The position numbers and the translations under genes were made by a program. From a virus, in the IMG/VR virus record IMGVR_UViG_3300044695_004134, positions 64,001-128,000 of that record: a stretch of DNA of 64,000 nucleotides. The stretch is one strand, 5' to 3'. Below are positions 1 through 64,000 of this stretch, one piece after another; position 1 is the first letter of the stretch, and each line of letters begins with the position of its first letter. The notes beneath the pieces are model-generated. The model ran no database searches. It had not been told where the DNA came from and saw only the letters and a list, made by a program, of their open reading frames with translations.

Positions 1-1
1 C

Positions 2-937
2 GTTCTTGATTTTTATAGTTCGACTTCAGGTCCAGCTGTATCAACGGCATATGCACATTTATATACTACTACCAGTTCACCTGCGAGTACTGAAAATACA
101 GATATATCAGCCCAAGTTGGCGCATACGACAATCCATCGTCCGGCCCAATTGGTCAACCTATGGTATACAGTAACCTTCCGACTATAGACTCAGGTTTAG
201 CTGTGAATAATTTTGGTACGATTGTCAAAAATAGATTGGTAGTGGAAGGAAATGACAATGTTTCTACCGGTGTCAGTGCCATCGGACTTAAAATTGTCAA
301 CAAAAGTCCTAACCCCGGTTCTGTCAACACGCCACTGGTATATCTACATCATAGAAGTCAATTTCCCACCACTGGTCCATCAGTTTATATGGCGTTTCAA
401 AATGGACCTACAGAAACTGGTTCCATTTTTACTTCATCCACAACAACAAGTTATTCGACAAGTTCGGATTACAGACTAAAAGAAAATATCAATCCTGTTG
501 AATCAGGACTCGACATTATTGCGGCACTTAGACCAAGATCGTGGACATGGAAAATAAATAATGAAGAAGATATGGGCTTTATTGCTCATGAAGTTCAAGA
601 AGATGCGCCACAAATTGCAGGTTCAGTGAGTGGTAAAAAAGATGAAGTCATACGTTTTGGTAAACTAATTGATGCAAACGGTGATGCTAAACTTGCCATG
701 GAAAGTGATGAGGAGTTACAAGTTCCAGAACCATCCGAAGAAGATGCCGCAAGATATGCCAGCGAAGGTTACACATGGACACACTTCAGAGATGAGCCTC
801 TCTATCAAGGAATCGACACATCATTTATGGTTGCTCCGCTTGTGTCGGCAGTTAAAGAACTAAAAGCTATTGTTGACCAACAACAAGCGCAAATAACAAC
901 ACTTGAACAGAGAATTACTGCTCTAGAGACTGCTTAA
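2..937 (+). CDS. Tail fibre/spike C-terminus with intramolecular chaperone (peptidase S74), 5' partial
   Basis: Frame is open from nt 2. It has SSDYRLKENI and GFIAHEVQE motifs and a C-terminal coiled coil (AVKELKAIVDQQQAQI). Confidence 0.9.
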   Translation, partial: VLDFYSSTSGPAVSTAYAHLYTTTSSPASTENTDISAQVGAYDNPSSGPIGQPMVYSNLPTIDSGLAVNNFGTIVKNRLVVEGNDNVSTGVSAIGLKIVNKSPNPGSVNTPLVYLHHRSQFPTTGPSVYMAFQNGPTETGSIFTSSTTTSYSTSSDYRLKENINPVESGLDIIAALRPRSWTWKINNEEDMGFIAHEVQEDAPQIAGSVSGKKDEVIRFGKLIDANGDAKLAMESDEELQVPEPSEEDAARYASEGYTWTHFRDEPLYQGIDTSFMVAPLVSAVKELKAIVDQQQAQITTLEQRITALETA

Positions 938-1650
938 TAAGCCGAAACACTAAATTCATGGATTTCTTTGAATTTAGTGGCCTTCTTTGAAATCGAAACA
1001 TTGAATTCATCCACTCTGAACAATAGTTCGAGTGGATTAATCATTCCCTCACTCATAATTTTATTAAATAGCCTTTTTGCGACACGGCAATCTATGGCAT
1101 ATGCATGTACACCCGCCGCACAAACCCAATTATCATTATGTTGATGGTAAAACATATCTGATAACATGTTTATCGAATTAAATCTAGGGTGCATGAGATC
1201 ATGTCTGTCATGTAAAATTGAATCATGTTCCAGTATTATGACAGGTTTATTGGTCCTTATCGAATAATCCCATGCAGTCATATGATTGAAAATTCTACAC
1301 ACATCAGAATAACTTAAATGTTGTCCGAACAGTTTAACTTGATACGGCCAAGAATTTTCAACAAAACCTATAGGTATTTCTACACAACTAAATGATTCTG
1401 AGTAATAATCCTTTAATGAAATATTTGGAACAAATCTATCTGGATAATAAAAGGACGATACAATAACCGGCTTATAGCCCAAGTTTTCAACCGATTTTTT
1501 AGCTCTCTCCACGTAGGGTCCTGAAATTATCAACACAGTATCTATGACATCCTCAACGACCAAAGGTAAATTCAGTCCATTAACGGCTGTTCTAGTTTTG
1601 AGTATGGCACCACTCTGCACATCCCTCACAAGTGTGTTTATTTTATCCAT
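934..1650 (-). CDS. GT25-like glycosyltransferase
   Basis: NHMTAW...PVIILEHDSI and HAYAID motifs; paralogous to the C-terminal domain of 1638..3098. Confidence 0.6.
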   Translation of the reverse strand: MDKINTLVRDVQSGAILKTRTAVNGLNLPLVVEDVIDTVLIISGPYVERAKKSVENLGYKPVIVSSFYYPDRFVPNISLKDYYSESFSCVEIPIGFVENSWPYQVKLFGQHLSYSDVCRIFNHMTAWDYSIRTNKPVIILEHDSILHDRHDLMHPRFNSINMLSDMFYHQHNDNWVCAAGVHAYAIDCRVAKRLFNKIMSEGMINPLELLFRVDEFNVSISKKATKFKEIHEFSVSAY

Positions 1651-3098
1651 AATTTGTCTCCATTATCTTTATTCCATGCAGGTTCTTGCATTACATCACT
1701 ATTTTTAACGATTCGGCTTACACCAGGCACAAAACATGTGGGCTTTCGATGATCGAAATTTTCGATGTCATATCGTTTAAGTGTTTCTGGTCTAATTGTT
1801 GACTCATCAAATGCGTTGGTGTTCTGTGCGGCAAAGAAACCTGATGTAATTATTGCGATATCATTTATGTTGACGAGTGTGTCGTTGGGTTGAGTCAGGC
1901 CTTGATTTATAACTGTAGTCAATAGCTTCTTTGCCGCATATGGATCTATTGCATATGCATGTTGACCCAACTGATACAAGTAGTTTTCATTTGCAACATT
2001 TAAAAATGGAAAATCATTGAAGGTATGCAATTCATTTTCTTTTAAATATTCCTGAAGCATACTTATATTTTGTAATTTTAATTTCGCTATTGCTTCATTT
2101 GTCCAGTACATATGTCCTAGTGTATCGACACAACACAGACCTGGCATTTTTGTATATTTTTTCAGCATCAATGCATCATGTTCGAGAATCACGATTGGTT
2201 TATTAATGCTCACACAATGTGCCCATAAAGCAATGTGACTCATTGCACATGCAATTTCGGAAGGCGACAATAGATGATCCGCAACCTTGATCCACTTGAT
2301 CCATTGCTGATCCTTCAAGTGATCCGGCGTTTTGATAACTTTTCTGTCTGTTCCATCGAAACCTGGAAATAGTTCATACTTCATACCGACAGCATTTAGG
2401 GAATCGACACACCTTGCTGTGCATTTTTCTGAAGTTTCATTTCCCGGAAGAGTGATAACATATGCACAATCTACAATTGTGTCGTAATTATTATATACAC
2501 TCAAGTGAGTATCCGTATTTACCTCAACCAGGTGTTCAACGATTTTTGGTTTTTTGTATATCCAATTATTCTGATAAATGTCAACGTTATCAAGTAACTG
2601 CATAATTGCTTGATGCACTCCATCATGACCTTTTTGGAAAACATCATTACCACATAGATATCCACCTGGCTTAACTTTATCGAACCATGCCATAATGTCT
2701 CTACGCACACCCTCAAGTGTGTGGTCACCATCAATGAAAACGAAATCTAGTGAATCATCCGCATACATTCCTGCAATGTTTGAACTGTCGCCAACTATAG
2801 TGTTCACATATTTTTTTACAGGTTCAATATTGCTTAAATATTCCTGATATAGTGTATCATTTATAATACACGGTAGATTTTGATGTTCTGGTGATCCTTT
2901 AAATGTGTCAACAACGTCAAATTTAATTTTTTTGCCAGAATTTTTAATTTCGACGGCCATAAAGGAAGTTGATTTTCCTTTCCATGCGCCAATTTCAACA
3001 AAATGTGCTCCGTCTTTTGCTGATTTAACCATCTCAGCGTATATGTTTGATTGAGGTGCATCAAACCAACCTTCAATACCCCAATGAAAATATTCCAT
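1638..3098 (-). CDS. Class I SAM methyltransferase (Methyltransf_24-like) fused to a GT25 glycosyltransferase
   Basis: N-terminal VEIGAWKGKS, FVFIDGDH, KPGGYLCG; C-terminal ACAMSHIALW, VILEHDA, HAYAIDP. Confidence 0.75.
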   Translation of the reverse strand: MEYFHWGIEGWFDAPQSNIYAEMVKSAKDGAHFVEIGAWKGKSTSFMAVEIKNSGKKIKFDVVDTFKGSPEHQNLPCIINDTLYQEYLSNIEPVKKYVNTIVGDSSNIAGMYADDSLDFVFIDGDHTLEGVRRDIMAWFDKVKPGGYLCGNDVFQKGHDGVHQAIMQLLDNVDIYQNNWIYKKPKIVEHLVEVNTDTHLSVYNNYDTIVDCAYVITLPGNETSEKCTARCVDSLNAVGMKYELFPGFDGTDRKVIKTPDHLKDQQWIKWIKVADHLLSPSEIACAMSHIALWAHCVSINKPIVILEHDALMLKKYTKMPGLCCVDTLGHMYWTNEAIAKLKLQNISMLQEYLKENELHTFNDFPFLNVANENYLYQLGQHAYAIDPYAAKKLLTTVINQGLTQPNDTLVNINDIAIITSGFFAAQNTNAFDESTIRPETLKRYDIENFDHRKPTCFVPGVSRIVKNSDVMQEPAWNKDNGDKLWIK

Positions 3099-3108
3099 AA
3101 TTATCCTA

Positions 3109-3777
3109 TCACTTATTTTTCAAATAAAATTCAATATGCTCTACTAATGTATGTATATGATCTTCGGTCCTCTCAATGAAGATAAGTGGACTTTCATTCT
3201 CAACAGCCATAACAATCACAATCTGGTTGATCGGAACACCAACATGTTCTTCATACATGCCAGAATATGCAGTACACTGTGCAAAATAGTCCTGTATGTC
3301 TTCCTTCTGTTTAATCTTCTTAGAAGTTTTGAAGTCAATTACAGAGAGTACACCGTCCCATTCAGCAATCAAGTCAACACGACCAGCCATACCAATACGT
3401 TCAGACCATAGAGCCTGTTCAATGTAGTGTATATTATTGATTCTTTGCACAGAAGGAATCAGTGTGCGGAACATCTCCACAGCATCCGGCATTTCACGCA
3501 CCCAATCAATCTTTTCGTTCTTTAGGTACCGTTCTGCGAGGTCATGCACACGATTACCACGACCAGTTGCAAGTTTGGAAATACGGTTGGCTTCTACTTC
3601 ACCAACCTTATTTCTCCACTCCATGATTGCTTGTTTCTTCATTGCACCAACAACAGTCGTGACCGATGGCAAGCGTTTACCGCTAGGTGAAGTGTAGTAG
3701 CGTTTGCCGTCAGAGTGTGTTTCCGATTTTAGGTCAGGAAGGACCATTGGTGGGCAATGTGTAAACATATTAATCAA
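3109..3777 (-). CDS. Cas4-like/PD-(D/E)xK exonuclease (exonuclease A of T4-like phages)
   Basis: LPSVTTV, RGNRVH, AGRVDLI, IDFKTS, YFAQCTAY motifs. Confidence 0.85.
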   Translation of the reverse strand: MINMFTHCPPMVLPDLKSETHSDGKRYYTSPSGKRLPSVTTVVGAMKKQAIMEWRNKVGEVEANRISKLATGRGNRVHDLAERYLKNEKIDWVREMPDAVEMFRTLIPSVQRINNIHYIEQALWSERIGMAGRVDLIAEWDGVLSVIDFKTSKKIKQKEDIQDYFAQCTAYSGMYEEHVGVPINQIVIVMAVENESPLIFIERTEDHIHTLVEHIEFYLKNK

Positions 3778-4111
3778 ATAATTTTAGTGCATCTTCATAT
3801 GTAATATTCAGATTATAATTGGTGGAAAGATATTTGGCAAATACCTGTTTGCTTACGAATTTATTGTATTCGAATTCAAGTTGTTTTCTGAATGCTTCTA
3901 GTTCATACTGTAGCCGCTTTTCTTTTGAAAAAAGGTAAAACAAACCATTAATACCTAATGTTCTCCAAAACTGATTCACGTGAACCTTTTCATGTTCAAG
4001 GAGTGGAATGTTTCCTTTGACCGAAGGTCGTAAAAGTATGATGAAAGCCACAGTGTAACCTGCGAACCTTTTTGGCATCAAGTTCGTGTAGAACACTAGG
4101 TAATTTTTCAT
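3770..4111 (-). CDS. Small HExxH (zincin-like) protein
   Basis: LLEHEKVHVNQ motif with a downstream Glu. Confidence 0.5.
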   Translation of the reverse strand: MKNYLVFYTNLMPKRFAGYTVAFIILLRPSVKGNIPLLEHEKVHVNQFWRTLGINGLFYLFSKEKRLQYELEAFRKQLEFEYNKFVSKQVFAKYLSTNYNLNITYEDALKLFD

Positions 4112-4356
4112 TCTAATTCAACCTCAATTTGTTTGAAACGTTTCTCCTGAATCGTTTCTTCTTTCCAAACCTTCCGTGGATTACCACACATGATACAACC
4201 AGGACGACCACAATCTAATGCATGGTGTTTAGCCAGCTTATGCGGCTCTTTCACTTCAATGCCATGTGACTTCGCAATCTTTACCTGTTTCTTTATAGCC
4301 GTTTCATCAGCATGAATACGTTTGCTGTGTTTGATTTTGTCTCTTTCTGTACTCAT
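4108..4356 (-). CDS. Hypothetical basic protein with C-x4-C-x2-C motif
   Basis: CGRPGCIMCGNPR; overlaps both neighbours by 4 nt. Confidence 0.7.
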   Translation of the reverse strand: MSTERDKIKHSKRIHADETAIKKQVKIAKSHGIEVKEPHKLAKHHALDCGRPGCIMCGNPRKVWKEETIQEKRFKQIEVELE

Positions 4357-5123
4357 TCTGCATCCTCATATTTTAGTTTGGCGATAATGTAGTCCTTAAC
4401 AAGAGAACTACGGACAATATCATCAACAGTAAATTCAATCTTTGTAAATGCTTTCATGTGATATGCAACATCAAAGAATTTTAGAATACCTGAAACATCA
4501 TTCTTCTTCTTGTTCAAATCTGTTTGGCGGTAATCACCACACCAAATAATCTTTGAACGGTAACCAACACGTGTCATTACAGTGTCAATCTCCTCGAATG
4601 TCATGTTTTGCATTTCATCCACAATAATAATTGCATCATCAAATGACATACCACGAATGAAAGATGTTGAGATAAATTCTACAAAACCTTGTTCAGCCAA
4701 TCTTTGATAACCATCTTTTCTACCAAAAAGTGTATCACAAATTTGAACATATGGTTGTTGATAAATCTCCATCTTCTCCGTTACATCACCTGGTAAGTGA
4801 CCGATTTCTCGACCTTGTACGGCTGAACGTACAATAATAACTTTCTTAAATGGATTATTTTTATCCAGAACTTCTTCTAGTGCCTTGTACAATGCACAAA
4901 AAGTTTTACCTGTACCTGCTACACCATGTAGTGCTAAGAAATAGTCTCCTCTTTTGTATGCATCAAAGAACAATCTTTGATTCTCTGTCAATGGCTCAAA
5001 CGTTTTTAGATGGTCTAGTTTGATTTTTAGTGTATTGTTTATTGCGGGTTGATGTGTATGTGTATATTCATCCATACTAATAACATCATTCCTTTTTTGT
5101 ACCGGAGATTTTCTGCTGGCCAT
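4353..5123 (-). CDS. phoH: PhoH-family ATPase
   Basis: GVAGTGKT, IGHLPG, FIRGMSF, IIVDEMQN, CGDYRQTD. Confidence 0.95.
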   Translation of the reverse strand: MASRKSPVQKRNDVISMDEYTHTHQPAINNTLKIKLDHLKTFEPLTENQRLFFDAYKRGDYFLALHGVAGTGKTFCALYKALEEVLDKNNPFKKVIIVRSAVQGREIGHLPGDVTEKMEIYQQPYVQICDTLFGRKDGYQRLAEQGFVEFISTSFIRGMSFDDAIIIVDEMQNMTFEEIDTVMTRVGYRSKIIWCGDYRQTDLNKKKNDVSGILKFFDVAYHMKAFTKIEFTVDDIVRSSLVKDYIIAKLKYEDAE

Positions 5124-5146
5124 TAATACCTCTTGTTGTTAGTTTA

Positions 5147-5428
5147 TTACCATTCCCTGCCCATTTTCGTTTTGTGAGATTTTGCTAACGTGTTTCCTGG
5201 GACAGTATCCTTAATTCTCTGAATAACCCCTTTCTCGAACGCTGAATCGTAAGACTTGGTTCCTGGAACGCTCATACGAGCCGCATCCGAGAACCTAGGC
5301 AAATCTTCTGGAGCAAAGTACCGCTCCAGATGTGTGTTATCTTCTTTGAATTTATCGTATTCGGATAGTTTAAGAATATGTTCCTCAACTTCACCGGTGT
5401 TTGAGTTTTTGAATGTGTAAGTAGGCAT
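5147..5428 (-). CDS. FmdB-like small protein
   Basis: MPTYTF N-terminus, typical of the gene next to phoH in T4-like phages; no Cys ligands. Confidence 0.55.
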   Translation of the reverse strand: MPTYTFKNSNTGEVEEHILKLSEYDKFKEDNTHLERYFAPEDLPRFSDAARMSVPGTKSYDSAFEKGVIQRIKDTVPGNTLAKSHKTKMGREW

Positions 5429-6006
5429 TATAAATTAAATACAATTGAAATACGTGGATCGGTTGATTGATTTGGTAACACTTCGTGATATAACCATGCA
5501 GGCCACATCAACAGTAAACCTGGATATGGTTTGTAATCAAAGTGTTTATATGCATACCAGTTTGTTGGATCTTTTACAAGAAACATGTAATCGAAAAAGT
5601 CCCTAAATGGTTGATTAGGTGAAAACCTAATGTCGGCGGAACCCGGTGGAGTTTGCAGATAGAAAATACCAGAAATAGAACACTGTGAGTGTACATGTTT
5701 TCCGTGTGCAGAACCTTCTTGGAAGTAATTCAAGAAAAAATAGGGATTGAAAATAACATTTGATTGATACCCTTGCAGTTCCAAGAATTCACGACCCCTA
5801 CCCATAATGAATTTACAGAATTCAGCATAGTCCGGATGCGTAGGTAAATCCAAATTCATGTTATGCGTAGTCTTACCGTTCGCATAAAAGTCTTGATTCG
5901 ATGGTTGTGTTTCAAAATAGTTCTTTACTTTGGGTAAAAGAACATCAACCCATTCTAGATGGTCTTCTCGACCAACTGTAGATGGGAAAAAATTATCAAG
6001 TATCAT
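5428..6006 (-). CDS. 2OG-Fe(II) oxygenase (TIGR02466-like)
   Basis: HVH, SGIFYL, WPAWLYHEV, RISIVFN; start taken at the ATG at 6006. Confidence 0.85.
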   Translation of the reverse strand: MILDNFFPSTVGREDHLEWVDVLLPKVKNYFETQPSNQDFYANGKTTHNMNLDLPTHPDYAEFCKFIMGRGREFLELQGYQSNVIFNPYFFLNYFQEGSAHGKHVHSQCSISGIFYLQTPPGSADIRFSPNQPFRDFFDYMFLVKDPTNWYAYKHFDYKPYPGLLLMWPAWLYHEVLPNQSTDPRISIVFNL

Positions 6007-6265
6007 ATGGTAAAAATACCTCAAGTTTTTTAAGTTTAGCCTCGATGGCGACATTTAAATCGTTCTCAGTGATATTTATGTCGGTTTCTTCCATCAGAAC
6101 TTTGATAATTGCTAAAACATCACCGATTTCGGTAATAAGAGACTGTCTATTTGTGATGCCTTGCCATTCACCATGCATTCCAAAACGATTAATTTTAGAT
6201 ACTGCTTGAATCACTTCTGCACATTCTTCTTGAAGTACGGCCATCACCGTTTGTGTATTTCTCAT
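5996..6265 (-). CDS. MazG-like NTP pyrophosphatase
   Basis: QEECAEVIQAVSK...EIGDVL; ATGA overlap with the upstream gene. Confidence 0.75.
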   Translation of the reverse strand: MRNTQTVMAVLQEECAEVIQAVSKINRFGMHGEWQGITNRQSLITEIGDVLAIIKVLMEETDINITENDLNVAIEAKLKKLEVFLPYDT

Positions 6266-6807
6266 TGTTGATACCATGTAGGGGTTGGACGTGAATTGAT
6301 TTTGCCTTGCCATGTTGCAAAGCCACGTTTTGAAATATTGTAATAGTTGTGATAAGACGCCAATGAATTACCTGGAATTTTTATATCATTTGGCATTGCT
6401 GGTGTCGGTTCAGTGAAGTCACCGATTTTAATTTTGCTTGGAGGGAAACGGAGGGCATCTTTGAGCCTTGCACATGCATGAATCTTACCATAACGAAACG
6501 TGTATTCTTCTAGCAAGTGTAGCCACATGCGATAGAGCCAGTGATAGTTGGACAGATTCATACGGCACCAGATAGCGGAAGGATGATTGATGTGTGATGC
6601 CTTCATCAACTGTTGCTCACGTTCATCATCAAGACACCAACGTTTGATTTTACGACCAGATGATGCATCGATATATTCTTCACCGTCAATCACACGGTGT
6701 GCAGTTGACATGAGTTGGGCGTATTCGATAATCATTTTGACAACGTGTTTTGAGATATGCATCTCAGCACAAGTTTTTGGATGTGGGTCAAGATAGAAGA
6801 TGTTCAT
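6262..6807 (-). CDS. Pyrimidine-dimer DNA glycosylase (DenV-like family)
   Basis: MNIFYLD, KHVVKMIIEYAQLMS, HINHPS, EYTFRYGKIH motifs. Confidence 0.8.
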   Translation of the reverse strand: MNIFYLDPHPKTCAEMHISKHVVKMIIEYAQLMSTAHRVIDGEEYIDASSGRKIKRWCLDDEREQQLMKASHINHPSAIWCRMNLSNYHWLYRMWLHLLEEYTFRYGKIHACARLKDALRFPPSKIKIGDFTEPTPAMPNDIKIPGNSLASYHNYYNISKRGFATWQGKINSRPTPTWYQQ

Positions 6808-6811
6808 GTTT

Positions 6812-6994
6812 TCACCAATGGCGGATTACGCCTGCAATAATAAAAAAGTTTGTGATGATATACAATAATACAATAAGAGTGCGTATGATGGCAACCTTAT
6901 CGGCTTTGTGGTCATTTGGATGTGCTTTCTCACCCAATGCTTTAGCCCAGAGTGTCCACCAATATTTAAGGTATAATTTAAGTCTGTACCTCAT
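6812..6994 (-). CDS. Small membrane protein
   Basis: WAKALGEKA followed by a hydrophobic C-terminal helix. Confidence 0.65.
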   Translation of the reverse strand: MRYRLKLYLKYWWTLWAKALGEKAHPNDHKADKVAIIRTLIVLLYIITNFFIIAGVIRHW

Positions 6995-7790
6995 CTACAA
7001 TGTATCCTTTTTCTTTTAGGTTTTCAATATCCATTTCAAAATATGGATACAATATTGTAGCAGGAACCACAGGCGTTGTCAATACCATTTCTTGAATATT
7101 TTCGGGCCATCTTCCTTCCATTTCCATGAATCTCCATTTGTATAGGAAATTAGCCCATGATAGGCCTCTGTATTTGTGTGAACGTGATTGTTCCTCATAA
7201 CGTTCAGTGTGCGGCTCTGGACGTTTTGCAAGATGAACGGATGGTTGCCATACACGACCATGTGCAAAATCATTGATTGAAGATTTTTCTGGTAAGTATT
7301 TTATTGCTCTGAGAAAATAATCACCTTCACCAAAACCATAGTGAAAACGTTCATCCCACATGCCAATCTTCTTTACTGCGTTTGGTTTATATGCACACAC
7401 CATATCACCGGCATCATCGGCATAGAAATCATACTGTTCCATTACTCTGAGCAATCGTGGAATCCAATCGTAGTTCCAAATCGTGTCATCTTGTGCAGTG
7501 ACAACGATATCAGCATCAGGTTCATTTAGATTTTTGAAACCATGAATGAGTGCCGTGTTCCACATACGTGCAAGCATAGCAGTTGCAAAGTCTGGAGTTC
7601 CAGTATTATGAATCACGTTCACATGGTATACATACCGTGGTTCTATTACAAAGTTTGTATGATTATTGATGATGTTAACGTGAATATCGACACCATCGGG
7701 TATATGATTAAAACCTTCAAATAACGTATGAAGATTAATATCCAGGGCTAATGGATCCTGCCACGTTACAATGAAGATTTTAATTTTCAT
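6978..7790 (-). CDS. GT-A-fold glycosyltransferase-like protein
   Basis: VVTAQDD, GMWDERF and GEGDYFLR motifs. Confidence 0.6.
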   Translation of the reverse strand: MKIKIFIVTWQDPLALDINLHTLFEGFNHIPDGVDIHVNIINNHTNFVIEPRYVYHVNVIHNTGTPDFATAMLARMWNTALIHGFKNLNEPDADIVVTAQDDTIWNYDWIPRLLRVMEQYDFYADDAGDMVCAYKPNAVKKIGMWDERFHYGFGEGDYFLRAIKYLPEKSSINDFAHGRVWQPSVHLAKRPEPHTERYEEQSRSHKYRGLSWANFLYKWRFMEMEGRWPENIQEMVLTTPVVPATILYPYFEMDIENLKEKGYIVDEVQT

Positions 7791-8074
7791 GCAAGCATCC
7801 TAATCAAACCAACAGAATCAATTGTTACAAGTAACATGTAGTTAGCCAACATGCCAAATGATTTCCGAGTAAAAGCAGCCCAAGCATAGAGACCACAGCC
7901 AACAATCCAGATAGGATATAGAACAAGTAGTGGAGGACTGGGTACAGTAAGAGCCATGGTAATCGAACAGCCGATACTAATAGCCCAAGCCAACAACTCA
8001 ATGCAAAAACGAAAACGATTAGAACGCCAATCATCTTTAATCCATCCAAAGATACCTAAGAGTAAATTGTTCAT
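7787..8074 (-). CDS. Small multi-pass membrane protein
   Basis: About three hydrophobic segments. Confidence 0.65.
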   Translation of the reverse strand: MNNLLLGIFGWIKDDWRSNRFRFCIELLAWAISIGCSITMALTVPSPPLLVLYPIWIVGCGLYAWAAFTRKSFGMLANYMLLVTIDSVGLIRMLA

Positions 8075-8079
8075 TTATT

Positions 8080-8388
8080 TTATAGTTTTGGAATATCAAA
8101 CTCAACACCTTTTCCATCTTCTTGCGCTTTGATGGAGTTCGTTTCTTTCTTTGCTTTAGGGAAACGTTTTGCAATGTCTTCGGCGGTTACCGTGGACATA
8201 GCAAACTGCACAAATGCGGAGTAATCATCAGATACCGTCATGGTACGTGGACCACCAGCCTCTATTGCAGAAAAATAGAGAACACAACCACCAGCAACGA
8301 GTGGTGCAATCTCAATGATATTATCTAGATTGATAATAAGTTTGCAGTTCTTAGGTGCAATAGAATTAACTTCAACGAATGTAGCCAT
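8080..8388 (-). CDS. Hypothetical protein
   Basis: ORF with a GAGG RBS. Confidence 0.7.
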   Translation of the reverse strand: MATFVEVNSIAPKNCKLIINLDNIIEIAPLVAGGCVLYFSAIEAGGPRTMTVSDDYSAFVQFAMSTVTAEDIAKRFPKAKKETNSIKAQEDGKGVEFDIPKL

Positions 8389-8831
8389 AATAACCTCTTA
8401 ATAAAAAAAATAAAAACCAATCAACATCATAAAACAAAAAACGCCAAAAGTCAAGGCGTATACCTTTTTCTTTCGGCGTTCTTCGATTTCTTGATATATC
8501 TTTACCTGTTCCAGGAATAACTCAAAATTGTCCATAATAAAACCAGAATTGTTTCAGATAGTTTATTTAGCTGTCACGGTATCAATCTGATTTTTTAAAA
8601 TTTCAACTGTTGCGGCTAATTCTTCGTTAACACGAATGCCATCTAAATTCAGTTCTTGGATTCTATTTTCCAATTGCTTCATTTCGGCAATCATCTTATC
8701 AAATTCTTGTTCAATTACGTTTTGCATGTTAGTACATTCCTGTATTCTTTGGATTCTTACGAAATTCTATTAGAAATTCGCAAAACATTTCCAGTGCTTG
8801 TTTAATTAAAGACATGTTTGTCTCCAATTAT

Positions 8832-9050
8832 TTAGACGGCCTTAGCCGCTTTTTGCACTGCGTTTGTTGCTTCTTCTGAAACGTGTGTGGAAATATCAGT
8901 GAATGATTTGAAAATTTGTTTTGTGAATGCGGTTTGTGCATCAACAAATGCGTTGAGTGGCTTACGAATCTTTTCATCAGTAATGAAAGCGGATACGAAA
9001 TACTTTTTGGAACCTTGGACGGTATCGATGAATGTGTCTGTTGCGAACAT
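8832..9050 (-). CDS. Small amphipathic helical protein, phasin-like
   Basis: Ala/Thr/Gln/Lys-rich amphipathic sequence, AGGAG RBS, PhaR-type operator upstream. Confidence 0.5.
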   Translation of the reverse strand: MFATDTFIDTVQGSKKYFVSAFITDEKIRKPLNAFVDAQTAFTKQIFKSFTDISTHVSEEATNAVQKAAKAV

Positions 9051-9114
9051 TGTTTTCTCCTAAATTTAGCGAGGGTTAATAAAAATAGTAATCTATATTA
9101 GCATTACTACTTAG

Positions 9115-9145
9115 ATTATATAGGTTTCTATGATGCGGTGCAACA
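9115..9145 (-). promoter_or_regulatory. Sigma70 promoter TTGCAC-17-TATAAT overlapped by a PhaR-like site TGTTGCACCGCATCA
   Basis: -10 at 9115-9120, -35 at 9138-9143, TGC-N3-GCA dyad at 9131-9145. Confidence 0.65.
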
Positions 9146-9167
9146 TGGATTCCATAGAATGCCATGT

Positions 9168-9425
9168 CTAAAGTTTTTCAATGTAGTTGTATTGAAGGTG
9201 CCGTTTAGCCTCATGTACCGAATGGGTTTTGTGGCCATTGATATAGATGACCTTCGGTGAATACACCAAAATCTCACCCTCAATCATTTTCAGGCGATAA
9301 AAGGTTTTACCTTTTGAATCAACTTCTTTGGTCCGGATATCACGGAAATTCTCAGCGAGACCTGCCCACATAAGTGTTTCACGAATCTCATCCGAGATTA
9401 ACATACGAAAATAATTTGCGTTCAT
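9168..9425 (-). CDS. Hypothetical protein
   Basis: ORF directly below an early promoter. Confidence 0.65.
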   Translation of the reverse strand: MNANYFRMLISDEIRETLMWAGLAENFRDIRTKEVDSKGKTFYRLKMIEGEILVYSPKVIYINGHKTHSVHEAKRHLQYNYIEKL

Positions 9426-9430
9426 AATAT

Positions 9431-9492
9431 ATTATAACATAATCACATCAAAATGGCAAGTGTTATTTCACGTTTGTTGCAAAAAAACAACA
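9431..9492 (-). promoter_or_regulatory. Early promoter TTGCCA-17-TATAAT with TGTTG-N8-CAACA operator
   Basis: -10 at 9431-36, -35 at 9454-59, palindrome at 9475-92. Confidence 0.8.
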
Positions 9493-9493
9493 G

Positions 9494-9525
9494 AAAAAGA
9501 CGCACCAGGAACGTCCTGGAGCGCC
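9494..9525 (-). terminator. Rho-independent terminator
   Basis: GCGCTCCAGGA-CGT-TCCTGGTGCGT followed by CTTTTT on the minus strand. Confidence 0.7.
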
Positions 9526-9529
9526 TAGG

Positions 9530-9730
9530 TCACTTAATGCTAGCCAGAGTGTCGACCAGTCGATTCCATTCACCAGGGTTCAGGAAAAACTCAACCTTAG
9601 ACTGGATGGCATCAGGAAACTTAGCACCTTGATATTTAATCGAAAGTGTTACATGTTTTAGTTCACGAATATCTTCAACATCGAGAAAATATTGATATTG
9701 TTGATATTGGTCAGAAATTTCATACTTCAT
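9530..9730 (-). CDS. Hypothetical protein
   Basis: ATGA-coupled to the upstream ATPase gene. Confidence 0.7.
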   Translation of the reverse strand: MKYEISDQYQQYQYFLDVEDIRELKHVTLSIKYQGAKFPDAIQSKVEFFLNPGEWNRLVDTLASIK

Positions 9731-10953
9731 ACAAACCCCATTTTACGTTCAATTGTTTTCTTTGTGTTTGTGTTTTGTTCAAAAAACACATCGGCAATGG
9801 ACCATGATTCACGCTCACGGTTCAATTTAGTTCCAACTTTTGTTGCCAACTTTTCGGCTTGCACTTGAGTGAGTTCTTCAAAGTGTAGAATGTCATAGCA
9901 ACGACCTGGACGAATCAGTGCAGGATCAATATCACGAATAGATGGCAGGTTAGTGGAGAAGATTAGTTTCTTGTTTCGTGTAGTCACAAGACCGTCACCA
10001 ACGTTCAGAAACTTGTGCATCATTGTGTTACCTTCAGCACGTGCTTTCAGGAACATATCAGCATCTTCGAGAACGAGAACGTTCTTTTCACCTTCAATGA
10101 AGTTGGCGAACACATAATCTTTTTCCAACACATTTGAATCATAAGACACAATGGCAGATGCTTCAGAGTGTTGTAGTAGACCACGGATGAATGTAGTCTT
10201 ACCAGTACCTGGTGGTCCAATCAACAACAGAATAGATGCGGACGAATGCATGAAGTTATCGTAGAATTCGGCGAGTGTTTGACCATCAAGAAACGGGTAC
10301 ATTTCTTCAACGGGCATACGGTCATGGCGGAGTGGAATCTCAATAGAAGAACCATCAGCGGCATAAATCCATTCGATTTGGTTTGTTACAAACTCAAAAT
10401 CTTTTTCGAATTGTTTTTCATACTGTTTGACGAATTCATCATCACCAACCAGTTCAACAGATACATGTGTTGAATGAATGTTGAAAAACAAATAAGACAA
10501 AGAATCATCATTAAAGAAATATCCGGTTCCATTTTCATATTGAAAACGGCGGAGATCCTGAATTGTGTCGATGTAATCCAACCATTCTTTTTTGGTCGCA
10601 TACATGCTCAACCTAGTTTGAAAGGTTTCAAGTTGGCGTTCAGAACGCTCTTTTAAAATTTTGCTTATGAGCAGGTCCGCAATATCATTTGCACCTAAGA
10701 AAATTTCACCGTTATTATCATTCATTTGTATACCTTCATTTTTCCACCACAGTAATCTTTTTGGTGGTGTTTTGTGACCAATTCTTTTTGCTCTAAATTT
10801 AGACATATTGTTGATGCCAGCCCATATAACATGTTTTTTTCTAGTTTTCCTGGAACCACTCCGTGATTCACCTCTTCCAATTTCAGCAAGCCATCTGTCA
10901 ATCCTCTTGGATACAGCAGACCTGCTTTTAATGGTTCTAAACCTTCGGCGCAT
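9727..10953 (-). CDS. AAA+ ATPase (possible second start at 10725)
   Basis: GPPGTGKT, LVLEDAD, STN, DPALIRPGR. Confidence 0.9.
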   Translation of the reverse strand: MRRRFRTIKSRSAVSKRIDRWLAEIGRGESRSGSRKTRKKHVIWAGINNMSKFRAKRIGHKTPPKRLLWWKNEGIQMNDNNGEIFLGANDIADLLISKILKERSERQLETFQTRLSMYATKKEWLDYIDTIQDLRRFQYENGTGYFFNDDSLSYLFFNIHSTHVSVELVGDDEFVKQYEKQFEKDFEFVTNQIEWIYAADGSSIEIPLRHDRMPVEEMYPFLDGQTLAEFYDNFMHSSASILLLIGPPGTGKTTFIRGLLQHSEASAIVSYDSNVLEKDYVFANFIEGEKNVLVLEDADMFLKARAEGNTMMHKFLNVGDGLVTTRNKKLIFSTNLPSIRDIDPALIRPGRCYDILHFEELTQVQAEKLATKVGTKLNRERESWSIADVFFEQNTNTKKTIERKMGFV

Positions 10954-11063
10954 CTACTTCTACCACCCATGTCGCCCAATCTTGACGCTTAATATTGTTT
11001 GTATCAATGTGATTGTCTGTACAAAATTTCCATGCATCAAGATAGAAGTGAAAAAATTCCATT

Positions 11064-11255
11064 TTAAATTCCTTTTGCTTTATATTCAAAGTTCCAATAC
11101 GGTCGACCATCTATAGTATACTCTATGTTACCACGCCTGTCAACAGTTTCAAGCCATCGACAGTCATTGTTTGCCACAGTAACTGGAAACCATGCGAACC
11201 AATCGTGCCATTGCATTTTACCTGAATAGTCTTTTAGTCCACATTTTAGTTTCAT
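11064..11255 (-). CDS. Hypothetical Trp-rich protein
   Basis: WHDWFAWFPV motif; coupled to the upstream gene. Confidence 0.6.
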   Translation of the reverse strand: MKLKCGLKDYSGKMQWHDWFAWFPVTVANNDCRWLETVDRRGNIEYTIDGRPYWNFEYKAKGI

Positions 11256-11812
11256 GGAAATTTCCATCCTTTGGCTGTGTATTTTTCAACACGTTTATGT
11301 GAAAGTGCATAAGCATTCTCATGCTCATTCTTAATCAAATGTTTGTTGAGAATTGCATTGTATTGCTTCTTCGAAATGTAAAGTGTGTGGCTTGAAATTT
11401 TATACCACGGCATACAATGCACAAAATCAAATGTGCTTCGTGAATCAGCAGTAGCAAGTGTAATCACTTGGAGGCCATTTTTAAATGTGGTGGCATTTGC
11501 AGTCACCAATTTACCTTCAATCTGCACTTCAACATATTTTTCATCGGCATCTTGAATATAGTTTTTATCCATACCATGAATATATTGTTTGAAGTGCATT
11601 ATATCATTTGCATCATTTAAATACAAATCATAGTCTTTAGGTGTTTCATAATGCATGAGTGAAGAAATTGCACCGCCAGTTAAAATTGCTTTATCACGGA
11701 GAAAGTCGCTCAATTCCCGTGGAATTCCATCAAACATTATATTCAAGGTTGCAAACAAACGCTTTTTGACCTCATGTATTTGGTCAATTTGAATGTCTTT
11801 AAGTTCCGGCAT
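11252..11812 (-). CDS. Pol-beta-superfamily nucleotidyltransferase-like protein
   Basis: LTGGAISSL...PKDYDLY, FDFVHC, RVEKY. Confidence 0.65.
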   Translation of the reverse strand: MPELKDIQIDQIHEVKKRLFATLNIMFDGIPRELSDFLRDKAILTGGAISSLMHYETPKDYDLYLNDANDIMHFKQYIHGMDKNYIQDADEKYVEVQIEGKLVTANATTFKNGLQVITLATADSRSTFDFVHCMPWYKISSHTLYISKKQYNAILNKHLIKNEHENAYALSHKRVEKYTAKGWKFP

Positions 11813-12128
11813 AATGCATCCTCAATATTTTAACTTGGTCATGTGGTGCAAGGTAACAACGAGCCTTTACAATGGTATCAAATGTTATGTTATCACGCAT
11901 TTGTGTGAATTCAACAAGACCATTTGAAATCATGTATTCACCCATTTGTTGAGCCATTGATGACCTCAGATATTGTTTCAATTCGTGGTCGGAACGAACA
12001 TCTACCATTTTATGTTCAGGCACACGAATTGTACCTGTCACCAACTTACCGCCGATTGGAACATCTTTATATGTGAAATTGATATCGGTATATGGGTCAA
12101 TACCCCAATTAGGAGTATTGATTGCCAT
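11799..12128 (-). CDS. Hypothetical protein
   Basis: Coupled ORF within the operon. Confidence 0.65.
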   Translation of the reverse strand: MAINTPNWGIDPYTDINFTYKDVPIGGKLVTGTIRVPEHKMVDVRSDHELKQYLRSSMAQQMGEYMISNGLVEFTQMRDNITFDTIVKARCYLAPHDQVKILRMHYAGT

Positions 12129-12484
12129 TATACAGTCTCTTGTGCAACATCGTTGGTTTCAGTAGGTTTTTGCTTTTCACGTTTGACTGGTGCCACAGGT
12201 GCAACAGGTTGAACGGGTTGAACCTTACCGATGTAACGACCTTCAGGAGAAAACTCTTGAAAGTTCACCAGTTGGTATGCAGTCACTTTCCGACCATCTT
12301 TGTAAACACGGACAATTCCACCATCTTTGCGGATGTTGTAAATGTTAGTGGAGAGGCGATAGAGAACACCTTCTTGGTCACTGCCCTTGAAGCAAGCCTC
12401 AATCTCTGCGGGAGAGACAGGCTTGCCAGAGAGCATAACACAAGCAATTTTTTCGTGACGGTTGATTTTAGTGGTAGTACGCAT
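12128..12484 (-). CDS. Hypothetical, possible winged-helix protein
   Basis: AAGGA RBS before the ATG at 12484; LSTNIYNIRKDG helix followed by beta strands. Confidence 0.6.
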   Translation of the reverse strand: MRTTTKINRHEKIACVMLSGKPVSPAEIEACFKGSDQEGVLYRLSTNIYNIRKDGGIVRVYKDGRKVTAYQLVNFQEFSPEGRYIGKVQPVQPVAPVAPVKREKQKPTETNDVAQETV

Positions 12485-12518
12485 AATATATCCTTTGAGA
12501 AAAAGTTTACCAGATTCA

Positions 12519-12571
12519 ATTGTAACAGAGTGGCAGTCTGGTGGCAACCACTCTGTTGTTAAAATACCACA
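12519..12571 (-). promoter_or_regulatory. Early promoter TTGCCA-17-TACAAT with TGTTG-N8-CCACA operator
   Basis: -10 at 12519-24, -35 at 12542-47, operator at 12554-71. Confidence 0.75.
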
Positions 12572-12573
12572 GT

Positions 12574-13746
12574 TTAGAATGGTACTTCATCATCAGGTGA
12601 GGTCGGCATCACAGGTGCGGTGTTTGCCTCCGCCACTTTGATATCAACTTTCGAATACAGGTCAAGGAACGAATCCTTGGTTTCTTGGTCAAAACGATTC
12701 ACACAGAGTTGAATTGCCTTCGAACGGTCTTTGAAGATTGAATAAGTCTTTGCAATGTGGACCAAACGGCGAGTGGAGACAATCTCATCGACACCACCTT
12801 CGGCAAATGTCTTACGAATCACATCAGCCCACTTTACAAGATTTTCCGCAAACTCATCATCATTCAACAATGGTTTGAGAATCTTGAGTTCAACTTTGGA
12901 CTCTGGATATTCCTGTTCAACGGTGATGTTGAAACGCTCAAGGAACGCATCATCAAGAATCTGTGAGAGGTAACGACCTTCTTCAGAGCCACGGCCTTTG
13001 GTGTTTGCAGTAGCAACAACGTTGAAGCCACGTTTTGGATAGATGTATTCACCAGACTTTTTGTTGAAGTATGGCTTGCCTTCCAGAATACCTTGGAGGC
13101 ACATGAGTTTGTTAGAACCACGGTCAACTTCGTCAATCAAGAGAATTGCACCACGTTTCATGGCTGTCATCACAGGACCATCACGGTACACCACGTTACC
13201 GTCAATCAGTGTAGGACCACCAATCAGGTCAGATTCATCAGTCTCAACGGAGATGTTCACACGGATGCATTCACGTTTGAGTGTGGCACACACTTGTTCA
13301 ACCATCAGGGTTTTGCCATTGCCTGACATACCAGTAATGAACACGGGGAAGAATTCCTGTGATAGCACAATCGAGGTCAGGTCTTTGTAGAAACCAAAAG
13401 GAACATAGCCTTGGTATTTTTCAGGGATAGAAGTATCTGCATGGTCTTCAAGTTTCTTTTGACGGAGAACATGGACAGTGGCAGTTTGTGTCAATTCGAC
13501 AACGGCAGGTTCTTCCGTAACCATTGCAGTTACGGCATGACGCACAGCGTTTGGTGCATCAGGAAGAAGGTATTGACCACGACCGGAACGAAACTCTTGG
13601 CGAGTGACAAACCAGAAGGGATAAGGAACAGACCGTTCATCAACAACGTGTTGAATTTGGTCACGACTCAAAATTGCATTCTCACCGAAAATCTCAGTAG
13701 CGGCTTGGACGAATGCTTTTGCATTACGATTCATAAAGTTCTCCAT
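12574..13746 (-). CDS. CobS/MoxR-like AAA+ ATPase
   Basis: GMSGNGKT, ETDESDLIGG, LLIDEVD, ATANTKGRG, AFLERF, STRRL. Confidence 0.9.
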   Translation of the reverse strand: MENFMNRNAKAFVQAATEIFGENAILSRDQIQHVVDERSVPYPFWFVTRQEFRSGRGQYLLPDAPNAVRHAVTAMVTEEPAVVELTQTATVHVLRQKKLEDHADTSIPEKYQGYVPFGFYKDLTSIVLSQEFFPVFITGMSGNGKTLMVEQVCATLKRECIRVNISVETDESDLIGGPTLIDGNVVYRDGPVMTAMKRGAILLIDEVDRGSNKLMCLQGILEGKPYFNKKSGEYIYPKRGFNVVATANTKGRGSEEGRYLSQILDDAFLERFNITVEQEYPESKVELKILKPLLNDDEFAENLVKWADVIRKTFAEGGVDEIVSTRRLVHIAKTYSIFKDRSKAIQLCVNRFDQETKDSFLDLYSKVDIKVAEANTAPVMPTSPDDEVPF

Positions 13747-13760
13747 AACAAGGTGTTTCT

Positions 13761-13824
13761 ATTATATCACAGTTTCTGCCACATGGCAACCATTTTTTGG
13801 TAGATATGTTGCATAGAAACAACA
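13761..13824 (-). promoter_or_regulatory. Early promoter TTGCCA-17-TATAAT with TGTTG-N8-CAACA operator
   Basis: -10 at 13761-66, -35 at 13784-89, operator at 13807-24. Confidence 0.8.
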
Positions 13825-13897
13825 ATCATGTACCAGTTTATATCCATATTCACCTCTTTCCATTCTTGTTTGTTGCATAAGTAGGTATGTCCATCCT

Positions 13898-14149
13898 TCA
13901 GAGAAGGTTAACCTGTATATCCACCTTAGTGGCCACCATCTTTTCATCATAATAGGTGTATGTGGTACCAAAACCACTAACATTTTCTCTTGCACAGGTT
14001 GCCAATGCATTCCATACTGCAACCCTTTGTGTGGTAAACACAAACTTATCTTCAAGGTCTTTCACCTTCATAATGAAGCCAACACCGTTCACGATAGCAC
14101 GGAACTTCTGAGTGTTATTCAGACCCCAAATCAGTTGTTTTGTACGCAT
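13898..14149 (-). CDS. Hypothetical protein
   Basis: AAGG RBS, downstream of a promoter. Confidence 0.65.
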   Translation of the reverse strand: MRTKQLIWGLNNTQKFRAIVNGVGFIMKVKDLEDKFVFTTQRVAVWNALATCARENVSGFGTTYTYYDEKMVATKVDIQVNLL

Positions 14150-14178
14150 TACATGCCTTTCACATTGAATAAGACTCT

Positions 14179-14241
14179 ATTATACCAGAAACCAAAAAAA
14201 AGGCAACCATAAAGATTGCCCTTTGTTGTTTTTTTACAACA
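14179..14241 (-). promoter_or_regulatory. Early promoter TTGCCT-16-TATAAT with operator; -35 lies inside a terminator-like hairpin
   Basis: -10 at 14179-84, -35 at 14201-06, hairpin GGCAAT...GTTGCC followed by a T run, operator at 14224-41. Confidence 0.75.
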
Positions 14242-14243
14242 CT

Positions 14244-14444
14244 TCACCAATAGCCATCGGAACAGCCAAGGACGTATTGGTAAACACTCAGCCGTCCTTC
14301 CGCACCAGTTTGGTACACCTCATTCGGTGTTTTACCATCAAATGCTTTATTCTCCGAATCCCACCATCCATCGACCAATTGTGTTGAACCTATCATGGCG
14401 TACAGATAACGATTGATATCAGATTTTACGATTGGCTCTTTCAT
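14244..14444 (-). CDS. Xre/MbcA/ParS antitoxin C-terminal-domain-like protein
   Basis: WWDSENKAFDGKTP...G...V.QYV pattern. Confidence 0.55.
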   Translation of the reverse strand: MKEPIVKSDINRYLYAMIGSTQLVDGWWDSENKAFDGKTPNEVYQTGAEGRLSVYQYVLGCSDGYW

Positions 14445-14863
14445 TCTTCCTCGCCTTCAGGGTCATCAATTAAATCCAGTTCTTTGGTGTGTGCATCACA
14501 TGCAGTGTAAATCCATCCACGACCACGGCGTTTACCTGGAGCACCACATGTTTCACATGTAATGGTTGACATAGATTCAGCAAACCAAATGAAGTTGTGA
14601 ATTGTTTTATCACCACCATCACCATAGAATCGTAGAGAACCAAACTTTTCTTTTACTTGTGATGCAACAAATTGTTCAGTTCCTTCTTTTGCATTCTTAT
14701 CAATGTGCCATTGAATCTCACTACATAGCAAATTAATTAATGGGTACCAACCATCAGAACAATCGAAACCCCAACACATTGCAGTTGTGGTCATGTCACC
14801 ATTACGATTAGCAAAAATCTTTGGATAATCCTTGCATAGCTTTTTATCCAGTTCTTGTCTCAT
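14441..14863 (-). CDS. Conserved phage protein with a C-terminal CxxC
   Basis: DGWYPLI, QVKEKFGSLRFY, CETCG. Confidence 0.75.
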   Translation of the reverse strand: MRQELDKKLCKDYPKIFANRNGDMTTTAMCWGFDCSDGWYPLINLLCSEIQWHIDKNAKEGTEQFVASQVKEKFGSLRFYGDGGDKTIHNFIWFAESMSTITCETCGAPGKRRGRGWIYTACDAHTKELDLIDDPEGEEE

Positions 14864-15066
14864 TACCAATCCTTCACATCAGTGATATCAATAGTTGTAT
14901 CTTTATTATCAAACAAATCAAACTTCACTCGAACATTTGCACCAATGCCAGATGAATGGTCAACTTCAACCTCAAAGTGTTTAATGTCTTTAAAGTGTTG
15001 TGCAATCTCATACAGCTTTTCAATCTGTTCGTGGTTTAAAATAATGTTCTTATTCTTAGCCATCAT
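14863..15066 (-). CDS. Hypothetical protein
   Basis: SSGIG and DITDVKDW motifs; coupled ORF. Confidence 0.7.
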   Translation of the reverse strand: MMAKNKNIILNHEQIEKLYEIAQHFKDIKHFEVEVDHSSGIGANVRVKFDLFDNKDTTIDITDVKDW

Positions 15067-15263
15067 TAACCACCATAATAATGAATAACAACATCAAGTG
15101 CTTCAAGCAATTGTGTATTGTACACCACATCTTCTGGATGCATCCATGCACCTTTCTTGTGTGCTTTCAATTCTTTTTTAACGTATTTTCTGTGGTCTTT
15201 GAGTGCCAACAAAGCAATACGGTCAGCCGTTTCATAATCAATTTCAAGTTTTTCTGTCATCAT
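15066..15263 (-). CDS. Hypothetical protein
   Basis: Coupled ORF. Confidence 0.65.
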   Translation of the reverse strand: MMTEKLEIDYETADRIALLALKDHRKYVKKELKAHKKGAWMHPEDVVYNTQLLEALDVVIHYYGG

Positions 15264-15724
15264 GTTCTCCAAATTTCGTTAAAGCCTTCTTCTTCAGTTG
15301 GTTCTTGCCATTTTGCAATCATATCATCCAACACCTCCAATGGTATCACCTTTCCAGGTCGGCTGGCAAGCCTTTTCTGAAGTTCTTCGGGTTCTGGGAT
15401 CCGAAAAACCACAGCAATCGCATAATATTCCGGAAGCATTCGGAATTTCTTCGCCCTTGTGAAAATTGTAGTGGATGTTTGGTCCCAGATAATGTCCTTA
15501 CCTGCATCACGTGCGGCATTCACGGCACCTGCCATCCTTGCAACAGCAACGGGCATGTATTCTTCAAACACTTCGGTATAGGTTTTACCAACACTTTCAG
15601 CCCATTCTTCCACATACTTGTCGGTGGAAATGTATGCACAATCTTTCATCCAAAATTCTTGGTTCTTCACCCAAGTGGACTTTCCAGAACCTGGTACACC
15701 GACCAGCATGTATAGTTTAGGCAT
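15260..15724 (-). CDS. P-loop kinase (AAA_33/polynucleotide-kinase-like)
   Basis: VGVPGSGKSTW, ISTD, IIWDQT. Confidence 0.85.
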   Translation of the reverse strand: MPKLYMLVGVPGSGKSTWVKNQEFWMKDCAYISTDKYVEEWAESVGKTYTEVFEEYMPVAVARMAGAVNAARDAGKDIIWDQTSTTIFTRAKKFRMLPEYYAIAVVFRIPEPEELQKRLASRPGKVIPLEVLDDMIAKWQEPTEEEGFNEIWRT

Positions 15725-15840
15725 CGTTTAGTGTTTTCCTAATTTCAATCAATAAATCTCGCACAGCAAAATGATTAGCAAGTTCGGGATTAAATAGACC
15801 ACCCGAGAATAGGTAATCGGTGATTCTGTCTGACAATTCT

Positions 15841-16299
15841 TTAAACTGTTCGTTCATATGTGGACGGTCCAAGTTTGGCATCAACCATTTTATGGTTTGT
15901 AATACCTTCAAAGAAGTTTTCATTGGGACGCTTAATCACATATGCCAAGCGGCCGCCAAAATATACAGCAAACTGCGCCAAGAGGTCCGATTCAATCACA
16001 CAAACATATGCAGATGTAATGGCTTGACCACCAACGCCACCAAAACCTAATGCGGTGCTAGACCAAGTTTGTACAAACATAGAATATACGGTTAGGTCAT
16101 ACAATGAATGTTTGCGAGACTTTTCAACATAACAATCAGCAGGTGCAATTGCAGTTTTCATTTCTTCACGGGTTAGTGTAGACCGCCATGCATCATGCTT
16201 GGCCCAATTACGGTCCTGATACTTGTATTCAGGAAATGCCTCATATGCGGCATGTGCCATAGCACCAGCGAGTGTTTCAATAGGGTTAGTTGCGTTCAT
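15841..16299 (-). CDS. Hypothetical protein
   Basis: QTWSSTALGFGGVGGQA and VYFGGRLAY motifs. Confidence 0.7.
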   Translation of the reverse strand: MNATNPIETLAGAMAHAAYEAFPEYKYQDRNWAKHDAWRSTLTREEMKTAIAPADCYVEKSRKHSLYDLTVYSMFVQTWSSTALGFGGVGGQAITSAYVCVIESDLLAQFAVYFGGRLAYVIKRPNENFFEGITNHKMVDAKLGPSTYERTV

Positions 16300-16520
16300 T
16301 CTTTAACTCCAAAATGTTCATCATACTTGTCTAACATTCGTGCAAATGCAGAGAATGATAACTCTTGTCGGTTTAGTTCAATACATTCTTTCGCAATCAA
16401 CTCGGCAAATTTTTGGTCACGAATATCATGCCAATCTGGATGGTACTCTCCCGGCTGTTGAATTTTGTTATCTGTATATTCATCGGCTTGTTCAGCCAGT
16501 TCTTGAATTCTTTTGTTCAT
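16296..16520 (-). CDS. MNERI...HFGVEE family paralogue 1
   Basis: MNKRIQELA / KFAELIAKEC / HFGVKE. Confidence 0.8.
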   Translation of the reverse strand: MNKRIQELAEQADEYTDNKIQQPGEYHPDWHDIRDQKFAELIAKECIELNRQELSFSAFARMLDKYDEHFGVKE

Positions 16521-16858
16521 CTTGATATACTCAGTTCAGCATCAGGATTATCCCAACATGCATTACGATACTTGTATACAAAATTCTGAAGACCATCATA
16601 TGAACCCCAACCATTCTCAGGGTTAAAGGTCATAAAGTGGTTTGGTTCAGATAACAGAATATTCCATCCTTCATCCAGAAGTTCAGAAATATCTTTCGCC
16701 AACACCAAACCGTGCTCATCAGGTCGCCACAATACATCATACAGTGACAGTCCATTTGAGAGTTTAACCTCTTTGGCCATTTTACCTAGATTGTGTGTGA
16801 TGTTATTGTAATAAACAGATACGGGTTGTGTAACCATCAACTCAACATCAAGGCTCAT
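16517..16858 (-). CDS. Conserved phage hypothetical protein
   Basis: MSLDV, NITHNL, NPENGWGSY motifs. Confidence 0.75.
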   Translation of the reverse strand: MSLDVELMVTQPVSVYYNNITHNLGKMAKEVKLSNGLSLYDVLWRPDEHGLVLAKDISELLDEGWNILLSEPNHFMTFNPENGWGSYDGLQNFVYKYRNACWDNPDAELSISR

Positions 16859-17292
16859 TTACTTTCTCTTTTCATATAGAAGTCACGAATCGCTCTTGCA
16901 TCATGAAGTGCATTATGTGGCACCATAGATTCATACTTAATGCTAAAGTCAAGTTCAAACTTAATATTCGTTGGCATTACAATTCGTTCACCTGGACCTG
17001 TAATCATTGCTTCACAGAAATATCGAATATCATCTGGCCAATCTGCAACGATTATAATTTCATCATATTCAATATTCAGGAGGTACCTTGAGAATGCGAG
17101 TTGAAACTCACTGTAACTCGCCGGTACTAGAAACATGTGTGGCGCAACGTTTACTTGAACCCATGTATCAAGTTGGTCTTTCACTTCAATTTCACAATAA
17201 AACTCTGGTGCGTTTAGATTCTCTGGCACCAAAGCCATTGACATTAGTTTACCACCGAATCCATTGAATTCGGTATCAAGAAAAAATCTCAT
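16855..17292 (-). CDS. DEDD 3'-5' exo(ribo)nuclease
   Basis: FLDTEFN, ADWPDD, HNALHDA. Confidence 0.8.
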   Translation of the reverse strand: MRFFLDTEFNGFGGKLMSMALVPENLNAPEFYCEIEVKDQLDTWVQVNVAPHMFLVPASYSEFQLAFSRYLLNIEYDEIIIVADWPDDIRYFCEAMITGPGERIVMPTNIKFELDFSIKYESMVPHNALHDARAIRDFYMKRESK

Positions 17293-17543
17293 TCTTCAAC
17301 TCCAAAATGTTTTTTAATATAATCCGCCGCAATGACAGGAGTGTGACCATAGTCAGTTTCAATTTCCACATACACATTAGGAAATAACCCAGCACATTTA
17401 CTGATAATCAACTCGGCGAACTTTTCCAACTCATAATCATATGAACATGACCAATCCACCACGGCATCAACTGGTGCGTGTTCCTCACCGTCCCACATTA
17501 GAAAACCGGCTTCATCGGCCAATTCTTTAATTAGTTTCTTCAT
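17289..17543 (-). CDS. MNERI...HFGVEE family paralogue 2
   Basis: IKELADEAG / EKFAELIISKC / IKKHFGVEE. Confidence 0.8.
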   Translation of the reverse strand: MKKLIKELADEAGFLMWDGEEHAPVDAVVDWSCSYDYELEKFAELIISKCAGLFPNVYVEIETDYGHTPVIAADYIKKHFGVEE

Positions 17544-17770
17544 TTATAATCCTTACCAAAAATCTTCCTTTTGAATGCGGCAATTTCCATATCATCTTCA
17601 CGTTCAGCAATCACATTCATTTCAAACTCCGATGGATAATGACGGAGCAAAGACTTTGCATCCCTCCGAACGGATAGCGGCACACGTGGTGTTTTCTTTG
17701 GATCAAGTAGTGAGATAAGAAACTTTTCAGTTCGAATCACCGCATTGGTTCGTTCTATAGGTACAGTCAT
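17540..17770 (-). CDS. Conserved phage hypothetical protein
   Basis: PIERTNAV, TPRVP, LRHYP motifs. Confidence 0.7.
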   Translation of the reverse strand: MTVPIERTNAVIRTEKFLISLLDPKKTPRVPLSVRRDAKSLLRHYPSEFEMNVIAEREDDMEIAAFKRKIFGKDYK

Positions 17771-18198
17771 AGTTTTTCCACAATAATTTTATTTCCAAAA
17801 TCTTCACCAAATGAGATATTCTCATGGTAAACTTTCACTAGCCCTTTACGGGAGAGTCCTTCAATAGCAAGGAAACCACAGAATGAATTCATACGGAGTG
17901 TAATCCCATCAGCATCCTGTGATTGTTCGAGTCCTTCACCAGTGGCTAGCATCTCCGAAATCAATAGAATTTCCGAAAGGCGTGGGTTTTCCTCATTATC
18001 GGCAACCTTTAGTAGTGCGTCCACATCTGCATCAGTGAGGGACTTTAGAAAATCACCTGGTCGCATATAACCGGACTCAGAAAGGTCCATTGCCAGTGTA
18101 CGGGTAATGGGTAGAAAGTCCTTCTCCTTCATCACATTATCATATGAAATGACAATCGGACCGTCTTCAAAATCATTATCTTCAATTCGTTCGTTCAT
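17767..18198 (-). CDS. Hypothetical acidic protein
   Basis: Coupled ORF that begins MNERI. Confidence 0.7.
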   Translation of the reverse strand: MNERIEDNDFEDGPIVISYDNVMKEKDFLPITRTLAMDLSESGYMRPGDFLKSLTDADVDALLKVADNEENPRLSEILLISEMLATGEGLEQSQDADGITLRMNSFCGFLAIEGLSRKGLVKVYHENISFGEDFGNKIIVEKL

Positions 18199-18425
18199 AC
18201 AATTTTACCCAGAATTCCGTAAATTAATTCATCCAGTTCAGCCTGATAGTCTTTACCAATCCTACGCTTTTCATAGAGTGACTGGAGAATCATACGCATT
18301 TCATCACCATCAACAAAATTTAGATTATAGTCCTTACCCCGTTTTTCCAGTTCGGCAATAAGTGCATCATCGGAGAGTTCTTCAAGAATATCCTCAGAAT
18401 CAACATAGGTGTTTACGTACGGCAT
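18195..18425 (-). CDS. Hypothetical protein
   Basis: AAGGAG RBS; coupled ORF. Confidence 0.7.
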   Translation of the reverse strand: MPYVNTYVDSEDILEELSDDALIAELEKRGKDYNLNFVDGDEMRMILQSLYEKRRIGKDYQAELDELIYGILGKIV

Positions 18426-18835
18426 TATGCATTCTCCTTTTCAGTGCAAAATTTAGTGAATTGAACCCATGGACCAGTAAACAGGTGCTCACGTCCCCAA
18501 CCAAAAACGGTGATACGGTCAGAGTAAATGTGATACTCATATTCTTGACCACAATCATCGGTTGAAATTGGGTAGAGATAGAAACCACCAGCACCAACTT
18601 TAAAATGTGCTACCAATTGGGCGGCTAAGCAACCCATGCCATTAGCCAGTTTCCGTGTATCACCAACAGGAATACCATTGGTGATGGCTTCAAACTGATT
18701 CAAGAATGCGGCAAGTTCGGAGCCATGACCAGTTGGGTAGCCGTCAAACTGTCGGTACATATTGATAATAGGCTCAGGACCAGTGGTAGAGCCATAATGG
18801 TCGGTGTAAACAAAAGTGAGTGAACGTGTACCCAT
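18425..18835 (-). CDS. Conserved phage hypothetical protein
   Basis: MGTRSLT, YRQFDGYP, NGMGCLAAQL motifs. Confidence 0.75.
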   Translation of the reverse strand: MGTRSLTFVYTDHYGSTTGPEPIINMYRQFDGYPTGHGSELAAFLNQFEAITNGIPVGDTRKLANGMGCLAAQLVAHFKVGAGGFYLYPISTDDCGQEYEYHIYSDRITVFGWGREHLFTGPWVQFTKFCTEKENA

Positions 18836-18870
18836 GAGATTTCCTTTGGAGTTTGTTTGTGTATGTGTCT

Positions 18871-18899
18871 ATTGTACCAGAGTCCTTGGTACTTGGCAA
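18871..18899 (-). promoter_or_regulatory. Early promoter TTGCCA-17-TACAAT
   Basis: Direct motif match. Confidence 0.7.
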
Positions 18900-18914
18900 G
18901 TCAGCTAGAAGTAT

Positions 18915-19079
18915 TCACTTTTCGAATGATTCAATCCATGCAACCAGAACCTTCCTAGCTTCGGTGCGGGAAATACCGAATTCCGTTTCCAGATACGGTG
19001 CCGCACCCCACATATTGGTTTCACCAGAATCCCGTAGTGCAACGAGATAATCAAAATATTCTTTAGTTTGTTCGTCCAT
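18915..19079 (-). CDS. 54-aa hypothetical protein (not in the ORF track)
   Basis: MDEQTKEYFDYLVALRDSGETNMWGAAPYL...; GGAG RBS and TGATG overlap. Confidence 0.7.
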   Translation of the reverse strand: MDEQTKEYFDYLVALRDSGETNMWGAAPYLETEFGISRTEARKVLVAWIESFEK

Positions 19080-19297
19080 CATTCAACTCCAAAATGTTTC
19101 TTTACGTCTGCAATACACCTACGGACTTCCATGTCCTCACGGTTCAAATCACCCATGAATCGTTTTTGAAGGACGGAGATAGTTTCTTTAGCAATCAACT
19201 CGGCGAACTTTTCAGTAAATGTAGTTTGCCAAACTCCAGGTCCCCAGCCTTCGGCCAAAGCAGCCTCTCTAGCAAGTTTTTGAATTCGTTCGTTCAT
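19079..19297 (-). CDS. MNERI...HFGVEE family paralogue 3
   Basis: MNERIQKLA / EKFAELIAKE / KHFGVE. Confidence 0.8.
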   Translation of the reverse strand: MNERIQKLAREAALAEGWGPGVWQTTFTEKFAELIAKETISVLQKRFMGDLNREDMEVRRCIADVKKHFGVE

Positions 19298-19509
19298 TCT
19301 TCAACTCCGAAATGTTGTTTAATTGATGTTTTGATGTTTTCTGCTTTGACAGACTGTCCCATATCATACTGGTCATATTCATCATCGTTGGATTCGTGCT
19401 CACATTGTTTTATACATTCACGCACAATCAACTCGGCGAACTTGTTAGAATCAAAACCACATTCAGTTTCTGATTGTTTCATTAGTTCTTTTAATAAAAT
19501 GTAGTTCAT
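19294..19509 (-). CDS. MNERI...HFGVEE family paralogue 4
   Basis: KFAELIVREC / IKQHFGVEE. Confidence 0.8.
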   Translation of the reverse strand: MNYILLKELMKQSETECGFDSNKFAELIVRECIKQCEHESNDDEYDQYDMGQSVKAENIKTSIKQHFGVEE

Positions 19510-19778
19510 TCTTCAACTCCAAAATGTTTTTCAATCACGGCTATATTATCAACACATTGCATTGAGCAAATTTCATATTCCCCAGCCAACTGCCAATTGG
19601 CTTCTGTCGAATACAATTCAGAGAATCTTTCCGATTCGTTAAATAATACATCTCCACATTCGTGAATAATCGAGAGAGCGAATTTCTCTTTATCAAAAGT
19701 CACACGGTCAAAGCCATTATCCACACCATACTCAATGGTGGTAGCCTGTTCAATAAGTTCTTGTATTCGTTCGTTCAT
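19506..19778 (-). CDS. MNERI...HFGVEE family paralogue 5
   Basis: MNERIQELIEQA / EKFALSIIHEC / KHFGVEE. Confidence 0.8.
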   Translation of the reverse strand: MNERIQELIEQATTIEYGVDNGFDRVTFDKEKFALSIIHECGDVLFNESERFSELYSTEANWQLAGEYEICSMQCVDNIAVIEKHFGVEE

Positions 19779-19789
19779 AATAATCTCCA

Positions 19790-20008
19790 TCAATATGGAT
19801 ATGCGGAGAAAGTTTTTGCATCTTCCAGAAGGCAGTATGATGCACGGTTCAAGAATGAATCATTCTTTCGATGGGAACGTGGACCACGGTAACGGATTTT
19901 GTATTTACCAGGGTAATACGACCGAAACTCATTCAGAAGATGAATTGGTATGTTAGTGAACACTGCGGCAGTATCTCTCCGTGACCAGAAACGGAAAACT
20001 TCATGCGC
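19790..20008 (-). CDS. Hypothetical protein
   Basis: GGAG RBS; IRYRGPR motif; start approximate. Confidence 0.6.
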   Translation of the reverse strand, partial: AHEVFRFWSRRDTAAVFTNIPIHLLNEFRSYYPGKYKIRYRGPRSHRKNDSFLNRASYCLLEDAKTFSAYPY

Positions 20009-20143
20009 CATAATAATTCTCCATTTCAAATTTAGTAAAGTTTACATATTCTTGAGCATCAGAGAGAGTATAGAATGCTTCAAGAAAAGTACCAGAATAG
20101 AATACTTCATAGAAGATATCGAATTTTTTAGAGATATTAAACA

Positions 20144-20329
20144 TTATTCTTCCTCCTTCAGAGCAAACATTTTAGCACCTTCGTCCATAAAGACAGAAAA
20201 CGCTTCCATAGTCTTTTCAGAATAGACCATACGACCATGTTTCTGGATGTCCTGTAGGACTTCAAGAAAACCAATAGAGAGAAAATTCCGTTCCTTTTCG
20301 AGAATGGAGATAGCAGTAGTAATTTTCAT
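20144..20329 (-). CDS. Hypothetical protein
   Basis: GAGG RBS before MKITTA; start approximate. Confidence 0.6.
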   Translation of the reverse strand: MKITTAISILEKERNFLSIGFLEVLQDIQKHGRMVYSEKTMEAFSVFMDEGAKMFALKEEE

Positions 20330-20530
20330 ATTAAACCTCATAAACAGTTTGTTCAAGACGGGGATAAACCGCTTGAAATGTCATTCCTTTAGTATTAGAA
20401 TAACGGAGTTTCAAGAATGCACGAACCTTAGAAACTGATTCAAAATAACCAGTAGCTTCAATGAATGAACCGTCAAAATAAACAGAGTATTGTTTCATAA
20501 AAAAGTCCTTGTTGCGAGTTGATATAGTGT

Positions 20531-20596
20531 ATTATACACGATCCGTAGAGAATGGCAACCTACTAGAAAAGTTCTCCATCCGTCCGGTCAAGTATT
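20531..20596 (-). promoter_or_regulatory. Early promoter TTGCCA-16-TATAAT with a type-B operator
   Basis: -10 at 20531-36, -35 at 20553-58, AGTTCTCCATC-N5-GGTCAAGTATT at 20570-96. Confidence 0.75.
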
Positions 20597-20724
20597 GAGA
20601 AATAAGAATTTGAATAGATGGTAAAATATGGGAATTATAAAGATTGTCCACATGAATACAAAAAGAATAATGAAAATCCACTTGAACAGAGTGAGTATAA
20701 AGCCAAAAAAATCAAACATTTAAA

Positions 20725-20928
20725 TCACCTCTTATAGTGAACCGGACGCTCATAACGACCTTCAGAGTCTCGATAAACGGAGACATAATGACCGTGCTTT
20801 GAACCATCATCGAAAGTGTAAGAGAAGGTAGAATTATAGGAGAGTGGAGGGAAATTCAGTGCCCATGATTCCAATAATCCTTCAGATTCAAGAGCAGAAT
20901 TGAGGGTGGGAAAGAAGTTTTGTTTCAT
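20725..20928 (-). CDS. Hypothetical protein
   Basis: VSVYRDSEGRYERPVHY; coupled ORF. Confidence 0.7.
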   Translation of the reverse strand: MKQNFFPTLNSALESEGLLESWALNFPPLSYNSTFSYTFDDGSKHGHYVSVYRDSEGRYERPVHYKR

Positions 20929-21164
20929 ACGAATAAATCTCCATAATATTCTTCATCAAAAGAATCAAAATCTTTTTGTATCCATTCAATAGTATAACCA
21001 GAAGAAGAATACTCAGAAGCCATTTTCTCCAACTCAGCAAGAGCCATAGAGGGAGAAAGTTTTCCAGAAGCCATCAGAGACAGGTTGGAGCAATGCATAA
21101 AGTTATTGGAATCTTTATGTGCGGAGACCTGAATGAATCGCTTGGGTGTGTTTGTGTGTGTCAT
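20925..21164 (-). CDS. Hypothetical protein, probably leaderless
   Basis: The ATG at 21164 lies 7 nt below the TATAAT at 21172-77. Confidence 0.6.
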   Translation of the reverse strand: MTHTNTPKRFIQVSAHKDSNNFMHCSNLSLMASGKLSPSMALAELEKMASEYSSSGYTIEWIQKDFDSFDEEYYGDLFV

Positions 21165-21171
21165 GGATGGT

Positions 21172-21233
21172 ATTATAGCGGTACTGGTAGGAATGGCAAT
21201 AGCATAGTTAACGGGTGTGACGAAAATACAACA
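21172..21233 (-). promoter_or_regulatory. Early promoter TTGCCA-16-TATAAT with TGTGA-N8-CAACA operator
   Basis: -35 at 21194-99, operator at 21216-33. Confidence 0.75.
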
Positions 21234-21278
21234 TGGAACATTGGAACGTGTTGGATGACCAATATGCAATATAGTGCA

Positions 21279-21321
21279 TGTGGAGAAAGGTGTTGAGAAC
21301 CTGTGGATAAACTGTGGATAA
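21279..21321. promoter_or_regulatory. Tandem DnaA-box array
   Basis: TGTGGATAA (reverse complement of TTATCCACA) at 21302 and 21313; degenerate TGTGGAGAA at 21279 and TGTTGAGAA at 21291. Confidence 0.65.
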
Positions 21322-21328
21322 CTTTTGG

Positions 21329-21480
21329 GTGTCGCTGTATGTGTCGCAGGGTGTCGTGGGTGTTGGGTTGCTATTTAGTCTTAGTGTCTGGCTCTGAAAC
21401 GCCTGAAAATTTCACAGAGTGTCTCAGAGGTGACAGCACGTTTCCGCACGTTCCAGTGGGTTCCAGTGGGTTCCAGCACG
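21329..21480. repeat. Helically phased short direct repeats (GTGTCG x3; TTCCAGTGGG-type decamers)
   Basis: GTGTCG at 21329, 21341, 21351; decamers at 21431-21480. Confidence 0.75.
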
Positions 21481-21556
21481 GTTTGGAATGTTTTGCTCTG
21501 TGTGGGTGTCAGAATGTCTCAGAGTGGTGCTGGACGCCCATTGAAAAACCATCAGG

Positions 21557-21592
21557 CAGCCTCTACGTCCACCCCCAGTCTTGCTGTTCGAA
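21557..21592 (-). repeat. G-rich ~35-nt element, copy 1 (candidate ncRNA 5' end)
   Basis: TTCGAACAGCAAGACTGGGGGTGGACGTAGAGGCTG; near-identical to 23637-23670. Confidence 0.75.
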
Positions 21593-21603
21593 CCAATGGA
21601 TCC

Positions 21604-21658
21604 ATTGTACTCTAAAAAAGACCACCTGGCAACCACCAGGTGTCTCATCTACGCAACA
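21604..21658 (-). promoter_or_regulatory. Promoter TTGCCA-17-TACAAT with TGTTG-N8-AGACA operator, firing into non-coding DNA
   Basis: -10 at 21604-09, -35 at 21627-32, operator at 21641-58. Confidence 0.7.
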
Positions 21659-21883
21659 TCACTCCTCTTCGGAGAATCCTTCAATCAGCACTATCTGGTC
21701 CTCATAGTAGGACCTTTCCTCCTCCATGCACAGGTTACCCTCGACCTCGAACACCAGGTCCGTGGCCATCCTTTCGCCACAACCAGTGGAGGTCATCACG
21801 AATTTGATAATATCCTCGAATGCATCGCCATTGGTGATGCATGATTCAATATCGATAATCAAGTCTTTAAATTTGCTCATCAT
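21659..21883 (-). CDS. Small acidic hypothetical protein
   Basis: AAGG RBS; D/E-rich. Confidence 0.65.
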   Translation of the reverse strand: MMSKFKDLIIDIESCITNGDAFEDIIKFVMTSTGCGERMATDLVFEVEGNLCMEEERSYYEDQIVLIEGFSEEE

Positions 21884-22017
21884 CAACCTTTCAATTTAGT
21901 GTATACTGTACGGGCGGTGAATGTAATATCAGGAATGCGGTGCTCACGCCGTGCCAACCAATTCACCATATACTTCCAACCAAATGCTTGTGTGTTCGTC
22001 ATAATATCTCCTTTAAA

Positions 22018-22899
22018 TTAACCGCAGATGGTGTATTCTGCAAGGTCTTTCCACTTGGCACCAGCAGACTTGCGGATTTTAGTGGTCTGGATGAGTGTAC
22101 GGAGTGACAATTCTTTCACCTCATCTTGGAGGTTGTCAATCAGGTCCAGAGCATCGGACTTTTCAGTCTTTGAATACTCTGGCATAAACTCAGGAAGGGA
22201 CACCAGGTGGCGCATACGCTCCACTTTTTGCTCGGTTGTCATTGTCAGGTCAACAGCCATGGAACGGGTGATGATGGCTTGGTCCATCGAATCGGAGGAC
22301 AGGTTAGAGATAAACACCACCCGGCCCTTGAATTCAAAGGATTGTGGGAGTTCGTCATCCTTCATGTCTGCACGCCATGAAATCACACGGCGGGAGTAGG
22401 AGTCCAATGCACCTTTGAGCAGGTTCAAGGACACTGGATCCTTCAGCACGGAATCGCAGTCGTCAAAAACAACCACGCCGTCCTTGTTTTCATACAGTGT
22501 ACGGTACAGGCCTTTTGGAGTGGAGTAGCCCTTGATAACACGGTAGGACTTGGTGGTGTTGATTTTGCCACCGACCTCGAATTCATCCAGGAGGGTAACG
22601 TCCTTCATGCCGGCATCATTCAGTGCCTTGGTGACGGTGTGGGACTTGCCAAGGCCACCGGGACCAGATACAACCACCGAGGACTGGTCACCTTTCACCA
22701 ACATGGCGACCATGTCAGACACGAAACCGAACCGCTGGTTGATGGTGAAGCGGGACTCCTTCACATTGACAGGAGCACCACCGGTGGCACCTGTAGCCTT
22801 GCGGATCACATAGTCCATGTGTTCCTTTTTGGCACGCTTGACCACCTTGCCGTTGATGTTGGCCACGTATTTGCCACCTACGAACTTGACTTCAATCAT
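22018..22899 (-). CDS. P-loop ATPase of unknown function
   Basis: GPGGLGKSH, VVVFDDCD, VFISN, AIITRS. Confidence 0.8.
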   Translation of the reverse strand: MIEVKFVGGKYVANINGKVVKRAKKEHMDYVIRKATGATGGAPVNVKESRFTINQRFGFVSDMVAMLVKGDQSSVVVSGPGGLGKSHTVTKALNDAGMKDVTLLDEFEVGGKINTTKSYRVIKGYSTPKGLYRTLYENKDGVVVFDDCDSVLKDPVSLNLLKGALDSYSRRVISWRADMKDDELPQSFEFKGRVVFISNLSSDSMDQAIITRSMAVDLTMTTEQKVERMRHLVSLPEFMPEYSKTEKSDALDLIDNLQDEVKELSLRTLIQTTKIRKSAGAKWKDLAEYTICG

Positions 22900-22927
22900 A
22901 ATTTCCTTTTTTCTTTACAATGGTTGG

Positions 22928-22979
22928 ATTATACAGGTACCACTTAGAATGGCAACCAATACTTGACCGGACAGGTCAA
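22928..22979 (-). promoter_or_regulatory. Promoter TTGCCA-16-TATAAT with TTGACC-N5-GGTCAA operator
   Basis: -35 at 22950-55, operator core at 22963-79. Confidence 0.8.
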
Positions 22980-23263
22980 CATTCAGGGTCAAAATCCGCC
23001 CACTCTTGGGCTTCGTCCGGCTGACCGTCATCCTCATCCTCGGACTCCATCTCATCCTCGGTGAGACCTTCCACGAAGGTGTCTTCCTCGGTCAAGGAAT
23101 CCACGTAGTCGTTAAAGGAGCACCGGTATGCCACCGGGTCGACCTCACGCAGGACCTCGGAAGCGGAATAGGTCATACCGCACAGTTCCACCGGACCTTC
23201 ACAGTCGTCCAGCATCTCATCAAACCATGCATAGGCGGTGCGCTCAGATATTAAACGGGACAT
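22976..23263 (-). CDS. Highly acidic small protein
   Basis: About 31 D/E against 4 R and 0 K in 95 aa. Confidence 0.75.
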   Translation of the reverse strand: MSRLISERTAYAWFDEMLDDCEGPVELCGMTYSASEVLREVDPVAYRCSFNDYVDSLTEEDTFVEGLTEDEMESEDEDDGQPDEAQEWADFDPEC

Positions 23264-23295
23264 TTTCTTTCCTTTTCTTTCACAATATGGATTGG

Positions 23296-23347
23296 ATTAT
23301 ACAGGTTTCGGTAGGTTTGTCAACCAATACTTGACCGGATTGGTCAA
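23296..23347 (-). promoter_or_regulatory. Promoter TTGACA-16-TATAAT with TTGACC-N5-GGTCAA operator
   Basis: -35 at 23318-23, operator core at 23331-47. Confidence 0.8.
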
Positions 23348-23553
23348 GAATCGAATTCGCAGGATTGAGTGTTGTACAGGTACAACGCCTCGCCCTCATT
23401 CAGGATGGCCGCCACTTCCATGGCTTCCTGTTCGGAATCAAATGATTCTATGGAGGTGCCCATGCGGACACCATTCACCAGTGGAGACCAGCGGACCACA
23501 CGGAAGTCCATGGTTTTGTCGTGGTATTCGGCGGTGTAGGTTTTGTTCATCAT
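23344..23553 (-). CDS. Hypothetical protein, probably leaderless
   Basis: The ATG at 23553 is 7 nt below TAGAAT (23561-66) of a TTGCCA promoter. Confidence 0.6.
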   Translation of the reverse strand: MMNKTYTAEYHDKTMDFRVVRWSPLVNGVRMGTSIESFDSEQEAMEVAAILNEGEALYLYNTQSCEFDS

Positions 23554-23636
23554 GTCGTGGATTCTACAGGTTCCAGCAGGTTTGGCAACCATGCTTGCAA
23601 TAGTCGACCAAAATGGTGGGTTATTAATATAACGCC

Positions 23637-23670
23637 CAGCCTCCGTGTCCACCCCAGTCCTGCTTTCGAA
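23637..23670 (-). repeat. G-rich ~35-nt element, copy 2
   Basis: TTCGAAAGCAGGACTGGGGTGGACACGGAGGCTG, directly below the promoter at 23678-23705. Confidence 0.75.
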
Positions 23671-23677
23671 TAGGTCC

Positions 23678-23780
23678 ATTATACCAGAACCAGCCGGTTT
23701 GGCAAGTAACCAAATAGTTCTCCATCCTTCCGGTGGGTCATTCCGAGGATGGTTGCCATTCTCGCTGGTTCTGGTATACT
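23678..23780. promoter_or_regulatory. Back-to-back divergent promoters flanking a type-B-like operator
   Basis: Minus: TTGCCA(23700-05)-16-TATAAT. Plus: TTGCCA(23753-58)-16-TATACT. Operator at 23716-42. Confidence 0.75.
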
Positions 23781-23787
23781 CCGTTCC

Positions 23788-23988
23788 ATGATAAAATCAA
23801 TTCAACCAACCGACCGCAAGGTCCAAGCCCAATACCTGCTGGACGGTGTATTGGTTACAATTTGCAAGCCTGCCCGCCCCCGTAGGTCGGAACGGACTTG
23901 GTCGGCTGGTGCCAAGTATTCGGTTGCCAACCTTGGAGCCAAGGGTACCAACCTGCGGAATGCTGGCTTGAACCATGCCAAAGGTTGA
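23788..23988 (+). CDS. Small basic hypothetical protein, probably leaderless
   Basis: ATG 7 nt after TATACT. Confidence 0.55.
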   Translation: MIKSIQPTDRKVQAQYLLDGVLVTICKPARPRRSERTWSAGAKYSVANLGAKGTNLRNAGLNHAKG

Positions 23989-24044
23989 CCAATCCGGTCA
24001 AGTATTCCAAGGATGGTTGCCATTCCCGCTGGTTCTGGTATAAT
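23985..24044 (+). promoter_or_regulatory. Promoter TTGCCA-16-TATAAT with TTGACC-N5-GGTCAA operator
   Basis: Operator at 23985-24001, -35 at 24017-22, -10 at 24039-44. Confidence 0.8.
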
Positions 24045-24074
24045 ACAGTCATACAATCAAGCAAAGGTCAAAAA

Positions 24075-24824
24075 ATGAATTTACTCTCCACTGGCAACCC
24101 TAAGGTCCTCAAAGGCATGGCTCAGGGTTACAATACCTACATCCTGCACCTCGCTCCAGCCGACCTGTCCGGTTATGAGACCTGCGCCAAGCGGACCAAA
24201 GGTTGCACGGTGGCATGCCTGAACCTCGCAGGACGTGGTGGCATGTTCAAAAAAGGTGAAACCACCAACGTTATCCAGCAGGCTCGAATCCGCAAAACCA
24301 AAATGTTTTTCCAAGACCGTGAGATATTCATGAGCCTTTTGGTCAAAGATATTGAATTGGCTATTAAACAATCCGCCAAAATCAATATGGTCCCAGTGAT
24401 TCGCCTTAATGGCACTTCGGACCTGGCCTTTGAAAAGTATGCCGCAGTCCGTAATGGTGTGGAATATAAAAACATTTTCATGGCATTCCCTGAATTACAA
24501 TTCTATGATTATACCAAGATTCTCGGCCGCAAAATCGCCGATTATCCAAACTATTCTCTGACATTCTCGGCAGCCGATGGTAATGATACGGACGTAGCCA
24601 AGGCAATTGCCCAAGGTTATAACGTGGCAGTGGTATTCGGTATTAAGAAAACCCTCCCAATGCCTGCCGATTATCTGAGTATGCCAGTTTTTAATGGCGA
24701 TGAGTCGGACCTCCGTTTTCTGGATCCAAAAGGCTCGATTATCGGCTTATATGCCAAAGGCAAAGCCAAAAAAGATACCACTGGTTTTGTAAAATACCCC
24801 GCCATTATGATGGCATCCGTTTAA
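24075..24824 (+). CDS. GP88-like protein with a three-Cys cluster
   Basis: C-x6-C-x3-C, IRLNGTSD, FYDYTK, GDESDLRFLD motifs. Confidence 0.7.
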   Translation: MNLLSTGNPKVLKGMAQGYNTYILHLAPADLSGYETCAKRTKGCTVACLNLAGRGGMFKKGETTNVIQQARIRKTKMFFQDREIFMSLLVKDIELAIKQSAKINMVPVIRLNGTSDLAFEKYAAVRNGVEYKNIFMAFPELQFYDYTKILGRKIADYPNYSLTFSAADGNDTDVAKAIAQGYNVAVVFGIKKTLPMPADYLSMPVFNGDESDLRFLDPKGSIIGLYAKGKAKKDTTGFVKYPAIMMASV

Positions 24825-24840
24825 ACTGAAAGGAAACATT

Positions 24841-25062
24841 ATGTCCAAAATCAAGCTCCCATTTGAATGCATGGTTGGCACTGAAAATGAGGTTATAACC
24901 AATCCATTCTCAGGAGAATCCATTACATTATCTCCAGAGGCCGTGGCGGTATATGATACCATTATGGGTTGCCAAATGGTCGGTGATTATAAGAGAATGC
25001 AAAAAGGACTGGATTGGTTTCGCCGCCATTATGCCCGAGAATATATGGTCCTCCTGGATTGA
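24841..25062 (+). CDS. Hypothetical protein
   Basis: AAGGA RBS; NPFSGE and AVYDTIMG motifs. Confidence 0.75.
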   Translation: MSKIKLPFECMVGTENEVITNPFSGESITLSPEAVAVYDTIMGCQMVGDYKRMQKGLDWFRRHYAREYMVLLD

Positions 25063-25155
25063 TCCAGTACGTGGCTGGAGAACTAAGGTTCTAGGTTGCC
25101 ATTTTCACGCCCTTCCGCCATAATCCAATCCATGTTGAATTTGAAAGGAAACAAA

Positions 25156-25353
25156 ATGACAAATCAAGACTTGGCCAAGGCACTGGTGGCTGCCATTCAG
25201 GACCGCCAATTCGCCCGTGGCGAGGAACTCCACGCCGCCAACTCTTACACCGTTGGCTACCTTGAGGGTCTCATTGGTACACTCTGCCACCTCAGCCCCA
25301 AGGCTAAAAAAGAGGTTATGAGCACCTTGGTATACGTTTCGACCAACAAGTAA
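25156..25353 (+). CDS. Hypothetical protein
   Basis: AAGGA RBS; promoter TTGCCA-17-CATAAT at 25096-25124. Confidence 0.65.
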   Translation: MTNQDLAKALVAAIQDRQFARGEELHAANSYTVGYLEGLIGTLCHLSPKAKKEVMSTLVYVSTNK

Positions 25354-25365
25354 GGAGTAATACTA

Positions 25366-25596
25366 ATGACTGATTTTGAGACCAAGTGCTACGGCATGAC
25401 CGAAGCCGATATCCGGAGCCAGTACATGGGCTCCATCACCGCTAAATTCTCCGGCTTGGAGATGGTGGTCATGTCCATCCTGTCCGATTGTCAGGAACTC
25501 GGTGCCATGGGTCGGAATGAGGCAGTCCGTAAACAGTTGAACGTGGCTAAATTCATCCTCTCGGAAATGATGGATGCCCGTGGCCATTCGGTATAA
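25366..25596 (+). CDS. Hypothetical protein
   Basis: TAAGGAG RBS; MSILSDCQE motif. Confidence 0.75.
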   Translation: MTDFETKCYGMTEADIRSQYMGSITAKFSGLEMVVMSILSDCQELGAMGRNEAVRKQLNVAKFILSEMMDARGHSV

Positions 25597-25610
25597 GGAA
25601 AGGAATCATT

Positions 25611-25712
25611 ATGTTTTCAGAAAATAAGTGGGAAGACCTTGCATTCAAGGTGGTGCTGGTGCTAGGTGTGGTGGTTGTGTTGCTGGACCTGGTGTACTGG
25701 AGACCAGGTTAA
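25611..25712 (+). CDS. 33-aa single-TM peptide (not in the ORF track)
   Basis: MFSENKWEDLAFKVVLVLGVVVVLLDLVYWRPG; AAGGA RBS. Confidence 0.65.
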   Translation: MFSENKWEDLAFKVVLVLGVVVVLLDLVYWRPG

Positions 25713-25737
25713 AGGTTGGACACCAGTTGGTGGGGAG

Positions 25738-25759
25738 AGGCGCTTAGGCGCCTTTTTTT
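25738..25759 (+). terminator. Rho-independent terminator ending the plus-strand operon
   Basis: AGGCGC-TTA-GGCGCC-T7. Confidence 0.75.
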
Positions 25760-25933
25760 GCGCTTAAAAATCTGGGGCACTGTACCTTAAAGGTAATACT
25801 ATGTAAGTAATTTTGTGCTATGGCCCAAACTCTTTTTTCCCTAAATTTATTTTCTGGGGCCCCTAGCACATTTTCGAATTTTTCACTTTCACATCCCTCT
25901 GGAATTTTCTCCGGACCCCCTACACGGTTTTCG

Positions 25934-25962
25934 AAAAAAAAGGAGTCACTCTCGGACTCCTT
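25934..25962 (-). terminator. Rho-independent terminator for minus-strand genes
   Basis: AAGGAGTC-CGAGAGT-GACTCCTT followed by a T run on the minus strand. Confidence 0.7.
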
Positions 25963-25996
25963 CTATACCGTTCTACGGTTTCTCTACACTTCTCTA

Positions 25997-26182
25997 TTAC
26001 TCCGCTACATCTCCAGCTAAGTCTTCTAAACCGATCAATTCTTGCGTTTCTAAGATATTCGCTCTCTCCTGTGCGGCTTCTTCTGTTGTGAAGTATCCAG
26101 TCTGTACAAACAGTCCTTTTTCTTCGTCTGCGTAGTCTACAATGAAGTGTTCACCTTCTGCTCTTACTGTGGTCTTTGACAT
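25997..26182 (-). CDS. Small acidic hypothetical protein
   Basis: GGAG RBS; late-promoter-like AATAAATA at 26217-24. Confidence 0.65.
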   Translation of the reverse strand: MSKTTVRAEGEHFIVDYADEEKGLFVQTGYFTTEEAAQERANILETQELIGLEDLAGDVAE

Positions 26183-26215
26183 GTCGTTATCTCCCTATGG
26201 TGTGTGTTGACACTT

Positions 26216-26416
26216 CTATTTATTTTCCCACGCCCAATGCACTACACACCAGTCTTCGATGCAACGCTCTTTTGAGATATCGGCTTCTAAACCATTCTGA
26301 ATCATCTTGGTTGACCAATACGTGTAGTAGGACTTCAGGATTTGTTCCTCTGTCCATGTCTCCACAACATCTTGTCCAAACTCTCCCGGGAAGGTGATAC
26401 TCCATCTTTTAGTCAT
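26216..26416 (-). CDS. Hypothetical protein
   Basis: CIEDWCVVHWA motif; coupled ORF. Confidence 0.65.
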   Translation of the reverse strand: MTKRWSITFPGEFGQDVVETWTEEQILKSYYTYWSTKMIQNGLEADISKERCIEDWCVVHWAWENK

Positions 26417-26648
26417 AGCTTTTCAGTCTCTTTATTGTGTTTGGCTTTACTATGAGGATTGTATTCTTCGTCTTTGGAAACGGAAGGTCGAGATGCACTG
26501 ATACTCTTGGTCCTTCCTCCTTAGAGATTTCTGTGTCGTTCCCTACCGTTCCAATAAAGGGTATGCCCTCATGGCGTCCGGAAATTCGCTCACCCATCTC
26601 GAAAGTCGGTTTATACCTGTTCTCTTTGAAGTATTCAGCTAGGGTCAT
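26409..26648 (-). CDS. Hypothetical protein
   Basis: Coupled ORF. Confidence 0.65.
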   Translation of the reverse strand: MTLAEYFKENRYKPTFEMGERISGRHEGIPFIGTVGNDTEISKEEGPRVSVHLDLPFPKTKNTILIVKPNTIKRLKSYD

Positions 26649-26895
26649 TCAACAGGCCTTCAATCTCTTTTTTGACTTGGGACCTACAAAATTCGAGGTT
26701 GTCTTTATCGTAGGTCGTATATGTCTTATCCCTTAGGTCGGCTCTCTCCACGGCACTCACTGCTTCTTTCAACGTGAGTTCAATTACTTTCTGTGTATAG
26801 CCATACTTCATTTGTTCTGAAGTGTAGATCGTATTTTCTTTCGGATAATCACGATTAGCACTTTCAAATATCTCGATTGTTTTTGTTTTAATCAT
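26635..26895 (-). CDS. Hypothetical protein
   Basis: Coupled ORF. Confidence 0.6.
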   Translation of the reverse strand: MIKTKTIEIFESANRDYPKENTIYTSEQMKYGYTQKVIELTLKEAVSAVERADLRDKTYTTYDKDNLEFCRSQVKKEIEGLLNDPS

Positions 26896-26896
26896 T

Positions 26897-27292
26897 TTAA
26901 TCTATCCATTCTAGAATTTCAAAATATTCTTCGGCACGTTCCTTAGCATGTTTAAAGGAGGTCGCAAGAATTTCTAATTCAAGTATATCATCTTCGAGGT
27001 GCATTGTAAATGGACAATCGTTTGCTTTTTTGGAAGAAATAACGTCACCAACGTCAATTCTACCTTTTACTTTGTAGAATCTTCCGTTTTTAATGCGATC
27101 AAGAAAATCATACGTTTCTTCGTGTACAGATACCACACCTTCAAACCAAACTTCGGCTTCTTCTTGGGTTTCAAACTCTGGTGAGAGTGCGGCTCCGGAA
27201 CCCGGATTAATCCAAAACCAGACTGCATTCTCCATGTTCGCTTGACGATACTTGATAAGTGCGGCTTTGAATTGCTTTTTCTGAACCGTCAT
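26897..27292 (-). CDS. Hypothetical protein
   Basis: Coupled ORF. Confidence 0.65.
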   Translation of the reverse strand: MTVQKKQFKAALIKYRQANMENAVWFWINPGSGAALSPEFETQEEAEVWFEGVVSVHEETYDFLDRIKNGRFYKVKGRIDVGDVISSKKANDCPFTMHLEDDILELEILATSFKHAKERAEEYFEILEWID

Positions 27293-27843
27293 GGCTTCTT
27301 AGAGAAGAAAAGCTGGATCGAAATTCTAGGTGGCGCTGACGTTGCTGTTGGTGTCGTACAATGCCATTCTCTCTCTGTTGAGTAAATAGCAGTGTTATAC
27401 TGTGGACAATAGAACTGACCTTGTTTAGGATTGTAACCATATTCATCAACACCCTTATTCTCCTCTGTCCATGCGAACCAACCACCCCAATTCGAATCCC
27501 ATTCTTTGTTGAGATAAATTGACATAGCATCATAGTCTGCATAGTCGGGATGCCAGTTTACACAAGAGGTCTGAAATCCAACGTAAAAGATGGCCGCAGA
27601 AGAATGTGGAAGGTAATCCAACTTACCACGGTTGACTAACTCATAGTAAATTGGATTCTTCCATTCATCAGAGAGCGCACGTGAAAGAATCGTTCCGTTC
27701 GTAGCATACTTCAGAACATCAACCCATTTCATTTGGTTTGATGCCCAAACATCGCCAGCCTTTGTCTCCTCGTTCCATGCTAGGAGTTGTTGAATGAACT
27801 CCTGAGAAAGGACATCATCTAAAATTTTAATCATATTATGCAA
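27289..27843 (-). CDS. 2OG-Fe(II) oxygenase (prolyl-hydroxylase-like)
   Basis: WHPD, IYLNKEWDSNWGG, WHCT, RISIQ. Confidence 0.8.
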   Translation of the reverse strand: MHNMIKILDDVLSQEFIQQLLAWNEETKAGDVWASNQMKWVDVLKYATNGTILSRALSDEWKNPIYYELVNRGKLDYLPHSSAAIFYVGFQTSCVNWHPDYADYDAMSIYLNKEWDSNWGGWFAWTEENKGVDEYGYNPKQGQFYCPQYNTAIYSTEREWHCTTPTATSAPPRISIQLFFSKKP

Positions 27844-30037
27844 TCAAGTTAATGAAGCGGTTCAACACGATACGATTTGAGACACGGTTGCTTGTATACT
27901 TTGCGAAAGCAGAGACAAGACCACGGGTTGTCGTTGAAGTAACTTCGAATTCGTCATCTTCGTCAGTGTCCAGTTTATCTGAACGGATAAAGTAATATTC
28001 ATCGTATCCAACGTTATTTAGATACGTGAAGTTGTTCTTGCGGAACTCTGCCACACGGTGATCGATTTTACTTTCTTCCGACTTCGGTGAATACATTACA
28101 AGTGCATGACGAACATCACGTACTTTTGCAACATAGAAACCAACCACGTTTGCATCTGTACGTTGCTTGAGTAGTTGAAGGAGTGCAGTTGTTTGAGCCG
28201 CACCACGTGAACCATATCCAGAACACTCAGTCACTTCAACTGATGCTTTGGTAATCGGATCACGGAAGAAACTTCTCATTTTCCAATTAGAATCAACTGA
28301 AGACCAATCATACCGTTCACCTTCAACAGCATCGATACGACCATACAGCGTAGAGCCTTCACCATCAGTCAGAAACACACTGTTCACAATTTCAAGTTTG
28401 TTTTCTGTCTTGAACTTCGGAATAACTTTGAATGCGGCAATGACTGCCTCATTCAGTGGTGTTCCACCAAGTTGAAGAATCTCTGGTGGTTCCATGTTTG
28501 AACATGTACCACGGCGACCTGTACCATAATCAAGGAGATATGATGCCATCTTGGTGAATTCATTCGCACTCATTTTGTGTGAAAGAATGTTCAGGAGTGA
28601 AAATGGGTGGACAACCAAGTCACCGACTTTCAGTTTCTGTGATTTCAGTTTTTCTTGGCTCAGAAGTTGGCAAGTCGAGAATGCATATACATCAAAAGGA
28701 ATGTTTACCTTTTTGCAGAACATTACAAGGTTCAAAAGTTGCTTTACTGTGGGTGACATATGGTCACACATAGAACCAGACCAGTCGATAAACATCACCA
28801 GACCATGAGACTTACCGTTAGGCACTTTAGTGAGCCTAGCGAAAATGTCATCAGTGAATTTGTATTCGTGAATTTTTGAAAGATTCAGTTCACCAGTCTT
28901 GGAGACTTTTGCACGTGTTTGTTGTTCAGCATTTTTACGCATTTCGAATTCTTTCACAAGGTAAGAAACAACCTTGTTAGATTCGGTGCGGAACTTACTG
29001 AAGTTTGCCCGCATTTTATCTTCGTTGAACCATTCTTTACGGATTGGATCAGTATTGTGTTCCATAACTTCTTTAATCAGAGTTTTGTGGTCAACAACAA
29101 TATTCTCAATAAGAATCTCGGGAATGTTTGAATACATCACATCTTTACGGTTTTCACCGGAATACAATTGTTTTTCCTTTTCACGGAAAGCATTGTCTGT
29201 TTCAGATTCAATCTTTACATCATCTGAGCCGGCAGAACCAGTTCCACCAGTTTCTGGTGTTTCAGATTTATCTAAACCAATATCTTGTTCGGTTTCTTCG
29301 GCATTACCAGAAGGTTGTGTTTCAATATTTGCCTCTTTGGCTTCACCTTCTTTTGGTTCACTGACACCTTTTTCTTGGTCTTCACCTTCATTAAAATCAA
29401 AATCAGTAGGTCCTGTGTTCCCAATTTCTGGTGACATTTCTTCACCAGGTTCGACCTTTGGTGGTTTGGATTTTTGTTCTTTGGATTGTTCTTTCATAAA
29501 CTTTTGAATTTTCATGGCAATTGCCAGAGTTTCTTCAAACGTTTCAGCATCTTCAACTTCACGTACCAAAGAATATTCTTCGGAAGTAAAATCGATACCT
29601 TGAGCCGCACCACCTTTTGTGTAAAGGTTAATACGGTCAATGAAATTCATGGAATTCAGATTTCTACCTTCAGTGCCAAAGAAGTCCATCTCCATCAGTT
29701 CACGATAACCTTTTACAAAGGAAATACGAATACCAGGAAATCTACGTTTGATTTTCTTTTCGATACGTGCATCTTCGCACACATTAAGAATTGAACGATT
29801 GACTTTGAGGTCAACGACAGAATCGTGCCAGCCTTTTTCAGGCGTTTCTAGTGCATGTCCAACTTCGTGACCGAGTAAAAGGTCAATAACTTCGTTGGAT
29901 AGATTGCCGTTCAGAACAGGAACGGTGAGAACACGGTTTTTGATATCGAAAAATGCTGTCGGAACCTGACGTTGTTCGACAATCAGGTTTTCCGTAGCCA
30001 TGAGGCGTGCAAGATTTGATTTTGATTCAACTAGCAT
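27836..30037 (-). CDS. Metallopeptidase-like + vWA (CobT-like) protein
   Basis: HEVGH, NVCEDARIE, acidic linker, IDWSGSM, GGTPL, LTDGE. Confidence 0.85.
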   Translation of the reverse strand: MLVESKSNLARLMATENLIVEQRQVPTAFFDIKNRVLTVPVLNGNLSNEVIDLLLGHEVGHALETPEKGWHDSVVDLKVNRSILNVCEDARIEKKIKRRFPGIRISFVKGYRELMEMDFFGTEGRNLNSMNFIDRINLYTKGGAAQGIDFTSEEYSLVREVEDAETFEETLAIAMKIQKFMKEQSKEQKSKPPKVEPGEEMSPEIGNTGPTDFDFNEGEDQEKGVSEPKEGEAKEANIETQPSGNAEETEQDIGLDKSETPETGGTGSAGSDDVKIESETDNAFREKEKQLYSGENRKDVMYSNIPEILIENIVVDHKTLIKEVMEHNTDPIRKEWFNEDKMRANFSKFRTESNKVVSYLVKEFEMRKNAEQQTRAKVSKTGELNLSKIHEYKFTDDIFARLTKVPNGKSHGLVMFIDWSGSMCDHMSPTVKQLLNLVMFCKKVNIPFDVYAFSTCQLLSQEKLKSQKLKVGDLVVHPFSLLNILSHKMSANEFTKMASYLLDYGTGRRGTCSNMEPPEILQLGGTPLNEAVIAAFKVIPKFKTENKLEIVNSVFLTDGEGSTLYGRIDAVEGERYDWSSVDSNWKMRSFFRDPITKASVEVTECSGYGSRGAAQTTALLQLLKQRTDANVVGFYVAKVRDVRHALVMYSPKSEESKIDHRVAEFRKNNFTYLNNVGYDEYYFIRSDKLDTDEDDEFEVTSTTTRGLVSAFAKYTSNRVSNRIVLNRFINLIA

Positions 30038-30064
30038 GTGTTTCCTTGTGAGTCTGTAGTATGT

Positions 30065-30116
30065 ATTATATCATACCGACAGGAAATGTCAAGTCATGTG
30101 TTGTTTTTTTGAGACA
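30065..30116 (-). promoter_or_regulatory. Promoter TTGACA-16-TATAAT with TGTTG-N8-AGACA operator
   Basis: -35 at 30087-92, operator at 30099-30116. Confidence 0.75.
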
Positions 30117-30118
30117 AA

Positions 30119-30442
30119 TTACTCTTTTTTCGTAATAATTAATGTTCCGGCTTCGGAAACTTCGAGATTTAGTGTGTCTCCTTCTTTCCAGCCAGTCTCC
30201 GCAATTAATTCGGGTGGAAAAGTGAGAATTCCGTCTCCGGAACCGTCTCCGGCGTCTTCTATGAACATTGGACCATAAGTTTTAGGTTTCGGATTTACCC
30301 ATTGATGCACAACATCCGTTAATTCTTGCCAAGGTTGTCGTTTTTTGACTAATTCTTCGTCTAATGCAAAGTAAATGTCGTTTGCCAACTCAGGATCACT
30401 CTGAATAATCGCTTTTGCGAGTCTTTGTGTATCACTGGACAT
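30119..30442 (-). CDS. Protein with a C-terminal AbrB/MazE-like domain
   Basis: GILTFPPELIAETGWKEGDTLNLEV. Confidence 0.65.
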   Translation of the reverse strand: MSSDTQRLAKAIIQSDPELANDIYFALDEELVKKRQPWQELTDVVHQWVNPKPKTYGPMFIEDAGDGSGDGILTFPPELIAETGWKEGDTLNLEVSEAGTLIITKKE

Positions 30443-30701
30443 AATCAAACTCGGAAAAAACGATTTTATTTTGTTTTTCTGCGACCAATAGATTCACATG
30501 CATTAAAGTTTCCATAATTTCTTCATAACTCATCTTTTCCAACTTTTCGGTGATTTCTTGCATTTCATTTTCAGTAAGCATAATTATCCTTTTGGCGGTG
30601 CTTAGGTTGACGGACGTACTTAACATCAATCCTGTGTTTTTGTGCAGGTTTGATAGGGGTACGACAAACTGGTTTTGGTATCTTAATTAAAATCTTCATT
30701 T

Positions 30702-31037
30702 TTATCTCCGCATCTTTGCCATGTCTTGTGCTTCTTCCACAGAAAAAACAGGAACAGCATTGGACTTGTGGAGAGTGCCAATACCTAAAATTTTGTCGCC
30801 GGTATAAACTTGTTTAGGTTTGAGAGTTCCGCCGTCCATCATCGAGGAATTCAATGATGGAATTTTTGGTGTTTCACGCACATTTTTACCTAAACTGTAA
30901 ACCCAAGGTTTGACAGCCGGAACAACCTTTTTGATTGTTGGAACCTGGTGCTTAGCCAACCAAACCTCATATTCTTCCCGTTCTTTTTTGGGTTTGAGTT
31001 TGGGTTTGGATTTTCCTTGTCTCACGTATATCATCAT
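30702..31037 (-). CDS. Conserved basic phage protein
   Basis: YTGDKILGIGTLHKSNAVPVF motif. Confidence 0.75.
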   Translation of the reverse strand: MMIYVRQGKSKPKLKPKKEREEYEVWLAKHQVPTIKKVVPAVKPWVYSLGKNVRETPKIPSLNSSMMDGGTLKPKQVYTGDKILGIGTLHKSNAVPVFSVEEAQDMAKMRR

Positions 31038-31063
31038 AATATATCTCCAAAACGAATAAGTGT

Positions 31064-31116
31064 ATTATACTCGTTCCATAGATAAAAGTCAAGTCATTTG
31101 TTGTTTTTTTACAACT
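31064..31116 (-). promoter_or_regulatory. Promoter TTGACT-17-TATAAT with TGTTG-N8-CAACT operator
   Basis: -35 at 31087-92, operator at 31099-31116. Confidence 0.75.
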
Positions 31117-31294
31117 TACTGTAGCGTTTAGCTAGATGTCCATAATCTTCATCTTCATGTTGACGCTGGCGCATTCTCCGTAATTCTGCCGCTTCCTTCT
31201 TACGCTTTTTGTTTCTATTAAATTCCTTTGTTGAATTATATTCACTAGAATATTCTTCGTCAAAAGGACGAAACTTAGGAACAAATTTTCCCAC
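31109..31294 (-). CDS. Small charged hypothetical protein
   Basis: GGAG RBS, GTG start. Confidence 0.55.
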   Translation of the reverse strand: MGKFVPKFRPFDEEYSSEYNSTKEFNRNKKRKKEAAELRRMRQRQHEDEDYGHLAKRYSKL

Positions 31295-31312
31295 TTCTTT
31301 TTACTCCGTAGT

Positions 31313-31735
31313 TTATAGTACATCAGGAATGTTATCATGGATAAACTTATAAGTCAATCCTTTAACACCCAAATCTTTCTTAAAAATTCCAATAACAACA
31401 TCCGCTTCACGGGGTTCGAGAGATTCTAACAAAACCATCAGAATTTCTTCCGCACGTTTTGTTGTCAATTTCTCGGCGGTTTCATTACCAACACGGAACA
31501 TGTAAAGTCGTTTAAGTTCAGTATCAAGTGAGGCATAAGAGATTCCAGGTTTTGTATCTGGTTTCTTATATCTTTCAGGATAATCTTTAAACTTCCATTC
31601 CATTTCAGGTCGATATGCCAATTGAAGCACCAATTTTAGTGTTGGTGTCCAATTATTAGCAAGTACATTAATCTTATCTTGTTTCGAATCTGCTTTTGCA
31701 AATTCATCAAACACTTCATAAACATTTTTTCTCAT
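31313..31735 (-). CDS. Conserved T4-like phage protein downstream of RNase H
   Basis: LLESLEPREA motif and gene position. Confidence 0.75.
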   Translation of the reverse strand: MRKNVYEVFDEFAKADSKQDKINVLANNWTPTLKLVLQLAYRPEMEWKFKDYPERYKKPDTKPGISYASLDTELKRLYMFRVGNETAEKLTTKRAEEILMVLLESLEPREADVVIGIFKKDLGVKGLTYKFIHDNIPDVL

Positions 31736-32586
31736 TAAAATTCCTCAATTACTTCCATTAGGTTTTTCAGCTTCTTGTCCATGAAGTAATTAATTAACTT
31801 GGAACGTGGAGCCGGCTTTGTGTTATTATATGTATCAATAATCGAATTTTTAATATCACCGGGAATCTGACGTAGGTCAATCAGTGTTTGATTTCTGGAG
31901 AAACCAATACGTGCATTTTCATCTTCCCAGTCGCCATAATTTTCATTCAATAATTTATCAAGTCGATTTTTATTGATGGGTGTTTGTCTTAAATCACGAA
32001 CAAAACAATCAGCAGGCGAAAGCACATTTGGAATGCCATCACCCTTATCACCTTTGATAATCTTCTCTTTGAGTTCTGCTACAGGATTTTCAGACTTGAT
32101 ATATTTCTTTTGTGCAGGATTGTATTGTTTTACATTCTTGTACATTTGAAGTTGTAGGAAGTCACCATCAGAAGAAAGGATGAGAATTTTGTTATCACCA
32201 CCGGCATAGATTGGTGTGAGTGTACCGATAATGTCATCGGCTTCTGCACCATCAACATCAATGACTTTGTATGGAAAGTTTTCTTTGAGTTCTTGCTTTA
32301 GATTGCCAAGGATGTCAAAAATGAGGTGCCAGTCGAGGTCGGACTTTTCACGTGACTTTTTACGGCCGGCTTTGTAGAATGGAAAGAATTCTTTGCGCCA
32401 ATATTTTTTATTGTCACAACAAAGCACAACTTCACCATACTCTTGGCGAAATTGTTTAACGTGGCCACGAATGATATTGAGTACCAAGTGGCGAACTAAA
32501 CCTTCTTCAAGTTTCACGTTTTTTTGACCAGCAATTTGAGCCATCAATCCAGATAGCAAAACCTGGTTCAAATCAATGAGAATCAT
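31735..32586 (-). CDS. rnh: T4-type RNase H (5'-3' exonuclease)
   Basis: ILIDLNQ, YWRK, YKAGR, AEADDII, SSDGDFLQL, GDKGDGIPN. Confidence 0.95.
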   Translation of the reverse strand: MILIDLNQVLLSGLMAQIAGQKNVKLEEGLVRHLVLNIIRGHVKQFRQEYGEVVLCCDNKKYWRKEFFPFYKAGRKKSREKSDLDWHLIFDILGNLKQELKENFPYKVIDVDGAEADDIIGTLTPIYAGGDNKILILSSDGDFLQLQMYKNVKQYNPAQKKYIKSENPVAELKEKIIKGDKGDGIPNVLSPADCFVRDLRQTPINKNRLDKLLNENYGDWEDENARIGFSRNQTLIDLRQIPGDIKNSIIDTYNNTKPAPRSKLINYFMDKKLKNLMEVIEEF

Positions 32587-32594
32587 TTTATACC

Positions 32595-33689
32595 TTATTT
32601 AATTACTCGTAGAAGGATTATATCAGAATTTATACGTCCTGTCAAGGCTTGTTCAACAGCATTAATGTCTGTGAGAACTTTTCTTAGTGCAACTTTACCA
32701 GCTTTCAATGTTGCAGGCAAAACAACTTCCGGTTTACGGATGGTTTTCTGAACAGAGGTTTCTTCATTGAAATTAATGAGTGTTGTACCTTTGATATTCA
32801 GTCCACCGGCATCCGTTGCATTGTAGCATCCAAGTTTCCTTGTTTTGGTGTTAAATACCCACAACTGTGACGCACCAATGATATCAGCAGGATTAATAGA
32901 AGCGGCCTTATATTCATTGTCTTCCTTTTTGAATTGTAGTTTTTCAATGACCTTATCAACAGGCTTCACTTTCTTTTTCCTAGGAGCACGTGTGAGTTTT
33001 GCCGTATGTGCAATTCTTGCACAATCTTCGATAATGCGTTTCAGTAATGAAGCATATTCTTTGAGTTCCTTTTTCGAAAGGAAAGAATAACCTTCAACAA
33101 GTTGTTCATCTTTACCCTTGATTGCTTCTTCGATTTCTTCCAGTTTCTTTTGATAAACAGGAAGGATGTGTTTCGTATGGGCACCTTTAATGTCCAAAGA
33201 ACGCATCAAATCATATGGATCAAAAACTGTTTTAAAGTCACGTACAAAGAAACAATCATCAATTGAGCCTTCTATTTCTCCGATGTAGTCCCGTGTTTTT
33301 TCGAGCACACGTTCTTGAATAGAAACCACAACCTTAGGTTCAGTTTCTTCAACTTCTTTTTTAACTGGTGATTTATTCTTGAGTTCTTCAATGAATGTGA
33401 AAATCCATTGTTCGTTTTTCTCCGTAAGCGGTGCACCACGGAGTTTCATGCGGCAAACAAAGCCTAAATTTTTAAAATCAGCATCGGAAATCTTTTCGAC
33501 AGATTCGATTTCTTTTTTTGGTGCGCCAATTTCTTTGAGATAAGAAAGCGTGAACTTTTTGCTTTCTTTTGAATCTGAATGATAGTTATACCAATTCAAT
33601 GCGGTAGACAGTGAACTTTCGCCATTTTTCCAAGACGGTTCACCGCCTGCCAGTGCTTTTTCAAAATCTTTAACTGATGCGTGTCTCAT
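32595..33689 (-). CDS. Conserved T4-like phage protein of unknown function
   Basis: ALNWYNY, LWVFNTKTRKL, KTIRKP, GRIN motifs. Confidence 0.8.
   Translation of the reverse strand: MRHASVKDFEKALAGGEPSWKNGESSLSTALNWYNYHSDSKESKKFTLSYLKEIGAPKKEIESVEKISDADFKNLGFVCRMKLRGAPLTEKNEQWIFTFIEELKNKSPVKKEVEETEPKVVVSIQERVLEKTRDYIGEIEGSIDDCFFVRDFKTVFDPYDLMRSLDIKGAHTKHILPVYQKKLEEIEEAIKGKDEQLVEGYSFLSKKELKEYASLLKRIIEDCARIAHTAKLTRAPRKKKVKPVDKVIEKLQFKKEDNEYKAASINPADIIGASQLWVFNTKTRKLGCYNATDAGGLNIKGTTLINFNEETSVQKTIRKPEVVLPATLKAGKVALRKVLTDINAVEQALTGRINSDIILLRVIK
32617..32645 (-). promoter_or_regulatory. Consensus sigma70 promoter TTGACA-17-TATAAT for rnh
   Basis: Exact hexamers at 32640-45 and 32617-22. Confidence 0.75.
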
Positions 33690-33951
33690 GTGTGGTAACA
33701 GCCTTAACAGAATCGGTTCGGAAAGAACGCCAACCGTTGCTTTCCATATCCCATACTGCTAGTGTATCAGGATTCTCTTTCCTTGGCAAGGCCTCAGTCA
33801 AAAGTTGTTGCCCCTCTACAACAGGTTTTTGTGGTAGATATTCTGGCAAAAGTGTACACTTTAGTTCACGTTCCGTTCCATCAACTTTAGTGAACACAAC
33901 CGTAGAAACGGTATTGGACAAAATTTCTTTCAATTCATACTTATCAAACAT
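33670..33951 (-). CDS. WYL-like/SH3-fold protein (DUF2693-like)
   Basis: VVFTKVDGTERELKCTL...VWD...GWRSFR. Confidence 0.8.
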   Translation of the reverse strand: MFDKYELKEILSNTVSTVVFTKVDGTERELKCTLLPEYLPQKPVVEGQQLLTEALPRKENPDTLAVWDMESNGWRSFRTDSVKAVTTHETRIS

Positions 33952-34318
33952 CTTTCATTTCCTTTTCATAATATTCAATATACTCTGCCGTTCTTTCACT
34001 GAGTGAATTAAATGCACCATCAACGAATTCGGCTGACGTTGTGGTAGTTTTAGCAACCAACCCCAAGAACCCATTATCTAACATATTTTCAATATAGTCA
34101 ATAGGTGAAGTCAAGATTGCCTGAAATTTTTCCGGCATTTGTGGTGGATCTTCCGGAAAAATGATGATATCATACAATTCTCCGCTGGAATTTCCAGGTA
34201 CCTTTTCACCGGCGTCTTTATATTGGAAGCCACAAATCTCTAAATCGCCATCATCATTTCGATAGAAGTTTATACCATCAAATGGTTCAGTCTTTAATGC
34301 TTGCCATGATTCGCTCAT
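33944..34318 (-). CDS. Hypothetical acidic protein
   Basis: Coupled ORF. Confidence 0.65.
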   Translation of the reverse strand: MSESWQALKTEPFDGINFYRNDDGDLEICGFQYKDAGEKVPGNSSGELYDIIIFPEDPPQMPEKFQAILTSPIDYIENMLDNGFLGLVAKTTTTSAEFVDGAFNSLSERTAEYIEYYEKEMKDV

Positions 34319-34724
34319 TGAATGCCTTTATATGTGTCTTTCGAACTTTCACCATGATCCATGCGTTGTAATAATCATTTGATTCTAATACACATCTGTC
34401 AAATTGTTCTTTAGCCTCAAGATAACCACATTCACCTTTTGTTTTACATAGGTGAATTATCTCTCTCTTGAAGTTTTCTTTTCCGTGAACCTGTACATCA
34501 TTTTGTAATTCTGAGTTTGAACCATAATACATTTGCCAATCAGAAAATGCTTTAATCTTTTTTCTTTTACCCTTAATCACTTTAGTTCTTATGGAATAAA
34601 AAAACTTTTTACCTATGTATTTTTTACCGGTTGTTAAATGTGTTATGACGTACACGAAACCATAATTGTCACCAATGTTCGGTTCCGTAAATTCACTGTC
34701 TTTGTATATCCAATTTATTTCCAT
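34287..34724 (-). CDS. GIY-YIG endonuclease (endonuclease II/DenA-like)
   Basis: GFVYVIT...KKYIGKK, YYGS, FKREI, YYN. Confidence 0.85.
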   Translation of the reverse strand: MEINWIYKDSEFTEPNIGDNYGFVYVITHLTTGKKYIGKKFFYSIRTKVIKGKRKKIKAFSDWQMYYGSNSELQNDVQVHGKENFKREIIHLCKTKGECGYLEAKEQFDRCVLESNDYYNAWIMVKVRKTHIKAFNERIMASIKD

Positions 34725-34900
34725 TCCTCGTTCTCATCAAAGTCCTCATCATCTATATATTCTTCGTTGAGGACTTCAATTCTTTCACCGCAAAATGGGC
34801 AAAAGGACGGGCTTTCTTCTGACACAAAATCTTCTTCAAATGCAACTTCAAAAGTTGATTCGCATTCTCCACATTCTGCTGTTATTAGTTTCTCCGACAT
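34715..34900 (-). CDS. Small zinc-ribbon protein
   Basis: CGEC...CPFCG with an acidic tail. Confidence 0.75.
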   Translation of the reverse strand: MSEKLITAECGECESTFEVAFEEDFVSEESPSFCPFCGERIEVLNEEYIDDEDFDENEEWK

Positions 34901-34909
34901 GTTTACTCC

Positions 34910-35896
34910 TTAATTTGCCCAAACGTCACCCCAGTTTCCTGTTGTGGCGCCTTTGGCATAGTCTGTTGCACGATTTTCAAAGAAATTTGTATGTGTAGGC
35001 GCATTAATCATTTCTTCAACCCATGGTAGCGGGTTCTTCTTGACTTTCATAATACCTTTCAGACCTAAAGAGATAAGGCGGCGATCCGTGATGTAACGAA
35101 TGTATTTCTTAACATCTTCTGAATTCAAACCTTCCATAGCACCCATAGAGAATGCTAAGTCAATAAATTTATCTTCAAGCTGAACCATACGTTCAGCAAT
35201 TGTGTAAATCTTACTCTTTAGTTCATCATTCCAAATTTCTTTATTTTCTTCTATGTAGGTCCTGAATAATTTAATCATTCCTTCGGCGTGCATTGTTTCA
35301 TCAACAATAGACCAAGTAACAATCTGCCCCATACCCTTCATCTTACCGGTGCGTGGGAAATTCAACAACATAATGAATGAGGAGAACAACTGCATACCTT
35401 CAGTGAAAGCGGAGAACACTGCAATATGTTCTGCTGTGGATTCTTTTGTGCTATTACGGGATGATATATCCATTAAATACTCATGCTTGTCTCTCATTTC
35501 TTGGTAGTCCAAGAATTGATTGTATGTTGTTTCCGGAAGACCGAGTGTTTCAATAAGGTGTGAGTATGCGGCAATATGAAGTGCTTCCCGTGCGGCAAAC
35601 CCAGATAACATCATACGAACTTCTGGCTGTGGAAAATATGGAAGATAATTACGCACATAACCACCAGCAACGTCAATGTCACCCTGTGTAAAGAAACGGA
35701 AGATGTGTGTTAGAAATTGCTTTTCTTCATCTGATAATTTATTTTTCCAGTCTTTTACATCCTCCGACATTGGCACTTCTGTGTGAAGCCAATGCGATTG
35801 TTCATGCTTAAGCCATGTATCATAAGCCCAAGGATAATTGAATGGCTTAAAATGATTTCTTTCGTCTGTTAGTTTAGAAGTCATTTTTTTAATCAT
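34910..35896 (-). CDS. nrdB: Ribonucleotide reductase class Ia beta subunit
   Basis: FFTQGD, EALHIAAY, EGMQLFSSF, DETMH, NFFENRATDY. Confidence 0.95.
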   Translation of the reverse strand: MIKKMTSKLTDERNHFKPFNYPWAYDTWLKHEQSHWLHTEVPMSEDVKDWKNKLSDEEKQFLTHIFRFFTQGDIDVAGGYVRNYLPYFPQPEVRMMLSGFAAREALHIAAYSHLIETLGLPETTYNQFLDYQEMRDKHEYLMDISSRNSTKESTAEHIAVFSAFTEGMQLFSSFIMLLNFPRTGKMKGMGQIVTWSIVDETMHAEGMIKLFRTYIEENKEIWNDELKSKIYTIAERMVQLEDKFIDLAFSMGAMEGLNSEDVKKYIRYITDRRLISLGLKGIMKVKKNPLPWVEEMINAPTHTNFFENRATDYAKGATTGNWGDVWAN

Positions 35897-36138
35897 GCTT
35901 CTATCCAATTCTTCAAAATTTCTTTTGTTACTAAACCAGTCATTCTTTTGACTTCAACATTTCCATCAAGGATGACCAATGTTGGAACTGAGCGAATTCC
36001 ATATTCTACTGCTAATTCTGTATGGATGTCAATATCAATAACTTCGATAGGAAGATTTGTATTACATTCTTCCAATTGCATCGCCATTGATTTGCAAGGT
36101 TGGCACCAAGATGCCGTAAATCTTAAAATTCTTTTCAT
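35893..36138 (-). CDS. Thioredoxin
   Basis: WCQPC and RSVPTL. Confidence 0.9.
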   Translation of the reverse strand: MKRILRFTASWCQPCKSMAMQLEECNTNLPIEVIDIDIHTELAVEYGIRSVPTLVILDGNVEVKRMTGLVTKEILKNWIEA

Positions 36139-36575
36139 TTGTCACACCAAGAGGTTTTGGCTTCGCCGTAATATTCACGTGCGAAACCGTTGTTAATTAA
36201 CATCATTCGTAGGCTCTTACCGTCCAATAAAACATCACCGAGTACACGACCACCATATTTGTCCCAAGCCATCAACACAACTTGGCGTTTTTGTGCCGCA
36301 TTGATTTGTGCTTTAGTAAAAGCAGTTGCCGCTTGTCCACGTGCGTCTTCACTTGGGCAAGATGCACGATGGCCTTTCTCAGGTGTATCAACACCAAATA
36401 CACGAATACTCAATTCTTTTTTCAGTGGATCTGGCAACCAGTTAGCCTGGAATGCTATTGTATCACCATCCACAACTCTTGTCAATACCGCATCATAAGT
36501 TACACCTGCTTTTTCTTTTTGTGCAAATGCTGGTACTATACAAAGTGCTAGTATTATTGTTATTATTTTTTTCAT
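36135..36575 (-). CDS. Thermonuclease (SNase-like) with signal peptide
   Basis: VVDGDT, IRVFGVDTPE, DKYGGRVL; hydrophobic N-terminus. Confidence 0.9.
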   Translation of the reverse strand: MKKIITIILALCIVPAFAQKEKAGVTYDAVLTRVVDGDTIAFQANWLPDPLKKELSIRVFGVDTPEKGHRASCPSEDARGQAATAFTKAQINAAQKRQVVLMAWDKYGGRVLGDVLLDGKSLRMMLINNGFAREYYGEAKTSWCDK

Positions 36576-37210
36576 TTTTCTTTTCTTTCGTACATGTAAG
36601 TGTCTGTATCACCAAGAGACCATTTGGCTTCGGTTTCAACAGACCATTTTTTGGTTGATACTTTAAAATCCGGATATTTTAATTCCCTAGGATTACTAGA
36701 GGGTTCAAACACAATCATTCTATTATTTGGCTGACATGCAAATTGTCCATTATCACATTTAATAAAATTATATGATTTATGGTCCTCAATATCTTCAGAG
36801 AAGCCAGTATCTATAGTATTAAAATCTGAATGTGCAGAATCTACAGTGAACATATATTCACCATACATCCAACCACCATTTTTCAATTTAAATTTACATT
36901 TCATGGATTGAAGTTGCGCCTTCTTCAATACCGTGATATCATAACTTAAACAGTCCCATAGTTGTAAATAATCTAATGGCAATGGTTCACCCTCAATAGG
37001 TTTCCAACAGTATGCACTGATCGGCAACTTATCATAAAGTGCGCCATATTCATTTAAATAAGATTCGATCCTAAAGGCTTGACCCCTTAGAGATTTAATA
37101 CTTATCCACCAACAAGGGACAAATTCACCGAATCCTTCTTCAAAATCATAAAGAAATTCTTTACGAATGAAACATTTAACGGCAGGTAAGTTTGCAATTA
37201 TGTGTGACAT
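36572..37210 (-). CDS. Conserved phage hypothetical protein
   Basis: YDKLPISA, LQLWDC, NGQFACQPNNR motifs. Confidence 0.75.
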   Translation of the reverse strand: MSHIIANLPAVKCFIRKEFLYDFEEGFGEFVPCWWISIKSLRGQAFRIESYLNEYGALYDKLPISAYCWKPIEGEPLPLDYLQLWDCLSYDITVLKKAQLQSMKCKFKLKNGGWMYGEYMFTVDSAHSDFNTIDTGFSEDIEDHKSYNFIKCDNGQFACQPNNRMIVFEPSSNPRELKYPDFKVSTKKWSVETEAKWSLGDTDTYMYERKEK

Positions 37211-39022
37211 TTAACCCTCACAGGCGATACAGTCATTACCTTCTGCAATTGCAGTCATATCAATCTCTTTGATTACATCACGTTCAATTCTCTTGGAGAC
37301 TTTATCAGCCTTTGCCAATTTTTCTGAACGGCAGTAATAAAGGGTTTTCACACCTTTTTTCCATGCTAAGAAGTGAATGGCATGGATGTATTTGATGTGG
37401 GAATCTGGACGGAAGAACACGTTTAAAGATTGTGCTTGGTCAATATAAACTTGACGGTCTGCCGCATGTTCAATCACCCAACGTTGGTCAATTTCCATGG
37501 AAGTTTTGAAAACTTCTTTAGTGTTTTCGTCCATCCATGTCAAATGTTGTACAGAACCATCATTAGCAATAATTGAAGACCAAATTTGTTGATACTCATC
37601 TTCACCTTTTGGTGTCAATGCTGAATCATTTGGATCCAAATATTTCATAATGACTTTATCTAGCCAACGGTTCTTATTTAAAAATGCGCCCGATAGAGTG
37701 TCCTGACGGTAAGCATTAGCACGATAAGGCTCAATGCTAGGGCTAGTATTTCCCATAATGATAGACGAAGAAGCATTTGGAGCAATAGCCATAACATGAC
37801 TGAAACGCTTGCCAGTGCCCACGGCATCGGGTGCTTCACCACGTTCAGTGCCGAGTTGAAGATTCGCCTCATCTAGTTTCTCCCTAATATTTTTAAAAAT
37901 CTTATTATTTAAAACTTTTGCCATTACTCCTTCGAACGCAACGTTGTTTTTCTGGAGAAATGCGTGAAAGCCCAAAGCACCAACACCGATGCTCCGCTCA
38001 CGGCTAGCACTGTATCTCGCTCTTGATATGCTATCAGGAGCATTATTAATGAAGAACTGCAAGACGTTATCGAGCATCTCAGCCACGTCCCGAAGAAATA
38101 GTTTGTTATCTTTCCAATCATCATAATACTCCAAGTTCAAAGAAGATAGACAACACACAGCCGTGCGTTCCTCATTCGTAGGAAGAATAATTTCTGAACA
38201 AAGGTTCGATTGGTGAATCTTTAAACCCTTATCTTTCAGGAACTGTGGCATTCCACGATTAGATGTATCAATATAGTGAATGTAAGGTTCACCCGTGTGC
38301 ATACGTAGTTCTAGAATTTGTTGCCAGAGGTGTTTAGCGGATACAACTTCACGCACTTCACCTGAATGTGGATCCACCAGTTTCCAGTCATCATTTGCAG
38401 TTGGATCGACCATACACTTTTCAATGATTTGCATAAAATTATCGGTGATGTTAATTCCATGGTGGAGGTTCAAACAACGGACATTTGGATCACCCGTTGG
38501 CTTACGCATCTCTAAAAAGGGAATAAGGTCAGGATGACTAATATCAAGGTAGGCAGCATAAGAGCCACGGCGAGTGCGTCCTTGACGATACGCAAGACTA
38601 GAGGCATCGTAAATTTTGAGGTGAGGCATAACGCCAGTAGACTTATCATCCGCCGAGCGTATCCCAAAGCCGATGCCAACACCGCCGCCAAACATAGACA
38701 GCCAATTAGTTTCAGAAAGATTATCAACTAGACCCTCCGCAGTATCTTCAACATAGTTGAGAAAACAAGAAATAGGTAACCCACGCTTACTACGACCATA
38801 AGAAAGAATTGGAGTAGAATAACTAAGCCAATGATTAGAGGCGTAAGTATACAAACGCTGAGAATGCTCCGGATTAGAACCGAAAGATGATGATACATAT
38901 GCAAACCTCTGTTGTGGTGATGTTTCATCATCACGCATGTATGATTCTTTTAATCGTTTGATACCCAATTCGTCAAACAGTTTATCTTTTTCCAAATCTA
39001 TTTGGATGCCCATATATTCCAT
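37211..39022 (-). CDS. nrdA: Ribonucleotide reductase class Ia alpha subunit (no ATP cone)
   Basis: PISCF, SNLCSEI, AIAPNASSS, DQAQSLN, KTLYYCR, C-terminal CIACEG. Confidence 0.95.
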   Translation of the reverse strand: MEYMGIQIDLEKDKLFDELGIKRLKESYMRDDETSPQQRFAYVSSSFGSNPEHSQRLYTYASNHWLSYSTPILSYGRSKRGLPISCFLNYVEDTAEGLVDNLSETNWLSMFGGGVGIGFGIRSADDKSTGVMPHLKIYDASSLAYRQGRTRRGSYAAYLDISHPDLIPFLEMRKPTGDPNVRCLNLHHGINITDNFMQIIEKCMVDPTANDDWKLVDPHSGEVREVVSAKHLWQQILELRMHTGEPYIHYIDTSNRGMPQFLKDKGLKIHQSNLCSEIILPTNEERTAVCCLSSLNLEYYDDWKDNKLFLRDVAEMLDNVLQFFINNAPDSISRARYSASRERSIGVGALGFHAFLQKNNVAFEGVMAKVLNNKIFKNIREKLDEANLQLGTERGEAPDAVGTGKRFSHVMAIAPNASSSIIMGNTSPSIEPYRANAYRQDTLSGAFLNKNRWLDKVIMKYLDPNDSALTPKGEDEYQQIWSSIIANDGSVQHLTWMDENTKEVFKTSMEIDQRWVIEHAADRQVYIDQAQSLNVFFRPDSHIKYIHAIHFLAWKKGVKTLYYCRSEKLAKADKVSKRIERDVIKEIDMTAIAEGNDCIACEG

Positions 39023-39026
39023 AGTT

Positions 39027-39386
39027 TTAACCTTTTATAATTTCTTTAATATTCGGTGGTGTCCAGCCTTCGGGCTTCAATACTTTTCCATCTTCACGTT
39101 TAATAACTTTTCCTGTCGAGGAGATTTTACTTAGGTTACTTCTGGCCACCTCATCCCAAACTTCTTGTTGTGGAATTTGTAACGTGTGTTCAAGACCTTC
39201 AATGACCCACTTCAAATCTGCACATGCATCAGCAATTTCAACAATGTCTCTATTAGCAAATGCGACCATCAATTCTTTGAATTCTTCAAGGATTAAATCA
39301 ACGTAGAGATTTGCTTGCGGTCCATAATTATTTTCTTTTTGGTCACATGCATCCATAAAAGTTTTTACATCATTACGGCTGTCCAT
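39027..39386 (-). CDS. MazG/PRA-PH-like NTP pyrophosphohydrolase
   Basis: ILEEFKEL, ADACAD, EVARSNLSK, REDGKVLKP. Confidence 0.85.
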   Translation of the reverse strand: MDSRNDVKTFMDACDQKENNYGPQANLYVDLILEEFKELMVAFANRDIVEIADACADLKWVIEGLEHTLQIPQQEVWDEVARSNLSKISSTGKVIKREDGKVLKPEGWTPPNIKEIIKG

Positions 39387-40041
39387 CGATATACTCCTTA
39401 ATCATTGGGAAAATTGGTTCAATTGCATTTGCACATGCTACTGCAACATCACGGTGTTCTTTTTGTGTTCCGTTACCTGAACGGAGTTGTATGTAGTGTA
39501 CCCAGGAACGGAGAGTTCCGTTCATGTACATTCGGGATTTTGTGTTACCCTCAGGCAATACGGCACGTGCCTGTTCTTTTGCAATACCCTTATCTAAAGC
39601 CCATTTGTAAACATCGCTTGTACGTTTCAACAAATCATTTTGCAAATTTTCCCATTGATATGCAAGCTGGCGCTGTTCATCGGCCATCAAATCCATTTCA
39701 ATAGAATTTTGGCGATTCTTTGTGTCTTGCAATCTTGCTTCACGTAGTTCAAAGCCTAGGTCATCCGCACGTGCGTACCGCTGTGAAAATTCTTGAAATG
39801 CAAAGCTACGGTGACGTAGAATCTGCCTTGCAATGTCACGTGTGGTTTCAATCTCCATGCACACGGAGACCATCTCCAATGGCGACCAATGCTGGTGCTT
39901 AATCAGATAACGCACCAGCTTCTCGGCAGTGTCTGAATTGTTTTGGTTCGATGGATTAGAAACACGTGCGGCAAACGCCACCTGTTCCAAGAGATTCATA
40001 CCATCGGGACTTTGAGAATAATTAATTAATTTCACATTCAT
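39373..40041 (-). CDS. thyX: Flavin-dependent thymidylate synthase
   Basis: HWSPLE, RHRSFAFQEFSQRY, AKEQARAVLP. Confidence 0.95.
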   Translation of the reverse strand: MNVKLINYSQSPDGMNLLEQVAFAARVSNPSNQNNSDTAEKLVRYLIKHQHWSPLEMVSVCMEIETTRDIARQILRHRSFAFQEFSQRYARADDLGFELREARLQDTKNRQNSIEMDLMADEQRQLAYQWENLQNDLLKRTSDVYKWALDKGIAKEQARAVLPEGNTKSRMYMNGTLRSWVHYIQLRSGNGTQKEHRDVAVACANAIEPIFPMIKEYIDGQP

Positions 40042-41060
40042 ACTTTTTTCCATTGAATAAATTCCATCTTTGCTCTCAGATTCACAAAGGTGTTTTTGTT
40101 AATGATATCAACGATTTCATCACTGGTAAAACCAGACAGAATCATATCGTTAATGTCCTTTTCTTGCATCATCTCCGGCCAAATACAAATTGCAAAGTGA
40201 TTTTCAATTGCTTTGTCCATTAATTTGCATATATCTTTGTTTCTAGGTTCATTATCGAAAACTAGAACCAACTTCTCTCTTGGTATATAATTGACCGCAT
40301 TTGCTAAGTTAGCATCAGCAGTAGCAACGGCATTAGGAAGAAAAAGTGAATCTATTGGACCTTCTGTAACGTAAACTTTTTCCTCTTTGTTTACTCTGTC
40401 GAGGCCAAATATTTTTATACTTTCTTCGGCTAATTTAATTGTGATGTAGCGTATCTTCGAATCACGGAGTGAACGACCTTGCACGGCCAATAAAGTACCG
40501 TCAATATCGTAAAATGGGATAATAAGTCTTGGATCATCTTCTTTCAAATCTTTATCGTGGTCTGGAAGTAACTCATCGATAAAGGTTTTGAAGTCATGTG
40601 CATAATATAGTGTATTATATGTATCCTCTGGAATTTTTCGTCCTATGCAATACTTTGCGGCATAGTGATCCATTGGAAGGTCAATAATCTTTGGTAAATT
40701 GATTTCTTTCCGTTTTCTGAACACTGGTGTTTCAAACTTCAATTCCTGCTTTTCAGGCTTTGGATAGTTTTGATTTCCAGTTTCACCGTTCGTATAACGT
40801 TCCATGGAATATTCTTTTACCATGTTTGCATCAAGTAGATTGATGAAGTTGTACATGGTATGACCAACACCGCAATTCTGACACTTATAAAAGTAGTCAT
40901 TCTTTTTGCGGTAAACATAACCACGTGCTTTGTGTAGGTGTTTCTGTGAGTCGCCACAGAACGGGCACCGGAAATTAAACAGGTCTTCTTTTTTCTGAGT
41001 GAACCGGTTTAATTTCGGCGAGAGAAGTTTGAGATATTTTCGGTCAATAAAAACGGACAT
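40038..41060 (-). CDS. DNA primase (T4 gp61-like)
   Basis: CPFCGDS, CQNCG, EGPIDSLF, DNEPRN, KDINDM; promoter TTGCAC-17-TATAAT at 41090-41118. Confidence 0.95.
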   Translation of the reverse strand: MSVFIDRKYLKLLSPKLNRFTQKKEDLFNFRCPFCGDSQKHLHKARGYVYRKKNDYFYKCQNCGVGHTMYNFINLLDANMVKEYSMERYTNGETGNQNYPKPEKQELKFETPVFRKRKEINLPKIIDLPMDHYAAKYCIGRKIPEDTYNTLYYAHDFKTFIDELLPDHDKDLKEDDPRLIIPFYDIDGTLLAVQGRSLRDSKIRYITIKLAEESIKIFGLDRVNKEEKVYVTEGPIDSLFLPNAVATADANLANAVNYIPREKLVLVFDNEPRNKDICKLMDKAIENHFAICIWPEMMQEKDINDMILSGFTSDEIVDIINKNTFVNLRAKMEFIQWKKV

Positions 41061-41138
41061 AACAACGCATCATAATGTAAGGTTCTGTCATTATAGCACA
41101 TTTTTACCTGGAGTGCAAGACCAGTTGTGGTAATTATT

Positions 41139-41441
41139 TCAAAAAAGTGAAAGAAGTTTTTCCGAATGTCCTGCAATCCAGCCACCAACAGCAAGGCCAC
41201 CGGCAATCATCCAAGTCCATTTGTCTTTTAATTTCTTAAGTTCGGAAAGGTCCTTGGCCAAAGCGGCATGTTGTTCACAAGAAGCACTATACATCTTTTC
41301 AAGTTCACCTTTTAGGTCATCACGGGTTTTGTCGAGACAATCGTGCATGTCTTTGACATCCACTTTAAGTACATCAATTTTTTCATTGATGTTTTCTACC
41401 TTGGTCTCAACAATACTAAGCCTTTCTGTTGTAGTTGCCAT
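41139..41441 (-). CDS. Coiled-coil protein with a C-terminal TM segment
   Basis: Heptad pattern followed by WMIAGGLAVGGW. Confidence 0.7.
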   Translation of the reverse strand: MATTTERLSIVETKVENINEKIDVLKVDVKDMHDCLDKTRDDLKGELEKMYSASCEQHAALAKDLSELKKLKDKWTWMIAGGLAVGGWIAGHSEKLLSLF

Positions 41442-41444
41442 GAT

Positions 41445-41645
41445 TTACTTCTTTTCTGGAACCTTGGTACCTTCAAGTTTCTTATGAACTTTGATGGTCT
41501 TGCATTCTTGTTGTGGCTTACCTGCTTTATCTAGAACAGGTTTTCCATCTTTGGTCATTTTATCGATGCAAACTTTTTCGGTTTCAGCACCAAAAGAAAG
41601 TGTTGTTGCCAATGTAAGTGAAAGTAACGCTATGAACTTTTTCAT
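41445..41645 (-). CDS. Small exported protein with two Cys
   Basis: Signal peptide MKKFIALL...SFG. Confidence 0.7.
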   Translation of the reverse strand: MKKFIALLSLTLATTLSFGAETEKVCIDKMTKDGKPVLDKAGKPQQECKTIKVHKKLEGTKVPEKK

Positions 41646-41661
41646 TTTAAACTCCTAAAAA

Positions 41662-41886
41662 TTAATATTTTTTGTGACTTGCAAATTTCTCTGATGCAGT
41701 AAAACCTAAACCTGCCACAACAATATACATCATACTATCGAAAAGTGCCGAATCGACAGTCTTTCCGAAAAACACATTACCAATAAAAGCGGCAGAACAC
41801 ATAATAAAAGCGAGTAAGGTTATAACTCTCTTGGAACTCCAAGATTCATTATGACCATCACTCAACATACTTCTTAAGAAAGTCAT
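41662..41886 (-). CDS. Two-TM holin-like protein
   Basis: SSKRV followed by two hydrophobic helices, in a lysis context. Confidence 0.6.
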   Translation of the reverse strand: MTFLRSMLSDGHNESWSSKRVITLLAFIMCSAAFIGNVFFGKTVDSALFDSMMYIVVAGLGFTASEKFASHKKY

Positions 41887-42398
41887 AGTTCAGGTTGTGG
41901 TGCTGGAGGTGGTGCTAGTTTTCCACCGAAACCCATCATAACACCTGATGTTGCAACTGGCGCAGGTGTCATGTACCCACCATTTGCACCCATAGATGAA
42001 AATGCTGGTTCAACTTTTGAACCCATTGCACCCATTGATGGGAAAGATGAAGATTGTGAAACGGCTGGTGTTTGTGCAACCGTTGCTTTAGCGGCTTGAA
42101 CTTGATTCTCGCTTGCTTGTTTCATCAATGCCATTTTGGCTTCAGTTTCTTCTTTTGAGCCACCAGCTAACATGATACCCGATAGTGTACCAGTTAAGAA
42201 TGTGGCGATAGGCACAATCAACTCAAAAAACTTTTGGTCGATTGGAGAGATTGCATTGAGTGGTTGTGTAACAAATATTAAAGAATAAAGAACAACAAAA
42301 ACAATACCTGTCAATGTTAGAGATAAGCATACACCAATGAAGAACTTCAGTCGAGCCATCAACTGTTCTTCTGTGTACATTAAGTTATTATTTTCCAC
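41883..42398 (-). CDS. Two-TM membrane protein with a low-complexity tail
   Basis: AAGGAG RBS and GTG at 42398; two TM segments. Confidence 0.65.
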   Translation of the reverse strand: MENNNLMYTEEQLMARLKFFIGVCLSLTLTGIVFVVLYSLIFVTQPLNAISPIDQKFFELIVPIATFLTGTLSGIMLAGGSKEETEAKMALMKQASENQVQAAKATVAQTPAVSQSSSFPSMGAMGSKVEPAFSSMGANGGYMTPAPVATSGVMMGFGGKLAPPPAPQPEL

Positions 42399-42690
42399 AA
42401 TTTGCTCCTTGTTGTACTGGTTGGCAACTTGGTGTTGCCGCATTTAATTGTTGTTTTGCCAATATATTTTGTGGTTCTTCTGGAGGACCTAATCTAGGAT
42501 CACGTTGACCTTTGAACACGTGTTCAATGCAAGTTCGTGTTACATCACATGTTGGTTTTTGACAAATCTTTTTATCCCAATTTTCTGGGTCTTGACATGG
42601 ATAACGGAATCTATCACCACCAAAAATAGCTAGTGCAAGTGGTAGTACAACAAGAAGTGCTAACCATTTAAACATTTTCTTGTCGTTCAT
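42388..42690 (-). CDS. Membrane-anchored Cys-rich protein
   Basis: N-terminal TM; RYPCQDP...C...C...C. Confidence 0.7.
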   Translation of the reverse strand: MNDKKMFKWLALLVVLPLALAIFGGDRFRYPCQDPENWDKKICQKPTCDVTRTCIEHVFKGQRDPRLGPPEEPQNILAKQQLNAATPSCQPVQQGANCGK

Positions 42691-42691
42691 A

Positions 42692-43315
42692 TTATGCTCC
42701 TAATACATGTAGAGCATGTTCATAGTGTTTGATGCGGTCTTCTAAACCAATCGTTCCGCCATTGATACGCTTCGTGAGTGTAACGATATCACCTTTGTCT
42801 GCCCATTGATTCAGGTTGTTTGTTTCCCAGAACCAACAGGCCGATTGTGCGGCGCCTTCAAATGTAGCAAGATATTCTGAGGCTTCATCTGGAGATATAT
42901 GTAGTGATGCGGCAAACCAAGTATAGTTCTGTTTACCGGTTAACTGAATGAGTCCACGACCACAGTATTTGTAGCCGTCACCTGATGCTTCGTCTCCGTT
43001 ACCCATACGGCTTGCATAAACACGATTTGCGATAGCTTCTTGCTTATTTGGACGTGAGCAATATTCGTTAGCGATTGCATCATCGGGAAAATACTTAGGA
43101 AAAATCTTACGTAGCGTAGCTGGCTTATAATTTAGATTTTCTTTGAGTGCAGTGAAACCACCAGATTCGTGGGCACACTGTGCAATGAATGCGGCTATAC
43201 GCTGTGGTGTATTGATTTCATAATCTGGCAATAATTGTGCCAAAGCGCCATGCCAATGTTCAACATATGGATTTTTTGGAAGTAGTTGTTTTAATTGTTG
43301 TAATGTTAGTTCCAT
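42692..43315 (-). CDS. Endolysin, glycoside hydrolase family 19
   Basis: FIAQCAHESG, ENLNY, GRGLIQLTGK, INGG. Confidence 0.92.
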   Translation of the reverse strand: MELTLQQLKQLLPKNPYVEHWHGALAQLLPDYEINTPQRIAAFIAQCAHESGGFTALKENLNYKPATLRKIFPKYFPDDAIANEYCSRPNKQEAIANRVYASRMGNGDEASGDGYKYCGRGLIQLTGKQNYTWFAASLHISPDEASEYLATFEGAAQSACWFWETNNLNQWADKGDIVTLTKRINGGTIGLEDRIKHYEHALHVLGA

Positions 43316-43578
43316 TATTTTAATCCTTCAAAAATGTTCTTTTGTATTTGATACCATTCAATCCATGCATCATTTTTCACAGCACATGTATAATATTCAG
43401 TATAATTCGTGGTGATAGTTTTTGAAATGTCACTTAGTTTCGCTTCATCATTAACTTTATTTAATTGTGGACATTTTACTAATAAATGCTGAGGTACTTC
43501 AGGAAACTTTGCAACAACTGGAACTGTGGTGGAACAACCAGTGAGTAGTGCAACAAATAAAATGGTTAGATATTTCAT
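43315..43578 (-). CDS. o-spanin-like lipoprotein
   Basis: Lipobox LTGC; Pro-containing. Confidence 0.75.
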   Translation of the reverse strand: MKYLTILFVALLTGCSTTVPVVAKFPEVPQHLLVKCPQLNKVNDEAKLSDISKTITTNYTEYYTCAVKNDAWIEWYQIQKNIFEGLK

Positions 43579-44027
43579 TTTGGTGCCTCTGCCGCTTTGT
43601 TGTGCATCTGTATAAATTCTTTTGGAATTTCACACTCACCACCAGGTAAAAACTTTGTGTCGTATTTGACTATTTCTTTATCGACATATTTGATAATATC
43701 TTGGCCACGTTCTTTGACAATTTGTGTCTTTGTCACGACCTTTGTTTCTATCTTTACATTTTCTTTCACGGATTCAACTTCAGCCGCTTGAATCTTTGCT
43801 TCAAGTTCTTTAACCTTGGCTAACCACGCTTCCTCATTTGAAATGGCACCGGACATGTATGTACCCAACACTATGAGTATGATTGAACCAATTTGTATGG
43901 GTGTTTTATAAATGTAAATTGCTGGAAGTGGAATGAATCTGAGTAAGTAGGTTACAGCAAGGCCAACAAGACCTATAGCAAGTATGGCATAAAAAAACCA
44001 GAAAGGTAACCACTTAAGTATCCACAT
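43575..44027 (-). CDS. i-spanin-like protein
   Basis: N-terminal TM segments, coiled coil, coupled to the lipoprotein gene. Confidence 0.7.
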   Translation of the reverse strand: MWILKWLPFWFFYAILAIGLVGLAVTYLLRFIPLPAIYIYKTPIQIGSIILIVLGTYMSGAISNEEAWLAKVKELEAKIQAAEVESVKENVKIETKVVTKTQIVKERGQDIIKYVDKEIVKYDTKFLPGGECEIPKEFIQMHNKAAEAPK

Positions 44028-44028
44028 T

Positions 44029-44217
44029 TTACATCTTTGGAGTCTTACGTGTAAATGTTGGTGCCATCACGACACGCCTTTTCTTTTTCAAATTCACACC
44101 AGGTTCTCCACCTTTTTCACCCGTGCCGGCGATGGCGCCCGTGGAGACTACATTGGACGGTCCAGTAGATCCACCAACGGCACCGTCCTCCAACATGAAT
44201 TGCTTGAATGTTTTCAT
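44029..44217 (-). CDS. Small predicted internal head peptide
   Basis: CTS-like N-terminus MKTFKQFMLE. Confidence 0.65.
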   Translation of the reverse strand: MKTFKQFMLEDGAVGGSTGPSNVVSTGAIAGTGEKGGEPGVNLKKKRRVVMAPTFTRKTPKM

Positions 44218-44600
44218 ATCTTTCTTAGTATCTCAGCCACATTCATATCGATAAGTATATCGGAAGAAATTATATCTTTTCCGTTTATACCTTTGATTGA
44301 ATCTGGCATATAATTTAGATAAATTAAAAATGTTTTTAGAACATCATAATCAACTTCATCAATTCTAAAAAACAATATCCTTGTTGCTGGTTCTGCACCA
44401 AATACATTATAAAGCAAAATCAAATGATTTAATATTAAACGTTCTTTAAGAGACTTTGTGATTTTGTAACGCCTGAAAAGTCTTTTTAGATATTTCGTGC
44501 GTTTCAAATCTCCCTCAAATTCACTCATGACATAATGTGGTGAATTATATGCCTTCATGGCATACATCATAAAATTGTCTTCTGTCAAATCATCGATCAT
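44214..44600 (-). CDS. Conserved T4-like phage protein
   Basis: KERLILNHLILLYNVFG motif. Confidence 0.8.
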   Translation of the reverse strand: MIDDLTEDNFMMYAMKAYNSPHYVMSEFEGDLKRTKYLKRLFRRYKITKSLKERLILNHLILLYNVFGAEPATRILFFRIDEVDYDVLKTFLIYLNYMPDSIKGINGKDIISSDILIDMNVAEILRKI

Positions 44601-44633
44601 AATGATAAATGGGTGACTTACGCCACCCAAATA

Positions 44634-45182
44634 TTAAATAATAACTGCGCCGTTGCCAGTCATACTGCCTGCCGCAACCAATGTTTCATATTGTGTGCGA
44701 TTAGCACGACCACCCATTGTTACTGTGAATGCGGCATTTCCGGAAACAGGAACTGCTGTAGGTGTAGTCAGGTATAGACCACCAGTGTTAATAGTGATAG
44801 ATAGTACTGCACCATTCTGTGCAACAGCGACTGTTGCATTAGCGGCTGTGTTACCTGTACCACCATCAGAGAATGTTACGAAACTGTTTGTTCCAAAAGC
44901 GCCTGCGTTTGCACTGATAGAAAGAACAGGACCCATACCAGCGGTTCTTTGAACCCAACCAGCATGTGCCATTTTCGTTGCGGCAGGTGTTACTTGTGTG
45001 TTTGATGCTTCTTCAGTATCGACACCATAAACACCGACTGCCACAGAAAATGCTTGTGCTACGTTAGCATTAGCAAAAATTACGTTAGCATTTGCACGTG
45101 TTGGTGCTAAGTTTAAAGCGGTGCCTGCATAAATTGGTACGCCGGTGTTTGCATCGGTCATTGTCCAGAAAGCTGTTGACAT
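44634..45182 (-). CDS. Probable virion structural protein
   Basis: A/G/T/N/V-rich; HAGWV and ETLVA motifs; late-promoter-like AATAAATA at 45215-22. Confidence 0.65.
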   Translation of the reverse strand: MSTAFWTMTDANTGVPIYAGTALNLAPTRANANVIFANANVAQAFSVAVGVYGVDTEEASNTQVTPAATKMAHAGWVQRTAGMGPVLSISANAGAFGTNSFVTFSDGGTGNTAANATVAVAQNGAVLSITINTGGLYLTTPTAVPVSGNAAFTVTMGGRANRTQYETLVAAGSMTGNGAVII

Positions 45183-45217
45183 TTTTAATTTCTCCTTGAA
45201 AGAATTCTATTTACTAT

Positions 45218-47245
45218 TTATTGTTTCTGTGAATTGGGTCTGGTCTTAAGAACAGGCTCGATTTCAACGGTGTCACGTGGCTTTCCTGTCATAGTAGTGC
45301 CACCCTGTAATGTAATTTTGGCTGTGGGTAATTTACCACCCTTATCAGTTTTTTCCCAATCATACATGCTTTCATTTTTACCCTTCTTTTTATAGATGGA
45401 TTTAATGATGCGTGCAGATTTCATGTTCTTTTTACGGTGTTCCGATTCCATAGCCTTGACGGAATTTGTAGCTGACATTGGTGAATCTTCGATGCCACCA
45501 ATACCCTCTTGCACAACGTCTTCTTTGACAGACTTCCAACCACCACCTTTTGACTTATACCATTTAGATGCCCAACCGTTTGCATATGCAGAAGGATAAA
45601 CATCAAACTTGGAACGTGCCATTGATTTTGCTCTCGACCAAAGTGCTGGATTCGTTGGACTATTTTTTTCGTCCATTTGTTCAGCTTCTTCATTTTTTGG
45701 AACACAATCGGGTACCATTTTTCCACCCTTCATTTTCATTCCAACTTTTTTGTGAGTGTCCCAACATGCTTCATCAACTTCTTCTTCACTGAGTTTACCC
45801 TTGCCGTAATTTGAAACATTAACGGGTTTACCGCCCTTGCCTGCTCTGTCTGCAACTGGATCATGTCTTCTCTTTGTTGCAACAGCGGCCGCACGTTCAC
45901 TCTTACTGAGTTCAGAGCGTTTTTCTTTTGACATGCATTTTGGTTTTGGTTCACCTGGTTCTCTGGCGCACGGACCTGCTACCTCACCTTTTGAATTGAT
46001 TCTTTTCCAATCACCTTCTGGATCAGTCTTGCTGAACCACTTACGCAAGTCTTCACGTGTGATGTGACTATCAAGTTCTCCATTGTCGTTTTGATTTTTC
46101 AGTTCGTTGATTTTTTTAGCATCATTATCAAACTGTTTTCTAGTAGCTTTCATTATACCAGAAAAGCGTTTGTTACCTTTTGCAACATCACCAGCTTTAT
46201 CAGCGGCAGATGCTTGAGCACCAGCGGCTTTCTTGTAACGACCAAGAAGGTCGGAAGAAAGTTCCTCGATATGTTCAACTTCTTCTGAATGATATTGTTT
46301 TTGAATCTGATTACCATATGCGCTGATATCCAACTTCTTAGGAGTTTTGTCGGCATATGTACCCAAACGTTTGTCCGCATCGGCACGGTTGATACCCTTA
46401 GAACGCTTATTGGCTGTCGCATGATATTCTTTACTGCCAATTTCACCGGCATGACGAGCCACTGCATTTGCGCCGAGTGATTTGTGTGCGGCAGTTTTGT
46501 AACTTTGAAGTGTAGTTGGTTTCAATTCATCAATACGTTCAATTTCCTCTTTGATTGCAACAATTTTATTGTACATGTCCATAGACAATGCACCTTCACC
46601 ACGCATGTTGATTAGATTCTCTACAACTTTGTGTAGGTCCATATCAGTCTTTGCATCTTCACGTGCATACTCCAGAACACGAATTAACAATGGAATGTCC
46701 ATTGTTACGGTATCTTTTTCATCAACCGCTTCTTTCACTGCTTTCTTTTCTTCATTCCAATCATCACCACGCTCACCCATACCCGAGGTTTCTTTCATGT
46801 GGCGCATCTTGAAAATTCTGAATTCTGAAGAACGTGAGTATGCTTTCTTTTGATTTCCGTCCATAGACAAAGGATTCAAACCCTTTGACTTAATGAAAGA
46901 CATTAGAAGACCTGTGCCTGCTTCATCGAGTTGTTCAGTTTCTTCTGTTTTCAGATTTTGCTTATCACGGTCAAAAGTATGACCGGTTTTGTAACGCTTG
47001 AATGCATTTGAACGTGCATATGAAGAACGCTGTGCAAACGTCATAAACTCTGGATTGAATCCAAGTGAACGGATGTACTTCATCAAAAGGCCGTCCTCAT
47101 TTAGGGCTTCCTCTTTGACGGGTTGTGCATATTTTGCAGACCAAGGCTCCATTGGATCCTCGTATGGTGAATCGCCAAGTTTGCCCATAACAGACTCTTT
47201 CTTGGCCTTCAACATATCCTTGACTAATTTACCAGCTTTGCTCAT
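45218..47245 (-). CDS. Modular polyprotein of basic modules with acidic linkers (predicted internal head protein)
   Basis: Repeated EE..(L/I)DE linkers separating K/R-rich modules. Confidence 0.7.
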   Translation of the reverse strand: MSKAGKLVKDMLKAKKESVMGKLGDSPYEDPMEPWSAKYAQPVKEEALNEDGLLMKYIRSLGFNPEFMTFAQRSSYARSNAFKRYKTGHTFDRDKQNLKTEETEQLDEAGTGLLMSFIKSKGLNPLSMDGNQKKAYSRSSEFRIFKMRHMKETSGMGERGDDWNEEKKAVKEAVDEKDTVTMDIPLLIRVLEYAREDAKTDMDLHKVVENLINMRGEGALSMDMYNKIVAIKEEIERIDELKPTTLQSYKTAAHKSLGANAVARHAGEIGSKEYHATANKRSKGINRADADKRLGTYADKTPKKLDISAYGNQIQKQYHSEEVEHIEELSSDLLGRYKKAAGAQASAADKAGDVAKGNKRFSGIMKATRKQFDNDAKKINELKNQNDNGELDSHITREDLRKWFSKTDPEGDWKRINSKGEVAGPCAREPGEPKPKCMSKEKRSELSKSERAAAVATKRRHDPVADRAGKGGKPVNVSNYGKGKLSEEEVDEACWDTHKKVGMKMKGGKMVPDCVPKNEEAEQMDEKNSPTNPALWSRAKSMARSKFDVYPSAYANGWASKWYKSKGGGWKSVKEDVVQEGIGGIEDSPMSATNSVKAMESEHRKKNMKSARIIKSIYKKKGKNESMYDWEKTDKGGKLPTAKITLQGGTTMTGKPRDTVEIEPVLKTRPNSQKQ

Positions 47246-47248
47246 TGC

Positions 47249-48277
47249 TTAGTCCTTTTTAGCGGCCTTCGTTGCTGTTGCATAAATTACAGATTTCGCA
47301 TCTTTACCGTAACGCTCTTTGAAACCTGCAAGAGATTTTTTCATCCCCTTAACGATACGTTCTTTTTCACCAGTTTCACCTTTAGTTAGAGTGCGTTCAT
47401 CAACTTGTTCAACTTCTTCTTTGTTTAGACGAGCAACAGCACGATGTATTCCTTGATTTCTAACTTTCATCTTATGTTTAAATGGCGCTCTAGCTGCGGT
47501 CACTGCATCAGCGGCTGTCTTTAAACCTGCTTGTACTGCATCATGTTTACGTAAAGGATTTTTATTTCTACCTTTTAATGGGTCAAAACCTCCCGTACCA
47601 GAGTTGGTTTTTGCCATTGCTGTTCTTAAAGCAGAATGTACACCCGTGAAGTTTTGGTCATGCTGAAAGTTTTTAGAAAAATCTTTATTAGCAGCATCCT
47701 TGTAACGCTTAAGAGTGTTTTTGCTTAGTTCATCAAGCTGTTCATATTCTTCAGTTTGCATAAAGTTTTCGATATCTTCCGCAGTAAATTCAAGTTCATC
47801 AACTTCTTCCTTAACGTTACCTGCAACGTCTATCATCACTTTCTTTGGAGCAAATGGATTAGAAGTTTTACCTTTAACACGACCAGCGAGTGTATCTGTC
47901 GTTACTTTATCAGGATCAATTTCTTCTTTTTTCACTGGTTCATCATCTTTAACAGGCTTCCTGCTATAAACAGTTCCTGTGGAGATTTTTTTAGAATCAA
48001 ATCCAGCTTTTTCACCCGGTTTGGTAGGAATCTGACTCTTGTAATTTTTATAGTCGAAAGGATTGTTCGCTTCTTCTACACTTTCTTCTTTCATTGGCTT
48101 CTTTTCACCACGAAGAATTTTGAAGTCGTGAGCATCAATCTTATTATTCTTATTTTTATCAATCTTGTGTTGATTGCCCTTGAGTGCTTCCATCTTAGCC
48201 TTAAAATCGGCTTCATTGATATCTTTGATGAGGTCAGCAACAACATCGGTTTGGGTGAATACGTTTTTGTTGAACAT
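47249..48277 (-). CDS. Modular polyprotein (predicted internal head protein)
   Basis: EEYEQLDELSKNTLKRY, EEVEQVDERTL, EESVEEANN linkers. Confidence 0.7.
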   Translation of the reverse strand: MFNKNVFTQTDVVADLIKDINEADFKAKMEALKGNQHKIDKNKNNKIDAHDFKILRGEKKPMKEESVEEANNPFDYKNYKSQIPTKPGEKAGFDSKKISTGTVYSRKPVKDDEPVKKEEIDPDKVTTDTLAGRVKGKTSNPFAPKKVMIDVAGNVKEEVDELEFTAEDIENFMQTEEYEQLDELSKNTLKRYKDAANKDFSKNFQHDQNFTGVHSALRTAMAKTNSGTGGFDPLKGRNKNPLRKHDAVQAGLKTAADAVTAARAPFKHKMKVRNQGIHRAVARLNKEEVEQVDERTLTKGETGEKERIVKGMKKSLAGFKERYGKDAKSVIYATATKAAKKD

Positions 48278-48293
48278 TTGTGTCTCCGTTAAA

Positions 48294-48587
48294 TTAGCAG
48301 TTCCATTTGCGTAGTGATAATGCTTTTCTAGTTGGTCTACCTTTTTCGTCCTTCATTGGACCTGGCATTCCACCCATTCTAGCACAGAATGATTTTCTTC
48401 TATTGGCAGCTTTGCTTCCGGGTTTTAATTTGGAAGGTGGCGTAGTTACAGCCATCGATAACTTAGAACCTGGATTTTCTCTACGATAGGAAGCAATACC
48501 CTTCTGGTTCAAACCACCTTCTGGGTTTTTACCTTCTTTGCGCTTCCAAGCGGCAGATTCTTCTAGAAATTTTTTGAAACTTATCAT
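48294..48587 (-). CDS. Small basic protein with CTS-like N-terminus (DUF6321-like)
   Basis: MISFKKFLEE; RRKSFCARM...WNC. Confidence 0.7.
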   Translation of the reverse strand: MISFKKFLEESAAWKRKEGKNPEGGLNQKGIASYRRENPGSKLSMAVTTPPSKLKPGSKAANRRKSFCARMGGMPGPMKDEKGRPTRKALSLRKWNC

Positions 48588-50497
48588 TTCTTTTTCTTCT
48601 TTGTTGGAGGATTAACGGGTATCTTATTCAGAGTATCCATTGGTTCTTTATTCGATGGTCCGTAATAGCCACCGGTGACTCCCATTTCTGTGCTAGGAGA
48701 ATCAATTGATTCTTTTCTAAACTTATTGAAAGATTTGCGTGTCACCTCTGCGGTACTATCATATTTATGTTCAGTCTGTTCTCTATATGTCACTTGACCA
48801 AGACCAGCCATTGGATAAACTGTACCAGAACCACGTGTATCATATTCGGGAGATACACCTGCCACCTTTAAGACTTTGCCTGCTTCGGCGTTTGAGGTTT
48901 TCTGCCTCTTGGATTTTTGTTTGTCTGCGTCTTGCTGGAAGCGGGGTTCTTTTGCTGGACCTTTGGTGGTGATGGTTGGGCTACTGCTTTCGTAGGTTCT
49001 GAAGGTGTAGCTGGAGTTTGAGGTAATTCCTCCGTCTTTAATGTCGTCTGGCTTACCTTGTCTTCTGACAAGTTCGCAACTTGGACAGATGTTGTCGGCA
49101 AGTCTGTAGCGTTTGTAAGAACCGCTTTTTTGGTCGGACCGTCCAGAGGATGTGGCTTTGTCTCCACAGGTGCAACTTGGTCCTTCGGCAAGAACAGCTT
49201 TGCTATTTGTTTTAGTTTCTGAAACATATTTTTTGTATCCCTTTTCTAATGTAGGTTTTGTTATAAAGTTTTCAAACATCTTATTGATGTTGTGTTTTTT
49301 GTGCCTAACCCTCCAAGATTCGGCGATTTCATTCTCAACGGGGGTATCAAAGAACCAGTTAGTCATTTCATATATGATAGAAATGTCTTCCTCTTTCTCT
49401 GACGTTTCAATTTCATTTGCTTCATTCAAGTCGATAGAGTTGTCAAACTCCAAATACTTTCTGAATTCCTGATTGAATTTCTCTGCAACAAGTTGTGTTA
49501 CTTCCCATCTTTCTTGGCGAACAGATTCAGCCATCATTCTTTCATGGCCCTCGTTACGCTTTCTTGATGATTCATTTGTTGTGTTAACAAAAACCATCAT
49601 AGTTTCGTAGCCGAGTTCTTCGAGTTCTTCACGAATGGCAATAATGTTGTATTGTTCGTTTGTTGTACCAGTGATAATCAAAGGCTGACGCTGGCGGATT
49701 GCTTCACGGCGAGTGTCACGTGAAAACTCATAGAGTTTATGTTTGTCGTTGAGAATTGATATTGCTGTCGTTGAAGTAATTTCAACTGCATTTTGTTCAG
49801 CAATAGCTTCACGTATAACAATATCTTTGCCTGAACCTGGACCACCAGAAATAAAAATAGCTTTGAACATTCCGTGGTTCACGTTTTCGTGTATACCCAT
49901 ACCTTTGCGAACATCACGGAATAATTCTTTGGCATGTTTCTCTTGCACATGTGGTGGAATACCCTGACGGAAAGAAGCAAAATCACCACTGTTTGCATGT
50001 TCACGCATTTTCGATGCTGACATACCTTCTGCACCCTCGGCATCGGGGTCACGGTGACCGGCAGACTTTACCTCAATCTTTTTGAAGTTGTAAAGTTTAC
50101 CTGGACCCTCACCATTGTATTGGTGGAGTTTCTTTTCATATTCCGGAATACGGTCTGAGCCTGCAACCATTACTAAATGGTCATGACCCATAGCATGTAG
50201 TCTAGCCGCATGTTGCAAGAATGTTGGCATTTCTTTGCTGGAAGATTCGATGTTAGCACCAGGAAAGAAACGTTTTGCGTGTAGCAATTTACGTTTAACG
50301 TCTAATGGATTCTTCTTAGCATCCACAGAATGTGAAATAACAACATGGTGAGGTGCATTATAATCGTGTGCGATTTCTTGAACACGGTTAACCAACTTTT
50401 CGTGACCAATAGTTGGTGGATTCATACGTCCAAAAGCCATAACAACAGGCTTGTTTGTTTGCATGTCTTCTTCTATTTTTTGTAAAAACTTTTTCAT
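48584..50497 (-). CDS. HIGH-family nucleotidyltransferase fused to a P-loop kinase
   Basis: FGRMNPPTIGH, VAGSDR, MSASKMR; GGPGSGKD. Confidence 0.85.
   Translation of the reverse strand: MKKFLQKIEEDMQTNKPVVMAFGRMNPPTIGHEKLVNRVQEIAHDYNAPHHVVISHSVDAKKNPLDVKRKLLHAKRFFPGANIESSSKEMPTFLQHAARLHAMGHDHLVMVAGSDRIPEYEKKLHQYNGEGPGKLYNFKKIEVKSAGHRDPDAEGAEGMSASKMREHANSGDFASFRQGIPPHVQEKHAKELFRDVRKGMGIHENVNHGMFKAIFISGGPGSGKDIVIREAIAEQNAVEITSTTAISILNDKHKLYEFSRDTRREAIRQRQPLIITGTTNEQYNIIAIREELEELGYETMMVFVNTTNESSRKRNEGHERMMAESVRQERWEVTQLVAEKFNQEFRKYLEFDNSIDLNEANEIETSEKEEDISIIYEMTNWFFDTPVENEIAESWRVRHKKHNINKMFENFITKPTLEKGYKKYVSETKTNSKAVLAEGPSCTCGDKATSSGRSDQKSGSYKRYRLADNICPSCELVRRQGKPDDIKDGGITSNSSYTFRTYESSSPTITTKGPAKEPRFQQDADKQKSKRQKTSNAEAGKVLKVAGVSPEYDTRGSGTVYPMAGLGQVTYREQTEHKYDSTAEVTRKSFNKFRKESIDSPSTEMGVTGGYYGPSNKEPMDTLNKIPVNPPTKKKKK
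48868..49227 (-). CDS. Candidate overprinted gene in an alternative frame
   Basis: AAGGGA 10 nt upstream; amphipathic N-terminus; P/K/T/Q-rich tail. Confidence 0.4.
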   Translation of the reverse strand: MFQKLKQIAKLFLPKDQVAPVETKPHPLDGPTKKAVLTNATDLPTTSVQVANLSEDKVSQTTLKTEELPQTPATPSEPTKAVAQPSPPKVQQKNPASSKTQTNKNPRGRKPQTPKQAKS

Positions 50498-51690
50498 ATG
50501 TTTCTGATTCCTGCAAAGTTTCTACGGGAAAATTCTGCACGATTAACAAATTTATCTGATTCTTTTCCATGATGAAAGACATAACCTTCTGGATTAGCCG
50601 CTTCACCACCATGTTCATGTTGAAACTCTTGGTGCTGATTCATTACATTAATGAGCACATTTTTTGCTTTCTGTAAATGCTGGTGCATCTTAAACAAATT
50701 ATTGTAGTGTTTTCGGTTTCGGTCAACTTTACCCAATTCATCTTTTAAATCATTTTGTTTAGAAGTTCGGTTCTTTTCAACTTTCAGCTTGTCGATTTCT
50801 TTATTCTTCTTATTTTCTAACCAATTGGAAAAATTCTGATGGTTTGGCGTTTCACCTGTACGAACAGTGTGGTTCATATAAGTTTCTAAGTGGCCACCGG
50901 CACCGTGATGTGTTGATGTTCCTGCATACATGTCCGAACCATGTGTATCATGCACAGATTGTGCGGCCGCAATGTGTTTGTTGAATTCAGCACGATCTTT
51001 AGGACCGAAATGTACTTTTGATGTATCCATTCTAGGATCAACCGAGAATACATCAGAGTGTGGTTTGAAATTTTCATGGTCAACTTCATGTGAAGCATTC
51101 AGGCTTCCCGCATCTTTACCTGTATATGAAAGGTGTGTAACAACACCAATCTTTGCTTTTTTAACTGAGTCACCATGTGTTCCATGTGCAGTATAGGTCA
51201 AGCCGGATGGATTTGGATGAAAAGAAACACCACCACTCTTTGTTGGCGTTTTATCTTCGTGTGAGAACATCATGTCACCTTGATATACACCTTTTTTAGG
51301 TGCAACTTTGGGTAAATGCTTTAGTGCATCTCCTAATTTCTTTACTAAACCAGGTGCGTGTCCGTGGTTTTTTTCGATATCAGCAGATGTGTAATTAATT
51401 TTTGGTGTCTTATTGAATGCTGATTTTGATGCTACAAAAAACTTACCTGTCTCTGGGTGATGGCCATACACAATAGCAGGAGAACCATCATACTTTGTTG
51501 TAAGTTCGGAAGTTTTTTTACCCTGCTGTATATGTTGCGCGGCCGCAGTTAATGAAACGATAGCATGTTTAGCACCACTCTCTCCGTTCTGGAGTGGGCG
51601 ATCTTCTATGTGCGTAAGATGTTTAATCTGACGGCTTGCTCCTTCTTCAGGATCTTCTTGCTCTTTTAAAAATATATTAAATGTTTTCAT
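50494..51690 (-). CDS. ATP-dependent ligase-superfamily protein (DUF6267-like)
   Basis: TKYDGSP, VASKS, YQGD, EGYV, KFV in ligase motif order. Confidence 0.65.
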   Translation of the reverse strand: MKTFNIFLKEQEDPEEGASRQIKHLTHIEDRPLQNGESGAKHAIVSLTAAAQHIQQGKKTSELTTKYDGSPAIVYGHHPETGKFFVASKSAFNKTPKINYTSADIEKNHGHAPGLVKKLGDALKHLPKVAPKKGVYQGDMMFSHEDKTPTKSGGVSFHPNPSGLTYTAHGTHGDSVKKAKIGVVTHLSYTGKDAGSLNASHEVDHENFKPHSDVFSVDPRMDTSKVHFGPKDRAEFNKHIAAAQSVHDTHGSDMYAGTSTHHGAGGHLETYMNHTVRTGETPNHQNFSNWLENKKNKEIDKLKVEKNRTSKQNDLKDELGKVDRNRKHYNNLFKMHQHLQKAKNVLINVMNQHQEFQHEHGGEAANPEGYVFHHGKESDKFVNRAEFSRRNFAGIRNI

Positions 51691-51691
51691 A

Positions 51692-53029
51692 TTAGTGAAC
51701 TTTGGCTGGAATTACGTTCCAACCATGTACGTCCGATTTGAATGCATTGCTTTTAGTTTTAGGTGAATAGTGTGCTAAGGTGGTCAAACTTCCGTCTTTT
51801 TCAACCTTATGTATGCTCACTCTATCACCATGTTGTGTGGCGGCATATTTCGAATTTTTATTTTTAAACACTCTATTCAGAGGTGATTCACTTCCTGAAG
51901 TAACAGTTGCATGTACTTTAGTTAAAGTGTCACCTTTAGCATGTATTTTTGACCAAGGCATACTTGTTGTTGGAGTCAAATGATTCTGCAACATTTTTCC
52001 AATCATATTATGACCTTCTTGACCAATATTATTTATTAAATGTGATAGGTGGTCATGAAATTCCGATGAAATTTTTGTTTTAACTGGTTTTGCTTTTTCG
52101 TTTGCCGTGGATTCCAAATCTGTCATTTTTTGATCGGATTTCTTTTTCTTCCTTTCAACGTCTAGTATTCTTGATCTATTGGCCGCAGAAATATCACCAT
52201 AACCCATGGCCTTATGTACTTTTCGTAATCCATCTCTGGAAACTTTTTCCGAATCAAGCACCCTGGTTTCGTGGTGTAAAATACCCTTCATATCAATAGC
52301 AGGATTCTTCGCTGTGATAGCACTAGATTTACTTGACGATTTTAACGAAAAACCTTCATAGTGTGAATCATCAGGTGTTCTGGCGAGTGAAGAATTTTTA
52401 ACTTCAACTGCAATGTCTGATGGATTTTCTTGCGAGTCGTTATGTTTACCTTTAGTGAAACGTCCAATATCACCAAGTTTTGATGTGTGGCCAACATCAG
52501 TGATCTTTGCATCAGGACCATGTTTTAACATTATTGCTTCTAAGGCGGCACTAGCCATCTCTTGGCCATGTCGTTTTCTAATACCAACTTGCTGTGCATT
52601 TTTTCCCACGGCTAGTTTACGAATAGCTTCTTCGTGTGGTTGAGTTTCTTTATAATGTTCATCAGTTCCATATGTACCCAAATCTTTATGTTTGTGGCCT
52701 AACATATGAATGGCAGCAGAGTATTCTGAGATTTTTCCTGCGGAATCTGGTGTCAATCCAGCTTCTTCATGTAAAGATTCGGAATCGTAACCCGCTTTTT
52801 CTAAGTCCGACTTTGATGGTGTATCTGATCCATTCGACCAGTGTACGAGTTTGGTTACCTGATTTAAATCTTTATTAAAAAATACCGCGTGTTTGCCGCG
52901 GACATTATTAAACACATGAACATTAATATCATGACCATCTGAAGTTTTATAGGAATGGTGTGGCTTTAGTGCCGAGTATTTGTGGTCTTCACCGAAACTT
53001 TCATTAAGCCAGTGTCTAAAGGGTTTCAT
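51692..53029 (-). CDS. Hypothetical protein with CTS-like N-terminus and possible PD-(D/E)xK-like nuclease motif
   Basis: MKPFRHWLNE; NPSDIAVE...GFSLK. Confidence 0.55.
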   Translation of the reverse strand: MKPFRHWLNESFGEDHKYSALKPHHSYKTSDGHDINVHVFNNVRGKHAVFFNKDLNQVTKLVHWSNGSDTPSKSDLEKAGYDSESLHEEAGLTPDSAGKISEYSAAIHMLGHKHKDLGTYGTDEHYKETQPHEEAIRKLAVGKNAQQVGIRKRHGQEMASAALEAIMLKHGPDAKITDVGHTSKLGDIGRFTKGKHNDSQENPSDIAVEVKNSSLARTPDDSHYEGFSLKSSSKSSAITAKNPAIDMKGILHHETRVLDSEKVSRDGLRKVHKAMGYGDISAANRSRILDVERKKKKSDQKMTDLESTANEKAKPVKTKISSEFHDHLSHLINNIGQEGHNMIGKMLQNHLTPTTSMPWSKIHAKGDTLTKVHATVTSGSESPLNRVFKNKNSKYAATQHGDRVSIHKVEKDGSLTTLAHYSPKTKSNAFKSDVHGWNVIPAKVH

Positions 53030-53080
53030 TTATTACTCTCCGAGATGCGACTGTCAACACACTTTGGTCAACTCTTTACT

Positions 53081-53088
53081 TATTTAGT
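53081..53088 (-). promoter_or_regulatory. T4-type late-promoter-like motif ACTAAATA
   Basis: About 50 nt upstream of the 53029 start. Confidence 0.5.
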
Positions 53089-53809
53089 AACCCCAAATCT
53101 TAATATCCACCCATTTATCCATATCTTCTCTAATCAAGGAATGCTTTCCAATGTTAAATTTACCATCCGTAAAAGGGTGGTCAATATCAATACGTTCAAC
53201 TGGTATAGAATTTCTTAGTAGTTGCTCATGTAGCATTTCGTGGCCACAAAGAGGAACACCGAGGCGCCTCAAATTTAAATATGTTGAAGCGTAAACATTC
53301 ATTGTGTCTGGATCAGCAATGGCAAATTGGTCATTCAATAATGGATTAGGTCCATCAGTGTCTTTCGATATATACACTTTGCCTTTTTCCAGAGAAGAAA
53401 AGTCTATGACTTTATTGAGTGCTAGGTCAAACCTACTTCGTATAACAAAGTCATATTTTACATCATTTAAAACTTGATGGCGAATTCTCAGGTCGTTTGC
53501 TTTATAAATTGAATAAAACATTGACGTACAGAAATTAGCTGGATGTGAAGCATTCGGAACAAACATGTCGGAGTTTGTTGTTGCCGGTAATGGCATATCG
53601 TATGCCAGATATATTGGATCGTAGATGAAATTTATATCTTCATACATCTTCATCTGGATTATACCACCCTGTGGTTTCCATGTATGGCAGAAAACATCTA
53701 CATTGTAAATATCTAAAAGATTTCTCTTAATGTAGTTTTTTGCTTGAAATAAACTTCTAGCTTGTCCCGACAGACACAGTGCTAGTTTCAGAGATGAATT
53801 TTTCGACAT
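53084..53809 (-). CDS. Putative glycosyltransferase-like protein
   Basis: LCLSGQAR, DVFCHTW, SMFYSI, YDFVIRSRFD; start uncertain. Confidence 0.6.
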   Translation of the reverse strand: MSKNSSLKLALCLSGQARSLFQAKNYIKRNLLDIYNVDVFCHTWKPQGGIIQMKMYEDINFIYDPIYLAYDMPLPATTNSDMFVPNASHPANFCTSMFYSIYKANDLRIRHQVLNDVKYDFVIRSRFDLALNKVIDFSSLEKGKVYISKDTDGPNPLLNDQFAIADPDTMNVYASTYLNLRRLGVPLCGHEMLHEQLLRNSIPVERIDIDHPFTDGKFNIGKHSLIREDMDKWVDIKIWGY

Positions 53810-54236
53810 AATCAGTACAGACTCCAATAAGGTTTCGACCCTTTATATATTCCCAATAGGAAGGACACCTTTCAGGCATGACCGCAACTGATTTGCTTGT
53901 TAATTTTTTTCCGGGATATGTCCAAATAACATCATTTGATGTTAGTGTGAAATCATCTTCTTGGTGCCAAAAATAAACATACTTGAATGGTCTACCAATT
54001 AATTCGTGTAGTGCATCTAAGTTTTTACAGTGTAGCCAAAGGCCTTGTTTGCCGATGAATTCTTCTTTGACCATATATTGTGGCTCATCATGCCCCAGCC
54101 ACCACTGGTCTTTTATCCACCAAAGATCAATCTCACAGTCATATCCTTTTTCCAACGCCAATAGGATTTGACTGGGACGATTTTCTTTTCCTTTGTCGGG
54201 TCCTTCAAATAGACCACGATGTGCAATCATTTTCAT
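53757..54236 (-). CDS. GDPD/PI-PLC-like phosphodiesterase
   Basis: IAHRG, EIDLW, LGHDEP, HCKN, GVCTD. Confidence 0.75.
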   Translation of the reverse strand: MKMIAHRGLFEGPDKGKENRPSQILLALEKGYDCEIDLWWIKDQWWLGHDEPQYMVKEEFIGKQGLWLHCKNLDALHELIGRPFKYVYFWHQEDDFTLTSNDVIWTYPGKKLTSKSVAVMPERCPSYWEYIKGRNLIGVCTDYVEKFISETSTVSVGTS

Positions 54237-54946
54237 TGATAGAGACTCTTGTGTTTGTATTCACCAAGTGGTGTATGCATAATCGTTTTGTTAATCATAA
54301 ATTCTTCCCATGGCAATCCAAGTCTGCGGATGAATTGTTCAGAGATAACATGTGGACACAAAAGACCGGTTTCATTATAAACTTGTGGTAAGAAATGCAA
54401 CACTTTTGAAAATAGACACATTGAGAAGAAATTACCAACTTGAATCATGTCAGATGTTCCCTGACCCATATGGTTTCTATAGCCGAGTGTATAGAATTTT
54501 TGTGGATTGAAATCTGGTAATGGTTCATTGAAAGTTAAATCTGGACGCATACGAATGACTAAATCATATTGCTTACCAGTTTTAAACATATGGTCTTCAA
54601 GCATTAACATACCTGATCCAAGTTTATACAACATGGAGACAATGTTCTTGGGTACATGATAAAAGTTTTTATAAAACTCGGCACGTTTAGCAAAGTCTTC
54701 TTTGTGGTCATTATAATCTTCAACAATGAAATCGATGGGTTTGTATGTTTCAATGATTGCTTCATTATCAATCATTGGTGCATCATCAACAATTCCAGCT
54801 TCGCTGTGTGGGTCCCAGTATGCTTCATCGCCCCATGTGTGTATGAAAATATCTGGATTATATCTGTCAACGATATGTTCTTTAAAATTGGGATAAACTT
54901 GTTCCCAACAACGCATGTGACCTGTCAATACTACTGCTACGTTCAT
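54233..54946 (-). CDS. Putative glycosyltransferase-like protein (paralogue of 53084)
   Basis: VLTGHMR, DIFIHTW, SMLYK, YDLVIRMRPD. Confidence 0.6.
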   Translation of the reverse strand: MNVAVVLTGHMRCWEQVYPNFKEHIVDRYNPDIFIHTWGDEAYWDPHSEAGIVDDAPMIDNEAIIETYKPIDFIVEDYNDHKEDFAKRAEFYKNFYHVPKNIVSMLYKLGSGMLMLEDHMFKTGKQYDLVIRMRPDLTFNEPLPDFNPQKFYTLGYRNHMGQGTSDMIQVGNFFSMCLFSKVLHFLPQVYNETGLLCPHVISEQFIRRLGLPWEEFMINKTIMHTPLGEYKHKSLYQ

Positions 54947-55554
54947 GTTTTCCTCACGAAATATAAATTATCTTCATTCACTTGTGACGTAATTTTATCA
55001 ATCACAAATCCATTCTGTTCCAAAAAGTCAAGTGCTTCCTGTTTGGTGTGTTGTCCTTTATATAGACTAACTTCCTCTGACTGTGGAACTTCAACAACAC
55101 CAGATTGTACCATCGATATTTTTTCACCAAGGCCTTTGAGTACAGCTAAGTCTGAACCTTGTGCATCAATATGTAAGTGGTCGATACAAGTAATTTCGGA
55201 TGCAAAAATTGTTAACCAAGTATCAAGCCTATAAACATTAATTTTCTTTGAGCCACGTACAACAAAGTCTGTGCGACCCGGCCATGTTTCGGATAAATTG
55301 TCTGAAAAATCATTAAGTGATGCTGAACCAGTGTCACCTTCAACCATATGGAAATCTGCTTCACCATCAAAATCGGAGATAGCTTGTTCGTAAACATGAT
55401 AACGGTCTTTCATGTTTCTCGCTTCTGCCGCAATACGTAGCAGTCTAGCAAGTTCAGGTGTAGGTTCAAACGCATAACAAATAACATTTGGATTATGCTG
55501 TGTCACATTAAGCGAGTCTTGGCCGTGATGGGCACCAACATCAAATAAAATCAT
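54943..55554 (-). CDS. FkbM-family methyltransferase
   Basis: DVGAHHG, AFEP, HIDAQGSD. Confidence 0.85.
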   Translation of the reverse strand: MILFDVGAHHGQDSLNVTQHNPNVICYAFEPTPELARLLRIAAEARNMKDRYHVYEQAISDFDGEADFHMVEGDTGSASLNDFSDNLSETWPGRTDFVVRGSKKINVYRLDTWLTIFASEITCIDHLHIDAQGSDLAVLKGLGEKISMVQSGVVEVPQSEEVSLYKGQHTKQEALDFLEQNGFVIDKITSQVNEDNLYFVRKT

Positions 55555-55556
55555 TT

Positions 55557-56939
55557 TTACTCCTTGTGATTGTCCAAGAAGTAATTCAGGTCTTCAGGTG
55601 TACCGATACCCCACATCTTCTCAATATTTTTAACACGAATCTTTTTACCATCACCGATTGCCTCATTGAACACGGGGCAAGTATAGAATTCACCGTTGGT
55701 TCGAATGTTCTTAGAAATCATTTGTTCAGCATACTTAACATAGTCTGAACCGTGACGCCAGTAGTAGATACCAACTGTTGCTTCATCTGAAATAACTTTC
55801 TTCTCTGCAACTTCGGATACAAAACCATTTTCATCAAGTTTTGCGTAGGACCATTTTGGATGTGTTGCTTTGAATGTTAGAATACCACCATCGATAGAAT
55901 CCGCTGAGAATGCATACATACATTCATTTGAGTTCCATTCAACGAATTGGTCTGAGTTTGCCATAACCAAAGGTGCATCATTGTCGATGTGTTCTTTAGC
56001 AAGCAAAGTCGTACAGGCGGCACCTTCCGTGATACCATCAACTTGCACAATCTTGCAACCAGGTGCAATTAGATTCAACAGGTACTTCAAATTATATGTT
56101 TCATAATGATCCTTTTGGACCAAGAAAATATAGTTTGCTTCGATGTTCAAGTTTTCAACCACAACTTGAATCATCGGCTTACCACGGACTTCAATGAGTG
56201 GTTTTGGGAAAGTGTAACCAGCTTGTGCGAAACGTGAACCAGCGCCAGCCATCGGAATCAAAACGTTCAATTTCTTGTCTCTCCATGGTAGAGACTTTTT
56301 GCTTGTACCTTCAATTGTATTCATAAGGTCATAAATCCTTTGCATCATATGTTCAGAGTTAACTTCTTTTGCATTTTCGACCGCAAGCAAATGTGCTCCA
56401 GAATCTAATGCACCTTGGCGTCCAATATGACTATCTTCCACAATAATTGTACTTTTAGGAAGTGCATTTAGCGCAGTCATACATTTCCAGTACATTTCTG
56501 GATATGGCTTCGTGCGTGATACATCCTCATTACTGACAAAATAATCAACTTCATCCATCACACCAATACTTAGTAGAGATAATTTTACAGTTTCACGAAT
56601 AGAGTTTGATGCAACTGCAATTTTATAACCACGTGCTTTAATCTGACGGAAGATAGTCTGTAGCAAATATTCTTTACAGAAGCCACGAACAAGATTAAAT
56701 GTTGCATCTTGTTTATCTTTCCAAACTTGGTCATATACGGATACAGGTAGACCTTTTTGCTCGGTCAGCATCTTCAGTTTTTTGGTCGTATTCAGACCAT
56801 CATATTTACTGAGATGTTCCTCACGTGTGATTACGAATTCTTCACCGACTTTGCGTAGTGCATCATTCAACGCATCATAATGCAACTCACGTGAATCGAT
56901 TAAGACACCATCAAGATCAAAAATAACCAATTTACTCAT
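55557..56939 (-). CDS. HAD phosphatase fused to a sugar-nucleotidyltransferase-like domain
   Basis: FDLDGVLID, KPYP, VEDS; IPMAGAGSRF, PKPLI, GTPEDL. Confidence 0.85.
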   Translation of the reverse strand: MSKLVIFDLDGVLIDSRELHYDALNDALRKVGEEFVITREEHLSKYDGLNTTKKLKMLTEQKGLPVSVYDQVWKDKQDATFNLVRGFCKEYLLQTIFRQIKARGYKIAVASNSIRETVKLSLLSIGVMDEVDYFVSNEDVSRTKPYPEMYWKCMTALNALPKSTIIVEDSHIGRQGALDSGAHLLAVENAKEVNSEHMMQRIYDLMNTIEGTSKKSLPWRDKKLNVLIPMAGAGSRFAQAGYTFPKPLIEVRGKPMIQVVVENLNIEANYIFLVQKDHYETYNLKYLLNLIAPGCKIVQVDGITEGAACTTLLAKEHIDNDAPLVMANSDQFVEWNSNECMYAFSADSIDGGILTFKATHPKWSYAKLDENGFVSEVAEKKVISDEATVGIYYWRHGSDYVKYAEQMISKNIRTNGEFYTCPVFNEAIGDGKKIRVKNIEKMWGIGTPEDLNYFLDNHKE

Positions 56940-57762
56940 GTTTGTTAAACTTTCTTAGAATTGAACGAACGTCTTCAATAGGTGCATCAAGTGGCATCTT
57001 ATGAAGTTCATACATATCAGGATTTTTAAAATAAGACATTAGCAATAAACCTTGGTCATCATCAACAAGACCAATGCTCATCAAATATTCAAGTGCTTCT
57101 TTCATTTCAACAGACAAAACTTGCCATTGTTCTTTTTGTGCAACGAATACACCACCAATAATGAACACTACATTATTTTGTACAGCCTGAGAAACTTGTT
57201 GTTTTGCTTGCCTGAATTCTGGATCACGATAATTAAAATAGTGCATCAAACCTGGAGTGAAATCATATTCCCAAGTTTTATTTAAAGGAATATGTTCGTC
57301 ATCACGGCAATAACCAAAGTCAACCCAAGCGGCAAATTCATTCGTGATTAGACCACGTTCAAATGCGTCTGAAACATAGAATGCTTTGAGTGATGTAACA
57401 CCAACATAGTCTTTAGACCAGTATTCTGGATTACGAACTTGATATGGATTAATTTTTTTGACGAACTCAGGTGAGGTTTGAATTGCTTCAATCTTATCAC
57501 GGAGTTCTTTATGAATGTTGAAGTAATCGTATTCAACTACTTTAACATTAGGAGAAATTGCGGCTAAACGTGGCGCAATATCAGGTGAAGTGTAAACAAT
57601 AATTTCTGTATCAATCTCACACATGCGTGTGAAGTGGTCGATGTATTTGTCAACAGAACGCTGTAAATAATGTGGAAGTGGCCCACCATTTTTCTCTGTG
57701 TTTGTTGACCAGTCGCCACGACCGATATCATAGAAGGCAGTTACGATGCTAATTTTGCTCAT
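56932..57762 (-). CDS. HtrL/YibB (WlaTC)-family protein
   Basis: IVTAFYDIGRGDW, PEYW, WVDFGY, VDDDQ. Confidence 0.8.
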   Translation of the reverse strand: MSKISIVTAFYDIGRGDWSTNTEKNGGPLPHYLQRSVDKYIDHFTRMCEIDTEIIVYTSPDIAPRLAAISPNVKVVEYDYFNIHKELRDKIEAIQTSPEFVKKINPYQVRNPEYWSKDYVGVTSLKAFYVSDAFERGLITNEFAAWVDFGYCRDDEHIPLNKTWEYDFTPGLMHYFNYRDPEFRQAKQQVSQAVQNNVVFIIGGVFVAQKEQWQVLSVEMKEALEYLMSIGLVDDDQGLLLMSYFKNPDMYELHKMPLDAPIEDVRSILRKFNKHE

Positions 57763-57785
57763 TTCAAAGTCCCATATTTATTAAA

Positions 57786-58682
57786 TTATGATTTATACAA
57801 AAAGTATTTAGGCGAACTGCCGGTATTTGTTTCCGCCGTGAGATTTGTTCCATATTTTTTAGAGAAATATTCCATCCATTCTGGAACACGGTCGTATTGA
57901 TGCACAATAACAAAAGGAATTCCGTCAGAGTTTATAATACGTCCATCTTCTGTAATTGTAGGTGCTTCTTCCAATAAATAAGGTTTCAGTTTTTCCACAA
58001 GGTCGGGTTTGTTTGACACATGTGCATTCACAGCCCATGCATCCTTTAATCTCGTCACATGTGTTTTAGTACTCCAGATTTTTGTACCTAACAACATATT
58101 GTAAGCGGCTTGGTCGCAAACCCAATCAGCACGATTGAGTGAGAATTGATATAGATAGAAACATAATTCTCTAATCAATTCAGAACGTCCTGCTAGAACA
58201 CCAACGTTACATATTTCATTTTCTTTCACTTCGTTATAGAAATAATCACCAAAGTTTTTGCGAATGTTTTCTCTGTTCCAGTCCTCATCTTTTACTTTGA
58301 TAGACTCTGACGATGCAACAAGTCCTGTTGCATACATTGGATCAATATAACCTTCGAGATATTCAAAAGGATTTGATTGGAATATAACATCACGAACATC
58401 AGTTGAAACGACATAACGATACACCCCTTCATTCTCTTTCAAGAAATTATAGATGTGTATGAATCGTTGCATATGGATCATCATCTTGTCATTGTGTGGA
58501 ACTGGTATGACAATAACACCTTCTTCAATCAACTTCTTTACCAATTCAGGTGTAGTTCCAATTGCAAATAGAATTGTGTCACCTGTGAAGCCGGTGTCTT
58601 TGATAGATTGTACCCAAGGTTTGAGTACGTCATAATCTGTGTAGTTATTAAATGCGCCTATTATTAGGTCTTTTTGCGCCAT
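57786..58682 (-). CDS. GT-A-fold glycosyltransferase-like protein
   Basis: TDVRDVIFQ, DQAAYN, HQYDR. Confidence 0.65.
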   Translation of the reverse strand: MAQKDLIIGAFNNYTDYDVLKPWVQSIKDTGFTGDTILFAIGTTPELVKKLIEEGVIVIPVPHNDKMMIHMQRFIHIYNFLKENEGVYRYVVSTDVRDVIFQSNPFEYLEGYIDPMYATGLVASSESIKVKDEDWNRENIRKNFGDYFYNEVKENEICNVGVLAGRSELIRELCFYLYQFSLNRADWVCDQAAYNMLLGTKIWSTKTHVTRLKDAWAVNAHVSNKPDLVEKLKPYLLEEAPTITEDGRIINSDGIPFVIVHQYDRVPEWMEYFSKKYGTNLTAETNTGSSPKYFLYKS

Positions 58683-59398
58683 GGGTATTCTCCATTCATT
58701 CTCTGTTTCATCACTTCATTTCCTTTAATAAAGAAAACATCTTGTACCGAATCTGCTCGGCTTGCTACCCTGTAGTTTACAGTATACTCACCATTCGTGT
58801 CAAATTTTTTACACATCTGCATCATAAATGGTGATAGAATTCTATCAACTTCTGGTTGCTCCTGTGGGTGCCTTGCACGGCGATACCAGTAAGGAGAGAA
58901 TTGAATTGCCGCCGCTTTGGGAATCATAAAGCAATTCACATCAATAAATTTATCATTGATAACCGAGGTCCATTTACCAAGAGATTCACAATCATCATTA
59001 CATATGTATGTACCCTCTTGTGATACAATTTTTCTGAGGGAATAAGCCCATTCATTGCCATGTTGAATAACATCAACAAGAGATTCGATATGATGATCTT
59101 CATACCAATTATCTTGGTCAAGGAAACAGATATACTCACCCTCTGCAATATAAGACATTCCACCATAAATTCTATGGCCATTGTATTGATCGTAACCTGT
59201 ATTATATGGGAGTGAGAATGCTGTGGAACGTGTTGCACCTTCCATGAGTTGTGTGGCTCTTGCACCATACTTGTCGAACCCGTCAACAACAACAAGGTGT
59301 TGTATGTTTTGGTATGTTTGTCTGTCGATTGATTTCAATACATCACTTAATTGGTCACTAGCCGTAGTTGGCGTAATGACCGTCACCAATGGTTTCAT
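58664..59398 (-). CDS. GT2-family glycosyltransferase
   Basis: VTVITPT, QTY, VVVDG, FLDQD. Confidence 0.85.
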   Translation of the reverse strand: MKPLVTVITPTTASDQLSDVLKSIDRQTYQNIQHLVVVDGFDKYGARATQLMEGATRSTAFSLPYNTGYDQYNGHRIYGGMSYIAEGEYICFLDQDNWYEDHHIESLVDVIQHGNEWAYSLRKIVSQEGTYICNDDCESLGKWTSVINDKFIDVNCFMIPKAAAIQFSPYWYRRARHPQEQPEVDRILSPFMMQMCKKFDTNGEYTVNYRVASRADSVQDVFFIKGNEVMKQRMNGEYPWRKKT

Positions 59399-59401
59399 AA
59401 T

Positions 59402-59683
59402 TTAGCTCCGTGTCACCTTAAGAATTTTCTGTATCTGTGCTTCAATAACTGGTCCACGATTTGGCCACTTAATGATTGGTTGATCCGCAGTTTTGAGTAG
59501 TTTCATCAAAAAAGGAATGATAAGTTTTTCAGCCTCGGCCAGTCTTGCTTTGTACTGTTCTACTGTATCTTGTTTTTGTGAAATGAGAGAGTTATATTCT
59601 TCTTCATCGGTAGCGGTGAATCCGAAATCAAAATCATCATCATATTCATTGAGAATTTTTTGGGTATCTTTGTCTAGTGGCAT
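59402..59683 (-). CDS. Conserved phage hypothetical protein
   Basis: DFGF and IKWPNR motifs. Confidence 0.75.
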   Translation of the reverse strand: MPLDKDTQKILNEYDDDFDFGFTATDEEEYNSLISQKQDTVEQYKARLAEAEKLIIPFLMKLLKTADQPIIKWPNRGPVIEAQIQKILKVTRS

Positions 59684-59684
59684 A

Positions 59685-60434
59685 TTAAATAAAACAGGAG
59701 AGATTTAGTTGGTCTTTTCTAATTGTAACAGATTTTCCGTCAACTGGCGCTATATTAAATGGTGATTTTTTATTTGCGGGTATTGAGAACTGCATTTCAA
59801 ATGTAAACTGGTAATTACCCCCACCTTTGTATTGTACACGGGCTCGATATGTTGCCTTAGCTGATTTACCAAACATTGGAACATCTTTTAACTTTAATGG
59901 ATTTTTAGAACCCATCAAATAGAAACCATGTGTACCAACATTCACATAAAACGTATCTTTTTTATTGTAGTATTCTTCAATCTTGCTTGCCGCAATTTCA
60001 CCACGAATATCTGAAAATGTATCACGGTCTCTTTCATATCTCTGCTGGTTTGTTAATTTACCAGCAGTGGCTTCCCATAACAAATCTTTATCTCTTTTAA
60101 ATGGAATTTCTTTCCATTGTTTTTTTATAATATCGAACAGTCCGACTTCTTCTGCTAAATCGGCGATGAATTGTTTTTCATCATCATCTTTTTTAATGTC
60201 ACCAAATTTCCATGGATTCTTTTTGTCTTTACTGTCATATTTCATCACAAGAGAACCGGCTGATGCGGCGGTGATTTTTAATTCACAACCAGCCTTCTTC
60301 TTTTTATATTCAAGCATCAGGTCTGGCTGGTCACTGCCAGCGCCAGCAGGAATAAAATTCTTAGGTACAAACCCCAAAGGTTTTAATATATCTGCGGCAT
60401 TCACTTCGTATTGAAAACCTTGTTGTGCGGCCAT
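59685..60434 (-). CDS. PD-(D/E)xK restriction-endonuclease-like protein
   Basis: GFQYE, QPDLML...CELK; GGAG RBS before the ATG at 60434. Confidence 0.6.
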   Translation of the reverse strand: MAAQQGFQYEVNAADILKPLGFVPKNFIPAGAGSDQPDLMLEYKKKKAGCELKITAASAGSLVMKYDSKDKKNPWKFGDIKKDDDEKQFIADLAEEVGLFDIIKKQWKEIPFKRDKDLLWEATAGKLTNQQRYERDRDTFSDIRGEIAASKIEEYYNKKDTFYVNVGTHGFYLMGSKNPLKLKDVPMFGKSAKATYRARVQYKGGGNYQFTFEMQFSIPANKKSPFNIAPVDGKSVTIRKDQLNLSCFI

Positions 60435-60456
60435 GTATAAACACTCCAAATGAAAG

Positions 60457-60464
60457 TATTTATA
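60457..60464 (-). promoter_or_regulatory. T4 late promoter TATAAATA
   Basis: Exact gp55 consensus, 22 nt upstream of the 60434 start. Confidence 0.75.
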
Positions 60465-61860
60465 CTTTGAACCCTCCAAAATCTTTCTTCTTGAAGTTAC
60501 CATTTTGTTGTTGTGGAGGTCTTTGTGTTGGATTGTGTCCGGCATCAGCTAGACCAGATTGTGCATCTTGTTCCACATCATACAGCTTCATCTTAGACCT
60601 GTCAACACCGAGTACGAATCTTTTGAATTTTGATGGATCGGAATATCTATTCTTCAACTGTTTCACCATAATCTGACCGAGTGCTTCAAGTTCTTCGGAA
60701 GAAATGAGAGCAAACATCAAGTCAGCGGTTGCTGGCAAACCGAAACTTTCACTTGTATCTTCGAGTCCGGGGTCGGATGAAGTAAAACCGGACCGTGTTG
60801 TTTGTGTAGCAGATACAACTGGGACTCCGAATTCAACGGCAAGTCCTCGCAATTCCTCTGCAATGGATTTAACATAAGTGTATGAGTTGATGTTTGCACC
60901 TGCCTTAATCCTCGATGAACAACAAATATTAAGATAATCAATGAAGATAATATCAGGTACAAAAGATTTTTTAAGGTTAAGTTCATTTAACAAGGTTCTA
61001 AAATGTACAGCAGATGCAGATGCTGTTGGATATTCTTTAATAATTAATTTACCTGTAGTCATCTCTTTGACACGCTTGACCTTTTTATCATACAGGTCTT
61101 TGGGAAGTTGAATCAAATCATCAATAGAAACGTTCAGTAAGTTTGCATCAATACGTTCTGCAATCTTTTCTTCTGCCATTTCCATTGTGATATACAATAC
61201 GTTCTTACCTTGTGACATAGCACCAGCGGCGACATGACACATAAAAAGGGACTTACCAACACCAGTGCCAGCCAAGGCGATATTAAGGGTTTTCTTAGGT
61301 AGACCACCCTTCGTGATTTTGTTGAAGTAGTCAAGGTCGAACGGAATTCGTTCTTCTGTTCGGTGATAGAATTCATATCGCCCATCAGAGTCCTCCAAGT
61401 AATCGTGACCAACAGAGTTATCAAAACTTACTGCAAGTGCATCGGATAGAATTTTAGGAATCGCACCCTTGTCATTGGTCTTATCTTTACCATCAAGGAT
61501 GGAAATAGAATTTAAGACTGCATTATAAATGGCTTTTTCCTGGCAGAACTTTTCAGTTTTGTCGATGAGCCAATTGTTATCAGTTTTTTGTTCCGTCTTT
61601 GAAGATTGTTCAATTTCTTGTAGATAAGTTTCGCACTTCTCCACTTCTTCATTTGTGAGATTACGCCTCTCTTTGATGGCCAATGTAATCGCTTCAACTG
61701 ATGGTGTACTATTGTAAGCATTTGTAAATGATAAGATTTCATCATAAATTACCTTTTCGGACCTGTCTGTGAAGTATTCATCTTTGAGGAACGGTAAAGA
61801 CTTCCTCAAATAATCTTCATTCGTTATCAGGTTCCTCAGAATAGTCTGTTCCAACTTCAT
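60460..61860 (-). CDS. Replicative helicase (T4 gp41-like)
   Basis: LAGTGVGKS, IKEYPT, IDYLNIC, SATQTTR, KQLKNRY. Confidence 0.95.
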   Translation of the reverse strand: MKLEQTILRNLITNEDYLRKSLPFLKDEYFTDRSEKVIYDEILSFTNAYNSTPSVEAITLAIKERRNLTNEEVEKCETYLQEIEQSSKTEQKTDNNWLIDKTEKFCQEKAIYNAVLNSISILDGKDKTNDKGAIPKILSDALAVSFDNSVGHDYLEDSDGRYEFYHRTEERIPFDLDYFNKITKGGLPKKTLNIALAGTGVGKSLFMCHVAAGAMSQGKNVLYITMEMAEEKIAERIDANLLNVSIDDLIQLPKDLYDKKVKRVKEMTTGKLIIKEYPTASASAVHFRTLLNELNLKKSFVPDIIFIDYLNICCSSRIKAGANINSYTYVKSIAEELRGLAVEFGVPVVSATQTTRSGFTSSDPGLEDTSESFGLPATADLMFALISSEELEALGQIMVKQLKNRYSDPSKFKRFVLGVDRSKMKLYDVEQDAQSGLADAGHNPTQRPPQQQNGNFKKKDFGGFKV

Positions 61861-62149
61861 CAATAATTCCTTTATCAATATTATTTGACATGATACTAAC
61901 CAAAACATCACCAATGTGATTCTTGAAATTCATGTCAGTTTCAAGTTCTTCTTTTAGTAAAGGAGACTCTAACACATTATACACGAATTGGAGATAGATG
62001 GCACCATCTTTCTCCTCCTCAAACTTCACTTTACCATATTGATAAACGGTATCTATATATTTTCCTGACAGTAGTTTGATACCAACTGTAGTTTCTTCCG
62101 ATTCTGGAATTACGTAGTTAAAATCAACACCTTCTTTATACTGGTTCAT
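61817..62149 (-). CDS. gp40-like protein
   Basis: Lies between uvsX and gp41, as gene 40 does in T4; YQYGKV motif. Confidence 0.55.
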   Translation of the reverse strand: MNQYKEGVDFNYVIPESEETTVGIKLLSGKYIDTVYQYGKVKFEEEKDGAIYLQFVYNVLESPLLKEELETDMNFKNHIGDVLVSIMSNNIDKGIIDEVGTDYSEEPDNE

Positions 62150-63191
62150 CTTCTACCTCAATTTCTTTTTGAATGATTTCCCCTGCCGCAACACGGTATT
62201 TGTTCTCAATGAACTGTTGGAATGATTGTGTTTTTAGTATTGGTAACCAAAAGTCTTTAGTATCTGTATCTTTGATACGATACTTCTTTTCTTCTACTTC
62301 GCCGGTGGATACATCCACTTTGCTATACCACCCATTTGAGGGTTTGATGACATGTCCGGATTCCAGCGCAATATCAAGTAAGCCTGACCAACGGCTAATG
62401 CCACCGTCAAAAGATACAGAAACAGGGATTTTAGATTTTTCTTTAACATATCTACTCTTTTCTACGTTAATAATAAAATTATAACCAACAACTTCGGTTC
62501 CTTCTTTTTCTTGCTGACGACCAATAATAAAGATGTTATCGGCAGAATAGTAGGAACCAGTACCACCACCAACGATATCTTTAGGATACAAACCAATTTC
62601 TTTGTATGTGTGATTCACAACAACCATTGGAATGTCTTTGAGTGACAAGTGTGGAGTGACCATACGGAACAAAGACTTAACCTGTTTTGCACGGCTCATA
62701 TCTGCAACAGATTTGCCTTCAAGCGCATCGTCAACTTCTTTCTTGGAAGCTAAGTTACCAATTGAATCAATGATAATAATAAGTTTGTCTGTTCGTTCCA
62801 GATTCGTAAGTTGTTGCATAATATCAAACTTCAATTGTTCAATATCTGTAAGAGGTGTGTGAAGCACCCTGTTAGTATCGATACCGAAACTATCAAAATA
62901 ACTTTGCGGAGTACCGAACTCAGAATCATAAAAAAGAAGTGCGGAGTCTGGATATTTGTCAAGATAAGATTTCGCCATTAAAAGTGAGAATGCGGTCTTA
63001 AAGTGTTTGGAAGGACCTGCCCACATTGTAAGACCTGGTGTAAGACCACCATCTAGTTTACCAGACAACGCAACGTTGACGATGGGAACGGATGTGGGAA
63101 TCATATCTTTATCTAAAAAGAATTTTGATTTTGCCAGAATGGCGGAGTCTTTAATAGAACTGTTCTTTTTAATTTTGTCCAAAATGCTCAT
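62136..63191 (-). CDS. uvsX: RecA-like recombinase
   Basis: AGPSKHFKT, YDSEFG, DSIGNLASKKE, GGGTG. Confidence 0.95.
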   Translation of the reverse strand: MSILDKIKKNSSIKDSAILAKSKFFLDKDMIPTSVPIVNVALSGKLDGGLTPGLTMWAGPSKHFKTAFSLLMAKSYLDKYPDSALLFYDSEFGTPQSYFDSFGIDTNRVLHTPLTDIEQLKFDIMQQLTNLERTDKLIIIIDSIGNLASKKEVDDALEGKSVADMSRAKQVKSLFRMVTPHLSLKDIPMVVVNHTYKEIGLYPKDIVGGGTGSYYSADNIFIIGRQQEKEGTEVVGYNFIINVEKSRYVKEKSKIPVSVSFDGGISRWSGLLDIALESGHVIKPSNGWYSKVDVSTGEVEEKKYRIKDTDTKDFWLPILKTQSFQQFIENKYRVAAGEIIQKEIEVEDEPV

Positions 63192-63201
63192 AATTTTTCC
63201 T

Positions 63202-63999
63202 TTAATCGAATAGTGAGTTTGTTCGTTCCGTTGTCCAGTCCATACAATCAAGAATGACTTTAATTGGCTCTAGAAATGTTTTGTCAAATTGCATATTGTA
63301 ATCGATGCAATCTTGAAGACCAAATTCAGGAGGTAATCTTCCTGGAAATGATACTACATTTTCTTTGAATGTGTTTGGTGTTTTTAGGTAAGTGAATTTA
63401 ATTTTCTCACCTTCTTGAATCAACGGATACTTCTTAGATAGACCTTTTTCTTCAAGGTACTTATTATATAGCAATGCACCTCTCACATGAATTGGTGTAC
63501 CTTTTGAATATATGGTAGTCTTGTTTCCATACTCTTTCAAACCATTGATACCACGTGGAAAAGAAATATCTTCCACATTCAACTTTTTGAATTCAGTTCG
63601 GAAAGTATCGATGAATTTGTGCATGTCAGATTCGGTACCCTTCATCATAATCTGAAGTGCTTGTTTCATCTTCTCACGCACAGGTGCGGGTGTGGAAGAC
63701 TTAATCATTTCAAGACCCATGACCTTCATGTCTGGTTCGGTATACTGAACACCTTCATTGTTATACACGTGCATGATATAACGTTTCTTTGCAGTCCAGA
63801 TACCTTTGTCAGCCAATGCTTCACGTTTCATTTGCATCTTTTGGTCATAAGCATGAACATATTCTGCCAATTCACCATATGATTTATCAATGAAAGGTTG
63901 TATCTTTTCTTCACAGATTTTATCCATAAAAGAAATGACTTTATTCTTATCAGAAGTGTCTTTAATAAACTTGTCAACCAATTCACCGAGACGGAGATA
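63202..63999 (-). CDS. Family B DNA polymerase (T4 gp43-like), C-terminal part
   Basis: MKRE, WTAKKRY, KSSTP, PIHVRGAL; runs off the window. Confidence 0.95.
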   Translation of the reverse strand, partial: YLRLGELVDKFIKDTSDKNKVISFMDKICEEKIQPFIDKSYGELAEYVHAYDQKMQMKREALADKGIWTAKKRYIMHVYNNEGVQYTEPDMKVMGLEMIKSSTPAPVREKMKQALQIMMKGTESDMHKFIDTFRTEFKKLNVEDISFPRGINGLKEYGNKTTIYSKGTPIHVRGALLYNKYLEEKGLSKKYPLIQEGEKIKFTYLKTPNTFKENVVSFPGRLPPEFGLQDCIDYNMQFDKTFLEPIKVILDCMDWTTERTNSLFD

Positions 64000-64000
64000 A

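Follow-up and report, generated by a model that had tools for sequence, protein, structure and literature searches.

The carbon-storage polymer PHB is a major store of carbon and reducing power in environmental bacteria, and PhaR circuits are well studied in the betaproteobacteria. ApdA of Rhodospirillum rubrum is a phasin that activates PHB depolymerisation. Phage genes can lie under host nutrient regulators, as illustrated by the PhoB boxes before cyanophage pstS and phoA and by the NtcA sites in cyanophage promoters. We know of no phage that senses or uses PHB, and to our knowledge a PHB signal acting through PhaR is undescribed for any phage. Neither a phage phasin nor a PhaR-controlled phage gene turned up in the literature that was searched.

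The closest described system is the PhaR/PhbF/AniA-phaP circuit of C. necator (PMC12849132), H. seropedicae (PMC3206438) and S. meliloti (PMC12542648). The locus described here has the same palindrome as this circuit, TGCR-N-YGCA with T at -7 and A at +7, and the palindrome likewise overlaps the core promoter of a gene for a small helical protein.

The 64,000-nt window analysed in this work runs from base 64001 to base 128000 of a virus record with a length of 166,193 bp and a completeness of 99%. We find that lytic aquatic phages carry a compact cassette consisting of a boxed promoter, a structured leader and a 72-aa gene. What is new in the best-supported model is that the known PhaR-phaP circuit would be carried by lytic phages. 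From the observed features of the box we infer that host PhaR would bind it and repress an early promoter, and that the product would act at granules as a minimal phasin; this is the best explanation that we can offer, and we regard it as having about an even chance of being correct.

Sequence collection and controls

A scan of viral contigs yielded 154 confirmed loci encoding homologues of the 72-aa protein, of which 80 were fetched; 61 loci were non-redundant, and the count of the TGC-N3-GCA dyad used 60 non-redundant loci. The loci are mutually related, with protein identities of 42-99%. The bacterial control consisted of 81 genomes, sampled evenly across the class to which an alphaproteobacterial MAG belongs; the tally was 49/81 genomes, and G042, which is unpublished, enters this tally and no other result. 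As control genes we took 30 bona fide Phasin_2 genes and one more from a second MAG. A 17-position matrix was built exclusively from 60 boxes of bacterial phasin genes, with no phage boxes among them.

The phage and its genomic setting

This uncultured virus is a T4-like myovirus, and its genes for a peptidase, an RNR, and CobS-like and DnaB-like proteins share about 35% identity with their counterparts in T4-like cyanophages and pelagiphages. Its genome also encodes the following RNA genes:

G000:C1:61368-61742 (L120:386-764), about 2.3 kb before the window start: permuted two-piece tmRNA, detected by ARAGORN
Genome 134.8-145.6 kb: 30 tRNA genes

The tag peptide of the tmRNA is given by ARAGORN as ANDSEYRLAA. 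Compared with Rfam, the tmRNA scores 104 bits for beta_tmRNA (cut-off 84) and 107 bits for tmRNA_permuted, and the beta_tmRNA type only hints at a betaproteobacterial host. The RNR was considered as a second pointer to the host and rejected. Its matches, 72-76% identical (L083-L087), lie in MAGs of Bacteroidetes, Bacteriovoracaceae, Chlamydiia and Sediminibacterium; they are most likely phage contigs that were mis-binned into these MAGs, and therefore no host can be inferred from the RNR. A search of the phage collection by megablast with 2 kb and by tblastn with the 72-aa protein gave no match. PhaC, PhaZ and PHB-esterase genes are absent from the phage, and searches of its genome with Esterase_PHB and PHB_depo_C found none. 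The PhaR N-domain was not found in the phage genome either, which implies that a box of the kind described below is read by a host protein.

A PhaR-type box on an early promoter

The initial annotation had placed a TTGCAC-17-TATAAT promoter ahead of the 72-aa ORF, with its -35 inside a dyad at 9131-9145. Both are found on the minus strand exactly as described; 9145-9131 reads TGTTGCACCGCATCA, and the dyad TGCACCGCA overlies the -35 of the promoter. The elements from the upstream gene to the 72-aa gene are:

9155..9171, minus strand: conserved upstream element TTAGACATGGCATTCTA / TTAGACNNGGCANNCTA, overlapping the stop codon of the upstream gene
9130..9146, minus strand: PhaR-type box ATGTTGCACCGCATCAT, a 17-nt near-palindrome with its centre about 18 nt upstream of the -10
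9138..9143, minus strand: -35 hexamer TTGCAC, inside the left half of the PhaR-type box and a variant of the TTGCCA -35 family of the phage
9115..9122, minus strand: -10 element TATATAAT, with TATAAT at 9115-9120, 17 nt past the -35
8832..9050, minus strand: gene for the 72-aa protein, a predicted two-helix and possibly distantly phasin-like protein, with ATG at 9050

The promoter is most likely a sigma70-type early promoter. Its family, TTGCNN-16..18-TAYAAT, is represented by 22 copies in the genome, of which 20 lie on the coding strand; shuffled sequences contain 4.4 +/- 2.0. The preferred -35 of the phage is TTGCCA, the hexamer of most family copies. TTGCAC is absent from the generic promoter scan because only 3/6 of its positions match TTGACA. 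Within the -10 region, ATATA is invariant in the 22 aligned loci. A sigma54 reading was considered as well, as TGGAAT-N5-TTGCA can be seen by eye in the window, and was rejected since its GG is not kept in relatives. Further early promoters of the type TTGCCA-16/17-TATAAT occur on the minus strand at window positions 3840, 9459, 12547, 13789, 18899, 20558-23705 and others, and TG often precedes the -10 in this family.

The box has the core TGCA-C-CGCA at 9142-9134, in which the dyad is formed by TGC (9142-9140), ACC and GCA (9136-9134). It thus has the TGCR-N-YGCA palindrome centred on one base, as well as the flanking T at -7 and A at +7 that match real phaP boxes, and it covers the -35 of the gene that it would regulate. 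The core fits the S. meliloti PhaR motif YGCRNYGCR / WNWDDNYGCRNYGCRNHHWNW (PMC12542648). It agrees at 12/14 specified positions with the R. eutropha motif YTKNTGCRNYGCANMAR, which has a single-base centre and conserved positions 1-4 and 7 (PMC12849132), the two mismatches being the outermost positions. The H. seropedicae motif TG[N]TGC[N]3GCAA (PMC3206438) is matched except for its last base, TG[N]TGC[N]3GCA(A), and L003 and similar relatives fit it perfectly. With the R. sphaeroides motif CTGCNNNGCAG, as cited in another paper, the box fits four published PhaR/PhbF/AniA motifs, and its single-base centre and variable flanks agree with the published PhaR logos.

Bacterial phasin genes provide a direct comparison. 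YGCRNYGCR boxes occur upstream of 30/30 alphaproteobacterial Phasin_2 genes, and several of these boxes read ATGTTGCAnTGCAACAT, which is the phage sequence letter for letter. In the usual layout of the sampled bacterial phasin genes, there are two boxes around the -35, the first immediately preceding a CTTGAC -35 and the second lying over +1, whereas the phage has a single box on the -35. When the phage genome was scored with the bacterial matrix, the window box ranked first of 166,177 positions with 19.9 bits (maximum 24.7), and the runner-up had 13.3. A second PhaR box in the phage genome was looked for among the next scores (13.3 and 12.6 bits) and rejected, as these are within the range of shuffled genomes.

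Leader, downstream ORFs and gene neighbourhoods

The upstream element TTAGACATGGCATTCTA occurs exactly once in the window in this form. Loci with differing neighbourhoods can be aligned over it, giving the consensus TAGAnnCGGCAnACTAGTA, and it travels with the cassette. Two structures are predicted in the leader, and four small ORFs follow the 72-aa gene:

9083..9112, minus strand: leader stem-loop by folding prediction, starting 3 nt after the -10 and followed by a U-rich tract
9057..9073, minus strand: CUCGCU-N6-AGGAG mini-hairpin in the predicted MFE structure, pairing the Shine-Dalgarno sequence with one bulged G
8729-8827, minus strand: 28/32-aa ORF, likely start ATG 8814
8563-8727, minus strand: 54-aa ORF
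8398-8535, minus strand: 45-aa ORF with a hydrophobic, membrane-helix-like tail VYALTFGVFCFMMLIGFYFFY, conserved in syntenic relatives
8080-8388, minus strand: 102-aa ORF

An equivalent of the leader hairpin is found in 15 related loci, with 9 pairs, 6 of which show compensatory changes. The Shine-Dalgarno sequence AGGAG (9061-9057) is invariant in all aligned loci. The role of the mini-hairpin that pairs with it is uncertain because the phoH-linked group of loci described below does not preserve this pairing. A ROSE-type thermometer and a freshwater-2 leader were considered and rejected: there was no ROSE match, and the best Rfam matches, mir-1000 (E 0.88) and freshwater-2 (E 2.8), are at chance level. 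The Rfam search of the leader in 27 related loci found nothing.

Three very short ORFs had been reported behind the 72-aa gene, and they are present at 8729-8827, 8563-8727 and 8398-8535 at intervals of 1-27 nt. A scan of the minus strand between 9050 and 8400 revealed no terminator-like site, and the downstream small ORFs (8080..8827, minus strand) are probably co-transcribed with the 72-aa gene. They are conserved in the syntenic relatives L003-L014 and absent from the phoH-linked loci; the 72-aa gene is therefore the constant cargo of the cassette.

At least two gene neighbourhoods of the boxed cassette can be distinguished, namely the synteny of the window and a position directly downstream of phoH. 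The latter is seen in a second phage group, L015-L060 (e.g. L043:2155-2910 and L018:2088-2909), where the cassette lies immediately downstream of a PhoH-like gene, which indicates that it moves between phage lineages. The phoH-linked cassette adjoins a homing-endonuclease-like or an NAD-synthetase-like ORF.

The 72-aa protein and its resemblance to phasins

The family of homologues comprises 56 clusters at 90% identity and 203 at 50% identity; its members are nearly all metagenomic, measure 56-160 aa and share the motif MFTxDxxIDxVQxxKKxFVxTFV...FxDAQTxYTK. AlphaFold2 with the family alignment confidently predicts a two-helix hairpin for the window protein, H2-22 and H26-71, with a pLDDT of 92.9. 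The long helix is amphipathic throughout (muH 0.41 over 46 residues). The protein had been described as amphipathic and rich in Ala, Thr, Gln and Lys; this is correct for its amphipathic character and for Ala, Thr and Lys, but not for Gln (A10, T9, F8, K8, Q4).

The amphipathic, all-helical architecture and the type of promoter are shared with the phasins of Phasin_2 (PF09361) and TIGR01841, yet an amphipathic alpha-helical architecture is not specific to phasins. Against Pfam Phasin_2 (PF09361), the window protein scores 17.2 bits, below the cut-off of 24.9, which places it outside the family. Across 67 members of the phage family, Phasin_2 is nevertheless the most frequent Pfam match, with 5 members at E<=0.01 and a best E of 1.6e-4, all below the cut-off. 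NCBIfam gives TIGR01841 in 6 of the 67 members, TIGR01985 in 3 and TIGR02131 in 1, all of them weak.

Profile comparison by hhalign with the alphaproteobacterial phasin domain gives a probability of 54-58% and an E of about 1e-4 over 39 columns, confined to helix 2. The local match spans positions 53-91 of Phasin_2, and the near-invariant Q of the phage family is aligned with that of the phasin family. The observed score is 30.8; the reversed profile scores 14.0, and none of 100 column shuffles exceeds 18.2. No phasin counterpart was seen for the N-terminal helix with its motif MFTxDxxIDxVQxxKK, and the phage protein is about half as long as bacterial phasins. A PDB sequence search and Foldseek returned designed helical bundles and matches at E>1 only; they are uninformative because a two-helix hairpin is too simple to provide fold evidence. 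The protein may be distantly phasin-like, a weakly supported assignment, and is not a member of the family.

This partial resemblance bears on the main competitor of our preferred explanation, which we consider unlikely although far from negligible. In this alternative, PhaR gates the promoter and the product is no granule coat protein: it would target PhaR or another host component, or would simply be encoded by the leading gene of a micro-protein operon, and the cassette would be a carbon-state sensor with another purpose. All operator evidence is common to both explanations. A similarity that stays below threshold and within one helix, in a protein of 72 aa against a Phasin_2 domain of 100 positions, would be expected if the product were no coat protein, and the many non-phasin genes in the S. 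meliloti PhaR regulon (PMC12542648) point the same way. On the other hand, phasin families are the only ones to recur in two independent libraries (Pfam and NCBIfam), and the profile match is far above its reversed and shuffled controls. The tight packing of small ORFs behind the 72-aa gene suits the operon variant, but these ORFs are not kept with the cassette in the phoH-linked phages.

Conservation and identity of the box

If the dyad is an operator, it should recur upstream of homologues, as the initial annotation had proposed. TGC-N3-GCA is indeed present upstream in 33/60 non-redundant loci, at a density of 3.65 per kb compared with 0.158 per kb elsewhere in the loci (23-fold). With the bacterial matrix, a box of at least 15 bits is found within 200 nt upstream in 31/61 non-redundant loci, whereas this score is not reached at any of the 310,650 background positions in these loci. 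Owing to the mutual relatedness of the loci, these counts overstate the number of independent events, and 31 loci do not equal 31 independent events.

The central base of the box varies among phage loci (C, T, G or A), while both arms are fixed. Three promoter layouts are observed. In the first, the box lies on the -35 with its centre 18 nt before the -10. In the second, following a 9-nt deletion, its centre is about 10 nt before the -10, in the spacer. In the third, seen in L061-type loci, two boxes accompany TTGACA-17-TATAAATA. The variable centre with fixed arms, the three promoter layouts and the different neighbourhoods argue for selection on the box itself.

A distinctly unlikely alternative is that the palindrome is bound by another phage or host regulator with a similar half-site, or is a promoter element only, so that its likeness to PhaR sites would be convergent. 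TTGC also starts the general phage -35 TTGCCA, and half of the box is therefore promoter sequence anyway. However, the second half-site and the flanking T at -7 and A at +7 are conserved as well and match bacterial phaP boxes. The box also survives the shift into the spacer and flanks a different promoter in L061, and none of the other TTGCCA-family promoters of the phage bears it. The absence of a PhaR-like gene from the phage, together with the position of the box before the one gene with phasin-like signals, likewise speaks for host PhaR.

It is highly improbable that the dyad arose by coincidence at an unremarkable early promoter of an unremarkable small phage ORF. The bare TGC-N3-GCA is admittedly not significant, as the 166-kb genome contains 16 copies where about 22 would be expected, and 9/300 shuffled genomes attain the score of the window box somewhere, but the difference between the 31/61 loci and their background, the retention of the box across contexts and promoter layouts, and protein identities that argue against the loci being one recent clone leave chance little room.

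Proposed role and relation to known systems

The operator half of the earlier PhaR-phasin proposal is strongly supported in silico, as the box equals those of phasin genes, fits the PhaR motifs and is conserved upstream of homologues. For the remainder, it is reasonable to suppose from the sequence that the gene would be expressed only in PHA-loaded hosts and that its product would coat or mobilise granules. The host is presumed to possess both PhaR and PHB. According to our preferred explanation, free host PhaR (PhbF/AniA) would occupy the box in a host cell without PHB granules and block RNA polymerase at the -35, whereas in a PHB-loaded cell the granules would titrate PhaR away and the promoter would fire. 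PhaR is also able to activate (PMC12849132). The 72-aa gene would then be transcribed by host RNA polymerase, probably with the small ORFs behind it. The protein would most likely be located at the granule surface as a minimal phasin, altering the coat or the access of the depolymerase; the displacement of host phasins or of PhaR is another candidate action.

More broadly, and somewhat more tentatively, we suggest that the lytic phages of PHB-storing freshwater proteobacteria may share a mobile 'PHB-sensing cassette', found in a T4-like phage and in many viral contigs. PhaR would serve as a fuel gauge, and the minimal phasin and the micro-proteins would be switched on only in carbon-rich cells, where the granule coat would be remodelled and the polymer released or protected for phage replication.

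Compared with the PhaR-phaP circuit, the phage carriers are lytic and lack phaR, phaC and phaZ, and their cargo is a 72-aa protein that falls below every phasin cut-off. The logic is shared with the PhoB and NtcA sites of cyanophages, where the promoter of a lytic phage reads the state of the host through a binding site for a host transcription factor, but the signal proposed here is the carbon-storage polymer PHB, sensed via PhaR. ApdA sets a precedent for the promotion of PHB mobilisation by a small protein of the granule coat, which is the advantage suggested for the phage; this is a functional analogy only.

If the proposal is correct, this lytic phage promoter with its host PhaR box would add a new case in which a phage gauges the physiology of its host by way of one of the host's own regulators. 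The protein family would then represent a large family of 'minimal phasins', with >200 clusters at 50% identity, and possibly a source of small PHB-binding tags. For many uncultured phages, the box would also restrict the candidate hosts to proteobacteria that possess PhaR and store PHB.

Variant loci

The box is lost or altered in about half of the homologue loci. L005:2800-3006 is a natural box-less allele, in which the protein is 96% identical and the promoter has a TTGACT -35 and no PhaR half-sites in a different upstream context. Control through the box is therefore dispensable, as these box-less homologues illustrate. In some homologue loci the spacing is TGC-N4-GCA, which may not allow PhaR binding. 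At L061:2870-2925, a perfect TTGACA-17-TATAAATA has one PhaR box within its spacer, and a second box, in inverted orientation, follows shortly after the -10. The phasin-like ORF of L061 possibly has an in-frame N-terminal extension of 25 aa.

Follow-up and report, generated by a model that had tools for sequence, protein, structure and literature searches.

A 9-kb block of genes with a common leader

The window analysed here is a 64,000-nucleotide stretch from the 166-kb genome of an uncultured T4-like phage. Five genes on its minus strand, all within positions 44029-53029, encode proteins that begin with the leader M-x-x-F-x-x-(F/W/K)-(L/I/M)-x-E. Four other genes of this block, encoding proteins of 342, 675, 182 and 138 amino acids (aa), have no leader. 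From its upstream end, the block is composed as follows:

53081-53088, minus strand: ACTAAATA, a site described earlier as 'late-promoter-like', 51 nt before the ATG of the 445-aa gene
51692-53029, minus strand: 445-aa protein, leader MKPFRHWLNE followed by a core starting SFGEDHKY (ORF)
50494-51690, minus strand: 398-aa DUF6267 protein, leader MKTFNIFLKE (ORF, Pfam)
48584-50497, minus strand: 637-aa protein, leader MKKFLQKIEE, nucleotidyltransferase, putative P-loop kinase and long tail (ORF, PHROG)
48294-48587, minus strand: 97-aa DUF6321 protein, leader MISFKKFLEE (Pfam DUF6321, E 1.3e-24)
47249-48277, minus strand: 342-aa charged protein, no leader (ORF)
45218-47245, minus strand: 675-aa charged modular protein, no leader (ORF)
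45215-45222, minus strand: AATAAATA, canonical T4-type late promoter, 32 nt before the 182-aa gene
44634-45182, minus strand: 182-aa acidic protein, no leader (ORF)
44214-44630, minus strand: 138-aa DUF7207 protein, no leader (Pfam, E 5e-37)
44029-44217, minus strand: 62-aa protein, leader MKTFKQFMLE (ORF)

An earlier note on this DNA had reported five N-termini with a Glu at residue 10; all five lie on the minus strand where it placed them, and they stand far above chance. Each of the five leaders begins at Met1 of the longest ORF, and each start has an RBS or is translationally coupled, the coupled genes being separated by -4 to +1 nt. Among 1498 candidate starts in the whole genome, a strict version of the pattern is seen four times for 0.043 expected, and a loose version five times for 0.79 expected, all on one strand and within 9 kb. 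A position-weight scan of the whole genome, which the note had proposed, separates the five tagged ORFs (18.5-22.4 bits, the best being the 97-aa DUF6321 protein) from the next ORF at 5.5 bits and from all others, which score below 0. This sixth match, MKSLKDFLQRE, is encoded between the genes for the portal and the protease. The predicted mature forms of the five tagged proteins are all basic (pI 8.9-11.1) and include enzymes of 43-71 kDa, not small proteins only. The note read the leaders as T4-type capsid-targeting sequences (CTSs) on consecutive genes: this reading is strongly supported by the head machinery, conserved positions and virion homologues described below.

The proposed late promoter at the head of the block did not hold up. 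The site ACTAAATA is present but non-canonical, and part of it coincides with the stop codon of the preceding gene; nor is CTAAATA overrepresented in the genome (6 seen versus 8.9 expected). The actual late promoters of this phage, found upstream of gp22, gp23 and tail genes, read NATAAATA, at a distance of 20-33 nt from the ATG. Within the block, just one late promoter is of the canonical T4 type, AATAAATA, whose form and spacing are those seen upstream of gp23; none was found before the four upstream tagged genes.

Conservation of the leader and of the T4 head machinery

The T4 CTS is MKTYQEFIAE (PMC8442874), in which residues 4 and 7 serve targeting and residues 8 and 10 processing, according to Mullaney and Black (1996) as cited in PMC9026906. 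The genome analysed here encodes the corresponding head proteins, with matches above cut-off to Peptidase_S77 (gp21, 103 bits) and T4_CASP (gp22, 235 bits), as well as Gp23 and Portal_T4. Its gp23 contains LNE followed by Ala at the position where T4 gp23 is cut.

Position 4 holds Phe in 205 leaders from a set of 208 unique ones and Tyr in the other 3, although the pattern used to gather them itself demanded Phe/Tyr4 and Glu10. Position 7 is Phe, Tyr or Trp in 190 and position 8 is Leu, Ile or Val in 206, while positions 2, 3, 5, 6 and 9 have entropies of 2-3.4 bits. The DUF6267 orthologues, collected without this filter, carry the leader in 80/80 related loci, with Phe4 and Glu10 in 80/80 each. 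The synonymous codons of these orthologues vary (TTT 22 and TTC 22; GAA 29 and GAG 15), and such freedom at the codon level, with the peptide positions fixed, indicates selection on the peptide. The leader DNA is not conserved among relatives. The conserved positions persist across unrelated families and across DUF6267 proteins that are only 30-45% identical, and the 80 related loci contain 221 motif-bearing ORFs on the gene strand versus none on the opposite strand.

The leader behaves as a detachable module. Of 150 diverse DUF6267 proteins, 59 begin with it, and there are others whose first residues are those of the core. Proteins in which DUF6267 and the nucleotidyltransferase are fused have the leader at their N-terminus only, while the split genes of our phage have one leader each. 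In AF2 models of the 398-aa and 445-aa proteins it lies apart from the fold, forming a short helix or a disordered segment. There are exceptions to the consensus: each of the 38 unique motif-matching orthologue leaders of the 637-aa family has a non-aromatic residue, Lys, at position 7, and residue 8 of the 62-aa protein is Met. Further afield, a homologue in the non-T4 jumbo phage PBECO4 has no leader, a soil T4-like phage, DLP6, has MMKFTQFLAE, and the canonical leader is absent from the homologues in pelagiphage HTVC008M.

The tagged proteins

The 398-aa protein belongs to Pfam family DUF6267 (E 1.5e-92) and finds no match in the PDB by sequence or profile search. Across 90 sequences of the family, the motif I sequence, TTKYDG, has invariant K66 and G69 and a D68 conserved in at least 90%; E368, G369 and K380 are also invariant. 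The AF2 model (pLDDT 93.5) shows the leader as a helix at residues 4-12 followed by a disordered linker. Its best VIA matches are RNA ligases (5cot, Z 8.3; 1xdn, 7.9; Trl1, 7.6; T4 Rnl2, 7.1), and RNA and DNA ligases together span Z 8.3-5.3 over 150-209 residues, matches that are consistent in kind and below the level that excludes chance. Foldseek places DNA ligases at the top, with E values of 0.035-0.1, again below that level. We predict from the model a fold of the ligase (covalent nucleotidyltransferase) superfamily with a helical insert.

The 637-aa protein matches PHROG cytidyltransferase families (E 1e-65 and 3e-44). Residues ~18-207 form an HxGH nucleotidyltransferase domain with the motif GRMNPPTIGH, in which G23, R24, P27, T29, G31 and H32 are invariant, and GMSASKMRE aligns to the second, ISxTxxR-type motif of MJ0951. 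More general models match weakly: TIGR00125 gives 18.1 bits for a cut-off of 27.7, and the PDB profile hits, PPAT and MJ0951, have E 0.0075-0.04. The 'NMNAT' label that homologous proteins carry in the literature was attributed by homology only. Residues ~215-345 contain a Walker A sequence, GGPGSGKD, in a P-loop kinase region scoring below cut-off (AAA_33, 23.5 bits versus 27; Zeta_toxin, 18.5 versus 22.3). The C-terminal part is long and of low complexity, with a CxC...CxxC stretch. An internal copy of the leader, RKSFNKFRKE, had been pointed out in this protein; it is indeed present (residues 587-596), but its eighth residue is Arg instead of the Leu or Ile required for processing, and only ~17 of 80 orthologues have it. 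The suggestion that full-size enzymes are tagged is supported by the predicted ligase fold and by the HxGH nucleotidyltransferase with its putative P-loop kinase.

The gene for the 445-aa protein is a rare accessory (1 of 80 related loci), and its product matches no Pfam or PHROG family. Among 60 homologues, E10 is conserved in at least 90%, and D205, S228 and K230 are invariant; we infer that these three may form a catalytic triad. The AF2 model (pLDDT 86.5, residues 1-12 disordered) retrieves HinP1I at the top of both structure searches, with weak scores (Foldseek E 0.2; VIA Z 5.6 and rmsd 5.7 across 221 residues), followed by a scatter of MspI, Cas4-like, Dna2 and EcoRV structures, and a protein atlas gives RE_HaeIII as a lead. 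The protein may be a PD-(D/E)xK nuclease. The two remaining tagged proteins would be small and very basic once processed (97-aa protein, 9.5 kDa, pI 11.1; 62-aa protein, 5.2 kDa, pI 10.6), resembling the T4 internal proteins. In relatives, the slot of the 62-aa gene is occupied by one, two or three genes with a leader, which vary.

Homologues in virion proteomes

Do proteins with this leader reach the virion? Three homologues of the 637-aa protein, all with a leader, have been found by mass spectrometry in purified cyanophage particles: SSM1_190 of S-SM1 (MKKFSAFLNE; 25 counts, PMC3037559), SSCSM1_91 of S-SCSM1 (MKSFLQFLKE; PMC9602691) and gp154 of S-CREM2 (MKNFSSFLTE; PMC10665884). Identity over the nucleotidyltransferase domain is 40% to the first two and 35% to the third. 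The S-PM2 homologue is leaderless and absent from virion detections. Syn9 gp184 has a leader (MKKFSAFLSE), and no peptides of it were reported in the 2007 Syn9 virion analysis (Table S8). Several neighbours detected in virions of S-SM1, S-SCSM1 and S-CREM2 have no leader, so either the leader is not the sole route into particles or some detections reflect carry-over of abundant proteins, against which the authors of the S-CREM2 (PMC10665884) and S-SCSM1 (PMC9602691) studies themselves warn. All three proteomic papers (PMC3037559, PMC9602691 and PMC10665884) speculate on carriage in the virion, and none mentions a targeting signal.

A probable capsid-targeting function and its alternatives

We consider it probable, from the evidence above, that the five proteins carry a functional T4-type CTS. 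The leader would form a ten-residue amphipathic N-terminal helix, of which residues 4 (Phe) and 7 (Phe/Tyr/Trp) would dock the new protein on the gp22-type scaffolding core during prohead assembly. Residues 8 (Leu/Ile) and 10 (Glu) would provide the L/I-x-E site cut by the gp21-type prohead protease, leaving the mature protein in the head with the DNA. The cargo would then comprise the predicted ligase-fold enzyme, the HxGH nucleotidyltransferase fused to a putative P-loop kinase, the rare accessory that may be a PD-(D/E)xK nuclease, and the two small basic proteins.

The leader could also bring to the prohead core proteins that assist in assembly or scaffolding, as do T4 gp67 and gp68, and that are degraded or expelled at maturation. 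This would fit the presence of MKSLKDFLQRE between portal and protease, where T4 has the core genes 67 and 68, and the excess of L/I-x-E sites in the 637-aa protein (12 versus 6.0 expected from shuffles, p 0.013). We nevertheless find it unlikely: homologues are detected in mature purified virions, the only L/I-x-E site of the ligase-like enzyme is that of the leader itself, and folded 43-71 kDa enzymes with conserved catalytic motifs would be improbable scaffolds. It is harder still to believe that the helix serves another purpose (to bind a membrane or a partner, to mark the protein for degradation, or to make translation start efficiently) and resembles the T4 CTS by convergence. Short Lys-rich amphipathic N-termini are common, it is true, most of the tagged genes have no canonical late promoter, and the genes are translationally coupled. 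However, the conserved positions are exactly the T4 targeting and cleavage residues, Glu10 is invariant while its synonymous codons vary, the leader occurs in T4-like phages (Kyanoviridae isolates and DLP6) and not in the non-T4 jumbo phage homologue, and tagged homologues are found in virions. That the same four positions are kept across unrelated families, when the other leader positions are randomised and the leader DNA is not conserved, makes it very improbable that the motif is a 5' cassette with no present function, spread by duplication or recombination among neighbours and not yet decayed, even though every copy lies inside one 9-kb block of genes that often fuse and split.

As to the role of the cargo, the earlier note saw in it a pre-made counter-defence kit injected by the phage, and both injection and a counter-defence purpose can be envisaged; however, PADLOC returned no match, and two of the tagged enzymes belong to conserved, near-core families, not to arms-race genes. 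More broadly, in marine and freshwater T4-like phages, including most cultured cyanomyoviruses, the CTS might pre-load a kit of ligase-like enzyme, HxGH nucleotidyltransferase and kinase, sometimes with a nuclease, which is injected with the DNA and acts before phage gene expression. We regard this scenario as possible but doubtful. One possible task of such a kit would be to rejoin nucleic acids that host nucleases have cleaved; another would be to replenish a nucleotide cofactor, for instance NAD+. If the scenario is true, a 'cyanophage core' gene of unknown role would encode an injected effector of the first minutes of infection.

Comparison with known systems and implications

The tagged proteins share with T4 CTS cargo a ten-residue leader in which residues 4 and 7 are aromatic, residue 8 is Leu/Ile and residue 10 is Glu, a gp21 protease and gp22 scaffold in the same genome, small basic members and a set that varies among relatives. 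They differ in that the tag sits mainly on 43-71 kDa enzymes of conserved families (DUF6267, T4-GC190) and not only on small hypervariable basic proteins, in having Phe for Tyr at position 4, and in that packaging and cleavage are here predictions. The T4 ADP-ribosyltransferase Alt, like the proposed cargo, is a full-size enzyme carried in the head, trimmed by gp21 and delivered with the DNA, but its enzyme family is unrelated to those of the block, its N-terminal propeptide is 7 residues long, and its C-terminus is processed as well (PMC9026906). The ejection proteins of phiKZ-like phages and SPN3US and the Dar proteins of P1 illustrate the route proposed here, with head loading through N-terminal propeptides, cleavage after Glu by a prohead protease and delivery to the host. 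Their propeptides are mostly longer than 100 residues with the cut motif A/S-x-E (PMC5694885), and their head machinery is only distantly related.

As in T4 Pnk/Rnl1 and fungal Trl1, a ligase-fold enzyme, here a predicted one, stands beside a partner, to which it is fused in many phages, with a putative P-loop kinase in the adjacent gene. However, the structures resemble each other only modestly (Z 7-8), a phosphatase or CPDase domain is lacking, and the partner, an HxGH nucleotidyltransferase, is absent from known RNA repair systems; T4 Pnk and Rnl1, moreover, are not packaged. The NMNAT-like/cytidylyltransferase virion proteins (S-SM1 T4-GC190, S-SCSM1 ORF91 and S-CREM2 ORF154) are further counterparts, with the same leader and 35-40% identity to residues 18-207 of the 637-aa protein, which has in addition a putative P-loop kinase domain and a long tail.

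So far, the T4 CTS has mostly been viewed as something that T-even coliphages use for their small anti-restriction proteins, and as a phage-engineering tool. In Kyanoviridae and in uncultured phages from water, we find this tag on conserved enzymes and clearly under selection. This would explain why NMNAT-like/cytidylyltransferase enzymes and kinases recur in purified cyanophage particles (2010, 2022, 2023), and virion carriage versus abundant contamination becomes a directly testable question. With the leader as a simple sequence rule, head cargo can also be predicted in T4-like phages from metagenomes. For DUF6267, which counts ~1,900 cluster representatives (E up to 0.001, representative library), a probable ligase fold can be assigned.

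Leaderless genes of the block

The 342-aa and 675-aa proteins have a repeated module in common, and the 342-aa protein is at most a candidate member of the cargo set. Residues 400-576 of the 675-aa protein are homologous to S-CREM2 gp160, itself detected in virions (Table 3, PMC10665884); its L/I-x-E sites are not enriched (7 seen versus 5.4 expected). The 182-aa gene occupies the place where cyanophage blocks have 'S-layer / head / tail-fibre-like' virion proteins, a link by synteny only, with no significant sequence match to these proteins. The 138-aa DUF7207 protein is a conserved syntenic marker of the block (T4-GC198), with homologues in S-PM2, S-SM1, S-SCSM1 and S-CREM2.

Leader-bearing genes of the proposed cargo block

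The block at positions 44029-53029 of the window is tightly packed (intergenic gaps of -4 to +35 nt) and carries on its minus strand, in this order, genes of 445, 398, 637, 97, 342, 675, 182, 138 and 62 codons, after which comes a lysis cassette. Five of the encoded proteins begin with a ten-residue leader that reads as a T4-type capsid-targeting sequence (CTS), and these N-termini are as an earlier note on this DNA had written them:

51692-53029, minus: 445-aa protein, leader MKPFRHWLNE
50494-51690, minus: 398-aa protein, leader MKTFNIFLKE
48584-50497, minus: 637-aa protein, leader MKKFLQKIEE
48294-48587, minus: 97-aa protein, leader MISFKKFLEE
47249-48277, minus: 342-aa protein, leaderless
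45218-47245, minus: 675-aa protein, leaderless
44634-45182, minus: 182-aa protein, leaderless
44214-44630, minus: 138-aa protein, leaderless
44029-44217, minus: 62-aa protein, leader MKTFKQFMLE

Over the 1498 possible starts of the whole genome, a strict leader pattern occurs four times against 0.043 expected and a loose one five times against 0.79 expected, all five being the tagged genes of the block. We also scanned the ORFs with a weight matrix built on 208 unique leaders, which is partly circular in that orthologues of the tagged genes are included; the pattern scans do not depend on the matrix. With it the tagged genes score 18.5-22.4 bits, the sixth-best ORF, a 235-aa gene, reaches 5.5 bits as the sole other positive score in the genome, and every ORF after it falls below 0.

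Head assembly genes

The record (166,193 bp, judged 99% complete, with the window as its bases 64001-128000) encodes a complete T4 head module, matching Portal_T4 (E 2e-177), Peptidase_S77 (103 bits), T4_CASP (235 bits) and Gp23 (477 bits). Among cultured phages, the window's genes have their nearest relatives in T4-like marine myoviruses (Kyanoviridae), in pelagiphage HTVC008M and in a small number of further T4-like phages, the proteins being about 30% identical; by megablast the block matched nothing among phage records, where it has no close DNA relative. In the major capsid protein gp23, MGMLNE is followed by ATAGG about 24 residues ahead of the conserved VRRALPNLIA, the place where T4 gp23 is cut after Glu65. 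The LNE/A at this place argues that the prohead protease of this genome, gp21, very probably follows the T4-type L/I-x-E rule.

The 235-aa gene lies outside the window, at genome positions 952-1659 on the minus strand (L086:952-1659), between the portal and prohead-protease genes, and starts MKSLKDFLQRE. The prohead-core genes 67 and 68 of T4 also sit between portal and protease, and the protein may be an analogue of gp67 or gp68.

Conservation of the leader

For comparison we used 80 related loci from IMG/VR viral metagenomes. All 221 motif-bearing ORFs lie on the coding strand (221/221, none on the opposite strand), and the leader is present in every orthologue of the 398-aa gene (80/80). 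Two residues never change in these orthologues, Phe at position 4 and Glu at position 10. Phe or Tyr stands at 7 and Leu or Ile at 8; the variation (1.1-2.2 bits) falls on 2, 3, 5, 6 and 9. Both synonymous codons of the fixed residues are used freely (TTT 22, TTC 22; GAA 29, GAG 15), which rules out conservation at the RNA level and places the constraint on the peptide. A review of the studies by Black (PMC9026906) reports that amber-suppressor mutagenesis of the leader of T4 IPIII assigned capsid targeting to residues 4 and 7 and processing to residues 8 and 10, Asp at 10 blocking cleavage. The T4 sequence is MKTYQEFIAE (PMC8442874), and its four determinant positions are the same four that are conserved here.

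Conservation of Glu10 reaches at least 90% in the 445-aa family. Some members (P0274, P0281, P0303, P0308) carry a longer leader, M.SLQ..IWLERAGLLKE, instead of the ten-residue one; this alternative also ends in L-x-E, directly before the conserved NFGxDHD core. AlphaFold models place the leader outside the fold both in the 398-aa protein (a short helix at 4-12, then a disordered linker) and in the 445-aa protein (residues 1-12 disordered).

The leader behaves as a module of each polypeptide. Its conservation extends to much more distant sequences: among 150 DUF6267 representatives (30-62% identity), 59 begin with the motif and others directly at the conserved core KLKHLEHxED. DUF6267 is fused to an HxGH nucleotidyltransferase domain in 26 of 43 long representatives, and these fusions carry the leader at the N-terminus only, the linker before GRMNPP being free of such a motif. 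In the window the two domains are encoded by separate, overlapping genes, each with its own leader. Two metagenomic proteins, P0149 and P0265 (1246 and 818 aa), have the reverse order, with the nucleotidyltransferase N-terminal and DUF6267 C-terminal, which strengthens the case for a joint action of the two domains.

The tagged set changes among the relatives. One to three small, variable genes with a leader (59-274 aa) fill the slot that directly precedes the lysis genes, and the 445-aa gene occurs in only 1 of the 80 loci. This likens the block to the internal proteins of T-even phages, where a conserved tag is found on changing cargo (PMC3012670; PMC9026906).

Leaders on virion proteins of cultured relatives

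Gene order in the block corresponds to that of the mazG-to-gp61 region of cyanomyoviruses. In three cultured phages, virion-detected proteins are homologous to the nucleotidyltransferase domain of the 637-aa protein: SSM1_190 of S-SM1 (T4-GC190; 40% identity, leader MKKFSAFLNE), SSCSM1_91 of S-SCSM1 (40%, MKSFLQFLKE) and gp154 of S-CREM2 (35%, MKNFSSFLTE). Homologues in P-SSM2, P-TIM68, S-SSM4, P-RSM1 and ACG-2014f bear the same leader; that of S-PM2 is leaderless and was undetected in virions. Three phages served as controls. In PBECO4, a jumbo phage that is not T4-like, the homologue begins at the enzyme core without a leader; that of the soil T4-like phage DLP6 begins MMKFTQFLAE; and the canonical leader is absent from pelagiphage HTVC008M.

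The authors of these proteomes remark that virions show 'frequent detection' of enzymes of this kind and of kinases, and ask whether carriage or mere abundance is the reason (PMC3037559, PMC9602691, PMC10665884); a search of the texts for 'targeting' or 'propeptide' returned nothing relevant. There is one counter-example: Syn9 gp184 (T4-GC190; L098:24736-25884) has the leader MKKFSAFLSE and yielded no peptides in the Syn9 virion analysis of 2007. Virion detection also extends to leaderless proteins. Residues 400-576 of the 675-aa protein, itself leaderless, have a homologue in S-CREM2 gp160, found in virions, and in S-SCSM1 nearly the whole syntenic block (genes 89-97, L097:26358-33307) is annotated 'virion protein', with the canonical leader on the NMNAT-like gene 91 only. 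Those leaderless proteins may enter the particle by other routes or may be a carry-over of abundant proteins.

Every sequence-level feature of the CTS definition that could be checked was found, and we consider it probable that the five tagged proteins are capsid-targeted cargo processed by gp21. Judged from sequence, the mechanism is that of the T4 CTS system as already described, with presence in heads, cleavage and ejection as its predictions. This phage differs from the textbook case in its cargo, here large conserved enzymes, and in breadth, here cyanomyoviruses and uncultured water phages. Our literature search, with most subscription journals outside its reach, found the CTS linked neither to cyanophages or marine phages nor to these enzymes, and no mention of DUF6267; an earlier description is possible.

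Probable cargo proteins

The 398-aa protein belongs to DUF6267 (E 1.5e-92), with an invariant Lys in TTKYDG and, downstream, E368-G369 and K380. Sequence and profile searches against the PDB gave no match. Its confident model (pLDDT 93.5, pTM 0.90) is closest to RNA ligases, namely the Naegleria nick-sealing ligase (Z 8.3), the trypanosome editing ligase (7.9), fungal Trl1 (7.6) and T4 Rnl2 (7.1); DNA ligases rank after these, and the weak top Foldseek rows are likewise ligases. We read it as a probable enzyme of the ligase superfamily that has a large helical insert; taken alone, the fold scores are not decisive.

The 637-aa protein combines an HxGH nucleotidyltransferase domain (PHROG 'cytidyltransferase', E 1e-65; weak matches to PPAT and MJ0951 profiles), a predicted P-loop kinase domain with GGPGSGKD (AAA_33 and Zeta_toxin slightly under cut-off) and a long low-complexity tail. 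Sequence alone retrieved nothing usable from the PDB, and the 'NMNAT' label given to such domains in the literature comes from homology only. For the 445-aa protein no family was assigned and tblastn gave no match; for its model (pLDDT 86.5) the two structure searches both rank HinP1I at the top, with weak scores (E 0.2; Z 5.6), other PD-(D/E)xK nucleases rank lower, and the protein atlas adds a weak RE_HaeIII lead. A restriction-endonuclease-like identity is thus only a lead. The predicted mature forms of the 97-aa protein (DUF6321; 9.5 kDa, pI 11.1) and the 62-aa protein (5.2 kDa, pI 10.6) are much like T4 internal proteins in size and pI.

The leaderless 342-aa and 675-aa proteins (45218-48277, minus) have a repeated module in common, [IL][DE]EL...L..YK.AA, with three occurrences, and the latter has two copies of GLLM.[YF]I[RK]S.G.NP with L-x-E before each. 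A reading of the two as polyproteins is not supported, L/I-x-E sites not being enriched (2 seen against 2.3 expected in the 342-aa protein; 7 against 5.4 in the 675-aa protein).

Possible role of the cargo

The earlier note read the block as an injected counter-defence kit. Its leader motif is solid, its late promoter and internal motif copy are weak, and its interpretation is supported in part. We regard an injected repair or counter-defence kit as unlikely. PADLOC and NCBIfam returned nothing useful and lend no database support to a defence or counter-defence label, so that a role in counter-defence stands as an idea rather than a result. DUF6267 and T4-GC190, conserved and near-core, argue for a general function early in infection over a strain-specific role in an arms race. 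The latter better suits the rare 445-aa gene and the small genes that vary.

Expression signals and flanking genes

Packaging would need late expression of the tagged genes. The late-promoter-like sequence of the earlier note, ACTAAATA at 53081-53088, is non-canonical in this genome, whose real late promoters read NATAAATA and stand 20-33 nt ahead of the ATG. The only canonical one in the block is upstream of the 182-aa gene, so late expression of the tagged genes is a supposition. Sigma-70 promoter and terminator scans stayed at shuffle level. In the internal copy, RKSFNKFRKE, the position that determines cleavage, 8, is Arg, and only the closest relatives share this copy; we dropped it as a conserved feature.

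Directly downstream of the block lies the lysis cassette:

42692-44027, minus: lysis cassette, encoding the following
minus: 150-aa protein, hydrophobic at its N-terminus, no Pfam match
minus: 87-aa Rz1-like lipoprotein (LysC, 28.7 bits)
minus: 207-aa GH19-like endolysin (24.2 bits, slightly under the cut-off of 25.5)

Upstream, at 53084-56939 (minus), are a DUF7796 gene, an FkbM methyltransferase and a HAD hydrolase with a MobA-like NTP-transferase. This cluster looks like one for sugar or methyl modification, and other glycosyltransferase-like genes take its place in relatives.
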